From assembly GCF_009914755.1 (NCBI RefSeq), contig NC_060936.1: a DNA stretch of 64,000 bases. One strand, 5' to 3'. Below are positions 1 through 64,000 of this stretch, in pieces; the first letter of the stretch is position 1; every line of letters starts with the position of its first letter. The translations under genes were made by a program, and so were the position numbers. Source of the DNA: the human T2T-CHM13v2.0 reference genome, Homo sapiens. The notes below the pieces were generated by a model that did not search any database, was not told the origin of the DNA, and saw only the letters and a program-made list of their open reading frames with translations.

Positions 1-899
1 CTACTTCTTCCCTTGCTGGATTTTTCAAAATCTACTGATGAATGGCTTTTTTTTGGGGGGGGATACCTGTCTCTCTTCATTGTCATCACCCATCAATGTC
101 AAAGTCAGTCATCAGTCTACAAGTCGTGTCTGTGATAAGAAGTTTCCCATAATGAAATGTATACTTTCATATACTTTTTCCCATAATGGAAAGTGTTGCT
201 TATAGGTGTTCACTGTGTATGCTCTCCATTCACCCCTTCCATAAGCACTGTACTCCCTTCTCAAATCTGGAAAAGATTAAAGGTTGAGACAAGTTGACTA
301 ATGGTTTTGCACATTATAGACAAGCTCGTTTCAGGCTAATGAAATTAAAACAAATTCAATAATGATACTTTCTGTGCAGAGCTCCTTGTAGTTTCTAATG
401 TCCTTTCTCTTACTCTGTTTTCTATTGTGTTACCAAAGATTGTATGAGGTTATCACTGTTATCCCCAAATTCTAAAATGCAGGTGGTCAAATCATTAATC
501 CATGCCATGTACTAGTTAGAAGGAGCATAACCACATTCCAAGATACACCCGAAAACTCAACGGATGGCAACACTCCATAACGTAGCACAAGGGCATGTGT
601 GGTTCTTGCATGTTAGTATATATGTGTGTTCAGAAACAGGGAAGAGAGCTGTGCATTGTGACTCCAACACGAAATGTTGTGTAAGTCCCTCATTTAATAG
701 AGCAGAGTCTATTTTCCACAAAACTATGAACTACATAGCTCACCCCGAAGGAGAAACCCATGAAGTAGGATTTAGTTACATTCTTCTGCAGTTTGTTGAT
801 AATTATTCTTGTTAGAATGCAGCAATGTGGAAATGCATTTCATGCTGTTTCATGCTGGGTTTTAAATTGCCTCTTTAACATGTTCGTGTTTGTGTCTTG

Positions 900-1433
900 A
901 AGAACCACATTCACATCACAGGCCTAAGACCACTACCTTCAGAAAGCCTTGTGTGCAAGGTAAACCTTTGGCTATCATCTGGAAACTAGGATTTTAAGAG
1001 GGTTCCCTAACTGATATGAGGGGTTTTCTGTGCCTAAATGTCTGCACAGTGTTGTTTATGCTGAAAACCTGCTTTCCTTCTGGGAGTCTGGAATTTTGGT
1101 ACATTCGAGGCAGATAATGTGACCAGAATCCGATGCAACCAGTGAGCTCATTCTGAGTCTCTAAGGGGCTTCCCTGGGCAGAACCATTACATGCATATTT
1201 CAGCACTTTTGTTTCTAGGAAACAACGTTTCTATGTGACCCTCTTGGGAGAAGGAGCATAGGAAGCCTTCACGTGGTTGCCTACAGACTGCATCTTGTTT
1301 CCTTACGATCTCACTGTGCGTCCTTCCTGCATCTCTGTAATATTTCTTAGCTGGGAGAACCTCTCTATATTGGGTCTCATGCATGCTTCCAGTGAATCTC
1401 TGAACATAGGGGTAGTCTTAGGGGCCCCTGACA
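900..1433 (+). mobile_element. MER21-family ERV LTR (5' boundary approximate)
   Basis: Motifs ctggaattttggtac...gtgaccag...tgagtctctaa..gcttccctgg, and the 3' end gtagtcttaggggcccctgaca, resemble the MER21 consensus as I recall it. Confidence 0.65.
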
Positions 1434-2111
1434 TTGTTCTACAGAGCAATTGGCTCATTCCACGAGATGGTGCTGGTTGACTTACGACTTGACAGCAGCA
1501 GTGGCTTCATTTGGGCTCAGGAAGTTACCTGGCAGGTGACGAACCTGGGGAGTGAGCTGGTTTTCTAGCATTTTCATCAGGCAGACGACCTGCGGGCACT
1601 GTCCTTTTTAAAATGGTAAGAGGTGTTTGCTTTAAAAAGCAGATGTTACAATATTTTTTCTTTCATTTTCACAACAATTTTTTTTCATTTTTTACTATTA
1701 AAAAGAACATTACATTTTTATACTTTGCCCTTTCCCATGTGCCTAATGCAAGTTGTTTAAACAGGAAAAATACACTTCGGTAATGCTCAATTTACTGATT
1801 GCATCGTGAGAGCTCCCTGGAAACTATTAAGTTCTTCTATTTAAATCCTTCTTTCTTTGTAGGGGTTACTGAACTGGTTCCCCTAGACCCCTTGTTTTCT
1901 ATGTCCTCAATTTGCCTGTACATCAAGACTGAATTCTCTAGTTAGTAAAGATGGGTTCATCGGAATATATCGTGGCATATGGCAGATGCAGCAACTTCCT
2001 AAACCTAGCAAACTGCTTCTGGGCAATCAGCTTGTCTCTGAGAATCTCCTGACCTCTTGAGGACTGGAAATGCTGCAAATGCAAATACAGTTAAATAGCT
2101 TCATTGGGCAC

Positions 2112-2128
2112 CCACCAGCAGAGGGCGA
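2112..2128 (+). promoter_or_regulatory. Candidate CTCF binding site
   Basis: CCAGCAGAGGGCG at 2115-2127 matches the CTCF core consensus CCASYAGRKGGCR and lies in non-repeat sequence. Motif only. Confidence 0.5.
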
Positions 2129-2477
2129 AAGGGCCCCAGAGTCCATATAACCACGTGTGTTTCTGCTTCATGGGCCTGAAAATGACCAGATTTCTTCCCT
2201 TGAGCTTGGCTGAAGCTTCATTCACGACCAGGCTTAGGAGCTACATCTGAGAACAGAGTGATGGATCAGGCCCCAGCATCTAAAATGTAGGTGCTGGTCA
2301 GTCACAGGAATGATAAACCCATGGGATGTCTCGCGCTTAAATTCCTTTCGTCACACCTAGAAAATGTTCAGATTTCCTCTGTCTTGGTTTGTCTTCCAAA
2401 GCTGAAACGAAAGAATGGGGTACAAACCTAAATTACCCTAATGGGATCATTAAGAGTATGTGTTACTCATTCATAGG

Positions 2478-3105
<628 letters not shown>

Positions 3106-3537
3106 CAAGGGTGGAGTCACAAAAGTGAGATTTACTTAGATTTCTATTTTCCCTTTAATTTGCTCAATTGGGATAATATTTTCTTGCCTGTGGATGAAAA
3201 TAGGCAGATCCATGACTTTTTATGACAAAACACAGCCTCAATTTAAAAATGATTCACTAATCCCAATTCTGAGCTACAATCAAAGGACAGCATTCTTCTC
3301 TTCTCCCAGCTGAAACTCTTTTGGTAGAAGTAGGCACGGTAAGTCTTTCTTTTTGCCCCTCATCATTGGCCTCAAAGTTTTCTCTCCTGGCTTGGAGACT
3401 GAGGGTTCTGAGTTTGCAGAGCAGACACAGAGGAAGGGGAAGAGATGTTGGGAGGGACAGGAAAGATGAGGTCACAAACACAGGTGTCAGCTGGCATCTG
3501 TGTGCTCCCTGGCCTGGGAGGCACTGGGTGGGGTACT

Positions 3538-3894
3538 TTCTTTTTTATTTTTATTTTATTTTATTTTATTTTATTTTATTTTATTTTATTTTATTTTATT
3601 TATTTATTTATTTAGACAGAGTTTCACTCTTTGTTGCCCAGGCTAGATTGCAGTGGTGCGATCTCAGCTCACTGAAACCTCCGCCTCCCAGGTTCAAGCG
3701 ATTCTCCTGTCTCAGCTTCCTGAGTGGCTGGAATTACAGGCACCTGCCACTACGTCCAGCTGATTTTTGTATTTTTAGAAGAGATGGGGTTTCACTATGT
3801 TGGCCAGGCTGGTCTCAAACTCCTGACCTCAGTGATCTGCCTGCCTCAGCCTCCCAAAGTGCTGGGATTACAGGCGTGAGCCACCGAGCCTGGC
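3538..3894 (-). mobile_element. Alu (AluS) with (ATTTT)n tail
   Basis: Reverse Alu body 3614-3894, preceded by a pentamer (TTTTA)n tail. Confidence 0.95.
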
Positions 3895-5790
3895 ATTTTT
3901 TTTTTTTTTTATTTTTTAAGGGATGCTTTCATGGGTTCCTTGGCAAACCTCAATTCCCCTTCCATGACTGATGATCTTCCACTCATGTGGCCCCAAAACT
4001 GTGTGACCACATCGTCTTCCCTGTTTAGCTGCTGGGCACCCCAAAGTCTACTTCCAATATCGTCTCTGTTTGAGGTCACCTTTCTGGGAATTTTTTCACG
4101 TGACATCAGCCAGGCTCCACTGACTTATTGTTTGATGTTCTAGCCTCTCCATGTGCAGCAGCAACTATCATCTCTCAGCTCTCAGAGGAGCTGAACTCCT
4201 CACCCGTCAGATCCCCCCAGAGTGAGTCAGGCCCTGGTTCAGTGTGTCTCCCACTGCAGGGAACACATATTGGGGTTTCCAGGTAGTCCTCCTGAAATTC
4301 TTTTTTCCTGAGCTGAGGAGAGAGAAGACACACTTCCCTTTCCCTCCACCCTGGGGCCTGGAATGCACAGGGCACCTGGAATTCTCTGTAGTCCATCCCC
4401 TTCCCAAGCTTTCCTATTAATTTCTAACTCATATCATTTTGTACCCTCAACCAGAGTAGGGGCTCTCCTTGTGGTCCAGCACATCGTTTGGACTTTAGCA
4501 GGTGTTGTATATTGGTCCCTTGGCCACAAATGCAGTTTTGTCCTCTGTTTACACAGGTAAAATTGCCAGGAGAATGTCCAGTATATGGGGGACAGAGTTA
4601 GAGGGAGCTATTATTCAGTTAGCGTTGAGTATCTGGGGACTTGACCCAGGAGAAACTCCTTGTGGAAGAGACTTCTGTCACAAACACTCAACCCTCCTGT
4701 GATAGTCATGATATGTTTTTGCAATGTTATCCCATGATCTAATTCACAGAGGTGGGCTCTCATTCAGAGTTCTTAGTGTTCTGGGGGCTTATTGGTTTGT
4801 GATTCCTAAGAATTGAGTTGCATGGAGGAGGAGGAGCACAGAGGAGGAAAGGGGAAGTTCCTGCAATACTCAGGAGATGGAGCGGCCCAGGCACTGTGTT
4901 CCAGGATGGGAGGACACAGCGGCATTTGCAGTGAGGTCAGGATGCCAATCAGTGTGATCATCTGTGTGTCTACCTGTTGTAGCCAGCATTTTGCACAGTC
5001 AGGAGCACTTCTGGCCCTCACTCCTGAATTTCCTTAAATGGCATGTGACTAGCCGAGCTCTGGGAGCAGGGGCTGGCAGGCGTAAGGACTGAGCCTGCCC
5101 TGGGGGAGCTCCTGGCTGGTTTTGCGCCCAAATGAAGTCCTCATTGGCCACCTTACATCCGTGCCCCCACATCTCCCCCTTTCTCGTGGTGATGTCAAGT
5201 CTCTTGGGTGGAGGGAGGACGACGCATCACTGTGTGTTTTCAGAGTCTCCCTGTTGGGTTAATTGGTCCTACAAAGGTGTCACGCTACAGCATTGAAGTG
5301 CAGAAAGATTCATTACAGTGCCTGGAGGTTGCTAGATTGGGTGGTGGCCTGTGCTATTGCTGACCTCTTGGTTCACTATGAGAATTGCCTCTGGAATGAT
5401 GCCAAAAGACTAAGGCTGCTTATTAAACTTCAGAATAGCCAGGCTTGGTAAGATTTTTGAAACATCATTTGTGTTGGTTGTCTCCAAATTCCATAAACAT
5501 GCTGAAGAATAGTCTTTGAAGTTAGTTCCTGCTCCCTGTTTTAGAGGAAGATCGAAATGGTCTCTTTAAGTGGCTCCTACATACATTTTCATTATGGAGC
5601 AAGACTTGGAGAGATCCCTGAAAATTAATTCTAGTCTAGTTCTAAATAAAGTAATGGCTTAAAATGCTTGCCCACCAAATGAAAACTAAGGAAAACAATA
5701 CCCAAGGCAACAGTAACAACACTAGCTGATTATTGTATTAAGTTCTAACGTCTAACCAGGAGAAAAAAAAACACTTTTGCATTTAGAGCA

Positions 5791-6008
5791 TTTTTTTTTT
5801 AAGACGGAATCTCGCTGTGTCACTCATTGCAACCTCCACCTCCCAGGTTCAAACTATTCTCCTGCCTCAGCCTCCTGAGTAGCTGGGATTACAGTCACAC
5901 ACACCTGGCTAATTTTTTTAAAATACATTTTTGGTAGAGGCAAGGTTTCACTGTGTTGGCCAGGCTGATCTCAAACTCTTGACCTCAAATGATCTGCCCG
6001 TCTTGGCC
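5791..6008 (-). mobile_element. Alu fragment, internally deleted and 5'-truncated
   Basis: gacggaatctcgctgtgtc is joined directly to ctcattgcaacctcc, so about 30 bp are missing. The copy ends at tcttggcc. Confidence 0.9.
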
Positions 6009-6845
6009 GATTCATTTTTAAATGCAGGAAAGTAGCTGCATGGGATCAAACACCTCAGAGGCCAAACAAGGAGCAGGGAGACACCCCAGGATTTAGCTGC
6101 TGTCACCCCAACCAAAAAGAAGGAAGCGGGTAATTGGCTCCTTCCAGTATGACACGGGTGTGACGTAGACACGTCACCCTCATCCGTTTATGAAAAGCAT
6201 GGATAGAGCATATGAGGGAGGGACCAGGACAAAACATTTTGAGTGTGGCTTGGAATTTGCGAGTAAGTTAGTAAATGGCTCATTTTCTTTGTCCTTTTTT
6301 CCTACAGGATTCCTTCTTGCTGGTGGGTGGGGGCAGGGGCAGAACTAAACTCCTCTACACAGGGGTCAGCTCCACGTGATACAATCTGGTTTTATTCAAT
6401 GTATTGGCATATCATTTCCAAGCCTACCAACTTGATGTGGGGCTTGGGGCTGCTGGGCTATTGGATGAGTGCTATCATTTTATGATTGAATCTCCTGTTA
6501 TTGCAAGGGAGGCTTTTTGTCTTCTAAGCTGATTAGGATAGCCCAGAAAGAGCACTAGGCCACTTCCATCTCACGAAAGCCCCACGCCTCTCCCCACGTA
6601 CCTCGTTCCCACATCCGATCCCTGACACTGACCCTGTTGGTTCCCATTATGGCCTCTATCCACACAGCCTCTCTCCAGTGCAAAACTTTAGTGAAGAATC
6701 TTTTCTTCTGAGAACGATGGAGATGGTGTGATGATGGCCCCTGAAGTTAGTCACAGCTTTGCACAAGCTTGATTTAATACTAGACATTGCTGAAAATGTG
6801 AAAGGAGGTGTGTTAGTGTTATTTTCCTGGTGTAAAAAGAAGTCA

Positions 6846-7214
<369 letters not shown>

Positions 7215-7277
7215 GAAGTCTGACACACTTATTAAAACAAAAAACATTACTTTCTGTGAGCTATTCTTTGTGTACAA

Positions 7278-7401
7278 TGAGATGTTTTTGAAGCATTTTT
7301 CTTATCGGTGTAAATAGCACTCACATTTTTTTAACCACTGAGATGTTTTTGAGGCATTTTTCTTATCGGTGTAAATAGCACTCACATTTTTTTAACCACT
7401 G
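7278..7401. repeat. 61-bp tandem duplication (2 copies)
   Basis: tgagatgtttttga(a/g)gcatttttcttatcggtgtaaatagcactcacatttttttaaccac begins at 7278 and again at 7339, with one mismatch. Confidence 0.95.
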
Positions 7402-7935
7402 CGTAGTATTTTATATTCACATGTATCAACTAATATTTGAATTTCTTTAGTTGATGGTCATTTAGGTTGTTTCCATCCTGAATTCATCCATTGTTTGCTG
7501 CTACAGTACAGTCTTGTTAAGCTCTATCTGGTAGGAATGGGACATTTGCCAATCGGTGACACTTAGAAGTACACGGCTTACAAAGATTCTAAGGCAGAGT
7601 CTGGGTTCAATGGGAAGAAGCTCTAGGATTGATAAGCTATGTGGATCTCTGCTACAGGGAAAAGCGAATGGTGCTATTGACAACAAGCACCTGCTCTGCA
7701 TCCTGTTTCTGCATTGTGTGGTGGGATGGGATCAGTGCAGCCCCCCGCCATTCTCCCTGTGGCCAGTGAGGCTGACATTTAGAATCATGACTCCAAAGGT
7801 TGTCTGACCTGCAGCCCGTGGTCAGCAGCCTCAACAAATCTTTACCTAGTACTGTGACTGTATTCCATTTATTAAGACAATAAGTAGGTTCTTATGAATT
7901 AAAAAATACTTGAAAAAAAGCTGAATAGCAGTAAT

Positions 7936-8713
7936 AATTAGAGAAATGCAAATCAAAACCACAATGGGACACTATACACACAAGTCAGAATGGCTATTAC
8001 TAAAGTCAAAAAAATAACACATGCTGGTGAGGTTGTGGAGAAAAGGAATGTTCATACACTGTTGGTGGGAGTGTAAATTAGTTAAACCGTTATGGAGAGC
8101 AGTGTGGTGATTCCTCAAAGAACTAAAAACGGAACTACCGTTTGACCCAGCAATCCTACTGCTAGATATATACCCAAGGGAATATAAGTCATTCTACCAT
8201 AAAGATGCATGCACCTGTATGTTAATTGCAGCACTATTCACAATAGCAAAGAGGTGGAATCAACCTAAATGCCCATCAATGGTAGACTGGATAAAGAAAA
8301 TGTGGTATATATACATGATGGAATATGGTACAGCCATCAAAAAGAATGAGATCATGGGGATCATGTCCTCTGAAGGAACACGGATGGAGCCGGAGGCTGT
8401 TATCCTTAGCAAACTGATACAGGAACAGAAGACCAAATACTGCATGCCCTCACTTATAAGTGGGATCTAAATAATGAGAAGTCATGGACACAAAGAAGGG
8501 AACAACACACACTGGGGCCTAATTGAGGATGGAGGGCGGGAGGAGGGAGAGGTTTAGGAAAGAAAAACAAACAACAACAACTATCGCATACTATGCTTGG
8601 TACCAGCATGATGAAGTTATCTGTGTACCAAACCCTCAAGTCATGAGTTTACCTGTATAACAAACCTACACTTGGGCCCCTGAACCTCAGATACAAGTTA
8701 AAATATTTTTAAA
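7936..8713 (+). mobile_element. L1 3' fragment (older L1PA/L1PB), ORF2 C-terminus plus 3'UTR
   Basis: agagaaatgcaaatcaaaaccacaatg... ORF 8219-8470 (IAALFTIAKRWNQPKCPS) is L1 ORF2 C-terminal sequence. Confidence 0.92.
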
Positions 8714-9589
8714 ACTATTTTTGTTTGGCCTCTACTCCGTAAGACCATTTAGACACTGGCTGTGTTTTTCTTTCCCCCAAAGCAAGTGTGTTTGTGATTT
8801 GTTCGAAGGCACATAAAACCACACGGTCTGCCTGCCCTCGGCGGTGGATTTCCTGAATAAACTTCAGGCAGATGGCACTTTTATGTTCTCTTATAAACAA
8901 ACCAGAATGACCAAAGTGTTCTGCAAGCGGTTCTTACCTCGGTTATATACAAATGGTTTCACAGCTGAAAGGAGTAATTGTAAAATGTCAAGGGGAATAT
9001 ATGCCCACTGGTACACCCTGCAAATGACCAGAAATAACCATCTTTGCCGGAGCAGGTTAAACACTGTGTACTTTCTAAATGTTCCTTTCTGCAGTTGCTC
9101 AGGAGTGGAAAGCTACACTTCTAATGTCCCCAGTGGAATTCAACTACCTACAGCAAAGTATTTACTACAGTTTATGAGACCTAATGATCATATTCATGGT
9201 GTTAATCTATTATGCCAATGTTCACCTAATAGGGTTTAGATGTTCTGTCATTTCTTAGCACATATTGGAATATAAAAACACAGAAAGATAGTAGCTGGAG
9301 AATGAACTGGAGGCAGCTAAGTGGACATGAAGACAGGCAAAAACCATGAAGATGGCAAGTCATATTGACCTGCCTGCATTCAGACAGACCTTTGCTGACA
9401 TATATTTTCTCATGCTAAACAAGTTCAGGAAAGAAATTGGTGGTTGTTAGATGATGTCAGCCAGTAATAGATTCTGAGTATTTCTGTGTCAGGAATGGGA
9501 CATGACACATTTTTAAGGACTGTAATCAATATCATTAATATTTATAATATGTTTTAAACAAAACCGCTACTGGTGGCATAGCCATTAAA

Positions 9590-9767
9590 GACTTGTTTTT
9601 GTAAATGACATTTTACTGGAGCATAGCCATGGCTGTACATTTGTGTGTTGTCTGTGGAGACTTGTGCCCTATAACAGCAGAGTTGAGTAGCTGAGAGAGA
9701 GTCTGTAGGGTCACAAGTCTAAAATATTTAATCTCTGGCCTTTGCAGAAATAGTTCGCTCATTCCTG
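9590..9767 (+). mobile_element. MER58A-like hAT-Charlie DNA transposon relic
   Basis: tgtttttgtaaat...gcagagttgagtag...taaaatattta.tctctggcctttgcagaaa...cctg. Confidence 0.8.
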
Positions 9768-9779
9768 ATAGAGTGTGTT

Positions 9780-9990
9780 CAACTACCTAGATTCAATTCT
9801 TACCCCTCATTTGCTAGCTCTGTGACCTTAGGAAAGCTACATCTATTTTGGAGTCTTGGTTTCCAAAACAGGTCAAATGATTCCTACCACAACACCTCAT
9901 TCATGCACATTGAGACTTAAACATGGAAATACAAGCATAGCTAGCTTTTAGCATAATGTAGTAAGAATTGGGTAAAAGTTAGAAATTACT
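9780..9990 (+). mobile_element. MIR SINE fragment
   Basis: MIR core: agattcaattct...ttgctagctctgtgaccttagg...tcttggtttcc. Confidence 0.55.
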
Positions 9991-10174
9991 TTCATCATTA
10001 ATTCTGTGTGCTTATAAAAGAGGGGTAAATGTCAAAATATTTCTCAGCAAAGGTGTCAGAGCTCCTCCCAGTTAGAATGGGCACCAACTGGAAGCTCATG
10101 GCACAGTTATGACCATGGCTCTGGCTGAGCCTCTGCCTTGCTGGGAGAGAGGGAGGGACGATTGCAGCACACTC

Positions 10175-10309
10175 TCATGCATAGTGTAATCTACAAACAG
10201 TTCACACACGGTGTAGTCTACGCACAGTTCACGCACAGTGTAGTCTACACACAGTTCACTCACAGTGTAGTCTACGCACAGTTCATGCATAGTGTAGTCT
10301 ATGCATAGT
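10175..10309. repeat. 27-bp minisatellite, 5 copies
   Basis: Units start at 10175, 10202, 10229, 10256 and 10283. Consensus tcacgcacagtgtagtctacgcacagt. Confidence 0.95.
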
Positions 10310-10380
10310 TTTAATTTTACAAATTGTTAAGATGACAGTTTCAGTTGCAATTGTGCGTGCTTTATCCTTGTATAAATATT

Positions 10381-10695
10381 GTTGTTTTTGTTTGTTTATT
10401 TGTTTTTGTTTTTGAGATGGAGTCTCACTCTGTCGCCAAAGCTAGAGTGCAGTGATACCATCTAGGCTCACTGCAACCTCTGCCTCCCAGGTTCAGGCGA
10501 TTCTCCTGTCTCAGCCTCCTGAGTACCTGGGATTACAGGCACAGGCCACATGCCTGGCTAATTTTTTTTTGTATTTTTAGTAGAGATAGGGTTTCCGTTG
10601 GCCAGGCTGATCTTGAACTCCCGAGCTCAAGTGATCTGCCTGCCTTGGCCTCCCGAAGTGCTAGGATTACAGGCATGAGCCCCTGTGCCAAGTCC
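10381..10695 (-). mobile_element. Alu (AluS/J)
   Basis: Reverse full-length Alu with a T-rich tail. Confidence 0.93.
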
Positions 10696-11048
10696 GTATA
10701 TTTATATTTTTATTGATCTTATTATTTTGCTGGATAATTTGCTGACAGATATATGATATAACCCACATTTTAGTTGTTATCATTCCTGTTTTCTAATATT
10801 GTTCATGGGAACTTCTGGCTCATCCTTCTCTCAAATTACCTGCTGGGCCACACTCTTTACCTTTACTCTTTTTTACCCAAGTTCCCCAGGACCACAGTTT
10901 CCTCGTGAGTATGAAGAAATGAGGGCTCTTTCCTGGAGCTGTATCCAGTATCTAGTATCATGAACAATACATAGGACCTTAGCGAATGTATGGGCCTCCT
11001 TCAGCCAACAATTCACTTCTAGCCTTGTGGATAGATGGAGGCATATGT

Positions 11049-11365
11049 TGTGTGTGTGTGTGTGTGTGTGTGTGTTTTGTTTATTTTTTGCTTTTTGAGA
11101 CAAAGTCTCATTCTGGAGTGCAGTGGTGTGATCCCAACTCAATGCAACCTCCACCTCCCAGATTCAAACAATTCTCGTGCCTCAGCCTCCTGAGTAGCTG
11201 GGATTACAGGCACTCACCACCACTCTCGGCTAATTTTTGTATTTTTGAAGAAACAGGGTTTCGCTATGTTGGCCAGGCTGGTATCGAGCTCCTGACCTCA
11301 ATTGATCTTGCTCACCTTGGCCTCTCAAAGTGCTTGGCTTACAGGCGTGAGCCACCATGCCCGGC
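11049..11365 (-). mobile_element. Alu with a (TG)n microsatellite in its tail
   Basis: Reverse Alu. (TG)n at ~11049-11074 lies inside the TSD AGGCATATGT (11039-11048 / 11366-11375). Confidence 0.93.
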
Positions 11366-12071
11366 AGGCATATGTATTTTGAATTGGCAGTATTAGCATT
11401 TTAATTAACATAATGCTTATTATTTTTAAAAAGTCCAAACCGTGTACAAAGATGACAGCAAAAATCCCCCAAATCATAGGACCCTAAAACCCCTATTAGT
11501 AGATTAGTGGACTATTATTTCAGTCATTTAAGAACATTTCTATACAAGGAGGTTGATGTGAATCCACAGAAAGGACATAATATTCTACTAAAAAGTATAC
11601 TCTGCAAAATATTCTTGATCAGAATGTACTAAATTTATGTGTGTTTATGTATAGCAGAGACAAGGGATCCAACATGAAACTGCTGGACTTAAATGTTAGC
11701 TAACTTGAGAGGTATTAGTATTTAAGGCATTCTGTTAAGATTGGGGGGGAAAGGCTTAAGATAAAATTAATGCAGTGTTTAGCACCATCATTAAAAATGC
11801 TGTTACTGTTGTTGTTTTACATGTTTCAAGGTCATTTAAGCTAGTCGGCTGAGTTTCGTGCTTGGAAGATGAAGGAACTACCACCCTCTCCCTTCCTCCC
11901 CTGCCTCCATTACTAATTATTTTTATTCACATTACTTTAAAGAGTTTATACCATTTATATGGTGTAGTGAATTTCCAATTCCCATGTTCATTACATTTTA
12001 GTTCTATATGAAGATTATCCTGCCTGTTTCGTCATTGGCCATTGCTTCATCTGCTTGTCATCTTCCAAAGT

Positions 12072-12392
12072 GTTTGTTTTGTTTTATTTTATTTTATTTT
12101 ATTTTATTTTATTTTATTTTATTTTATTTTATTTTATTTTATTTTTGAGATGGAGTCTTGCTCCATTTCCCAGGCTGGAGTTCAGTGGCATGTTCTCTGT
12201 CACTGCGACCTCCGCCTCCCAGGTGCAAGAGATTCTCCTGCCTCAGCCTCTGGTGTAGCTGGGATTACAGACACCTGCCACCATGGGGTTTCACCATGTT
12301 AGCCAGGCTAGTGTCAAACTCCTAACCTCAAGTGATCTGCCCCCATCGGCCTCCCAAAGTGCTGATGTTACAAGCACTAACCACCACGCCAA
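12072..12392 (-). mobile_element. Alu with (ATTTT)n tail and deleted central linker
   Basis: Reverse Alu. cacctgccaccatggggtttc shows loss of the middle A-rich region. Confidence 0.92.
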
Positions 12393-13539
12393 TCATGGGT
12401 TCAATCTACTGTATTGGATTGGAAATCTCAACATATTTATAAAAAGTAAGGTGCTATATAATTATAAGAGGTTTCCATCCATCATCTGTTCAATAAGCAT
12501 TGATTGATGGCCCTGTGTGACAGGCACTGGGATTGAAGCTGGGCCTAGACGAAGGTTTAATACCCAGTTGTTGGCATCACTGAGCTCATTATGGCCCTGG
12601 GAAGTGTTTCGTATACAATAACAGACTTCCACTTTCTGGCAGAAATTTCTTTAATGAGAAATGAAGGATTATCTCATAATTAAAGGCTGAGCTTGAAACA
12701 CGGATGCCCTTAAGGGGAGTGAGGGTGCCTTCATTTATTTAGAATCAGGTGTGGAAGCACTGGGTTCTTTCCAGAGTGCAGAAAAGGGATAAAGGATATT
12801 TAGAAAAAAATAAAAATAACAAGCGTTGCTGTGGACTTTAGGGCTAATCTGCCAATCTTTTTATTTTCCCAAAAACATGTCTTCCTTTGAAAAATATTTA
12901 CCTTTGGCCACTGAGGCAGCTCATTTATAGACAGCAATTATGAAATCATGTTCTCCTTCCAGGGGAGGGAATCTTGGAGAGAGAGGAAGTGACTTAGCAC
13001 AGTGAGCTGCTCAGCAGCTGGAAACCTAATGGAACAGAACACCATCTAACCCCTGGGAGATGCATGCAGCCACTCTGTGATTTTACAACCACAGCAGACT
13101 TTTCCTATGAGTATCCCTTGTAGGTGGTTCAGAACTCTCAGTTGAGAGGCAGCTGTGGAGAAACCAGGCCAGCTTCTGCAGGGACGTGAGTCCATTCTGG
13201 TAAGAAGAGACAGCCCTGCTTTCTGTCTGCTAGCTGTGTGTCAGGGACACTGCTACCCCGCAGACCTGCCAAGGAGTGAGGGAATAGCATTCTCCAACAT
13301 TGCTGTCTCTGCATATGTCTTTGTTACAAGGCAATGGCAGACTGCTACAGAGTGTAATGGAATGGTAAAGCTAAAATGGGTCATTTCCTAAAAACAGTGA
13401 CATCAATCTGATTCTTCAAAGCATAGAGGTACTGAAGAACAAATAGGGAACCATGTGGGCTGCTTGGTCCCTGTTGTTCACTTGTGTTTTCATTCTGTCC
13501 CTCTGTACTGTAAACTACCTGAGGGCAGGCCCGTAGTCA

Positions 13540-13880
<341 letters not shown>

Positions 13881-13889
13881 GTATCAGCC

Positions 13890-14400
13890 TACTGTTCTGT
13901 AGGTCTGATTCTGAAAACTGAAAATGGGCCTCGTCATGCTACAATCCAGGCATGGGCAGGGTTGTGTGTCCTTCTGGAAACTCTAAGGAAGAATCTGTTT
14001 CCTTGCCCTTCCTGGTTGTTGGTGGAATTCAGTTCCTTGTGATTGTAGGATCAGGGTTCCTATTTGCTGTTGTTTGCTGTAAACTTTAAACTGAGGACCA
14101 CTCCTGGTGTCCAGAGGACACCTGCACTCATGGGATCATGGTCTTGTCCCTCTATTTTCAAAGCCAGCAGTGTCAGAGGTCAAGGTCTCACCTTCCAACC
14201 TCCCTTTCTCCTTGTAAGGACTCTTGTGGTGTGTTGGGCCCACCCAGACAACCCAGGGGCATCTTCCCATTTCAATATCAACTAATTAGAAATCTGAATT
14301 CCATCTGAAAACATAATTGTCTTTTGCTTTGTAAGGTAACATATTCATAGATTCTGGGGATTAGAACCTGGATGTCTTTGGAGGACCATTATTCTAACAC
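13890..14400 (-). mobile_element. MLT1D/E-like MaLR LTR
   Basis: gtaaggtaacatattcatagattctggggattagaacctggatgtctttggaggaccattattct is the reverse complement of the MLT1 5' end. Confidence 0.75.
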
Positions 14401-14727
14401 ACTTACCTAAACTGCCTGTGATACGGAAGCTGGACAGTGTATCTGAGCTGCCTGAGCTTAAATACAGGCACATACTTGACTCTGAAACTCAAAGATGTCT
14501 GGGATGATTTTTTGGAGCCAATGCTCATTGGTGAAGACAAAGTATGAGCTGCCTTACTGTAAACAGCTTGCCCAGGTTAGCTAGGATTTAGGGGTGGGAC
14601 AGCCAGTGAGGAATTTCACAACCCAAGATGGGCTGGATGGGTTACGAGGCTGCAAGTTCCCTGACACTGGACCTCGATGACCTTTTCAACCGTGCAGACC
14701 TGCAAGACTGCTGCTTTCACAAACTTC

Positions 14728-15060
14728 TATTTATTTCTTTTCTTTTATCTTTTTCTTTTCTTTTTTTTTTTTTTTTTGAGAGAGAATCTCACTCTGCCAC
14801 CCAGGCTGGAGTGCAGTGGCATGATCTTGGCTCACTGAAACCTTGGCCTCCCAGGTTCAAGTGATTCTCCTGCCTCAGCCTCCCAAGTAGCTGGGATTTC
14901 AGGTGCACGCCACCATGCCTGGCTAATTTTTGGATTTTTAGTAGAGACAGGATTTCACCATGTTGGCCAGGCTGATCTTGAATTCCTGACCTTAGATTAT
15001 CTGCCTGTCTCAGCCTCCCAAAGAGCTGGGATTACAGGCATGAGCCACCATGCCTGGCTG
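14728..15060 (-). mobile_element. Alu (AluS), full length
   Basis: Reverse Alu with an imperfect TSD acaaa(c/g)ttct(a/g)ttt on both sides. Confidence 0.95.
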
Positions 15061-15182
15061 ACAAAGTTCTGTTTCTATAAGGGCTACTATGCCCACAGTG
15101 TTCTGTGACCACTCCAGTTACTCTGCAATTAGTGATCTTAGTCAGAGCTTATAGAATTAATTCACAGAGTTGAGTGAATACT

Positions 15183-15441
15183 TGTCCTTAATTTCCTTGA
15201 CCTGTGCTTCGTATATTGCCTGCTGCATTCACTTAGAAGAATGACATGGTGAATGGGGCAATGAGGAAACTGCAACTTTCTATTAATGATGCAGAAGTGC
15301 CAGGTCAGAGCAGTCGTAGTGACGTCAGCATGACATAAGGACCACCGTTATGCCTTGGCCATGTGGGCCATTTAACAAGATGGTCAGCAGGGACAGCAGA
15401 GAGAAACATGGCCAGTGATGCCATTTGGAAGACCACTGGAG
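15183..15441. repeat. Left arm of 259-bp inverted repeat
   Basis: Hand alignment: position x pairs with 31561-x over 259 bp with no gaps and 17 mismatches against the reverse complement of 16120-16378. Confidence 0.97.
15320..15327. promoter_or_regulatory. Full CRE palindrome TGACGTCA (left arm)
   Basis: Exact CREB/ATF/CREM octamer with its CpG intact. Motif only. Confidence 0.4.
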
Positions 15442-16119
15442 TTTTTCACCCATGGAACTGGCGTGGGGTGAGACTAGCTTCATGCAGACCCTATGGTCTG
15501 ATCCTGTGAAAGGCACACAGGAAAATATTGATGCTCTTACCAGAAAGGGGGATTGGATTGATCCTGGGAAGGGATAGAGCACAGACAATCATCTGTCTGT
15601 TACCAAGTCTTTGCAGGCATCACTTGGATTTTGAGCATAATATACTTCTCCTTATGGATGCAGAAATATCCACTGGCTTCATGAGATTTCTACCTGCCTA
15701 CTGATTCTCAGTGTTTCTGACTACACTTCCCCATCTTCATAAATGTTCCATAAGCAGTCACCGTTTCCTCCCCATTCACTCAGTGCTAAGGCTTTGTCGC
15801 TCTAAGTGCAGTCTTCTCTGCAATGGTCACTGCTACTGACGTTCTATGGACAACAATCCCCATGTTTTTCTTTGAATTCTGCACTATTGAATGCCACATT
15901 TAAATTTCCTGGCCTGATTTTTTATTATTATCATTTCTTGTCTTATATACTGTTATATCTCTAGACTTTACACATGAGAGGTATTAAATAAATATTTTTG
16001 AATGAGTCAAAGACTTATAGCCATGTTCGACAACTCTTTTCTGATCTATGCTTTCTCTAGAGGCACCTGTCTCCTAAAGATAGACCTGAGACCACCTGGA
16101 CACCTGTGGGCCGGCCCTG

Positions 16120-16378
16120 CTCCAGTGGTCCTCCAGATGACATCACTGGCAGTGTTTCTCTCTGCTGTCCCTGTTGACCATCCTGTTAAATGGCTCACAT
16201 GGCCAGGGCATGACAGTGGTCCTTATGTCATGCTGACGTCACTGCGACTGCTCTGACTTGGCACTTCTGCATCATTAATAGCAAGTTGCAGTTTCCTCAT
16301 TGCCCCATTCACCATGTCATTCTTCTAAGTTGATGCAGCAGGCAATATACGAAGCACAGGTCAAGGAAATGAAGGACA
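16120..16378. repeat. Right arm of 259-bp inverted repeat
   Basis: Example: the reverse complement of 16261-16320 equals 15241-15300 except for one base. Confidence 0.97.
16234..16241. promoter_or_regulatory. Full CRE palindrome TGACGTCA (right arm)
   Basis: Mirror copy of 15320-15327, also intact. Motif only. Confidence 0.4.
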
Positions 16379-16521
16379 CACCATCTATCTTCCAGTGCGG
16401 ATTGGTGCATGGAAAGGACTATTTATCTATTGCCATGGCTTGGCCCAGACTAGCATGCATTTGTGCCAGAGTGCCATGGGAAGGCCATTTTCCTCTGAAC
16501 ACAAGACAGAAAGAGGAGGAG

Positions 16522-17235
16522 TGTTATGGACTAAATTGTGTCTCCTCAAAATTCATATATTGAAGCCCTAATACCCAGTATCTCAGAATGTGACTGTGTT
16601 TAGACATAGGATCTTTGCAGAGGTAAATAAAATGGGGCCATTAAGGTGGGCTACAATCCATCTTTTCTTTTTTTTTTCTTTTTATTTTAGATAGAATCTT
16701 GCTCTGTCTCAAAACAGGCTGAAGTGGAGTGCAGTGGTGCAATCACAGCGCACTGCAGCCTTGAACTCCCAGGCTCAAGTGATTTCAGTCTCCTGAGTGA
16801 GACTACAGTTATGCACCAACACACCCAGCTATTTATTTTTATTTTTTAGTAGAGACAGGAGTCTCGCTATGTGGCACAGGCTGATCTCTAACTCCTGGGC
16901 TCAAGCAATCCTCCTGTGCCAACCTCCCAAAGTGCTGGGATTACAGGCATGAGCCACCACGTCCATCCATAATCCAGTCTTACTGGTTACCTTTCAAGAA
17001 CAGATCAGGATACACAGAGAGCCACCAAGGTTGAGTGCACAGAGGAAAGGCCACGTGAGAACACAGCAAGAAGGCCACAATCTGCTCTCCAAGGAGAGAG
17101 CCTTCAGGAGAAACCAAATCTGCTGACATCTTGAATTTGAACTTCCACCCTCGAGAGCTGTGAGAAGAAAAATTTCTACTGCTCTAGGCACCCCATCTGT
17201 AGTATTTTGTTATGGCAGCCCTATCAAACTAGTAC
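16522..17235 (+). mobile_element. MLT1A-like MaLR LTR interrupted by AluJ
   Basis: Starts tgttatggactaaattgtgtctcctcaaaattcatat and ends gtattttgttatggcagccctatcaaactagtac. Confidence 0.85.
16661..16965 (-). mobile_element. AluJ
   Basis: Reverse Alu with J-type features (cactgcagccttgaactccc, ctcctgggctcaagcaatcctcc). Confidence 0.9.
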
Positions 17236-17559
17236 TGGTTGGTACATATTTCTCCCTCATTTGTACTGCCAAGTCTACCCCACTGTACAGAAAACAAACG
17301 CATGGGATATTTTTAAAAGGAAAACTTTAATAAAAGATAGGGTTATGATTCCACCTTCAGTTTTCAGGGAGATGGTGTTTACATGCTCAACACAGAGAAT
17401 CAGGAGCAGGCAAGATGGGAGATCATAGGAAAGCTGCTGCTCTCTGCCTTTGGATCTAAACTGCTTTAGTGATGAGAATTCTCTCATAGTGAAAAGATGC
17501 TTTAGATGGAAACCCTATGCCCATCACTTTCTGGAAAATGATCTTGTCTCCTTTTAATC

Positions 17560-18180
17560 CTTTTTGGATAAAGGAGATTCTGGTGGATATGTCACCTATG
17601 ATTGTTTTGCATACCATGGGTCTCTTGCATTTCTGTATGAATTTTATAACATCGGTCTCTCCAACCAAACCCACTGGAATTTTAATAAAGATCACATTGA
17701 TCTGTAGGTCAATTTGAGGATCAATTTGAGGGTTACTATCTCAACAATATTAAGGTCTTCTTATCCACTCACATGTACTTTTTCACTTATTTATACCATC
17801 TTTCACTACTTTCCATGTTTCCTAGTTTTCAGTGCAATAATTGCATTCATCTTTTATTAAATTCACTTCTATTTTTGATGCTATAATGAATAGAATTGCT
17901 TTCTTCACTTCATTTTGGAATATTCATTGCTAACCTGTAGAAATGCATTTGAATTTTGTATATTAATCTTGTATCCTGAAATTTTACAGAACTCATTCAT
18001 CAATTTGAGTAATTCATCCATGAATCTGTTAAGATTTTTACATATAACATCATGTCATCTACAAATAGACATTGTTTTATTATTTTTTTCTTTCAAATCT
18101 GAATACCTTTTTAATTATTATTATTTTTCCCTAATTGTGCTGGTAGAACTGCCAGCAAAATGTTAAATAGAAGTGGTGGG
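17560..18180 (-). mobile_element. Old L1M ORF2 fragment
   Basis: Degenerate antisense L1: ctggaattttaataaagatcacattgatctgtagg...ttgtatattaatcttgtatcctgaaa...aatgttaaatagaagtggtg. Confidence 0.7.
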
Positions 18181-19034
18181 CCTGGTCGCCTTTTTCTAGT
18201 TCTTGATTTAAAACCTTAATCTACTTATTTCAGCCTCTATGCTTCCTCAAGGAGAGTTTCTATTGACTGTTTTGTTTTACCTCTGTGCATGGGTCATACT
18301 TTACCTTTTTTTCGATATCTTATTCTTTGTTGAAAATTGTACATTTAAAATAATATAATATGAGAACCATGAAAACCAGATCTCCCTCCACCCACACCCC
18401 TGCTGAGGACAGGACTTTTCTCTCTGAGCAAGTGCTCAGTCAGTTCAAATAAACATAAGATCTATAGTGGAGTTTTTCAGGGAGCTGACAGTTCCAGTGA
18501 TGACAGTTATCTGAGATTTGAGACTTTGGGGAGCTCTAAACCCAGTTTACCCCTCCAGTGGCTGCTCTGGTGTGGTTTCTAAAGCTACCGTATTTGTGAG
18601 ACTACTTATTTCAAAGGATATGGTGGAACTGGGGAGAGAATGATGGGGATAGAGAATATTAAAATGCCCCACAACTCACTGGTTTTACCGCATTCAACAA
18701 TTTATCTTGAATAAACTCTTCTCAGATTGTTGCAAGACTTTGATTAATTTCTAGAGTCCTGAAAAGGGTGATTTTGGCCACTTTGGGCAGTGTTCTCACT
18801 ACTTTTTTGGTTGAGTGGATTTTTGGAAGGTTTTACTCCATCATTCAGGACACGCTTCCTGGTATTTGTCTTTCAGGTTGCATGGAAGAGACATGCCTCA
18901 TAATTAGCAATAAATAATTGTGGTTGGGTATTAAGAAGTTATGAAAGCCATTCGTTTTTCTAGGTGCCTCTGTTTCTCTCAGTTTTGAACTCTCTTGAAA
19001 GGGAAAACAGGTATGGGCAAGTTTCTTATATCAT

Positions 19035-19510
19035 TAATTCATTCATTCATGCATTCAGTAATTATTTATTCAGCTGGTAATGATTCCCTCTGCTCCATGC
19101 ACTGGGCATTATGTTAGGCATGGTGAGTAAGGAAGACAAGGGCTTGGCACTCATGGAGCTAACACTCTGGAGAAAGACAGAAAATCAACAAGTGGATGCA
19201 GAAGCAACAGAGTGATTGTAGCTAATAGTGTGTGCTATGAAGAAAATCAAAGAGTCATGTGATAGAGAGTGGTTGAGGATAGAGTAGGGGGCACAATTGT
19301 AAGTTGAGCGTCAAGGAAGGCCACTCCAGGAGTTGAGACTTGGGAAAAGTGATTGGCTATGAGTGCATCTGGGTGGGGTGTGAGGTGGGGGCTGCTCCAA
19401 GACATCTGCAAGCAATGGCAAATGTCCCAGGGCATAAATAACCTTGACTTGTCTTAGGGACAGAGAGAGGATTATTGGCTCAAGTGGAGAGAAAGGGAGA
19501 AGATAACAGA
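19035..19510 (-). mobile_element. L2 3' fragment
   Basis: attcattcattcat...atttattcag...ctcatggagctaacactct...tcaaggaaggccactcc. Confidence 0.6.
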
Positions 19511-22500
19511 TGTCCTCAATGGGGATTTCCTGTTGGAGAGAGGCACATAAGTACCTTCTCCTGTGAGTTACCTGGTATGGCTTGCTTTCTACAGATGAGC
19601 CACCTGAGACTTGCTGAAGGAAAAGCTTCTTCCACCAGCTCAACAATGACTATTAAGCTTTAAATGTCACATCCTTTGACTCAGCATGTCTCTGTTTACA
19701 TTAATTCCACAGATACTATAGGAAATGGTGCACCCAAGCCTTTGTTCAAGGATGCACGTTACCTCACTGTATGTAGCAGGAACAGAGTGCAAACAATGTA
19801 AATGTTCACCAGTAGGAGTCACCTGGGTAAAACATGGAGGAACTGGTTCTAAAACAGAGGACCAAAGAATCATTTAAAAATTTCAATATACACATATTTT
19901 TTGTGCTGATATTTTCCAAGAAAGTTTAAGTATAAAAAGTAAGTGTAGAACACTATAAAGTTTAAAAGTATTTATGTAAAAAATAGGATATATTAATACG
20001 TGTGCAATTTTATGTGTGAATCTATCTCTTATCTGTAAACAAATGGGGAGGTAAACTATTATATAAATTTATTATATAAATAATATAATACTGGCTTCAA
20101 GAGTAATAATGAGACTTTCATACATACACACATGCATACATATATACCTACATACCCGCATACAAACATATATAAGGATGTACATACATAAAGAAATGAG
20201 AGCAAAATAAATGCCCGTTTTCTTACAACCTAGCTTAAGAACTAGGATATCACCAATGTGAGCCTATTTTTTATTGGATAATTGTTAGTGCTTTTATTTT
20301 TTTCAGCATGTACATACATTACATTTCAAGAACTAAAATATCAAGAAATAAAAAGAAGATAATATGAGACATTATAATAGGAGGATATGTCACTTAAGAC
20401 AAAAATAAAATATGAATCCAAATATATATGACTTTTCAAGGTTACAAGTAACAGAAACATATTTTGGACCTGCCTCTGTGGCACCAGACTCTGCTGTTTC
20501 CACTGCCCGTGTTGCTGGCCTGAGGAGCCCAGGTGCCGTCAACAGCTCTTCAGACCTCTGGGATAGATGCTTTATCCTGATGTTCATCCTGGAATGAGCA
20601 TCATTGCTGAAAAGTCTTGGCCAGGCAATGACCTCCCGTCTAATGAGGCTGCTGGTTGAAGACATGTGTTAGAATCCCTTTTGCAGGTTTTACTTTTGAT
20701 TCAATTATGAAAGAATAGATGAGTGAGAGAGAAAAAACAATCCTGAAGAAACAAAGCCTGTGGATTCGAAAAATCTATCAGCATATTTGGGCAGGGTGAG
20801 CAAGATTTGCCCTGGCCAGTACCTCCCTGGGAAGTTCCAGCAGGAAGGCAGGTAAGGATGGGAAATGGTGCACCACAATTTTTTGATATGCTTTGAGGCA
20901 GCTCATTGTGTTCAATTAAACATGATTTCTATATGTAGCACGTGATTTATAGAAACCCAAACAGAAATGTCTGTAGGGGAAACAACAGCTTCTACTTTAA
21001 TACTTAGCAGGTGCATTGCCAGCATGAGCTGCCTCAAGTTCAGTTACTCCATCACTGGCTGTTTCCTTGTGCTGAAGGCAGAGGAAGGCAAGTTAGGAAA
21101 CAGATCATCCTGCCTGCCTGCTGCTGAAAACTGGATGGAAGGCATCTGGTCCAGCTGCCACTTTGGCCATTGTCTGCCTCTGAGTAGAGGAGGTTGAGGA
21201 ATAAACATGCTGGAGGAAAAGCAGGAGACACCCATTAAGAAAATTATATCCTAATTTATGACAATCCAGACTGAAAAGAGGCCAAGCCAAGGAGAGGAGG
21301 TTTGAGAGAGGAAGCATGACATGTCCCTGACCACACTTGAGCTCCAGGCTCCAGCTGTTCCTGAAGCTGGCACTGTTTTAGACATTTTTAATTATCCAAG
21401 ATGCTCAGTGTTCTTGTCGCTTCAGCTTTCCTGAGTTGGGTCTCTACCACTTGCAAACTCCTCAGCTCTCTAATCCTGACTATTACAACCCCACTACCCT
21501 GCCAGACTCCCATTTTTCCTAAATCAGGAACATTTAATTAAGGGCAAATATAATCAAATGCCTATATTTGGTGGTCTTTTAAATCCACCCCAATCTCAGA
21601 GTGAGTTTATTCATGTTAATGACCCTTGGAATCCCTGAAGCCCTGCACTCAATTAAGAAATGGGTGGGGTGGGGTTTGATGTCTCTCTAGTCTAGGGTCC
21701 ATTGGGTGTATCCAAGACACATCTTACTTTACAGAAATCCAGAGTTCAATGGGGCAACTTACCCAAGCCACATTATCACACTTTAATCTTTTATATGACA
21801 ATAGTTGTATGTATTAGCCATACTCATGGCATTGACGGATACAGTTTTCATCTTGGAGCCAGAATGACACAAATCTATATAAGGTAAAACAATAATAAAA
21901 AGGCAAAAATCAATGAAAGCAATAGCCTGTGGGCTCATAAATCAGAAAAGAAAATGTACAGTTCTACAGAACTCCAGCCTGTTAGCCCAAAGCCAAGGGA
22001 AATGGACTCTCAGAGAAACCTTGTCCTCAGGTGCAGTGGAAATAATCCAGGGGTTAGAAGTCAGGAAATTCAGGACTATAATAACTCAGCTGTGTGGTAT
22101 TGGGGAATTCACATAAACTGGCTCTAATATTCTATGTGTAAGTGGAGGCAAACATACCAATCTTTACACTTTCTCTAGGGTTACATGAAGAGATATTACA
22201 ATATTTGAAAGTTCTCTGACACATCATAAGTTTGCTATAGAAATGTTGCATAATGTATAAAGTAGATTTGCATTTAAATAATGTGATCAGTGTTCCAGAA
22301 AGACCTTTACAATACAATTTATCAAATAGGTTTGACACACAGTAAGAAGTGTATTTTATATTGCCCATCAGTTAACACTCAATTAATATTAGAATAAAAT
22401 TAAGTTATACAGAAACATGCTAACAGTTATTATGTAGGGCTTCACTCCTCTAGTTTATTGGTTTCTGCTTTGTTTTTCCATTCTACTGTCCCCCATCTTA

Positions 22501-22519
22501 TTTTATGCTATTCTTATAT

Positions 22520-22900
22520 TACCAAGATAAGCCAAATGATGCTGTATTAATAAACACTCCTAGTGTCTCAATCAGGTAAACAACAAGTTTATTCCTTGTT
22601 TGTGCTGATGTCTGCCACAGGTGGCTGGGGCTTTGCTTAGCATTGTCCTCCTTCTAGAAGCTTCAGGGTCATTCTGGATTCTTTAGCCAGCATATTGACA
22701 GTTGTTATAGTAGAATGTGAGAAAGCTCTCCCAAGTCATATTGGCATGTGAATGTTCTGGCCTGGAAACTAATCACATTATTTCTTTATTCATCCCTCAG
22801 CCAGTTTTAGTCACGTGCTTCTACCCAACCCTAAAGTGGTCAGGAGGTCACGTCAGTCATGTGGCCTGAAGCGAACTGGAAATACCTGGCTCCTGACAAC
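22520..22900 (-). mobile_element. Old MLT1 (J/K-like) LTR fragment
   Basis: atgctgtattaataaacactcc...aacaacaagtttattcc...tagtcacgtgcttctacccaacc. Confidence 0.45.
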
Positions 22901-23261
22901 CATGCCTGGTGATCATCACCTCTCTATTCTGAGTTAAGAACTGTTCTCTTTTAGGACCAACTAAAGTTGATTTCATTGCTCACTAATGGTTGTAATCTAT
23001 AGCATACAATTTCTTCTCTGTGTCTACCTGACTTTTAAGCTAAAACTGAACTGCTGAGAAGATAATCTTCTGTGAGGCAGAAAGTACCCATGAGAGTGGG
23101 AATAGGTGTGTGAGAACCTAGAGACAGACAAAGGGCTTGGCACATGCCAGAAACTACAGAAAAATGGAGTGAGCACAGGACAAAGTCGTAGGAAATGAGA
23201 TCGCAGAGACAGGCAGGATCTCAAGCAGGCAACAATGTTCTCCTAGGGCAAAATTACTGAA

Positions 23262-23960
23262 GATTTTTGTATATTGCATGTATTTAAGGTACACAACAGA
23301 TTGTGTTGATACATACACATGGTTACTAGAGTCAACAAAATTAGCATGCCTATCACTTCACTCAGTTACCTTTTTCTTTTTTTTTTTTTAATGTCAAGAG
23401 TATCTAAAATCTACTCTCAGCAATTTTTTTTTTTTTTTAGATGGAGTCTGGCTGGCTGTCGTTCAGGCTGGAGTGCACTGGTGTGATCTCAGCTCACTGC
23501 AACCTCCGCCTCCTGAGTTCAAGCAATTCTCCTGCCTCAGCCTCCGGAGTATCTGGGATTAGACGCATGCGCAACCACGCCCGCCTGATTTTTGTATTTT
23601 AGTAGAGACAGGGTTTCGTCATGTTGGCCAGGCTAGTCTCAAACTCCTGACCTCAGGTGATCTGACCTCCTTGGCATCCCAAAGTGCTGGGATTACAGGC
23701 GTGAGCCACCACACCCAGCCTTCTCAGCAAATTTTTAGTACACAATATTGTACTCTATTACTAACCACAGTTCTTATGCTATCCATTAGTTGTCTAGATT
23801 TATTCATCCTCCATAAATGTATCTTTCTACCCTTTGACCTGCATCTCTCCTCCCTTCCTCACTCCTGGTGACCACTTTTCTATTCTGTTTTTATATATGC
23901 AAACTTTTTAAAAATATTTCACATGTAAGTAAGATTATGCAGTATATTTCTTTCTGTGTC
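23262..23960 (-). mobile_element. L1MA-type 3' end interrupted by an Alu
   Basis: tgtatttaaggtacacaac...atctactctcagcaa...atttcacatgtaagtaagattatgcagtatatttctttctgtgtctggc. Confidence 0.75.
23424..23720 (-). mobile_element. Alu (AluS)
   Basis: Reverse Alu, TSD tctcagcaa.ttt on both flanks. Confidence 0.95.
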
Positions 23961-24027
23961 TGGCCTATTTTACTACTTTTAAGTAGAGGAGAAGCATGTT
24001 CTGATATATATTTAAGACAACTAATTG

Positions 24028-24354
24028 GGGTTGGGTGCCATGGTTCACACCTGTAATCTCAGCACTTTGGGAGTATGAGGAGGAAGGATTGCTTGAAGCC
24101 AGGGGTTCAAGACCAGCCTGGGCAACAAACCAAGACTCTGTGTCTACAAAAAAATTTGAAAAATTAGTTGGGCACTCTGGCATGCTCCTGTAGTACTTGG
24201 GAGGCTGAGGCAGGAGGATCACTTGAGCCCAGGAATTTGGAGGCTGCAGCAAGCTGTGATTATTCTAAGCTGTGATTGTTCCACTGCACTCCAACTATAG
24301 TTTGAGTGATAGAGCAAGAACCTGTCTCTAAAAAAATAAAATTAAAAAAAAAAA
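24028..24354 (+). mobile_element. AluJ
   Basis: Forward degenerate Alu (aggattgcttgaagccagg, ggatcacttgagcccagg) with a small internal duplication of aagctgtgatt. Confidence 0.9.
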
Positions 24355-24626
24355 CTACTTGGATGCCTGGTGGAAGTGTGGGGAATGGAATGGAGATTGC
24401 AAGGGAGGCTGGGGTAACCATCCAGGTGAGAGATGAAGCTGCTTGTTGGAGGAGGCAGTGGAAGTGTCAACAGGGTGCATGATAAGAGCCCTTCTCAAGG
24501 CACTAGCTCACATCTTGCTGTAACCTGAGTTGACATGAGAGTAAAGCCTTTGTAGACTTCAGACTGAACTGTGACTTAGAAATAAAGCACCATTGGTCCG
24601 TTATGTTTATGTTAAGGGATTCCCTC

Positions 24627-24984
24627 TGTATTAGTCCATTTTCACACTGCTGATAAAGACATACCCGAGATGGGGTAATTTATAAAGAAAAAGAGGTTTA
24701 ATGGACTCACAGTTCCATGCGGCTGGGGAGGCCTCACAATCATGGTAGAAGGTGAAAGACACTTCTTACATGGCAGCAGCAAGAGAGAAAATGAGAATCA
24801 ATCAAAAGGTGTTCCTCCTTATAGAACCGTTAGATCTTGTGAGACTTACTACCACAAGAAGAGTAGGGGGAAACTGACTCCATGATTCAATTATCTCCCA
24901 CCAGGTCCCTCCCACAACACATGGGAATTATGGGAGCTACAATTCAAGATGAGATTTGGGTGGAGACACAGCCAAACCATATCA
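24627..24984 (-). mobile_element. THE1 (B/C-like) solo LTR
   Basis: tgtattagtccattttcacactgctgataaagacatacc...gacacagccaaaccatatca. 5-bp TSD CCCTC at 24622-24626 / 24985-24989. Confidence 0.95.
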
Positions 24985-26437
24985 CCCTCTATAGCTGCCT
25001 TCAGCCAACAGGACATGGTTAGTCACAGGGACAATTCTAAAAAAAACCCCCCTAAGCTACGTATGGAAAGTCACTGCATAAAACACACTTTGACAGCTGT
25101 TGTGACATATTGTTTATCATTGTGAGTCTTTAAAAAAAATGCTTGTCGTGATAACAAGCCGCCTGCTGAACAGCTGCCAAGAAATGTTAAGGTTAATCTC
25201 CTTTATTAATGAAGAGAAGTGTTTCTCTGTGTGCCTGCCTCCCTGCATCTGTGACACTACAGCTGAGGAAGTTCAGACTCTTATAACCACCCAGGCAGCA
25301 AACGTCTTCCTTTCAGACCCAGAAACTCTAGCCATTTAGCAAATCCTTTCAAATGAGCAGAGTTCCATCAACTGTAGAGTAAGAACAGACAGAATAGGGA
25401 GAGAAAACCAATCACATGAAAGAGTTATAGAAGAGCTGAGGGAAATTCTTAGATCTTAGACATTCAAGTGCATTTCAGGAACACTTATTTACATATCCCC
25501 AAATGGACTTCAATTTTGCCACAGTCAATTCTCATTTAACCTGCTTGATTTAAACGAAACCCTCAGGCCTTTGGGGAGCTTCATTTTTAATGAGGAAAAG
25601 AATGCCATTCTTTAAGGTTGTTTAAGGTATTACAAGAATTTAGAAGAAGAAACACTCCATTTAAAAATATTTGTTAATTCAGCATGTTGGAACTGTAGAA
25701 ACACCAGGTGAGCTGATTTTGCCTGCATATTCCTGGACTCTCAACTCCTAGAGAGTGATTTAGGAAGTCTGTGTATGTCCTTGAAACCCTCAGTTGTGTT
25801 AAAATACCCCTGGTGAGTCTAATAGAGGGCTTCCCAGAACGAACGCACTCTGAAAACAATAATTTAGATTTACAATTGGTCAGTGGCTGCTCAAAACATT
25901 ATTGGTGCCATTATCCTCATATTGCTACTATATGGCTAAAAAAAAATTATAGACAGATGATAAAAAAGGAAGCAAATCCATCTCTATTAATTTCAAATCC
26001 TAAGCCTTTTCCATGAAACTCCAGTTTTCTATGTTGGGACCATTTTTCCATCATTACATAAGTGATGAGGGAATCATTTATTCAAGCAAAATAATTTAAT
26101 TTTTCAAAGCAAATGTTTTAATTGGGAAATTGATGCACATCCATGGCTAAAATTGGTTAAATGAAGATAAGCACATAGAAGATAATAATTTTTACTTAAC
26201 ATCCTATTACCTAGAGAGAATTGCTGTTAACTCTATTATAAAGTAATAATAGGCTGTATCTGTGAGGTTAAGATGGAATGAGCATTTCCTGCACTACCAA
26301 GGAGACAGTGGAATTGTGACCTTCTACAGAAAATGTTGGCAATGTGTGGCAAAAGACTTAAAAACATTCACGAGTTGTTATCTATTTCCAGTTGTTATCT
26401 ATTTATCTCTTTTTCTCTGTATCCATTCCTGTTTTAA

Positions 26438-26869
<432 letters not shown>

Positions 26870-27411
26870 TCTAAGAAAGATTTTGATGTGTCATCATATC
26901 TCAGCCTGTGGTTGAGGTATACTTTATCTAATTTCCACTACTGAATATTAAGGAGGTTTCCAGAGTTTGGAGATTATAAGCAATGCTGTGGTAAGATGCC
27001 GTGATACAGCTTTGCCTGCCTCTATGGTTACTTCTCTATGATTATTATTTACATTGGAATCACAGGTACAAAGCATCTCCAAACCCTGGAAACCTCCTCA
27101 TGTGATGACTGCTAAGGTTTTGACTATATCTTGCCAACATATTCTGCAAAAAGTTGTACCTGTGCATGTTCTTATTGGCAGGATATTCCAATTTATTGTA
27201 ACCTTGCAGCTACAATTAGATGAAAAATGTTTGTCACATTTGTTTGGATTTATTTAATTAAAAGAGAAGAGAAACGGTAATGTTTATTTATTAATGATTT
27301 GAATCCTTTCATTAAAAATGTGCAATTGTTAAAACCACATTGAACAGAAGGAAGTAGGATCTGTATAAAGGATGTACAGTTTATGATTCTGCTGCCTATT
27401 TGGTTATCTGT

Positions 27412-28330
27412 TATTCAATAGATGTTTGTGGAATGTTGACCATGTACTATTCCATGTACTATAAAATAAAGCAATGAACAAGACCGGTGACGTTTACATG
27501 CTAAAAGGGAAACAAAACCAAAATGAATAATATGTGCTACATTAGAGAGAAAAAGTGCTGAAAAGAAAAGTAAAGCAGGAAGGGGAATAGAAAAAGCTGG
27601 CGTAGGAAGATGAAATTGCAATTCTAGGATGGCGGCCAGGAGATCCTCACTGAGAAGATGGAATTTGGAGAGGACTTGAAGGGAGTAAGCAAATATGCCA
27701 GGCACGTGCCTGGGGAAAGAGCATTGCAGGCAGTGGGAACAGCAGGTGCAAAGGCCCTGGGACCCTGAGAATGAGCATTTCAGGGAACAGAAAGGAGGCC
27801 AATGAAGCTGGGCTGGGGTGTGCCAGGAGAAGGAGGCCCAGCGATGAGGTGATAGAGATGGACGGGATGGGGGTGGAATGCGGAGAGACACGTTGGTCCT
27901 TGCAAGGAGTTTAGCTCTTACTTAGTGTAGCCTGACGAGCCTTGGGGTTCGAATCAAGAACGGGCAGGACCTGGTCTCCTTTTTATTAGGCTCACTGCAT
28001 AGACTAAAAGGAACAAGGGAAAAGATAAGGTGAGAAGTTAGGAAGCCAGTGCGTGGAGGCAGACAGCTGAGGATGGTTTCTTACGTGAGGGTGGTGACCA
28101 TTAAGATGGTGAGAAGAGCTCTGATTCTGGCTATTCAAAGGTAGCGCTGACAGGTGTCCCTTGCCTGTCACATAGAGGTGTGAGAAAATGAGAGGAATGA
28201 AGGGTGACACTGTGGTTTTGACATAGGTCTTAGAAGAATTGGGGTTGCCATCAGGGGAGACCTGGAAGACTGAAGGGGGTGGGTTTGGGCTGATACAGGG
28301 GCCCAGATTTGAATGCCACATTAAAATTAT
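27412..28330 (-). mobile_element. L2a fragment
   Basis: cctcactgagaagatg...ggggaaagagcattgcaggcagtgggaacagcaggtgcaaaggccctg is typical antisense L2. Confidence 0.75.
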
Positions 28331-28608
28331 TCATGAAATAAGACATCTCAAGCGAAAAATGGTGGTTTTCTTAAAGGAATGCTGGAACACGCTACGGATG
28401 AATCTTCCAAACTGGCACTAGACAGGGCATTGTGAACTGTAACCAGTTTCTCTAAACAAATTTAATGGTAAAAAGTTGTATTTATTTAAAACAAGAGTGT
28501 CTATAGAAGAAATCTCTGTTGGGATCCATCTTGACCTAAGAGATTGTCCTTAAGAGATAAGCAGTTCGTTTATTATGATTATTACTATTATTGTAATTCC
28601 TGTCACTT

Positions 28609-28889
<281 letters not shown>

Positions 28890-29419
28890 TCCGTTTTGTG
28901 TCTTTCCATGTGAGGAAGTAGCTTCACATCTTCTCTCCAGAGCTACTCCACAGGTCTCGTCACTTAACAGTGGGTATGAATACCCAAGCTCTTTTAAAAC
29001 ACTGTTTGATCCAATAGTCCATATCATTTACTTCCCAGCTAGAAAAGAAAAAGCAATGATTGCAGTGTTCAATAATGGCATTTGTAGCCAAATGTATAAC
29101 CTCCCAGTGAGAATGCTAAGGGGTATTTACTTCCAAGGGAAACGGATGAGACAGGCAGCCAGCTGGTGTCTCTCCCCAGGGGAGTTCAGGCTTCTCGGCA
29201 TTTGCAGGCTGGGGTGCCTGTGGGTAACTGGATATTTCCTCAGCACAGAGTGAGAGAGGCAACTCTATGTCCTGTGCTGTGAAGATTTGAAGCAGGCGAG
29301 GGTAGCAGGATCTTTTTACTTGCTGGTTCACTGTCACTTCATAGTGGCAGTAAAATTCAGAGCTGCAATCTGGATCAGGCATCAGCAAGCTACTGCCCCT
29401 GAGCCAGATCCTGGCACAT

Positions 29420-29590
29420 CCATTTGTATAGTATCCTCTGTTACTGCTGTGGCAGCACAAAAGCAGAGTTGAGTAGGCATAGCTGAGATTACATGACCCC
29501 AAAAGCCTAAAATATTTACAGTGTGGCCCTTTACATTAAAGTAAGTTTAATGTAAATTTAAAGTAACATCAAGTTTCTTGACCTCTGATC
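29420..29590 (+). mobile_element. MER58-like DNA transposon fragment
   Basis: gcagagttgagtag...caaaagcctaaaatatttacagtgtggccctttaca. Confidence 0.7.
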
Positions 29591-31141
29591 TAGACAAAAT
29601 AATGCCCCTGAGCTGCAGAGATTTGGGGTGTAATGGAACAAAATCAGAAGGGAAATGCCAAAAGTCATTCATCCAAACCCACCACACCCATCTCCCAAAG
29701 CCCTCCCCATGTCCACAGAGGCCTCAGCAGAAGAGTTCCCTTCCTTCCCTGAGCTCCTTTTACCGACAAAGTTGCAGACTCATTTGTCTGCAAGATTTCT
29801 GTGTGTCTGCTTTTGGACATGGCATATCCTTATGATAGAAATTGTTTTCTAGTGTATTAACTACATTGATTTATTTACTCTATGCTGTGTGCTATTTTTG
29901 TAGATTTAGAATCTGAAATTTATCAATAGATGAAGCTCCCTGGATACGGCAGGGGTCACGGTGGGCAGAGCACAGAATGAGAGGCCAATGGAGGGTACGT
30001 GAATCGTTCACGCTGATTGGAGCAGAGAATTCCTCTTGGGTAAACTATTTCTAATAAAAGGGCCGTTGAAGGCCACAGAGGACAAACTTTCAGCTGAGCA
30101 CCAGCCACCACTCCCACCAGGTGGATGCCCGGTCTGCAGGTGTCTGAACACACCCAGGGCTGCTGAGAACAGTTGAATAGGTTGGGCAATGCGTGATACT
30201 CCCTATCCCATAGCAGAGACCATAGATTTAGATATTCAGTAGGACACTGTTACAGCACATGGCAGTAAAGTGTCTCGTTCAACCCAATCAGTCATTTTTG
30301 ATAATTTTCTATTAGATGGAAATAAAGTATTTTAGGACAGAGGTAACTTTTGCTAATATGCTCAAGAATATACTGGCTCTACATTGGGAATGGATTACTT
30401 CCTGAGTTAGCCCAAGTAATAATTCATACAATAATATTGAGCATGTGTTTTCTGTGCATCTGCTATGTGCCAGTAACTCAGCAAGGCTGTTGGAAGACAA
30501 TGGAGAAAAAAGCAACAAAGCACCCGTCCCTGAGCTCTACAGGGCAGAGAGGCTTTACACAGCAAAGAGCACCCTTAATCACCATTTGGCTAAGTGCCAT
30601 GAAGCAGCATCCCCCTGTATATATGGGGTGGGAGCCTGCGCTGGTGTGCGGGTGTGGTGGGGGGCTCTGAAGGCAAAGGGGGATGAGTGGGGGACATGTG
30701 GGACGGACGGGTCAGGGGAGGTAGAGTCTGATCATGGAAATTCATAAAGATTTGGCTGAGGAGTATGAACTTGACCTTCTGGTCCCATGTTTCCCAAAGT
30801 GGAGGATGTGGATCTCTGGTGCTACGAGGATTTCTGGTAGAAGGAGAACACAGTCCTAATTAGCACTGAATGGCACAGGGAGAAAGACATGCCCTTTGCA
30901 GACCTCGTTTACTCTTTTGGATAAGTTAACTAGAGGATCTCCCTTGGGTGTTCTAATGCCTGGAATAAAACTCTCTAACATTTGCAGCCACCTCCTTGTA
31001 ATAGAGAAATAGTAGCCCTTAGGCCCAGGGCTTTGGGCAGGGGGAAGTATCTACCTGCAATTAAAAGTCAATAACAACAGCAGCGTTTGTATGTGGGTTT
31101 AGATTTTTAAATATATTTAATTGATAAAAATATTCAATTAA

Positions 31142-31460
31142 GGCTGGGCATGGTGGCTCACGCCTGTAATCCCAGCACTTTGGGAGGCCGAGATGGGCAG
31201 ATTGCCTGAGCTCAGGAGTTCGAGACCAGCCTGGGAAACATGGTGAAACCCTGTATTTACTAAAATATAAAAAAATCAGCTGGGCATGGTAGTGTGCACC
31301 TGTAGTCCCAGCTACTTGGGAGGCTGAGGCAGGAGAATTGCTTGAACCGGGAGGCGGAGGTTGCAGTGAGTAGAGATTGCATCATTGAACTCCAGCCTGG
31401 GTGACAGAGCAAGACTCCATCTCCAAAATAAATAAATAAATAAAATAAAATAAAAATAAA
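31142..31460 (+). mobile_element. Alu (AluS), full length
   Basis: Forward Alu with an (AAAT)n/(AAAAT)n tail. Confidence 0.95.
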
Positions 31461-32399
31461 CTAATAAAAATTTTAGTTAAAATGTGATCTGCTTTAACAA
31501 AATAAATGAATTATTAAATACAAAATAATGAAGGTGACACAAGGTTATGGGGCAAAATGAGTGAGCTTCATATGTGAATGGTTGTAGTTTGCAGAGCAAT
31601 ACCAAGGGTAATTGTGACCCCCTGCAGCCATGGCAGTGCACAGGTGTGACTGAGCTCCTTGAAGTGCTGCCTGTCTGGAAGTCCAGGTGTCTCTCTTAAG
31701 CTCCTTCTCAAGGAGCTCCTGGCAGGGCTACATCTAGGCTACATCCAGGGACATCTCTTTTCTGGCTCTGAGACTTCAATCTCCAGCTTCCTGCTCTGGA
31801 AATGCAGCTCACACTGCTGCTCTGAGCCCCACCTGCCAGCCGCTCAGCCTGGTTTCAGCTCAAGTGGGAAAAGACGTTCAGGATTTATGAGGTTCCGAGA
31901 GGATATTTAGAGCCAAAATCTTCATTTGCCAGAGAGCTGTAGTGGTATTATGGAGATGAGAGGTTTTCTCCTGGGAAGGAGTGTGTTGCTTAGCAGAGGA
32001 ATTTCCAAAGGTCTGAGAGTGTCCAGTGCAGGAGGGAGATGTTGCTTTCCATGCACACGGAGAGGGGTAGCAGGTGAGTAACTTGTCCTCTTCTAGCTAA
32101 TTTTCATGGTCACATGCTTCCTCCAAGACTATTTGATCTCCAGGAAGACAGTGGAGGAGGCTGCCTGTTATTTTCTTCCCTTACCTACCTTATGACCCTG
32201 GGCAAATCACACCATTTCTTTGGGCCTCAAGTCCTCATGATATAAAATGGAAAAGTTGGTTAGATGAGTCCTTTTTGTTTTGTTTCTTTTGTTGTTGTTC
32301 TTTTGTTTTCTTTCACTTTTCTTCTGACTCCTTCTCTCACTCACTTTTATACTCCCACCCTCTGTGTCTCCCACATTTTCCTCTCTCACTCTCTCTCTA

Positions 32400-32577
32400 A
32401 TGTATCTGACATCTGTCTATATCTATCAATCTGTCATCTATCAATCAATTTATTATCTGTTTGTATCTATCTGTTTATATTTATCTGTCTATCATCTATC
32501 TGTCTCTGTCTATATCTATCTATCTCTATCATCGTCATCTATCTATATCTATCTATCTGTCTATCTATCTATCTATT
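32400..32577. repeat. Degenerate (TCTA)n microsatellite
   Basis: Runs of tcta/tctg/tatc. Confidence 0.9.
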
Positions 32578-33233
32578 GAGTGTAGAGGTCTGGGCCACCA
32601 AGAGGGCTCTGCAGGTAGCATTTGCTTCTTGGAACCTGCACCAGGAGCTGACCTTGTGTGTTCCGTGAGTCACACTAGGAGGTTGTAGCCTTCTCAGGAG
32701 TGGTCTCTGACCTGCCCTTCCTGCCCTGCAGCCTGCAGCCTTCTCAGAGCAGCACTCTATGGAGTTGAAAGCCCTATGAGGCCAAAGGAGCCCCAGATAT
32801 AACCTCAGCTGACCCCTGTAATGTTCTAAATTGCAGAACAGGTGGTTCTTCCTTTTAGGGGTCTTTAAATCCCATCAGGCTTCTCAGTTCATAGGATCCA
32901 TTGGAGAATTCACTGGCAGAGCGTGGGGGGAAGAGGAGGCTGTGCACTTTGCACAGTGTCTTTGCAGTTTTGATAAGATTAGAGTTTACCAAAGTGTAAT
33001 AAGTTTCCAAGCCTGTTGGCTTATTTGGATGATCTTAGGTGACACATAGGAAAGTGAATTCTTGTATGAAGTTGGAAGTCTATGTGTGTGCAAGGCAAAG
33101 TCTAGAGGTAGGCAAGCAAGTCATTAGGGTACAAAATTACAAATGGTTGCCACTTCCCATGTGTATAACCCTGAGAATGAGTAGAATGAGTGTTCCCTTA
33201 GATCCTGAGCCATGGCCCTCACCCTGCCTTACC

Positions 33234-33436
33234 CTGTGCATGTGTGTGTCCACATATGTGTGTAAGTGTATATGCATGTGTGTGCATGTGTGCACATGAG
33301 TGTATGTGTGTATGCATTTGTGTGCATGTGCATGCATGTATGTGTGCAAATGTGTGTCTGCATGTATGTGTCTTCAAGTGTGTGCATTGTGTGTGTGTGT
33401 GTGTGTCTCTGTGTATGTGTGTGCGCATGTGTGTGT
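33234..33436. repeat. Degenerate (TG)n/(TGCA) alternating purine-pyrimidine tract
   Basis: About 200 bp of tg/ca/ta dinucleotides. Confidence 0.9.
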
Positions 33437-33811
33437 CCATTACTGGCATAAATAAGTAGTTATTCCAGCTATATGAAGTCCATAACTAGTACATCAGCAT
33501 TTTGTGAATACCACTCTTATTACTTAGGAAGGTGGAAGATCAGAGTCTTAATTTAAAGAAAATTATTAAGTAATAACATCTGAAGACTTCTTAGGTAGAG
33601 AAAATTATGGATGCACAGTGAGGGCTTTGGGAAGTAATAAGCCAGGTGGTATGTTTCCTGCAGACTCAAAAGACAGTACAGCCTCCCTGGCACTATGGTG
33701 TATTTTTTTTTCTTCAATAACAGACTCCTCTCAAATCCCAAATCACAGGAATTCTGTTACTCAAAAAGAGCCCTACAGTGCCATCCCACAGTGCCTGAGA
33801 AGTTTGGAGGG

Positions 33812-34263
33812 TTTTTCTTTTTAATTTTTAAAATTCTTTTCTTATTATACTTTAAGTTCCAGGGTACATGTGCACAACGTGCAGGTTTGTTACGTATGTA
33901 TACATGCGCCATGCTGGTGTGCTGCACCCATTAACTCATCATTTACATTAGGTATATCTCCTAATGCTATCCCTCCCCCATCCCCTCACCCTTGACAGGC
34001 CCTGGTGTGTGATGTTCCCCTTCCTGTGTCCAAGTGTTCTCATTGTTCAATTCCTACCTGTGAGTGAGAATATGCGGTGTTTGGTTTTTTGTCCTTGCGA
34101 TAGTTTGCTGAGAATGATGGTTTCCAGTTTCATCCATGTCCCTACAAAGGACATGAACTCATCATTTTTATGGCTGCATAGTATTCCATGGTGTATATGT
34201 GCCACATTTTCTTAATCCAGTCTATCATTGATGGACATTTGGGTTGGTTCCAAATCTTTGCTA
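33812..34263 (-). mobile_element. Younger L1PA (about PA4-6) 3' end, heavily 5'-truncated
   Basis: ttattatactttaagttccagggtacatgtgcacaacgtgcaggtttgttac...ccctacaaaggacatgaactcatc. Confidence 0.93.
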
Positions 34264-36145
34264 AGGCAGGAGGAGAGAGGAATGTGTCAAAGGATGTTGT
34301 GTTTTTCTCTCAAGTACATCTGTTCTAGTGGAAAACAAAAGCCTTCCTCCCCTGGCAGTGCAACTTCAAATACAGGTTATTTCCTTACAAGCTATACATT
34401 TAAATGGTCTTCAACTACCCCAGACTTTTGAATTGGTAACTGAAAACTAAGCAGGCAGCATTTTGGTTGGAGGTGAGAGGACTTAAGATTATGGCTCAGA
34501 TCACTTTCATCTGCAGTAGTGATGTGATTCTTGAGATTCGTGCTGAAAAATGTTAGCAGAAATGTGCACACCTGCTGTTGAAACTGTGTCCTTTTCATTT
34601 TAGAGAAAGACTGGGGGAGAAACAAGTGATTACTACATCCCTTTTAGGAGGGTACACTAGAAAAATTGTATCAGGCAAGATAAAGGGCAGAAAGTTACTT
34701 CCCAGGCTCTAGTTCAAGCACAGGAATCCATTGCACTTGAGTAGAATTATAATTTAGAAAGTGTAAGACAGGGTAGATTTTTTTCTGATGCTTAATATTT
34801 TCTTTGAAATAAGAAATAGCATGGGACAGGTACTAGAAAGGGATCAAAGAGATGGGGACCCAGACAAGTATTAAGATACCAGGCAGTTCTGAAAATTACA
34901 GGCACCTGGAGTCACATATAAAGTGATAGCAATCCACTGTCTTGTTTCTGCTATCAAAAGTACATCAGGATCTTTGGCTGAAGCTTATTTCAAGTACTTG
35001 AAAATCCATTACAATTGGAAGTATAAAGACTGTACAATCAGGATTTTTATCCAAGCTGAGAAATTTAGTGTATGTATTTATCATTAGGGGTCTCATAAAT
35101 ATAATAGTGTTCTCCAAAATGTTCCTTTTACCACTTCTGTGAACATTTCCAAAATGTTCCTCTTACCACTCATTAGTTGGCAACTGACTTACCTCTCGTT
35201 TTCTCCAGCATGGCTCCTATGTCATGAAAGGCTAATGTTAAATTGCTCAAGTTTCTTGACTGTCTTATTCTGGGCTTCATCGAGCTCAAGAAACACAGTG
35301 TCCATATTGTGCTTTTTCTTGGTCTACTAATAGCATATATACATTTGAAATATTTTTTTCCTGCAATAAAAGACTACTCATGCTCAGATAGATAGTTTAT
35401 TATTCTTACAGGCTAAGGTTGCTTGCTGATAGACATCAGAGCCAGGGTCTCTGGGATATTTTTGGCATTTGCTCAGATGCTACCTCATGGGCACAAGATG
35501 GCTGCAGTGGGCAGGCACATCGTCTCTCTCTGCGGCCCCAGCAGAAAGCTGATCAAAGAGCAATGGCTAAAGGGCCTTTCTCACACCAAGCTTCCATTTA
35601 AATGAGTTATAGAATACAATTCCTAAAACAGAGCTTAGCACATGGTAAATGCTTTAAAGTATGACTTATTATAGTAACACAAATAAATATGAGTGTTTAT
35701 GCCTACACACATTTTAGCTAACCTTTAAACTTTATTTTCAGAAATGTAAATGCTACAAATTTCCAAAAGCTATCATTTCAAATTTACTCTTTTACATTCC
35801 TAGCATACTTACTTCGTTTTGTAAATTTTGAAGCCATTTTCCAATTTTAACATTTTATTTTAGTAAACATTCACTTTCTTAAATCAGAGGAAATGTGTAT
35901 GTGTGTGTCCCTGTGTAAATGCACATATGTGAGAGATTGTATAGACATATACAGACCTTTATCTACTACCCTAGGGAAGAAAAAAGCCTTCCAGGAACCT
36001 GGGTCTCTCACATTACCTGTGTCATGGAGAGATTATGTGTTGTTTTATGTTCTTTTTTTGTGTTTTTTTTTTTCTGCATAAGATACTAATCAATCACAAG
36101 TTCTTAGCCGAAGAAGATGAAAGTCAGAAAAGGATGTCTTGCTGG

Positions 36146-36343
36146 GATTCACTCATTTATTCAAGAGATATTTATTGAGCAGCTATCATGCAGCAGGCAC
36201 CAGACCAGACACTGAGGACACTGCATTCATACAGCCAGGTGGATCCTCCACCCTCCTGGCCCTTGCTGGCTGGTGTGGGGAGCACACACAGGCAGACAGT
36301 TCAAACTATGCACAAGAACATTTCATTGATTGAGAAGTGCTGT
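36146..36343 (-). mobile_element. L2 fragment (continues at ~37789-37910 after the LTR insertion)
   Basis: ttcactcatttattcaagagatatttattgagcagctatcatgcagcaggcac. Resumes at ctgtgaaggaaataagcaagg. Confidence 0.6.
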
Positions 36344-36526
36344 TGTAACTCAGTTCAGGCCAGGCTGCTCTCAGTTTGCAAAGAATACACCAGAGACAAT
36401 GTGTGGTGAAGGAAAAGCAGCTTGATTGTTCAAATGCCTGCAGTTGAGGAGAATGGCCAGACTGAAGTCTCAAAGGACCACCTCAGCTCTTTCAGCTGAG
36501 TGAGGGGGTTTAAGAAGAGAGACTCG

Positions 36527-36917
<391 letters not shown>

Positions 36918-37159
36918 TCACTCATCCAGAGGTCTGGTTGGTTATCACCTTGACCTAGGCCTGGTGGTGGTGGACTAATTGTTCATGTGTGGGGGGATCC
37001 TGTGTAAGGGGATCCTGCAGCTGGGTTTCTAGGCCTGGTTTGTTTCGAAATTAGCCCCTAGAATTTCTAAGCAAGCACATAAGATAAATGAGCACAGTGC
37101 AAGGGAATGCCTGGTGGGAAAGGGAGGGAAATAAAGGCTGCTAAAGTACATTTCAAGGC

Positions 37160-37707
37160 TATTAAATACAGTGAGTTCTAAGTTTCTCTTCAAAGAATCA
37201 CCATGTCAGTATGTTCCATTCTTTGTCCTCCATTTTAAAGTTTAACTTCCTCATTCTCTTCATCTCCTTGCCCCTGGTTTCAGTAAACAACCTTCCTGCC
37301 AATTCTAATCAGTAGTTCACACCTGTTCCCCTGGTCACTTGCTCCATCCTGAGTCACTCCTGGTCACCTGCTCTGACCTGAGTCACCTTTAGTCATCTGT
37401 TCTGTAACCATCTTTCCCGCTGAAACTGCTCACCCCACCACTCTGGCCCATATCCCTGCTCTCTTTAAAATAGCCAACCTGAATTAGCTTAGACTATGTG
37501 GCCCAACCCTAGCCAATAGGGGAACGACACAGCAGTAGGGGCTACCTGTGTCAGGGATAAGAACCCCTTCCCCTCCCTTGTTCAGGTGTACTGTCACCAT
37601 TGCTCCATCTGCAAGATGCACCCTTCTATAGAAGTAAAATTGCCTTGCTGAGAAAATTTATGTTCGTGTGCTATTTCTTTTGTGGCACCAAAAATTTATT
37701 TCCAACA
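37160..37707 (+). mobile_element. LTR10A-like solo LTR (HERV-I/HERVIP10 group)
   Basis: t(a)ttaaatacagtgagttctaagtttctcttcaaagaatca...cccctggtcac repeats...ttatttccaaca. 4-bp TSD AGGC at 37156-37159 / 37708-37711. Confidence 0.85.
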
Positions 37708-38022
37708 AGGCTATAGTCTGAGATTAAGAAAGAAAGTGGGGGAAAAAAACCTCTAAGATGCATTTCAAGGCTGGGATACTGGGCTACACTGTGAAGGAAA
37801 TAAGCAAGGTTGAGGGAGAGAGCATGACAGGGTGGATGCTGCTTCACGTGGGTGGCTCAGGAGAGCTTATCTGTTGGGCGATGTCTGAGCAATGATCTAA
37901 ATGAGGCAGTGATGTCAAAAGGAGTGGACCATTTATAAATGGTCCCTGTCAAAGTGGCCTGCAGTTAGATAAAAGCTATGGACTCTGGTTCCTGAGAATG
38001 ACCAAGGTCAATTTATGGATGC

Positions 38023-38480
38023 TGTGAACCCCGATAATTTGAGACAGTTCTTAGTTAATTTAGAAAGTTTACTTTGCCAAGGTTGAAGATGTACCCATGA
38101 CACAGCCTCAGGAGGTTCTAATGACACGTGCCCAAGGTGGTCACAGCACAACTTGGTTTTATACCTTTTAAGGAGACAAGAGATATCAATCAATATGCAA
38201 AAAATGAACATTAGTTTGGTCCCAAAAGTGGGACATCTCAAAGAAGGAAGGGTGCTTCTAGGTCACAGGTAGGTGAGAGACAAATGGTTGCATTCTTTTG
38301 GAACTCCAGAAATGGAGTTTCTGATTAGCCTTTCCAAAGGAGGAGATCAGATATGCATTTATCTCAGTGAGCAGAGGAATGACTGAATAGAATGGGAGGC
38401 AGGTTTGCCCTAAGCAATTCTCAGCTTGACTTTTCCTTTTAGTTTAGTGATTAGAGGGCCCAAGATATTTTCCTTTTACA
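38023..38480 (-). mobile_element. MER4A-like LTR
   Basis: ttaatttagaaagtttactttgccaaggttgaag...gacacagcctcaggagg...gtgcccaaggtggtc...tttccttttaca. Confidence 0.85.
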
Positions 38481-39375
38481 ATGAGATAGGTGGCAAATGA
38501 TTGATTCTGCTGATATTAGGGTCCAATCACCCCCCTCTATTCTTTGGAGAGAAAATGTTATCAGCCTTTTTACCTCTGCTTTTCTTATCTCACTGAATTT
38601 GGCATTGGAGGCTGTCAAAGGACCATGGACCTGCTAGGTGACCTGGGGGCATGAGTTTCCATCTTTCTTTATGCTCTGCTTTGCTTCAGGTAACTCAATG
38701 GTCAGTGGTATTCTCTCCTCCTCTCAAGAAACCTGACAGGATGATCTAGAGTTGAAAAAAGCTGATGTTTTCTACAAAGTCTGTGATGTTAACAGAACTA
38801 GACAATCTGACCTGAGGCAGAACTAATTCAGAAAATAAACAAGATTTAAGTTTTTACAAGGGGATTTCATTAACCAGTTGGAATCTAGCTTGTTTGAGAA
38901 TGTGAGTTGGAATGTTAAGATATTATTGTCTGCAGAAGTCTCTAAGATCTGGTCAATCACATTCACTGCTATACTAAATTTTTGAAGTCAGACCTTTGTG
39001 GCATGGGGAAGTGAAAACACAAATATTACACCCAATAGTCAGGGAAAACTCCATATATTTCCACAGTCCAGATGGTGGTCATTGACTTATCAAAGTGCTT
39101 GGAGGATTGTCAAAAGGATTTTGTATTGTTTTGTGGTTTTAGTTTGATTTTTTAATATTTTAGCAGCATATCAATCCACATAAATTTCATATCTAAAGAA
39201 GATGAAAAGGGGAAGGATGCTTTAGTTGTCCTTAGAGAAAGTGATGATTAGAAGAGCCAGAATTTTTGTGTCTAAGGTACTTTGTTGTTCAAAGAACTTG
39301 GTGCTAACATCAAGTTATTGTAGACACCAAAAAAATCAATCAATTACTTCATCTACTGACTGACTCATTTGTAGA

Positions 39376-39698
39376 TTTATCCATCCATCAACTCATACAG
39401 CCAGTTATCCATTCATCCACCTGGCTATCCATCCATCTATCCACTTATGCATCCATTCACCTATGCATCTACCCGTGCATTCACCCATCTATGCAGCCAT
39501 CCATCCATGCATCCACCTATGTGTCCATCCCTCCACACATTCATATACCCATGCATCCACCTACCCATCCACCTACACATCCATCTACCCATGTGTCCAC
39601 CTACCCATACATCCAACAATGAATCCATTCACCCATGCATCCATCCACCCATGTGGCCACCTATGAATCCACCCACGCATTCATCGATGCATGCATCA
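39376..39698. repeat. Degenerate (CCAT)n repeat
   Basis: ccat/ccac/tcat tetramers over about 320 bp, at the 3' end of an antisense L2. Confidence 0.9.
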
Positions 39699-39877
39699 TT
39701 TGCTAGATTTGAAATACCTATTCTCTGCTAGACACTGTGTTAAGGGAAGAAGCCACACCAGTAAACAAGAAGGAGAAAATTTGTAACCTTAGGTCTGCTC
39801 TAGAGAAGCAGGCAGAAAATGTGTAAGACAAAATATAAATGAATAATATAATTTTAGACAGTGATACTCTGAAGAAA

Positions 39878-39949
39878 ATATATATATTTTATATATATAT
39901 ATACACACATGCACACGTGCTTGGATACTCTCCATATATATATATGCAC

Positions 39950-39980
<31 letters not shown>

Positions 39981-39987
39981 CACACAC

Positions 39988-40018
<31 letters not shown>

Positions 40019-40057
40019 CACCCAAGTACATATGTGTGCATACATATATATATATAT
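39878..40057. repeat. Compound (TA)n/(CA)n microsatellite within an L2 fragment (~39700-40340)
   Basis: Alternating TA and CA runs. The flanks resemble antisense L2. Confidence 0.9.
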
Positions 40058-40984
40058 CATAGACAATATTAGTTTGCTAAGGGAGGGTAAGTAAGTTTTC
40101 AGGAGAGGCCTCTCTGGGAGGTAATAAAATCAAGACCCAAATGGAGAAAATCAGCCATGCTATATCCTGGAAGAGATTCCTGCAGGCAGTGGACCCAGCC
40201 AGGGAAACATCCTGCAATATGTACATCTGCAGTTTGTGAGGACCCAGGCAGGCCAAGGTGGCTGAGGCAGAGGAAGGGAGGGGGTGCATATGGCAGAGAG
40301 GTAGACAGGAGCAAATCATTGGGAGCCTTCTAGTCATGAACGTGGGTTCACACCAACCAAAGGAGCTTCTAGGAAATAGCCTCATGGAGAACATAGCAAT
40401 AACATTGTCCATCTATATGGCATTGTTTTCCAGCAGAAAAAGCAGTGTGCACAAGGGTGTGTGCATACGTGTGCATGTACTGGCATTGCCTAGGACTGGG
40501 CCAGTGATGCCAGTACTAGTTTGCAGGGATAGATGTGAACGTAATTTCTGAAGGCATGTACCAACTTTGAATATAATACCTGCTCTTCTTATGATAAGCT
40601 ATAATGTTTTCAAGACCTAAAGACTTAGCTTTAGCTGGGACAACAGAATACAACCTGGTCCATGTTGTGATAATCATGACCCCAAATGGCCCTGAGCTCT
40701 GGATATGCCCATTTATAAAGAAAGGTGCCAGCTTGATTACTCATTTCTTGGATCATGGGAAGTAAGAAGACAGGGTCAGCCCTCCAGGCTCTGAATTTTG
40801 TATTTCAGGTGCTGAACATGGAAGCCCTGCCCAGGCTTGCCTCATGGTAGCTATGGCAGGAGAGGACTCTCGTGCCTAACTAAAGATGTGCAAGTGAGAG
40901 AGTCTTTGAAGAATCAGCTGATGGGACAGAGAAGTATGGACCAGGGGGCTGTTGAAGAGGATTTTTTATTCTTCTTTACCATTT

Positions 40985-43900
40985 CCTATATATATTTTTA
41001 ACTCTTTTTTTTTAGAATTAGTGGGGGACATGTGATGGTTTGTTAGAAAGGCATACTGTGTGATGCTGAGGTTTGAGATACGATTGAACCCATCACCCAG
41101 AGAGTAAGCATAGTACCCAATAGCTAGTCTTTCGCCCCTTGTTCCCTCTCCTCTCTCCGCTCTTCAGTGTCCCCAGTGTCTATTGGGAACAAGTGAACCC
41201 AATGTTTAGTTCTCACGTATAGGTGAGGATATGCAGTATTTGGTCTTCAGTTTCTGCATCAGTTGACTTAGGATAATGGCCTCCAGCTGCATACAGGTTG
41301 CTGGAAAGAACATGATTTCATTAGTTTTTATGGCTGCTTAGTATTCCATGGTAATATGGTTTGCATCTGTGTCTCTTCCCAAATCTCACGTCGAATTGTA
41401 TTCCCCTACGTTGGAAGTGGAGCCTGGTGGGAGATGATTGGATCATGGAGGCAGTTGCTCGTGAATGGTTTAGTACCATCCCTTTGGTGCTGTTCTTGTG
41501 ATAGTGAGTTCTCATGAGATTTAGTTGTTTAAAAGTGTGTGGCACCTCCCTGCTACCTTTCCTCCTGTTTTAACCATGTGAAGTGCTGACTTCCCCTTCG
41601 CCTTCTGCCATCTTTCCTGAGGCCTCCCTAGAAACCAAGCAGGTGCCAGCATCATGTTTCCTGTACAGCCCGCAGAACCGTAAGCTAATTAAACCTCTTT
41701 TCTTTATAAATTACCAAGTCTCGAGTATTTCTTTATAGCAATGTGAGAACAGACAAATACACATGGAGTACATACAGGATTTTTTAATGCAACCCATGAT
41801 TGATGGGTACCTGGATTAATTCCATGTCTCTGATATTGTGAATAGCACTGCAATGAACCTACAGGTGCATGTGTCTTTTTGCAAGAATGATTTATTTTTC
41901 TTTGGGTATATACCTAGTAATGGGATTGCTGGGTTGAATGATAGCTCAACTCTTAGTTCTTTCAGAAATCTCCAAACTGCTTTCCACAATGGCTGGATTA
42001 ATGTACATTCCAACCAACAGTGTATGGGTCCGCTTTTATCCACACCTTACTAACATCTGTCCTTCTTTAACGTTTTAACAAAAGCCATTCTGATTGGTGT
42101 GAAATGCTAGCTCACTGTGGTTTTTGAGAAGTGTCTTTTCGTGTCTTTTGCCCATTTTTTAATAGGGTCATTTGTTTTTTGCTTTTTGAATTTTATCCAC
42201 ACCATCACCAACATCTGCTATTTTTATAGATTCTGGATATTAGACTTTGTCAGATGCATAGTTTGTGAAAAATTTCTCCCATTCCATAGGTTGTCTGTTT
42301 ACTCCCTTGTTTCTCTTGCTTTGTATAAGCTCTTTGGTTTAATTAGGTATCACTTAACAATTTTTGTTTCCGTTGCAATTGCTTTTGAGGACTTCAGCCA
42401 TAAACTATTTGTCAAGGCCAGTACTTATTTCCTAGGTTTCCTTCTAAGATTTTTACAGTTTAACATCTTAAGTTTAAGTTTTAATTCATCTTGAGTTAAT
42501 TTTTGTATATGGTAATAAGTAAGAGTCCAGTTTGATTCTTGTACATATGGCTAGCCAGTTATCTCAGTACCATTTATTGAATAGGGAGTCTTTTCCCCAT
42601 TGCTTATTTTTGTCAAGTCAAAGATCAGATGGTTGTAGGCATGAAGCTTTATTTCTGGGTTCTTTATCCTGGTCCATTGGTCTATCTGTCTGTTTTTGTA
42701 CTAGTATCATGCTGTTTTTGTTACTGTAGCCTTATGTTATAGTTTGAAGTTGGGTAATGTGGTACTTCTGGCTTTGTTCTTTTTACTTAGGATTGTTTTG
42801 ACTATTTGTGCTCTTTTTTGGTTCCATTTGAATATTAGCACTTTTTTCTAATTCTTTGAAAAAAAAACTCTGATAATTTGATAGGAATGGTGCTGAATAT
42901 GTAAGTTACTTTCAGCAGTACATCATTTTAATAATATTGGTTCTTCCAATCCATGAGCATGGAACGTTTTTTCATTTATTTGTGTCATCTGTTGATTTCT
43001 TTCAGCAGTGTTCTGTAGTTCTTCTGACATAGATCTTTCACCTCCTTGGTTAGCTATATTCCTACGTATTTTATTATTTTTCCGGGTATTGTAACTGCGA
43101 TTGTGTTCTTGATTTGTCTCTCATCTTAAACATTATTGACATATAGAAATGCTACTGATTCTTGTACATTGGCTTTGTATCCTAAGACTTTACTGACATC
43201 TTCTATCAGTTCTATGAGTCTTTTGGTGAAGTATTCAGGGTTTTCAAGGTGCTGAATCATATCATCAGTGAAGACAGAGAGTTTAACTTCTTTTCCTATT
43301 AGACTGCCTTTTCTTTCTTTCTCTTGCCTGATTGCTCTGGCTAGGACTTCTAGTACTATGTAGAATAGGAGTGGTGAGAGTGGGCATCCTTGTCTTGTTC
43401 CAGTTCTCAAGAGGAATGGTTCCAGCTGTTGTCTGTTCAGTATGATGTTGGCCATGGATTTTTCATCAATGACTCTTACTGTTTTGAGGCATATTCCTTT
43501 GACAGCCAGTTTGTTGAGGATTTTTAGCATGAAAGGATACTGAATCTTATTGAAAGTATTTTCTGCATCTGTTGAAATGGTCATGTGGTTTATATCTTTA
43601 ATTCTGTTTATACAGTGAATCACATTTATTGATATGTGTGTGAACCAACCTTACATCCCAGGAATAAGCTTACTTAATCATGATGAATTAACTTTTTGAT
43701 GTGCAGCTGGATTTTGTTTGCTAGTATTTTGTTGATAATGTTTGTGTCTATGTTCATCAGGGATAATGGCCTAAAGTTTTCCTTTTTCGTTGTGTCTCTG
43801 CCAGACTTTGGTATCAGGCTGATGCTGGTTTCATAGAATGAGTGAGGGAGGAATCCCTCCTCTCCTTTTTTGGGAATAGTTTCAGTAGGATTGGTGTCAG

Positions 43901-45105
43901 TTCTTCTTTGTATGTCTGGTGGAATTTGGCTGTGAATCCATCTTGTCTGGGGCTTTTTTGGTTGGTTCTCACTACTGATTCAATTATGGAACTTGTTATT
44001 GGTCTGCTTAGGTTTTCACGTGTTTCATGCTTCAATCTTTGAAGATTAAATGTTTCTAGAAACTTATACATTTCCTCTAGATTTCTAATTTCTAAATCCT
44101 TTAGATTTTTAATTTCCATGTAATTGTGTGGTTTTGAAAGATCTCTGTGGTATTAATTTCTATGTTTATTGCACTGTGGTCCAAGAGGGTGCTTGATATA
44201 ATTACACTTTTAAAAGTGTTCGTAGTTTTCTCTGAGGATCTTTTGTACTCCTGTGGGGTCAGTTGTAATATCACCTTTGTCATTTCTAATTGTGTTTATT
44301 TGGATTTTCTCTCTTTTACTTTGTTAATCTAACTAGTAGGCTATCATTCTTCTTTATTCTTTCAATAAACCAATTTTTGGTTTCGTTGACCTTTTGTGTG
44401 GATTTTTACCTATAAATTTCATTCAGCTTTTTTCTTATTGTAGTTATTTCTCTTTTCCTCTGCTAGCTTTGTTGTAGTTGTTGTTTGTTTTTCTAGTTCC
44501 TCTGGGTGCAATGTTAGAATGTTAATTTGAGATCTTTTTAACTACTCAATACAGGCATTTAGCACTATAAACTTTCCTCATAGCACTGCTTTAGTTTCAT
44601 CCCAAAGATTTTGATACGTTGTTTCCCTGTTTTCATTAATTTCATAGAATTTTTTTATTTCTGCCTTAATTTCATTGTTCACCAAGTTATTCAGGAACAC
44701 GTTATTTAATTTCCATGTAATTGTGTGTTTTTGAAAGATCTCTGTGGTATTAATTTCTGTGTTTATTGCACTGCAGCCCAAGAGGGTGCCTGATATAATT
44801 ACACTTTTAAAAAATTTATTGAGACTTGCTTTATGGCTGAGCATGTGGTTGATCTCGGAAGATGTTCTGTGTGAAGATGAGAAGAATGTTGATTTTGTGT
44901 ATGTTGGGTGGAGGATTCTGCAGACATCTGTTAGGTTCCACTGGTCTAGTGTTGAGTTTAAGTCCAGAATTTGTTAGTCTTCTGTCTCAATGATCTGTCT
45001 AATGCTGTCAGTGGGGTGTTGAAGTATCCCACTTTTATTGTTTGGCTAAGTGTTTTTGTAGGTCAATAAGGGTTTGTTTTATGAATCTGGGTGCTCCAAT
45101 ATTGG
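40985..45105 (-). mobile_element. 5'-truncated L1 (older L1PA/L1PB), ORF2 decayed
   Basis: Minus-strand ORFs 43126-43623 ([15 protein letters not shown] region), 44578-44844 (HKASLNKF, end of endonuclease) and 41816-42043 (C-terminal), broken by stops and frameshifts. Confidence 0.95.
41352..41761 (+). mobile_element. MSTA-like solo LTR inserted in L1
   Basis: t(a)atatggtttgcatctgtgtc..cccaaatctca...ctttatagcaatgtgagaacagacaaataca. 5-bp TSD CATGG at 41347-41351 / 41762-41766. Confidence 0.93.
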
Positions 45106-46047
45106 ATATGTATATATTCAATATATATACACATATATATTCAATACATATTATACATATATATATAACAGTTATGTCTTTGTAGAAGGGTTTTTAAATG
45201 AAGATGAAGGTGTTTGCTTGGGGAAGAATAGATGGAGAGTACTTGGGGCTTTTGCAGAAGTATTCTTAACATGCTATGTGACTGACTAAGCCTGGTGACC
45301 TCTCTGAACCTCAAGGACCTCATCTAGTAAAAGACAATATCATTTTTTCTGCCTACCTCCCAGGGTTGTGGTGGGTGCCATAGATGTGAGGGGGGTTTGA
45401 AAGGTGTGATGTGTTGTAGGAAAAAAGGAGGATTTGTATAAGAGGTAGGAGAAGATTGGCAGCATAAATAGGTTAGGAAAGGGATCACAGCAGTTTGTAC
45501 ACGTAGGCATGTTGGTTTAGACCCACAGCAAGCCGAATGAGCTGTTCTTGCCTATAAATGAAACTGAGTTTCTGAAGGAAGATTCCATTTTAAATTAGGC
45601 AGTGATTGAATTGGTGCCAGTGCATATTGAATGTTTTCTTGTACCTACGGCAACTTGGATAAGAGGCTGACAATATTGGTTCCCGTGGTATTTGGAGACA
45701 TTGGAAAGAATATGGAGCCCATCAGAAGCTAAATCTCAGCCTTAACCGTCTCTGGCCAGGGTAATCCCAGAGGCTGATTGGCTTTAGGTCTGAATTCCAT
45801 GCTCTGCTGCAGGAGTTGGTCAGTGGTGGGAAGCCCCTGACACTGAAGGAGTCAGAGCATATTTGGGGGCAGGGCTTGTCTAACCTGACCATAGTCTTCT
45901 AGGTGTGGACAGTGTCCCCATCCTGAAATAATAAGCTACACTGTCGTTTTTCTCTCTGTGGGGGTATATGACTTCAACATTTTCAGCACCACTGTTGAAA
46001 TCTATTTCCAAATTCCATCAGGATAAATGAACGTAGAGGTGAGATTC

Positions 46048-46426
46048 ATGATCAACCTAAATGCTCATAAATGACAGATTGGAAAAGGAAAATGTGGTAC
46101 ATATACACCATGGAATACTATACAACCATAAAAAGAATGAAATCATGTCTTTGGCAGGAAAATGGATGGAGGTGGAAGCCATTATCCTTAGCAAACTAAC
46201 GCAGAAACAGAAAACCAAATATCACATGTTCTCATTTGTAAGTGGAAGCTAAATAATGAGAACTCATGAACATAAAGGGAACAACAGACACTGGTATCTA
46301 CTTGAGGGTGGAGGGTAGGAGGAAGCAGAGAAGAAAAAAAGATAGCTGTCAGGTACTGGGCTTAATACCTGGGTGATGAAATAATCTGTACAAGAAGCCC
46401 CCTTAACAGGAGTTCATCTATGTAAT
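46048..46426 (+). mobile_element. L1 3' fragment
   Basis: aaaatgtggtacatatacaccatggaatact...attatccttagcaaactaacgcagaaacagaaaaccaaata. Confidence 0.9.
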
Positions 46427-47410
46427 CGAAGACATAGATCGCAAAACAATAGAGCTGAATGTCTTACAATATGGAAGAAATACCTTTGGAGACACCAGTT
46501 TTATGTATAGATTTTGAATCCTGAAATGCTGTTCATAAGTGTTGGATGGCATATTAGAATGGTTTTTATTATTATAATTTAGCGAGGACTACCTAATTCA
46601 TAATTTAAGCTGAATTAATGAACTTATATCACCTGACTTATTTGCCTGAAGAAAGGCATGGTGAAAAACTTGTGAAATAAAGTAACAATAAACTCAAATT
46701 AAAATCCTGTCATAAGCTTAAAATTCACATTTTTTAATTGAAGGATGAGAAGGATAGATATTCACAAGCTCTGCTCTAACACCACTGTGTGTCCTTGGAG
46801 GATTCGTGTGGAGAAAAGTACTAGAAATAGGAAAGTATGTTTTACAGAATTCTATTTCTTGCTACCTTTTGTCAGCCTTCTCTGACACATAGTAATTACA
46901 AAGGTTTTAAGGGGAAAAGAGATGCATTATTATTTTCTTTTTCCTGTCAGCCTTTCCCATAAGGACATAAAGCCTTTATTTTGTTATATTTGCATTTACA
47001 TGGAAGTTTTGAAACTAGCCAACCTGTTTTGAGTGCTAGTTTTGAGGTGTGGGGTGGAATTTTGCAGGTCCGTGTTCAAGGACCCCAAGAGTCATTCAGA
47101 ACTTGTCTTTCAAAACCAGTGTCCTCATCCTCCTCCATCCCCTAAACTCACTTGCCAGTTAAGCAAGACCACCCCATTTAGCCTATGAGAGTTTCCCAAT
47201 AGTTTAGCATGTATTAAGTAATCCATGCACTTTCTCTGTTTCACGCATTGTAGGAGGGTTCCACACACAAAATAAAATTAGATCCCTTCCTTGCACACAA
47301 GGAGATCTCGGTACAGCATAGAGACTGATGTCTCTTATGCTGCACTTAAGCTGCAAATCAGATGAGAACATCATTAAGGAAGCTGCTTACCTGCCTAGGA
47401 CAGAAGATGT

Positions 47411-47733
47411 GTTTTTGTTTTTAAGATAGAATCTCAGTCTCTCGCTCATCCTGACGTGCAATCATGGCTCACTGCAGCCTCAAGCTCCGTGCAATCATGG
47501 CTCACTGCAGCCACAAGCTCTGGGGCTCAGGTGATTCTCCCACCTCAGCCTCTTGAGTCGGTGGGACTACAGGTGCATGCCATTATGTCTGGATAATATT
47601 TTGCATTTTTTTTTATAGAGATGGGGTTTCACCATGTTGCCTAGGCTGGTCTCAAACTCCTGGGCTCAAGTAATCCACCTGCCTCAGCCTCCCAAAGTCC
47701 TGGGATTACAGGCATGAGCCATAACGCCCAGCC
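47411..47733 (-). mobile_element. AluJ with an internal 33-bp tandem duplication
   Basis: Reverse Alu. cgtgcaatcatggctcactgcagcc(t/a)caagctc occurs at 47455 and 47488. Confidence 0.92.
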
Positions 47734-47909
47734 TTGAAGTGAGGTTTTGAAGAAGTAGAAATTTTCCTGGAACAAATATGGGGTAAAAGTAAGAAACCTG
47801 TATATGGAGCAGCTGCCATATGCCAGGCAATTTTCTCAATGATTTATGTGTTAACTAGTCCTCAAAACAGAATGAGCTGTAAGTACTGTTTTGGTTGTTG
47901 CTGTTTGTT

Positions 47910-48606
47910 AGTTTTATTTTATTTTATAGTGGTAAGAACAATTGACATGAAATCTATTCTCTTAATACATTTTAAGTGTATGATAATGTATTGTTGACTG
48001 TAAGTACCATGTTGCCCAACAGATCTCTAGGGCTTAGTCATCTCACTGAACTAAAACTTTATGCTTCTGGATTAGTAACTCCCCATTTCTGTCTCCCCCC
48101 AGCCCCTGACAACCTCCATTTCATTATTTGATTCTACTAATGTGACTATTTTGGGTATCTCATATAAGTGGAATTATGCAGTATTTGTCCCTCCATTACT
48201 GACTTATTTTGCTTACTCTAATGTTCTCCAGTTCACCTATGTTGTTGCAAACATCAGAATTTCCTTTCTTCTTAAAGATTAAATCCTATTCCATTGGATG
48301 AATGTAGCACATTTTCTTTATTCAGTCATCGGTTGGCAGACACTTAGGTTGTTTCTGCATCTTGGCTATTGTTAACAGTGCTGCAATGAACATCCAACAT
48401 AGGGATGCTAATATCTTTTTGAGATCCCAAGTTCTATCCTTTTGTGTAAACACCCAGAAGTGGGATTGCTGGACCACATGGTAGTTCTATATTTAAAGTT
48501 TTGAGGAACTTGGATGTTGTTTTCCATAGAGGCATCCCCATTTTGCATTCCCGCGAGCTGTATGCAAAAGCTGCAATTTCTCCACACCCTCACCAGCTCA
48601 CTCCAC

Positions 48607-48645
<39 letters not shown>

Positions 48646-48845
48646 CTATCTACCCATATATTCATATCTATTTGCATATATATTAGTCATCCTAACAGGT
48701 ATGAGATGATACCTTGTTGCAGTTTTGATTTACATTTCTCCAATAATTAGGGACATTGAGTATCTTTCCATACAGCTGTTGGACATGTGTATGCCTTGTT
48801 TGAAGAAATGTCTATTCATGTCCTTGGCTCATTTTAAAAAATCAG
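47910..48845 (-). mobile_element. L1MA-type 3' end containing (CA)n at ~48610-48643
   Basis: gtggtaagaaca..tgacatgaaatcta...tcatataagtggaattatgcagtatttgtc...cccagaagtgggattgctgg. Confidence 0.85.
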
Positions 48846-49509
48846 GTCATTAGTTTGTTTTAGTTAGTTGAGTTAGTTTGAGTTAGTTTGTTTTTGCTAT
48901 TAATAATTATCTCAAGCTTCTAGGCAAGTAGCCAAGGCTCCCACTGCTCATTTTAGTCACCAGCACCTGCCAATTCACAGTAACCACAAAGGAGGGTTAA
49001 TTCATATTTCAAACTCATTATTCATCTCTTGGATTTTAATAGTTTTATACTTTTCCTCCAGAGTATTCATCTCAATAGGCTTAGCTAATCAGATTTAGGT
49101 TTTAATTAAACAGCTGTCATTTGCTTGCTAGCTCTATGGCAACTTGATGTTATATTAAATTTTAATTTAGCCTAGGCTGGATAAAAACTATCTTTTAAAC
49201 ATCAAAGAACCACTGTTAGCAGGTTACAGTTGTAATTAAGCAGAGGCTGACTGAGATACAGATAGATTCACACACAGGGGAATGATTAGGGATAAACACA
49301 TAAAATCATTATTCAGTCTTGCAGCCTGATTGTGGGAATAAGCAGGACACAGCTGAGTTGGTAGAAGCTTAGGGCAGAAAAGGACAAAATATTTTAGCAA
49401 CTGTACCTTCAGTGTTTTTCCCCCCTTCTCCTTGTCTATTCCCCTCTCCTCTTCTGAAAATCAATTTACATATACATCAGGATGCTTGAAGTTGCCCCAC
49501 AGCTCACTG

Positions 49510-52500
49510 ATGCTCTCCTCATTCCTCCACCTCCTCCTTCTCCTTCTGTCCTCCTCCTCCTTCTCCTCCTCCTCCATCTCCTCCTCCTCCTTCTGTCCTC
49601 CTCTTCCTCTTTCTCCTCCTCCTTCTCCTCCTCATCTTTTCCTCCTCCTCCTCCTTCTCCTTCTTCTTCTCCTCCTCCTTCTCCTCCTTTCTCCTCCTCC
49701 TCCTTCTCCTCCTTCTTCTCCTCCTCCTTCTCCTCCTCCTTCTCTTCCTCCTTCTCCTTCTCCTCCTCCTTCTCCTCCTCCTTCTCCTCCTTCTCCTCAT
49801 CCTCCTTCTCCTCATCCTTCTCCTCCTCCTCCTTCTCCTCCTCCTTCTCCTCGTCCTCCTTCTCCTCCTCCTTCTGTCCTCCTCCTCCTTCTCCTCCTCC
49901 TTCTCCTCCTCTTTCTCCTCCTTCTCCTCCTCCTTCTATCCTCCTCCTCCTTCTCCTCTTCCTCCTTCTCCTCTTCCTCCTTCTCCTCCTCCTACTTCTC
50001 CTCCTCCTTCTCCTCCTCCGCCTCCTTCTCCTCCTCCTTCTCCTCCTCCTTCTCCTCCTCCTCCTCCTCCTCCTCCTTCTCCTCCTCCTCCTACTTCTCC
50101 TCCTCCTCCTCCTTCTCCTCCTTCTCCTCCTCCTCCTTCTCCTCCTCCTCCTCCTTCTCCTCCTCCTCCTGTTCTCCTCCTCCTCCTCCTTCTTCTCCTC
50201 CTCCTTCTCCTCCTTCTCCTCCTCCTTCTCCTCCTCCTCCTTCTTCTCCTCCTCCTTCTCCTCTTCCTTCTATCCTCCTCCTCCTTCTCCTCCTCCTCTT
50301 CCTTCTCCTCTTCCTTCTATCCTCCTCCCCCTCCTCCTCCTTCTCCTCCTCCTCCTGCTCCTCCTCCTTCTCCTCCTTCTCCTCCTCCTTCTCCTCCTCC
50401 TTCTCCTCCTCCTCCTCCTTCTTCTCCTCCTCCTTCTCCTCCTCCTCCTTCTCCTCCTTCTCCTCCTCTTCCTTCTATCCTCCTTCTCCTCCTCCTCCTT
50501 CTCCTCCTTCTCCTCCTCCTCCTTCTCCTCCTCCTTCTCCTCCTTCTCCTCCTCCTCCTTCTCCTCCTTCTCCTCCTCCTTCTCCTCCTTCTCCTTCTCC
50601 TCCTTCTCCTCCTCCTTCTCCACCTCCTTCTCCTCCTTCTCCTCCTCCTTCTCCTCCTTCTCCTCCTCCTTCTCCTCCTTCTCCTCCTCCTTCTCCTCCT
50701 CCTTCTCCTCCTTCTCCTCCTCCTCCTTCTCCTCCTTCTCCTCCTCCTTCTCCTCCTTCTCCTTCTCCTCCTTCTCCTCCTCCTTCTCCACCTCCTTCTC
50801 CTCCTTCTCCTCCTCCTTCTCCTCCTTCTCCTCCTCCTTCTCCTCCTTCTCCTCCTCCTTCTCCTCCTCCTCCTCCTTCTTCTCCTCCTCCTCCTTCTCC
50901 TCTTCCTTCTATCCTCCTCCCCCTCCTCCTCCTTCTCCTCCTCCTCCTCCTTCTCCTCCTCCTCCCTCTCCTCCTTCTCCTCCTTCTCATCCTCCTTCTC
51001 CTCCTTCTCATCCTCCTTCTCCTCCTTCTCCTCCTCCTTCTCCTCCTCCTTCTCCTCCTTCTCCTCCTCCTTCTCCTCCTCCTTCTCCTCCTCCTCCTTC
51101 TTCTCCTCCTCCTCCTTCTCCTCTTCCTTCTATCCTCATCCTCCTTCTCCTCCTCCTCCTCCTTCTCCTCTTCCTTCTATCCTCCTCCCCCTCCTCCTCC
51201 TTCTCCTCCTCCTCCTCCTTCTCCTCCTCCTCCTTCTATCCTCCTCCTCCTTCTCCTCCTCCTCCTCCTCCTTCTCCTCCTTCTCCTCCTTTTCCTTCTA
51301 TCCTCCTCCTCCTTCTCCTCCTCCTCCTTCTCCTCCTCCTCCTTCTCCTCCTCCTCCTTCTCCTCCTCCTCCTTCTCCTCCTCCTCCTTCTCCTCCTCCT
51401 CCTCCTCCTCCTTCTCCTCCTCCTCCTCCTTCTCCTCCTCCTCCTTCTCCTCCTCCTCCTCCTCCTCCTTCTCCTCCTTCTCCTCCTCCTCCTTCTCCTC
51501 CTCTTCCTTCTATCCTCCTCCTCCTTCTTCTCCTCCTCCTCCTCCTCCTTCTCCTCCTTCTCCTCCTCCTCCTTCTCCTCCTTCTCCTCCTCCTTCTCCT
51601 CCTTCTCCTCCTCCTTCTCCTCCTCCTCCTTCTTCTCCTCCTCCTCCTTCTCCTCTTCCTTCTATCCTCCTCCCCCTCCTCCTCCTTCTCCTCCTCCTCC
51701 TTCTCCTCCTTTTCCTCCTTCTCCTCCTCCTTCTCCTCCTTCTCCTTCTCCTCCTCCTCCTTCTCCTCCTTCTCCTTCTCCTCCTCCTCCTCCTCCTCCT
51801 TCTCCTTCTCCTCCTCCTCCTCCTCCTTCTCCTCCTTCTCCTCCTCTTCCTTCTATCCTCCTCCTCCTTCTCCTCCTCCTCCTTCTCCTCTCCTCCTCCT
51901 TCTCCTCCTCCTCCTTCTCCTCCTCCTCCTTCTCCTCCTCCTCCTCCTCCTCCTTCTCCTCCTCCTCCTCCTCCTTCTCCTCCTCCTCCTTCTCCTCCTT
52001 CTCCTCCTCCTCCTCCTCCTTCTCCTCCTCTTCCTTCTATCCTCCTCCTCCTTCTCCTCCTCCTCCTTCTCTTCCTTCTATCCTCCTCCTCCTTCTCTTC
52101 CTTCTATCCTCCTCCTCCTTCTCCTCCTCCTCCTCCTTCTCCTCCTCCTCCTTCTCCTCCTCCTCCTTCTCCTCCTCCTCCTTCTCCTCCTCCTCCTTCT
52201 CCTCCTCCTCCTTCTCCTCCTCCTCCTCCTTCTTCTCCTCCTCCTTCTCCTCCTCCTCCTTCTCCTTCTTCTCCTCCTCTTCCTTCTTCTCCTCCTCCTC
52301 CTTCTCCTCCTCCTCCTCCTTCTCCTCCTCCTCCTTCTCCTCCTCCTGCTTCTCCTCCTCCTTCTCCTCCTCCTTCTCCTCTTCCTCCTTCTCCTCCTCC
52401 TCTTTCTCCTCCTCCTCCTTCTCCTCCTCCTCCTTCTCCTCCTCCTCTTTCTCCTCCTCCTCCTTCTCCTCCTCCTCCTTCTCCTCCTCCTTGTCCTCAT

Positions 52501-52610
52501 TCTCCTCCTCCTTCTCCTCCTCCTCCTTCTCCTCCTCCTTCTGTCCTCGTATTCTCCTCTCCTGCTCCCTTTCCCTCTCCTCCTATTTCATTTTATCCTC
52601 CTCCTTCTAC
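49510..52610. repeat. ~3.1-kb polypyrimidine (CCT)n/(TCTCC) low-complexity tandem repeat
   Basis: The plus strand is almost entirely C/T. Blocks of (cct)1-6 are separated by tct, with a recurring landmark cttccttctatcc. Confidence 0.98.
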
Positions 52611-53299
52611 TCTGTCATTACCATCATCTTTAAATTCTCTTTTCTGTTTTTGTTTCATTTTAAATCCTTTCTACTGATGTATCTTTAAGTTTACTACAAA
52701 TTATATACATTTATACAAAATTATATACATTTACCATAAATAATATAATGCCTTTTGTATTATCTAATATGATGTTAATCCTGGATATTTTTATCTCGGA
52801 TATTATAGTTTTTACCTCTAGAATCTTGATTTGAGTCTTTTTGTGTTTCTTCCATGTTTCCACTTAATTTTTGAAACATTTAAAATAAAATTATAATAAC
52901 TATTTTAATGTCCTTGTATGCCATTTCCTTCATCTGTGTAAGTTCTGGGTTGACTTTTTTTAAAAAATTTTAATTTCAACTTTTATTTTAGATTCAGACG
53001 GTACATGTGCAGAATTGTTCCATGAGAACATTGTGTGATGCTGAGGTTTGGGATAAGGACCCCATCACCCCCGGATAGTGAGCATAGTACCTGATAGGTA
53101 GTTTAGCCCACCCCACCTCCACCCTCTAGTAGTCTACAGTGCCTATTGTTCCCATATTTTATGTCCATGTGTGCTCTATGTCCACTTATAAGTGAGAAGA
53201 TGCAGTGTTTGGTTTTCTGTTTCTGCCTTAATTTGTTTAGGATTACGGCCTCCAGCTACACCCATGTTGCTGCAAAGGACGTGATTTTATTCTTGATCA

Positions 53300-53573
53300 T
53301 ACATCACCTTGGATCACTGCAACCTCCACCTCCCAGGCTCAAGCGATCCTCCCACCTCAGCCCCCATCCTTAAGTAGCTGGGACAGCAAGTGCACACCAC
53401 CATGCCTGCCTCATTTTTGTTTTGCTTTCTTTTTTTTTTTTTTTTTTTTTTTTTTGTAGAGACAGGGTTTCACTATGTTGCCCAAGCTGGTCTCAAATGC
53501 CTAAGCTCAAGCAATCCACCCACCTTGGGCTCCCAAAGTGCTGGGCTAGAGGCATGAGCCACTGCACCTGGCT
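53300..53573 (-). mobile_element. AluJ lacking its 3' end, inserted in L1
   Basis: Reverse Alu from ttggatcactgcaacctcc to gcacctggct. No poly(A) end, and a long T run at the central linker. Confidence 0.88.
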
Positions 53574-56061
53574 AATTTCATTCTTTTTTATGGCTGCATA
53601 GTATGCCATGGTGTATATGTTCCATATTTTCTTTATTCAATCTACCATTGATGGGCACCTGGGTTAATTCTATTTCTTTGCTGTTGTGAGTAGTATGGTG
53701 ATGAATATACAAGTGCATGTGTCTTTCAGTAGGACGATTTATTTTCTTGCGTGTGTATGCAAGGTAACGGGATTGCTGGGTCGAATGGTAACTCTGTTTT
53801 AAGTACTTTGAGAAATCTCCAGCCTGCTTTCCACAGTGGCTGAACTAATTTACATTCCCACCAACACTGTATAGGCATTCTCTTTTCTCCTCAGCCTCAT
53901 CAGCATAAGTTGATTTTTGACATTTTAATAATAGTCATTGTGACTGGTGTGAGATGGCATCTCATTGTTGCTTTGATTTGCCTTTCTCTGATGATTAGTG
54001 ATGACAAGCATTTTTTAGTGTGTTTGTTGGCCACTTGCATGTCTTCTTTTTCGACATGCCTGTTCATGTCCTTTGCTCATTTTTAATGGAATTATTTGTT
54101 TTTTAATTGTTGCTTTATAAGTTCCTTATAAATGCTGGATATTAGACCTTTGTTCGATGTGTGGTATGCATATATCATCTTCCATTCTGCAGATTGTCTG
54201 TTTCCTCTGTTGAGAGTTGCTATTGCTGTGCAGAGGCCCAATGGTTTAATTCGATCTCACTCATCTATTTTTCTTTTTGTTGCAGTGCCTTTGGGGACTT
54301 AGCCAAAAATTATTTGCCAAGGCCAATGTTGAGAAGAGTATTTCTTAGTTTGTCCTCCAGAATTTTTACAGTTTTATGTTTTACGTTTAAATCTTAAATC
54401 CATATTGAGTTAATTTTCTATATGGTAAAATGCATGGCATCCAGCTTCAATCTTCTGCATATGGCTACCCAGTTATTCCAGCACCGTTTATTATTCAGCA
54501 ATAGGGATTCCGTTCCCCACTACTTGTTTTGGCCTGTTCTGTCAAAGATCAGATAATTGTGAATATGCAGTTATTTCTGAGTTTTGTATTCTTATTCATT
54601 GGTCCATATGTTTGTTTTTGTACCAGTACCATGCTGTTTTTGTTACTGTGGCTTTATAATATAGTTTGAAATCAAATAGTGTGATGCCTCTGGGTTTGTT
54701 CTTTTTGCTTAGGATTGCTTTGGCTATTTGTGTTCTTTTTTGGTTCCATATACATTTTAGAGTAGTTTCCTCTAATTCAGTAAAATATGGCATCGTAGTT
54801 TTATAGAAATAGCATTTAATCCATAAATTGCTTTGGACATTATAGCTACTTTAATGATATTGATTCTTCCAGTCTACGGACATGGAATGGTTTTCCATTT
54901 ATTTGTAATGACTCTGACTTCTTTCAGCAGTGTTTTGTAGTTCTCATTGCAGAGATCATTCCTCTCTTTGACTAGGTGTATGTCCAGGGATTTCATGTTC
55001 TGTAATTGTAGGTTGAATTGGGTTCTTGATTGCACTCTCAGCCTAAATGTTGTTAGTGTATAGAAGTGCTACTGATTTTTGTACATTGACTTGGTACCCT
55101 GAAACTTTACTAAAGTCACTTACAAATTATAGGAACCTTTTGGCAGACTCTTTAGTATCTTCTAGGTATAGAATTATATTGTCAGCAAAGAGAGTTTTAT
55201 ATTTTATATTTTCTTTTCCTATTTGGTTACCTTTTATCCCTTATTTTGTCTGATTGCTCTAGTTAGGACTTCCAGTACTATGTTGAATAGGAGTGATAAG
55301 AATGGGCATTCTTGTCTTATTCTAGTTCTCAGTGGGAATGGTTCTAGCTTTTGTCCATTCAGCATGATGATGGGGATGGGTTTGTTATAGATGGCCCTAT
55401 TAGTTTGAGGTATGTTCCTTTGATGTCTAGTCTGTTGAGGGTTTTTATTATAAAGGGATGTTTGATCTTATTGAAAGCTTTTTTTGTGTTTCTATTGAGA
55501 TGATTATATAGTTTTTGCTTTTGATTCTGTTTATGTAGTGAATGACATTTATTGATTTGTGTATATTGAACTAGCCTTGCATCCCAGGAGTAAAGCCTAC
55601 TTGACAGTGGTATATTAACATTTTGATGTGCTGCTGGATTTGGTTGGCTAGTATTTTGTTGAGGATTTGTGTGTCTATGTTCATGAGGGATTTTTTATAT
55701 TGGTCTGAAGTTTTCTTTTTTTACTTTGTGTTTGATAGAATTTAGTATCAGTCTGATGTTGGTTTCATAGAATGAGTGTGTGTGGAGCCCCTCCTCTTCG
55801 ATTTTTTGCAATACTTTCAGTAGGATTGGTATCAGTTCTTTTTACATCTGGTAGAATTCAGCTGTGAATCCATATGGTTCAGTGCTTTTTTTGATTTGTA
55901 GGTTATCTATTACTGATTCAATTTCACAAGTTGATATTGGTCTATTTATGGTTTCAATCTCTTCCTGATTCAATCTTGGAAGACTGTGTGCTTCCTGGAA
56001 ACTATTCATTTTCTCTAGACTTTCTCATTTGTATATACACTTATTCATAGTAATCTCTAAC

Positions 56062-56550
56062 TGTTGGGAACAGGCCCCAAAATTTGGCCATAAACTGGCC
56101 CCAAAACTGGCCATAAACAAAATCTCTGCAGCACTGTGACATGCTCATGATGACCTTGACACACACGCTGGAAGGTTGTCAGTTTACTGGAATGAGGGCA
56201 AGGAACACCTGGCCCACCCAGAGCAGAAAACCACTTAAGGCATTCTTAAACCACAAACAATAGCATGAGCAATCTGTGCCTTAAGGACATGTTCATGCTG
56301 CAGTTAACTAGCCAGAGCCCATCCCTTTATTTCAGCCCATTCCTTTATTTCCCGTAAGGAATACTTTTAGTAAATCTTATGACTGACTTGCTGTCAATAA
56401 ATATGTGGGTAAATCTCTGTTCAAGGCTCTCGGCTCTGAAGGCTGTGAGACCCCTGATTTCCCACTCCAAACTCTATATTTCTGTGTGTGTGTCTTTAAG
56501 TCCTCTAGTGCTGCTGGGTTAGGGTCTTCATGACCAAGCTGGTCTTAGCA
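56062..56550 (+). mobile_element. MER9 (HERV-K9/HML-3) solo LTR inserted in L1
   Basis: tgttgggaacaggccccaaaatttggccataaactggccccaaaactggccataaac...ctggtcttagca. TSD CTAAC at 56057-56061 / 56551-56555. Confidence 0.92.
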
Positions 56551-59500
56551 CTAACAATCTTTTTTACTTCTGTAAAATCAGTTGTAATATCTCCTTTGTT
56601 GTTTCCAATTGTGCTTATTTGAATCTTTTCTTTCTTTTTATTTGATAATCTAGCTAGAGGCCTATCAATCTTATTTATTTTTTTCAAATAACCAACTCTT
56701 AGTTTTATTCATCTTTGTATGGATGTTTGCTTCTCAATTTCATTAGGTTCTCTAATTTTAGTAATTTCTTTTATTCAAACAGCTCTGGTGTTGGTTTGTT
56801 CTTTTTTTTATAGTTCCTTTAGGTGCAAAGTTAGATTGTTAATTTGATAACTTTCTAACTTCTTGATGAAGGCATTTATGGCTATTAAGTTTCCTCTTAA
56901 CACTGCTTTGGCTGCATCCCAGAGATTTTGGTAAGTTGTGTCCTTATTTTTGTTAATTTCAAATAACATTTTTCCTGTCTTAATTTAAATCTTCATCCAG
57001 GAATTATTCATAAGTTATTTTGTTTTCATGTAGCTATGTGGTTTTGAGGGATCTTCTTGGTATTTTCTGTTTTTACTGCAGTGTCATTCAAGTGTGTGCT
57101 TGATATGCTTTCAATTTATTTGAATTTATTGAGGCTTGCTTTAAGACTGATCATGTAGTTTATCTTAGACTATGCTCTTTTTTGCAGATGAGAAGAATAT
57201 ATATTCTATGGTTGTTGGGCGGAATGTTCTGTAGATGTCTATTAGGTCCAATTGTTCAAATGTCAAGTTTAAGTCCAGAGTTTCTTTGTTAACTTTTTGC
57301 CTCAATGATCTGTCTAATGCTGTCAATGGTGTATTAAAGACACCCACTATTATTGTCTGGTTGTCTAAGTTATTCATAGGCCAAGAAGTTGTTCTATGAA
57401 TCTGGGTGCTCTAATGGTGGCAATGGTGAGTATATATATTTACTTAGCATGGTTAAGGCTTCTTGTTGGATTATACTCTTTATCATTATGTAATTCCCTT
57501 CATTGTCCTTCTTAATTTTATTGGCTTAAAATCTGTTTTATCTACTATAACAATAGTGACTTCTGCTCTTTTCTGTTTTCTGTTTGCATAATAGATCTTA
57601 CACCACCCTTTTACTTTGATCCTGTTGGTGCCATTACATGTGAGATGGGTCTCTTGAAGATGGTTGGGTCTTGTCTCTTTATCCTGCCTGATGCTCTATG
57701 TCTTTTAAGTGCGGGTGTTTAGCCCTTTTACATTGAAGTTTAGTATTGATATGTGTAATTTTAATCCTGTCATTATGTTGTTAGTTGGTTGTTATATAGA
57801 CTTGATCGTATAGTTGCTTTATTGTGCTTGTGGGCTATGTGCTTAAGCATGCTTTTGTGGTAGCAGGTGTCATTGTTTCAAATCCATGTTCAGCACTCCA
57901 TTAAAGACTTCTTGTAAGGTTGGTCTAGTTGAAATATATTCCTTCAGCATTTACTTGTCAGAGGAGGATTTTATTTGTCCTTCACTTCTGAAACTTAGTT
58001 CCTTTGTGTATCCTTGCATTTGCAATTGTGTTCTCAGGTGTGAAGGGGAAGGAGGTGACCCTCTCACCACATCTGCTTATGGGTTTTGGAGGAGTCACCT
58101 CTGATAACTGGCATTGTGCCTACAATTTTGTTGTTGTCAGGTTTTTCAGGCCATGGAGCTCCCTTTGGGAGAGGTCTGATAGGCCACACCTTTACCACCC
58201 CAGCCCTGTATAGGGAGGCATGCCTAAATCCCAAACCAGCCCACAAACCTGTGTGACTCAGACCTCTCAGTTTTCTGAGCGTGTGGGCTCCTCTCTGATT
58301 GAAGTCCCAGCTCAGCACTCTTGAGCTGCAAGCTGCAGCCATGGGGCACCAGGACCTGCTCACAATTCCCTCCTTTAGATAGTCTGAGTTGGTTTCCAGG
58401 TGCAGTTGGAGATCTGAAGGGCTCAAGGCTGCTGGAAGGCACTCAGGTGGAGCAAATTTACCCAGGCTGGGAAGTGGAGGCTGTACAGTGAACATGCCCT
58501 TACAGCATAGACAGGCAGTGTCCCTGAGAGTGGCTAGTGGGAAAGCATATCTGCAGGACAGATATGCCTCAGGCCCACAGAGAAAGAGATCATGCTTTGT
58601 CTCTGTCAGTTAGTTGATGCCCAGGCCTCTCAGAGGGAGACTGGCAGCACTTGGGGGTGGGTGCTTATAGCTGGGCTTCACCAGAGCTGACTCACACTCT
58701 AAGGTCCCTAGCGGCATGCTTGCTACAGATCCAACTCCATCTAATCTCTGGGGAGATGTCCCTGCCAGCTCATCCATTCATGGGGTTGTGGGATGCCTAA
58801 AAGCAGCTAGGATCCCAGAGGTCTGTGCTGAGAGTGGCAGTTCCCCAGTCCCTTCATTCACCCTTCTTCAGGTACTGCCTGAGGCCAGGAACTAGACATA
58901 GCATTCAAGTATCCCACACAGGGTTCCCAGTTTTTTCCCCATTCAGCCTCAGTGACTGAGTCTTTTCTCCATTCACATGTGGCATTTTCTCTCTGAAAAT
59001 CTGTACAAACTATGTTGGTATAGTCAAAACCATGGTCTCTCTCTGTGGGAGCAGCACTCCCCAGTTGCATCTAGCTGGCCATCTTGGAGAAAGTCTCTGG
59101 GTTGATTTCTATTGTGATTTTTCTCTTCTTTTCGGATAATATTTTCCTTTTTTTCTTCAACATGTCTGGTAATTTTTTATTGAGTGCAAGACATTGTGAT
59201 TTTACCTTGTTAAGTGTTGGATATTTTTGCTTTTTTATAATTATTTTTACAATCTGTTTTGCAATAAAGTTATTTAACCATTTTTGACATGGTTTTTATA
59301 ATCTGGCAGGTAAAACTGGGGCAGCTTTTATTCTAAGGCTAATTATTTCCCACCACTGAGGTAAGAATCTTCTGAGCATTCTACCAAATGAACCATGAGC
59401 TTGACTCTTAGTTTGTGATAATTAATGCAGTTTCTCTCTTTTGGTTAAAAACTTACATTGAAAAAAGTCTAATATATGTATTTTTTCTGTTTCCTAATGC

Positions 59501-61029
59501 CTAGCTTGATGCTTTTGAACAGAATCTTTAGTCAAGGTGCTATTAGTTGCAAATGATAGAAAGTTCAATTCACAATACTTAAACACATTGGTTCACACAT
59601 CACAGGGGTAACAGGCTTCAGATTCAGTGTGACCCAGCATCTCAGGTATTGATGCACAAGAATGTGACTCTTTCTACCTCTTGACCCTGTGTTTCTTGAT
59701 TTTGAATTTACTCCCAGAAATCCCTTTATCTTAAAAGGCTCCTAGCACCTGCTAACCTGAATCCACATAGTTTAGAAAGCCCAGGGGAAAGATATATTAT
59801 ATATTTATTTGTCTTCGAAATAGTTCCAGACAATGTTTTGAGATTTAATCTCACTAATATGTCTTGGGTTGCCTGATCACACTTGAATCAATCATTGTGG
59901 ATATATGGAATATTCTGATATTTTTATTTATCAGGCTTGCATCACATGCCCAATTTAAAACCTGGGTAGATGAAATGAACCCAGTCTCATTCAGGATACA
60001 TGGGCTGATAACAGAAAAAAATAGTATCTGAAGGAAAACCACAGTGGTGTTGTTAAAAGATATGGAGAGAGAGACTGCATAGACAAAAGCAATCACTATT
60101 ACTAGGTATTGATTTGAGCCAATCCTTGTGAGACCATCAGAACCTCTTCAGTTAATTATACACAATATTATTGTTTCTACATTCATACCCCTGTGAACCA
60201 TTTGGTACATTCCCCTGATCCCATCCTTCACTAATATTCACATGTGTATATATAATCTCCCTGGGAAGCCTGGACTATTAAAATGTAAAGGCCTGTCTTG
60301 TACTTTATTTAGATTTGTCCTCTACATGCTAAGAATGACTCTGGGCAAAAGATATATATTCACGGAACATTTATTGTATAAGTGAATTAATGAATGTGAT
60401 TCTTATGCATATACTAAATGTCAATGTCTTTCCTTTCTTAGCTTGATTGCCATTGTTTTCAAATATTGACTCTAAAATTGTTATTTGCTTTTCATAAGGA
60501 GCTATTGATTGCATGTTCAAAACCAATAGCAAACAAATTATCTTCAGATTTGAGAATGATAATGTCTACCTCATCAAGGTTGTAAGAATGTCAAATAAGC
60601 AATCATGTGTAAAGTATTTAGATCAGCACCTAATACATAGCACTTCGTATATTTTAGATAATATAAATATCTGTAATTCTGACACCTTCAATTTCATCTT
60701 TTTAGGATTTGAAATAGAATAATAAGGGCCTAATTTGCAAAGTGGTACGTGGAACCTACTTAGCCACTGAGATAATGCTAGGACTACAAATGAGAAAACC
60801 ACTACAATATCCATCTGTTTTGTAAAATCTGGTGAGAGCAGATTATTAAGTGTTTGATGTACTGACATTTGTGAACTCTGTTGCCCATTGTATCTGGCTG
60901 TTGTTCTTTCCCTTCAGAAATATATAAAAATAGGCACATCTACAGAAATCCCTTCTTGAAACTTTAATCATGAATCTTGAATCTTTAATCATTCCTTAAT
61001 TCATTTCTTGAATTAATATTGTTGAATGC

Positions 61030-61250
61030 CTATTATGATAATAGCTACAATCATTGAGTACTTAAGTATGTACCAACACAATTAGAAGTACTTTACATAG
61101 TTTAACTGTTTTAATCTCCACCGCAACCCTATATGACAAGAGCTATTATTATCCTCATTTTTAAGATGAGGGAATTGAAGCACCTCTTTTAAAGTGCATT
61201 GCCCAAGGTTACACTGGAAATAGTGGCTCACATGGAGCTGTTGATCTACA
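61030..61250 (-). mobile_element. MIR fragment
   Basis: ctattattatcctcatttttaagatgagggaattgaagc...ttgcccaaggttacac. Confidence 0.65.
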
Positions 61251-61259
61251 GTGAGCAAA

Positions 61260-61670
61260 GCATCCCTACTCTCTTGCTGCCTCCCCTAGAGAAATTTCCT
61301 CTCCCAGACTTCCTTGCAGGCAGGGGTGGCTATGGGACGCACATATGTCCAGATAAACATAGTATTCAGTGTGACAAGCATGCTTCAGGGGAAGCTTTTA
61401 CTTTTTCAATTAATAGGGACCAGCATACTCAATCTCCCATCTGCTCTCCACTTCTTCCTGCTTTGAACAGGAACACATTGCCTGCTATAGTGACCGGCAT
61501 CTTGTTACCATTAGGGCGTGTCCAAGCCTGTTGCAAAGATGCCACCTGATCTCATTGGGTTACGGAGCCAAAGCCTGCACCTCCATTACTCCAGACTTCT
61601 ATTTATATGGGGATAAAACGGGACATTTACTGGTGTAACTCACTCTATCAGGTTTTCTGTTAGTTGTGTT
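61260..61670 (+). mobile_element. Old ERVL LTR fragment (LTR33/LTR16-like)
   Basis: tcccagacttccttgcaggcaggggtggctatgggac...cttcttcctgctttgaacagg. Subfamily uncertain. Confidence 0.45.
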
Positions 61671-62290
61671 GTTAAAAGATATGGAGTTAGTGTAGTTAAA
61701 CATAATTGTCAATGAAACAAGTTGACTGAGCCTGGATTCCAAGCCAGGGAGTCTGGTTGCAGAACCCATGCACTTATCCTTCATTCTGACATTCCTCTCA
61801 AGTGACCAACACTATTCCAGGGCCTGGGGGTGGATGGAGATCAGAAAGTACATGGTGCATACCCTCATAATACTTGCAGCCTAATGTTTTCCAATGTTCA
61901 AAATTATAAAGCAAAACTATATTCATAATTACAAATTGTGGAAAGCTATGTGGAGAAAGACTGAGTGCTTTGAGAGAGAATGATTCAGGGCCGCTCAGGA
62001 TGAAAAGGTAAACTGACACTTGTTACCTTTTAAAATTTCTCTGATGTGAGAGTTTAGGGGAAAGATTCCATGGGCACTAGAAGCAGAGGTGGTGGGACAT
62101 TGCTGGTGGCAAATTCTGGTGTGGAGTTGTTTCTATTCAGTGGTTGGCCTTTCTTTCTTTATGTGTGCTGTTATTCTTGTAAATCTGAGCAAAAGCAAGA
62201 ACTTCATTTAACTTAATATTCAGCTTAGACAAGAATATGGCCATTTCCAAAACAAATGTTCTGTGGACATTTCGAAAAAATAGTGAATAA

Positions 62291-62640
62291 GACCAGGTAC
62301 AGTGGTTCACACCTGTAATCCCAGCAATTTGGGAGACCAAGGCAGGAGGACAGCTTGTGTACAGGAGTTCAAGACCAGCTTCGGCAACATGACAAAACCC
62401 TGTCTCTACAAAAAACAAAAAATAAAAAAATTAACCTCACATAGTGGCACGTGCCTTTAGTCTCAGCCACTCGAGAGGCTGAGCTGGGAGGATCACTTGA
62501 GCCTGGGAGGTCAAGGCACCAGTGAGCAGCCATTGGGCTACTGCACTTCAGCCTGGGAGAAAGAGAGAGAGAGAGAGAGAGGAAGGGAGGGAGGGAGGGA
62601 GGGAGGGAGGAAGGAAGGAAGGAAGAAAAAAAAATAAACA
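62291..62640 (+). mobile_element. AluJ with (GA)n(GGGA)n(GGAA)n tail
   Basis: Degenerate forward Alu followed by a purine-rich simple repeat. Confidence 0.9.
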
Positions 62641-64000
62641 AAAAATATGATCTGATTGCGCTGTGTTAGATGTCGCTGTGAGTATTTGCAAGATTCTATG
62701 GGTGGTGAGGCTGAGTAAAGCAGGAAATCTCGAGCTTGTAGTAACTGGCCTTGCTGTGCTGGTGGCTGACTGAGACTGTCTTAGTCCAGCAAGCCTGCTT
62801 GGTCATCTCAGTTTAGGACAGAATACCATCCAATGGCTCGTAATAGTCTCTTTGCTGTGAGTGTAACAACTCTTTTAAATTGCATAGGAAAGAAAGGCAG
62901 CATGGTAGCTGAGTTAGTCACTCTCCTGCCCCTCCTACAATTTTCATATTTGCTATCCTGCTATATTCTTTTTAAGTCATAAAAGTTTTGTTCATGGCCA
63001 TTGTCACTGGAAAAGCTGCTTTGGTTCCTCTCGATGTTGTGGCAGTTTGAGAAGATAGTTCTGGCCTCACCATCACACTCTGCAATTCAGGCCACGTCCA
63101 TACATCTCCTAAATATCCCATGTGTCATTGTGCCCCTTCCCAAATCTGTTCTGACTGAGCACCCAATCTCTGAGTGTCTGGAAGCCAGAAGCCCACACTA
63201 AGGAGTGAAAACCTACAGCAGAAATTCTCCTGGGATCAACTTTCCTCTGCCCAGAATGGGGGAGGCCTGGATCCTAATCTCAAGAAGAAGTAACTATTTC
63301 GAGTCCTTCCTATTAAAAGAATATTTCCTAAACCATATTCATATGCCACCACCATAATGATTGCCAATTCCATGGACCTCTTGCATTCACCTTCTTGATA
63401 CTTTTCTTTAAGTAAACCAACTTTATAACTTAACAACAAATGCTAGCTTAATTCAAAGTCATAAATACGATCACATAATATCATGCTCTTTAGTATTTTT
63501 AATACGCATAAAAATAATTAACTATTAAAATGAAATGTTTATCCGTGTACCCCCTGACATTATTCTGAATATCAACACATTTTAATTCTGCCCTAAGAAC
63601 ATGTCTCCTGTTTCTTATTCTAGTTGGCCAGCTTTATGTCTCTAAATTCAAGTAGGATCCAGTCCGTGGTTCTCTCAATTTCTTTCCGAGGGTCTGTTTG
63701 AATCACAGTCTTTTGTGTTTCTGCCTATTTTTTTAAAATACTTTGGTTGGTCTTTTCCTTTTGCAGCAGAGACCTCAGAGGTTAGTTCTTAGGAAACAGA
63801 GCTGGGTCCTCAGAAACATCCTTCCTCCTTTAACTTGTTCAAAGGAGCCCCTCAGCCTCCATCTATTTGTTGATTTTTGAAAACCTTAACAATGCTGAGT
63901 TCTGTGTTTCCTCACATTTCATTTTCTCCTAGTCAGAGGTTGAATTTAAGTTTACCTCTATCGTAAGAACTTCAAGGTAGACAGAAGAGCCTTAAAGTTG

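What the first reader, a model, noticed from the sequence alone, without database searches (positions are those of the whole stretch)
15183..16378. Ungapped 259-bp inverted repeat in non-transposon sequence: candidate long hairpin RNA or invertible cassette
Seen (hand alignment): 15183-15441 is the reverse complement of 16120-16378 with 17 mismatches (93%), no indels, abrupt ends and a 678-bp spacer. In a plus-strand transcript 9 mismatches would be G-U wobbles (15229, 15303, 15317, 15349, 15355, 15366, 15387, 15409, 15425), 4 would be A-C, and 4 are transversions. That leaves only 8 unpaired positions in 259, with a perfect 48-bp run at 15231-15278. The arms are not Alu/L1/LTR as far as I can recognise, and I see no TSD or transposase remnant. 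Known: duplexes this long are substrates for ADAR, Dicer (hairpin endo-siRNA) and PKR/MDA5, and inverted repeats also mediate spacer inversion and arm-to-arm gene conversion. Inference: an unannotated hairpin-RNA locus or a flip-flopping segment. The 9:4 wobble skew is suggestive but not statistically strong. A neutral inverted duplication remains a viable explanation.
Basis: partly seen in the sequence, partly recalled or inferred. Interest (0 to 1): 0.85.

Follow-up and report, generated by a model that had tools for sequence, protein, structure and literature searches.

The report
Single-copy 259-bp inverted duplication, intergenic
A real 259-base inverted repeat around a 678-base spacer in a human gene desert is most likely an old, neutral local inverted duplication, with no sign that it is a transposon or a working hairpin RNA.

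Summary
Window 15183-15441 is the reverse complement of 16120-16378, with 17 mismatches, no indels, a 678-nt spacer and abrupt ends.

It is not a repeat family. In the T2T genome the arm matches only the two arms, and the spacer and left flank match only themselves. The same tool found 1690 candidates for an LTR fragment 140 nt away. I found no target-site duplication, no Pfam match above cut-off and no Rfam hit in arms or spacer.

Every test for constraint that two arms allow fits neutrality:
- G-U versus A-C is 9:4, p=0.27.
- The 48-nt perfect run is the expected maximum, P=0.45.
- Mismatch clustering is not significant.

Arm divergence (K2P 0.069) suggests an origin near the ape/Old World monkey ancestor, unless gene conversion reset it.

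Best reading (about 0.75): a neutral, lineage-specific local inverted duplication made by template switching or break repair. A transcript would fold into a hairpin (251 of 259 arm positions paired on the + strand), but no gene is annotated here. Transcription, editing, small RNAs, orthologues and haplotypes could not be examined. Ordinary; low interest.

The parts
15183..15441 (.). Left arm of the inverted repeat (259 nt)
   Evidence: In the genome it matches only itself (100%) and the right arm (93%).
15442..16119 (.). Spacer (678 nt, 42% G+C), unique sequence
   Evidence: Only a self match in the genome. Its two halves show no internal inverted similarity. No Rfam hit. No Pfam match above cut-off for its ORFs.
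16120..16378 (.). Right arm of the inverted repeat (259 nt), reverse complement of the left arm with 17 mismatches

Best explanation
This is a neutral, lineage-specific local inverted duplication of unique intergenic DNA. One 259-nt segment was copied once, in reverse orientation, about 0.7 kb from its source. The likely mechanism is a replication template switch (fold-back or inter-strand), break-induced repair, or a roughly 0.9-kb inversion with staggered breaks that duplicated one end. The two copies have since drifted apart by point substitution. Shown: the structure, its single-copy status, its abrupt ends, the lack of transposon hallmarks, and a mismatch pattern that fits neutrality. Inferred: the mechanism, the age (about that of the ape/Old World monkey ancestor), and the absence of function.
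For: The arm has 2 genome matches, which are the two arms themselves. The spacer and left flank match only themselves. The same tool detects an LTR fragment 140 nt to the right, with 1690 candidates and the 39 non-self places scored at 77-86% identity, so family members of that similarity would have been seen. The ends are abrupt and identity outside the arms is at chance level, as expected of one discrete copying event. The mismatches are 13 transitions and 4 transversions, only 1 CpG-associated, with K2P 0.069. G-U versus A-C is 9:4, binomial p=0.27. The longest perfect run is 48 nt against a simulated mean maximum of 48.2, P=0.445. The variance of gaps (P=0.44), the densest 60-nt window (P=0.70) and the best split (P=0.13) are all unremarkable. 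There is no Rfam family in arms or spacer. Of 8 ORF translations, none matched Pfam above cut-off; the only listed match was zf-PARP at E=0.087 (14 bits against a cut-off of 39.3). No gene is annotated in the window (hub table). Template switching is documented to create inverted repeats, with or without an inverted spacer, in the human lineage (PMC5453318, passages read). Non-repetitive predicted dsRNAs occur at about 2 per Mb of human genome, and long highly paired ones are 88% intergenic (PMC11838218, sections read).
Against: Documented short-range template switches are tens of bases long (PMC5453318 passages; PMC8755829 passages). A 259-nt copy 678 nt away is larger than that class. Zero indels beside 17 substitutions is somewhat fewer than expected: with a recalled primate indel-to-substitution ratio of about 1:7, P(0) is about 0.09. 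Mismatches lean towards the spacer-proximal half, 12 of 125 against 5 of 134 (Fisher p=0.078; mean-position test one-sided P=0.038). This could hint at partial gene conversion or at pairing constraint on the outer half. The G-U excess favours the + strand by 15 kcal/mol, in the direction a + strand hairpin would predict. None of these is significant on its own. No outgroup, expression or population data were available.
Confidence: 0.75

Rival explanations
1. The inverted repeat is older than its 7% divergence suggests. It is kept similar by arm-to-arm gene conversion, possibly with occasional inversion of the spacer by recombination between the arms (the flip-flop reading).
For: Arm length over spacer is 0.38 and the mismatch rate is 0.066. 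This meets the Lirex rule that calls a long inverted repeat 'recombinogenic' when the ratio is at least the mismatch rate (PMC5414712 passages; the arithmetic is mine). Mismatches are fewer in the outer half, 5 of 134 against 12 of 125 (p=0.078), which a conversion tract could produce.
Against: There is no significant mosaic of identical and divergent tracts. The longest identical run is 48 nt, well below the roughly 200 nt or more of uninterrupted identity that I recall efficient mammalian homologous recombination needs. The stronger criteria cited in the Lirex paper (spacer under 20 bp, ratio above 16) are far from met. No recombinase ORF is present.
Confidence: 0.1
2. It is a transcribed long hairpin RNA: a substrate for ADAR, Dicer or dsRNA sensors, with or without a selected function.
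For: Either strand would fold into the long stem. The + strand has MFE -662.9 kcal/mol with 251 of 259 arm positions paired, including 9 G-U. The - strand has -647.9 kcal/mol with 246 of 259 paired. There are no indels between the arms. The stem meets the stated dsRNAscan thresholds by a wide margin (my arithmetic).
Against: No gene is annotated in the window (hub table). There is no Rfam hit in arms or spacer. The wobble skew is not significant (p=0.27). Four transversions and four A-C pairs are tolerated. Folding follows trivially from any inverted duplication. Long highly paired predicted dsRNAs are mostly intergenic and unedited, which the authors attribute to lack of transcription (PMC11838218).
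Confidence: 0.07
3. It is a relic of a very low-copy or uncatalogued DNA transposon or foldback-type element whose long terminal inverted repeats are the two arms.
For: The architecture (long terminal inverted repeats around a non-coding core, 1196 nt in all) resembles a non-autonomous element. The confidence interval on arm divergence (3.5-9.6%) does not exclude an age near the last wave of DNA transposition in anthropoids, about 37 Myr ago (PMC2997546 abstract).
Against: There is no other copy of arm or spacer in the genome. No target-site duplication of 5 nt or more exists. There is no transposase remnant. The outermost 22 nt resemble a word found in two repeat families, but the likeness stops after 24-33 nt.
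Confidence: 0.06

Closest known systems
Long inverted repeats and 'non-repetitive' predicted dsRNAs of the human genome (Lirex/LIR catalogues; dsRNAscan, Andrews and Bass, PMC11838218)
   Same: Two inverted copies of non-repeat sequence within 10 kb that would form a rod-like duplex if transcribed, in an intergenic setting like most long, highly paired predictions. By the stated scoring (+3 per pair, -4 per mismatch, threshold 75) this stem scores about 721 by my arithmetic, so it should already be among the 5.1 million predictions.
   Different: At 259 bp it is longer than the reported median non-repetitive prediction (75-144 bp). It is shorter than the 300 bp set for putative MDA5 substrates. 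I could not open the resource or its supplementary tables to confirm that the locus is listed.
Template-switch mutations that create inverted repeats (four-point model, Loytynoja and Goldman 2017, PMC5453318)
   Same: A reverse-complement copy of nearby sequence with sharp boundaries, able to form a hairpin. Event types with and without an inverted spacer are described.
   Different: Described events are tens of bases long and very close to their template. Here the copy is 259 nt long and 678 nt away, closer in scale to fork-stalling or break-induced replication products. The ancestral state was not available, so the event itself is inferred.
Non-autonomous DNA transposons with terminal inverted repeats
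   Same: Terminal inverted repeats flanking a non-coding core.
   Different: Single copy in the genome, no target-site duplication and no transposase remnant.
Inverted Alu pairs, the main human ADAR substrates
   Same: Arm length of about 260-300 nt and sub-kilobase to kilobase spacers. The window holds 18 other inverted pairs of 100 nt or more, several in Alu-like sequence.
   Different: Those pairs are 73-84% complementary copies of a high-copy family, made by two independent insertions. This pair is 93% complementary, unique sequence, and made by one local event.

Membership tests
DNA transposon / MITE with long terminal inverted repeats | Terminal inverted repeats | tested here: met
   259-nt arms at both ends of a 1196-nt unit. 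Any inverted duplication meets this trivially.
DNA transposon / MITE with long terminal inverted repeats | Target-site duplication flanking the unit | tested here: not met
   No shared direct word of 5 nt or more within about 20 nt outside either end; only two 4-mers, and they are not in register.
DNA transposon / MITE with long terminal inverted repeats | Further copies of the family in the genome | tested here: not met
   Arm: 2 matches, the two arms themselves. Spacer: 1 match, itself. Positive control: an LTR fragment nearby gave 1690 candidates at 77-86% identity. Copies much below about 75% identity could be missed.
DNA transposon / MITE with long terminal inverted repeats | Match to a catalogued consensus (Dfam/Repbase) | not testable with these tools
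   No Dfam library is on hand. A profile of the one repeat family that shares the terminal 22-mer matches only 24-33 nt of the arm ends, at E=0.078 and 1.3.
Long inverted repeat, 'recombinogenic' by the Lirex rule | Arms over 30 bp, identity over 85%, arm length/spacer ratio at least equal to the mismatch rate | tested here: met
   259 nt, 93.4% identity, ratio 0.38 against mismatch rate 0.066 (rule from PMC5414712). The stronger criteria from yeast (spacer under 20 bp, ratio above 16) are not met.
Hairpin-RNA locus (ADAR/Dicer substrate) | Both arms transcribed on one RNA | not testable with these tools
   No expression data are available. No gene is annotated in the window (hub table).
Hairpin-RNA locus (ADAR/Dicer substrate) | Selection for pairing (excess of wobble over disruptive changes, compensatory changes) | tested here: inconclusive
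   G-U versus A-C is 9:4, p=0.27. There are 4 transversions. No orthologues were available for a compensatory-change test.
Hairpin-RNA locus (ADAR/Dicer substrate) | Editing clusters or 21-23-nt reads from the arms | not testable with these tools
   No RNA data are on hand.
Putative MDA5 substrate as defined in PMC11838218 | Over 300 bp and over 96% of nucleotides paired | tested here: not met
   The stem is 259 bp. Pairing is 251 of 259 (96.9%) on the + strand and 246 of 259 (95.0%) on the - strand (definition).
Invertible (flip-flop) segment | Both spacer orientations present in a population, or a recombinase nearby | not testable with these tools
   Only one haplotype is held. No ORF in 15066-16520 matches a recombinase.
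Template-switch / inverted-duplication product | Reverse-complement copy of nearby sequence with sharp ends | tested here: met
Template-switch / inverted-duplication product | Outgroup lacking one arm (ancestral single copy) | not testable with these tools
   No primate genomes are held; the genome tool says the assembly has no relatives here.

The most novel reading that the evidence does not exclude
A hairpin born de novo by one replication error in the catarrhine lineage. It lies in unique DNA rather than in transposons. If transcribed from the + strand it yields a 259-bp duplex with 251 positions paired, which feeds ADAR or Dicer. That would make it a rare non-repeat hairpin-RNA locus in humans, with the absence of indels and the 9:4 wobble excess as the first traces of selection for pairing.
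Probability: 0.04. Interest if true: 0.55.

Novelty: new member of a known kind. Interest (0 to 1): 0.14.

Why it matters
If the ordinary reading is right, it matters little. It is one more example of the sparse class of non-repeat inverted repeats, useful only as a datable instance of a fairly large local inverted duplication. If the locus proved to be transcribed and processed, it would be a clean case of a long hairpin RNA created in one step from unique sequence. It would also be a natural test of how the human genome tolerates near-perfect dsRNA outside Alu pairs.

Tried and rejected
1. Repeat-family origin. Genome searches with the arm, spacer and flanks found no other copies. Only window 16518-16660 in the right flank is repetitive.

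2. Terminal-word test. The outermost 22 nt with up to 3 mismatches gave 158 genome matches against 33 for the reversed control. I fetched 14 of these 158 places. Nine belong to one roughly 560-nt family that looks like the end of a retroviral-type LTR, and two to another family; the family naming is from recall. Likeness to the arm does not extend. blastn reaches 35-63 nt at 70-81% at best. A profile built from 8 of the 9 copies hits only 15172-15204 (E=0.078) and 16357-16380 (E=1.3). I reject it as a chance likeness of a T-rich word, though a 20-of-22 match to that family's commonest form is a little better than I would expect by chance.

3. Rfam. Only Alu-related SRP, mir-1268 and mir-3135 hits below the gathering score, all in the flanking Alus.

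4. Coding potential. 11 stop-to-stop ORFs of 50 aa or more. I scanned 8 of the 11; none matched Pfam above cut-off, and the one listed match was zf-PARP at E=0.087.

5. Weaker extension of the palindrome into the flanks or spacer: none.

6. Gene-conversion mosaic: not significant.

7. A profile search of the genome with the two-arm DNA alignment was not possible, because the tool takes protein alignments only.

9. Literature. One search for LINC00944 with 'inverted repeat' returned a single review that does not mention this locus. I made no other search for this locus, so I cannot say it is undescribed.

Full report
**Observation.** The inverted repeat exists exactly as described. The repeat finder reports arms 15183-15441 and 16120-16378, 259 nt, 93% complementary, 678 nt apart. 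blastn with word size 7 gives the same ungapped pair at E=3e-90 and nothing else for the arms or spacer in the 64-kb window.

A base-by-base comparison gives 17 mismatches, 13 transitions and 4 transversions. Four are A-C and four are transversion mismatches. The longest perfect run is the 48 nt at 15231-15278.

The ends are sharp. In-register identity outside the arms is 12 of 50 (outer side) and 14 of 50 (inner side). Gapped local alignments of the outer flanks and of the two spacer halves score no better than shuffles.

Among the 19 inverted pairs of 100 nt or more within 10 kb in the window, this is the only one above 84% complementarity.

**What it is not.** The window is chr12 of T2T-CHM13 (hub table).
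- The left arm finds only itself and the right arm in the whole assembly, 2 candidates, both scored.
- The spacer finds only itself.
- The 117 nt between the left Alu and the left arm find only themselves.
- In the right flank the first 139 nt are unique. Window 16518-16660 hits a high-copy family, with 1690 candidates and the 39 non-self places scored at 77-86% identity.

That last result serves as a positive control for the tool's reach. By recall, that fragment is the start of a MaLR (MLT1-type) LTR. It is split by the Alu at about 16663-16967 and resumes at about 16968-17235.

Other negatives:
- No direct repeat of 5 nt or more flanks the 1196-nt unit.
- Rfam hits are confined to the Alus.
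- None of 8 scanned ORFs (of 11 listed) matches Pfam above cut-off; the only listed match is zf-PARP at E=0.087.

**One lead that failed.** The outermost 22 nt of the arm, searched with up to 3 mismatches, gave 158 genome matches against 33 for the reversed control. Of 14 places fetched, nine share a roughly 560-nt family and two share another. By recall the first looks like the U5 end of a retroviral-type LTR and the second like an L1 segment. The likeness to the arm does not extend. A profile of eight family copies aligns only to 15172-15204 (E=0.078) and 16357-16380 (E=1.3). I treat this as a chance likeness of a T-rich word.

**Is there any sign of constraint?** With only two arms the tests are weak, but all come out neutral.
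- A transition in a stem gives G-U or A-C with equal probability under strand-symmetric mutation. The observed 9:4 has two-sided p=0.27.
- Seventeen mismatches placed at random in 259 nt give a mean longest run of 48.2 nt, and P(48 or more)=0.445.
- Variance of gaps (P=0.44), densest 60-nt window (P=0.70) and best split (P=0.13) are unremarkable.
- The mismatches lean towards the spacer-proximal half, 12 of 125 against 5 of 134. Fisher p=0.078 and the one-sided mean-position P=0.038. This does not survive the number of tests made.
- The absence of indels is mildly unusual. With a recalled primate indel-to-substitution ratio near 1:7, P(0) is about 0.09.

Both strands fold into the stem, as any inverted duplication must. 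The + strand has MFE -662.9 kcal/mol with 251 of 259 arm positions paired. The - strand has -647.9 kcal/mol with 246 of 259 paired.

**Age.** K2P distance between the arms is 0.069, with a raw 95% interval of 3.5-9.6%. Divided between two lineages, this gives 16-69 Myr for rates of 2.2e-9 to 0.5e-9 per site per year, and 29-35 Myr for 1.0-1.2e-9 (the rates are recalled). The distance is close to the human-macaque genome divergence that I recall, about 6.5%. So the event probably dates to around the catarrhine ancestor, unless gene conversion has reset the clock.

DNA transposons are reported inactive in anthropoids for the last 37 Myr (PMC2997546, abstract). Age alone therefore does not exclude a transposon, but the single-copy status does.

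The 7% divergence also argues against an assembly artefact, which would give identical arms.

**Mechanism.** The best-supported reading is one local copying event.
- Template switching in replication is documented to create inverted repeats in the human lineage, with or without an inverted spacer (PMC5453318, passages).
- Microinversions flanked by inverted repeats, and a break-induced replication model for them, are described in PMC8755829 (passages).
- Those events are tens of bases long, so this one is a large example, or a product of fork-stalling or break-induced replication.
- An inversion of about 0.9 kb with staggered breaks would give the same picture.

Which arm is the copy, and whether the spacer was inverted, cannot be told without an outgroup.

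**Context.** A genome-wide prediction of human dsRNAs reports the following (PMC11838218, sections 5, 7, 9 and 10 read):
- About 2 non-repetitive predictions per Mb.
- Median non-repetitive lengths of 75-144 bp.
- 2,018 predictions that are both over 300 bp and over 96% paired, 88% of them intergenic and mostly unedited.

By that paper's scoring, this stem (about 721 against a threshold of 75, my arithmetic) should already be in its catalogue. I could not check this, as the resource and its supplementary tables were not available to me.

By the Lirex rule the repeat counts as 'recombinogenic', with ratio 0.38 against mismatch rate 0.066 (PMC5414712 passages). The longest identical run of 48 nt makes frequent recombination unlikely, by recalled requirements for mammalian homologous recombination.

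Work in yeast shows that widely spaced, divergent inverted repeats can still interact in long single-stranded DNA (PMC10164571, abstract only). A small fragility risk is therefore conceivable.

**Verdict.** This is a real, statistically overwhelming, single-copy inverted duplication in a gene desert, with no evidence of transposon origin and no evidence of function. It is an ordinary member of a known, sparse class. The functional readings remain untested rather than refuted, and I give them about 0.07 (any hairpin RNA) and 0.04 (selected function).

Noticed in passing
window 15320-15327 and 16234-16241: Each arm carries the palindromic octamer TGACGTCA, which I recall as the cAMP-response-element consensus, at mirror positions. 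This is a consequence of the duplication. It was not tested for binding or conservation.
   Followed up: no
window about 16521-16662 and 16968-17235, with an Alu at 16663-16967: A high-copy LTR (MaLR/MLT1-type by recall; 1690 genome candidates at 77-86% identity for its first part) is split by a minus-strand Alu. It starts 140 nt to the right of the inverted repeat.
   Followed up: partly
window 14721-15065: A minus-strand Alu lies 117 nt to the left of the left arm (Rfam SRP-related hits). With the Alu at 16663-16967 it brackets the inverted repeat in direct orientation, about 1.9 kb apart.
   Followed up: no
outside the window, -51702..-10147 (LINC00944, minus strand): A review table lists LINC00944 as an edited, ADAR1-responsive lncRNA in breast cancer (PMC12187073, one passage read). 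By the hub table it ends more than 25 kb from the repeat and its minus-strand orientation points away from the window, so I see no link. It may be worth a glance if RNA data are examined.
   Followed up: partly
G000 places listed; loci L003-L011: The 22-nt word at the arm's outer end matches, at 20 of 22 positions, the commonest form of a word about 35-60 nt from the end of a roughly 560-nt repeat family (retroviral-type LTR end by recall). This is better than I would expect by chance, but there is no extension.
   Followed up: yes
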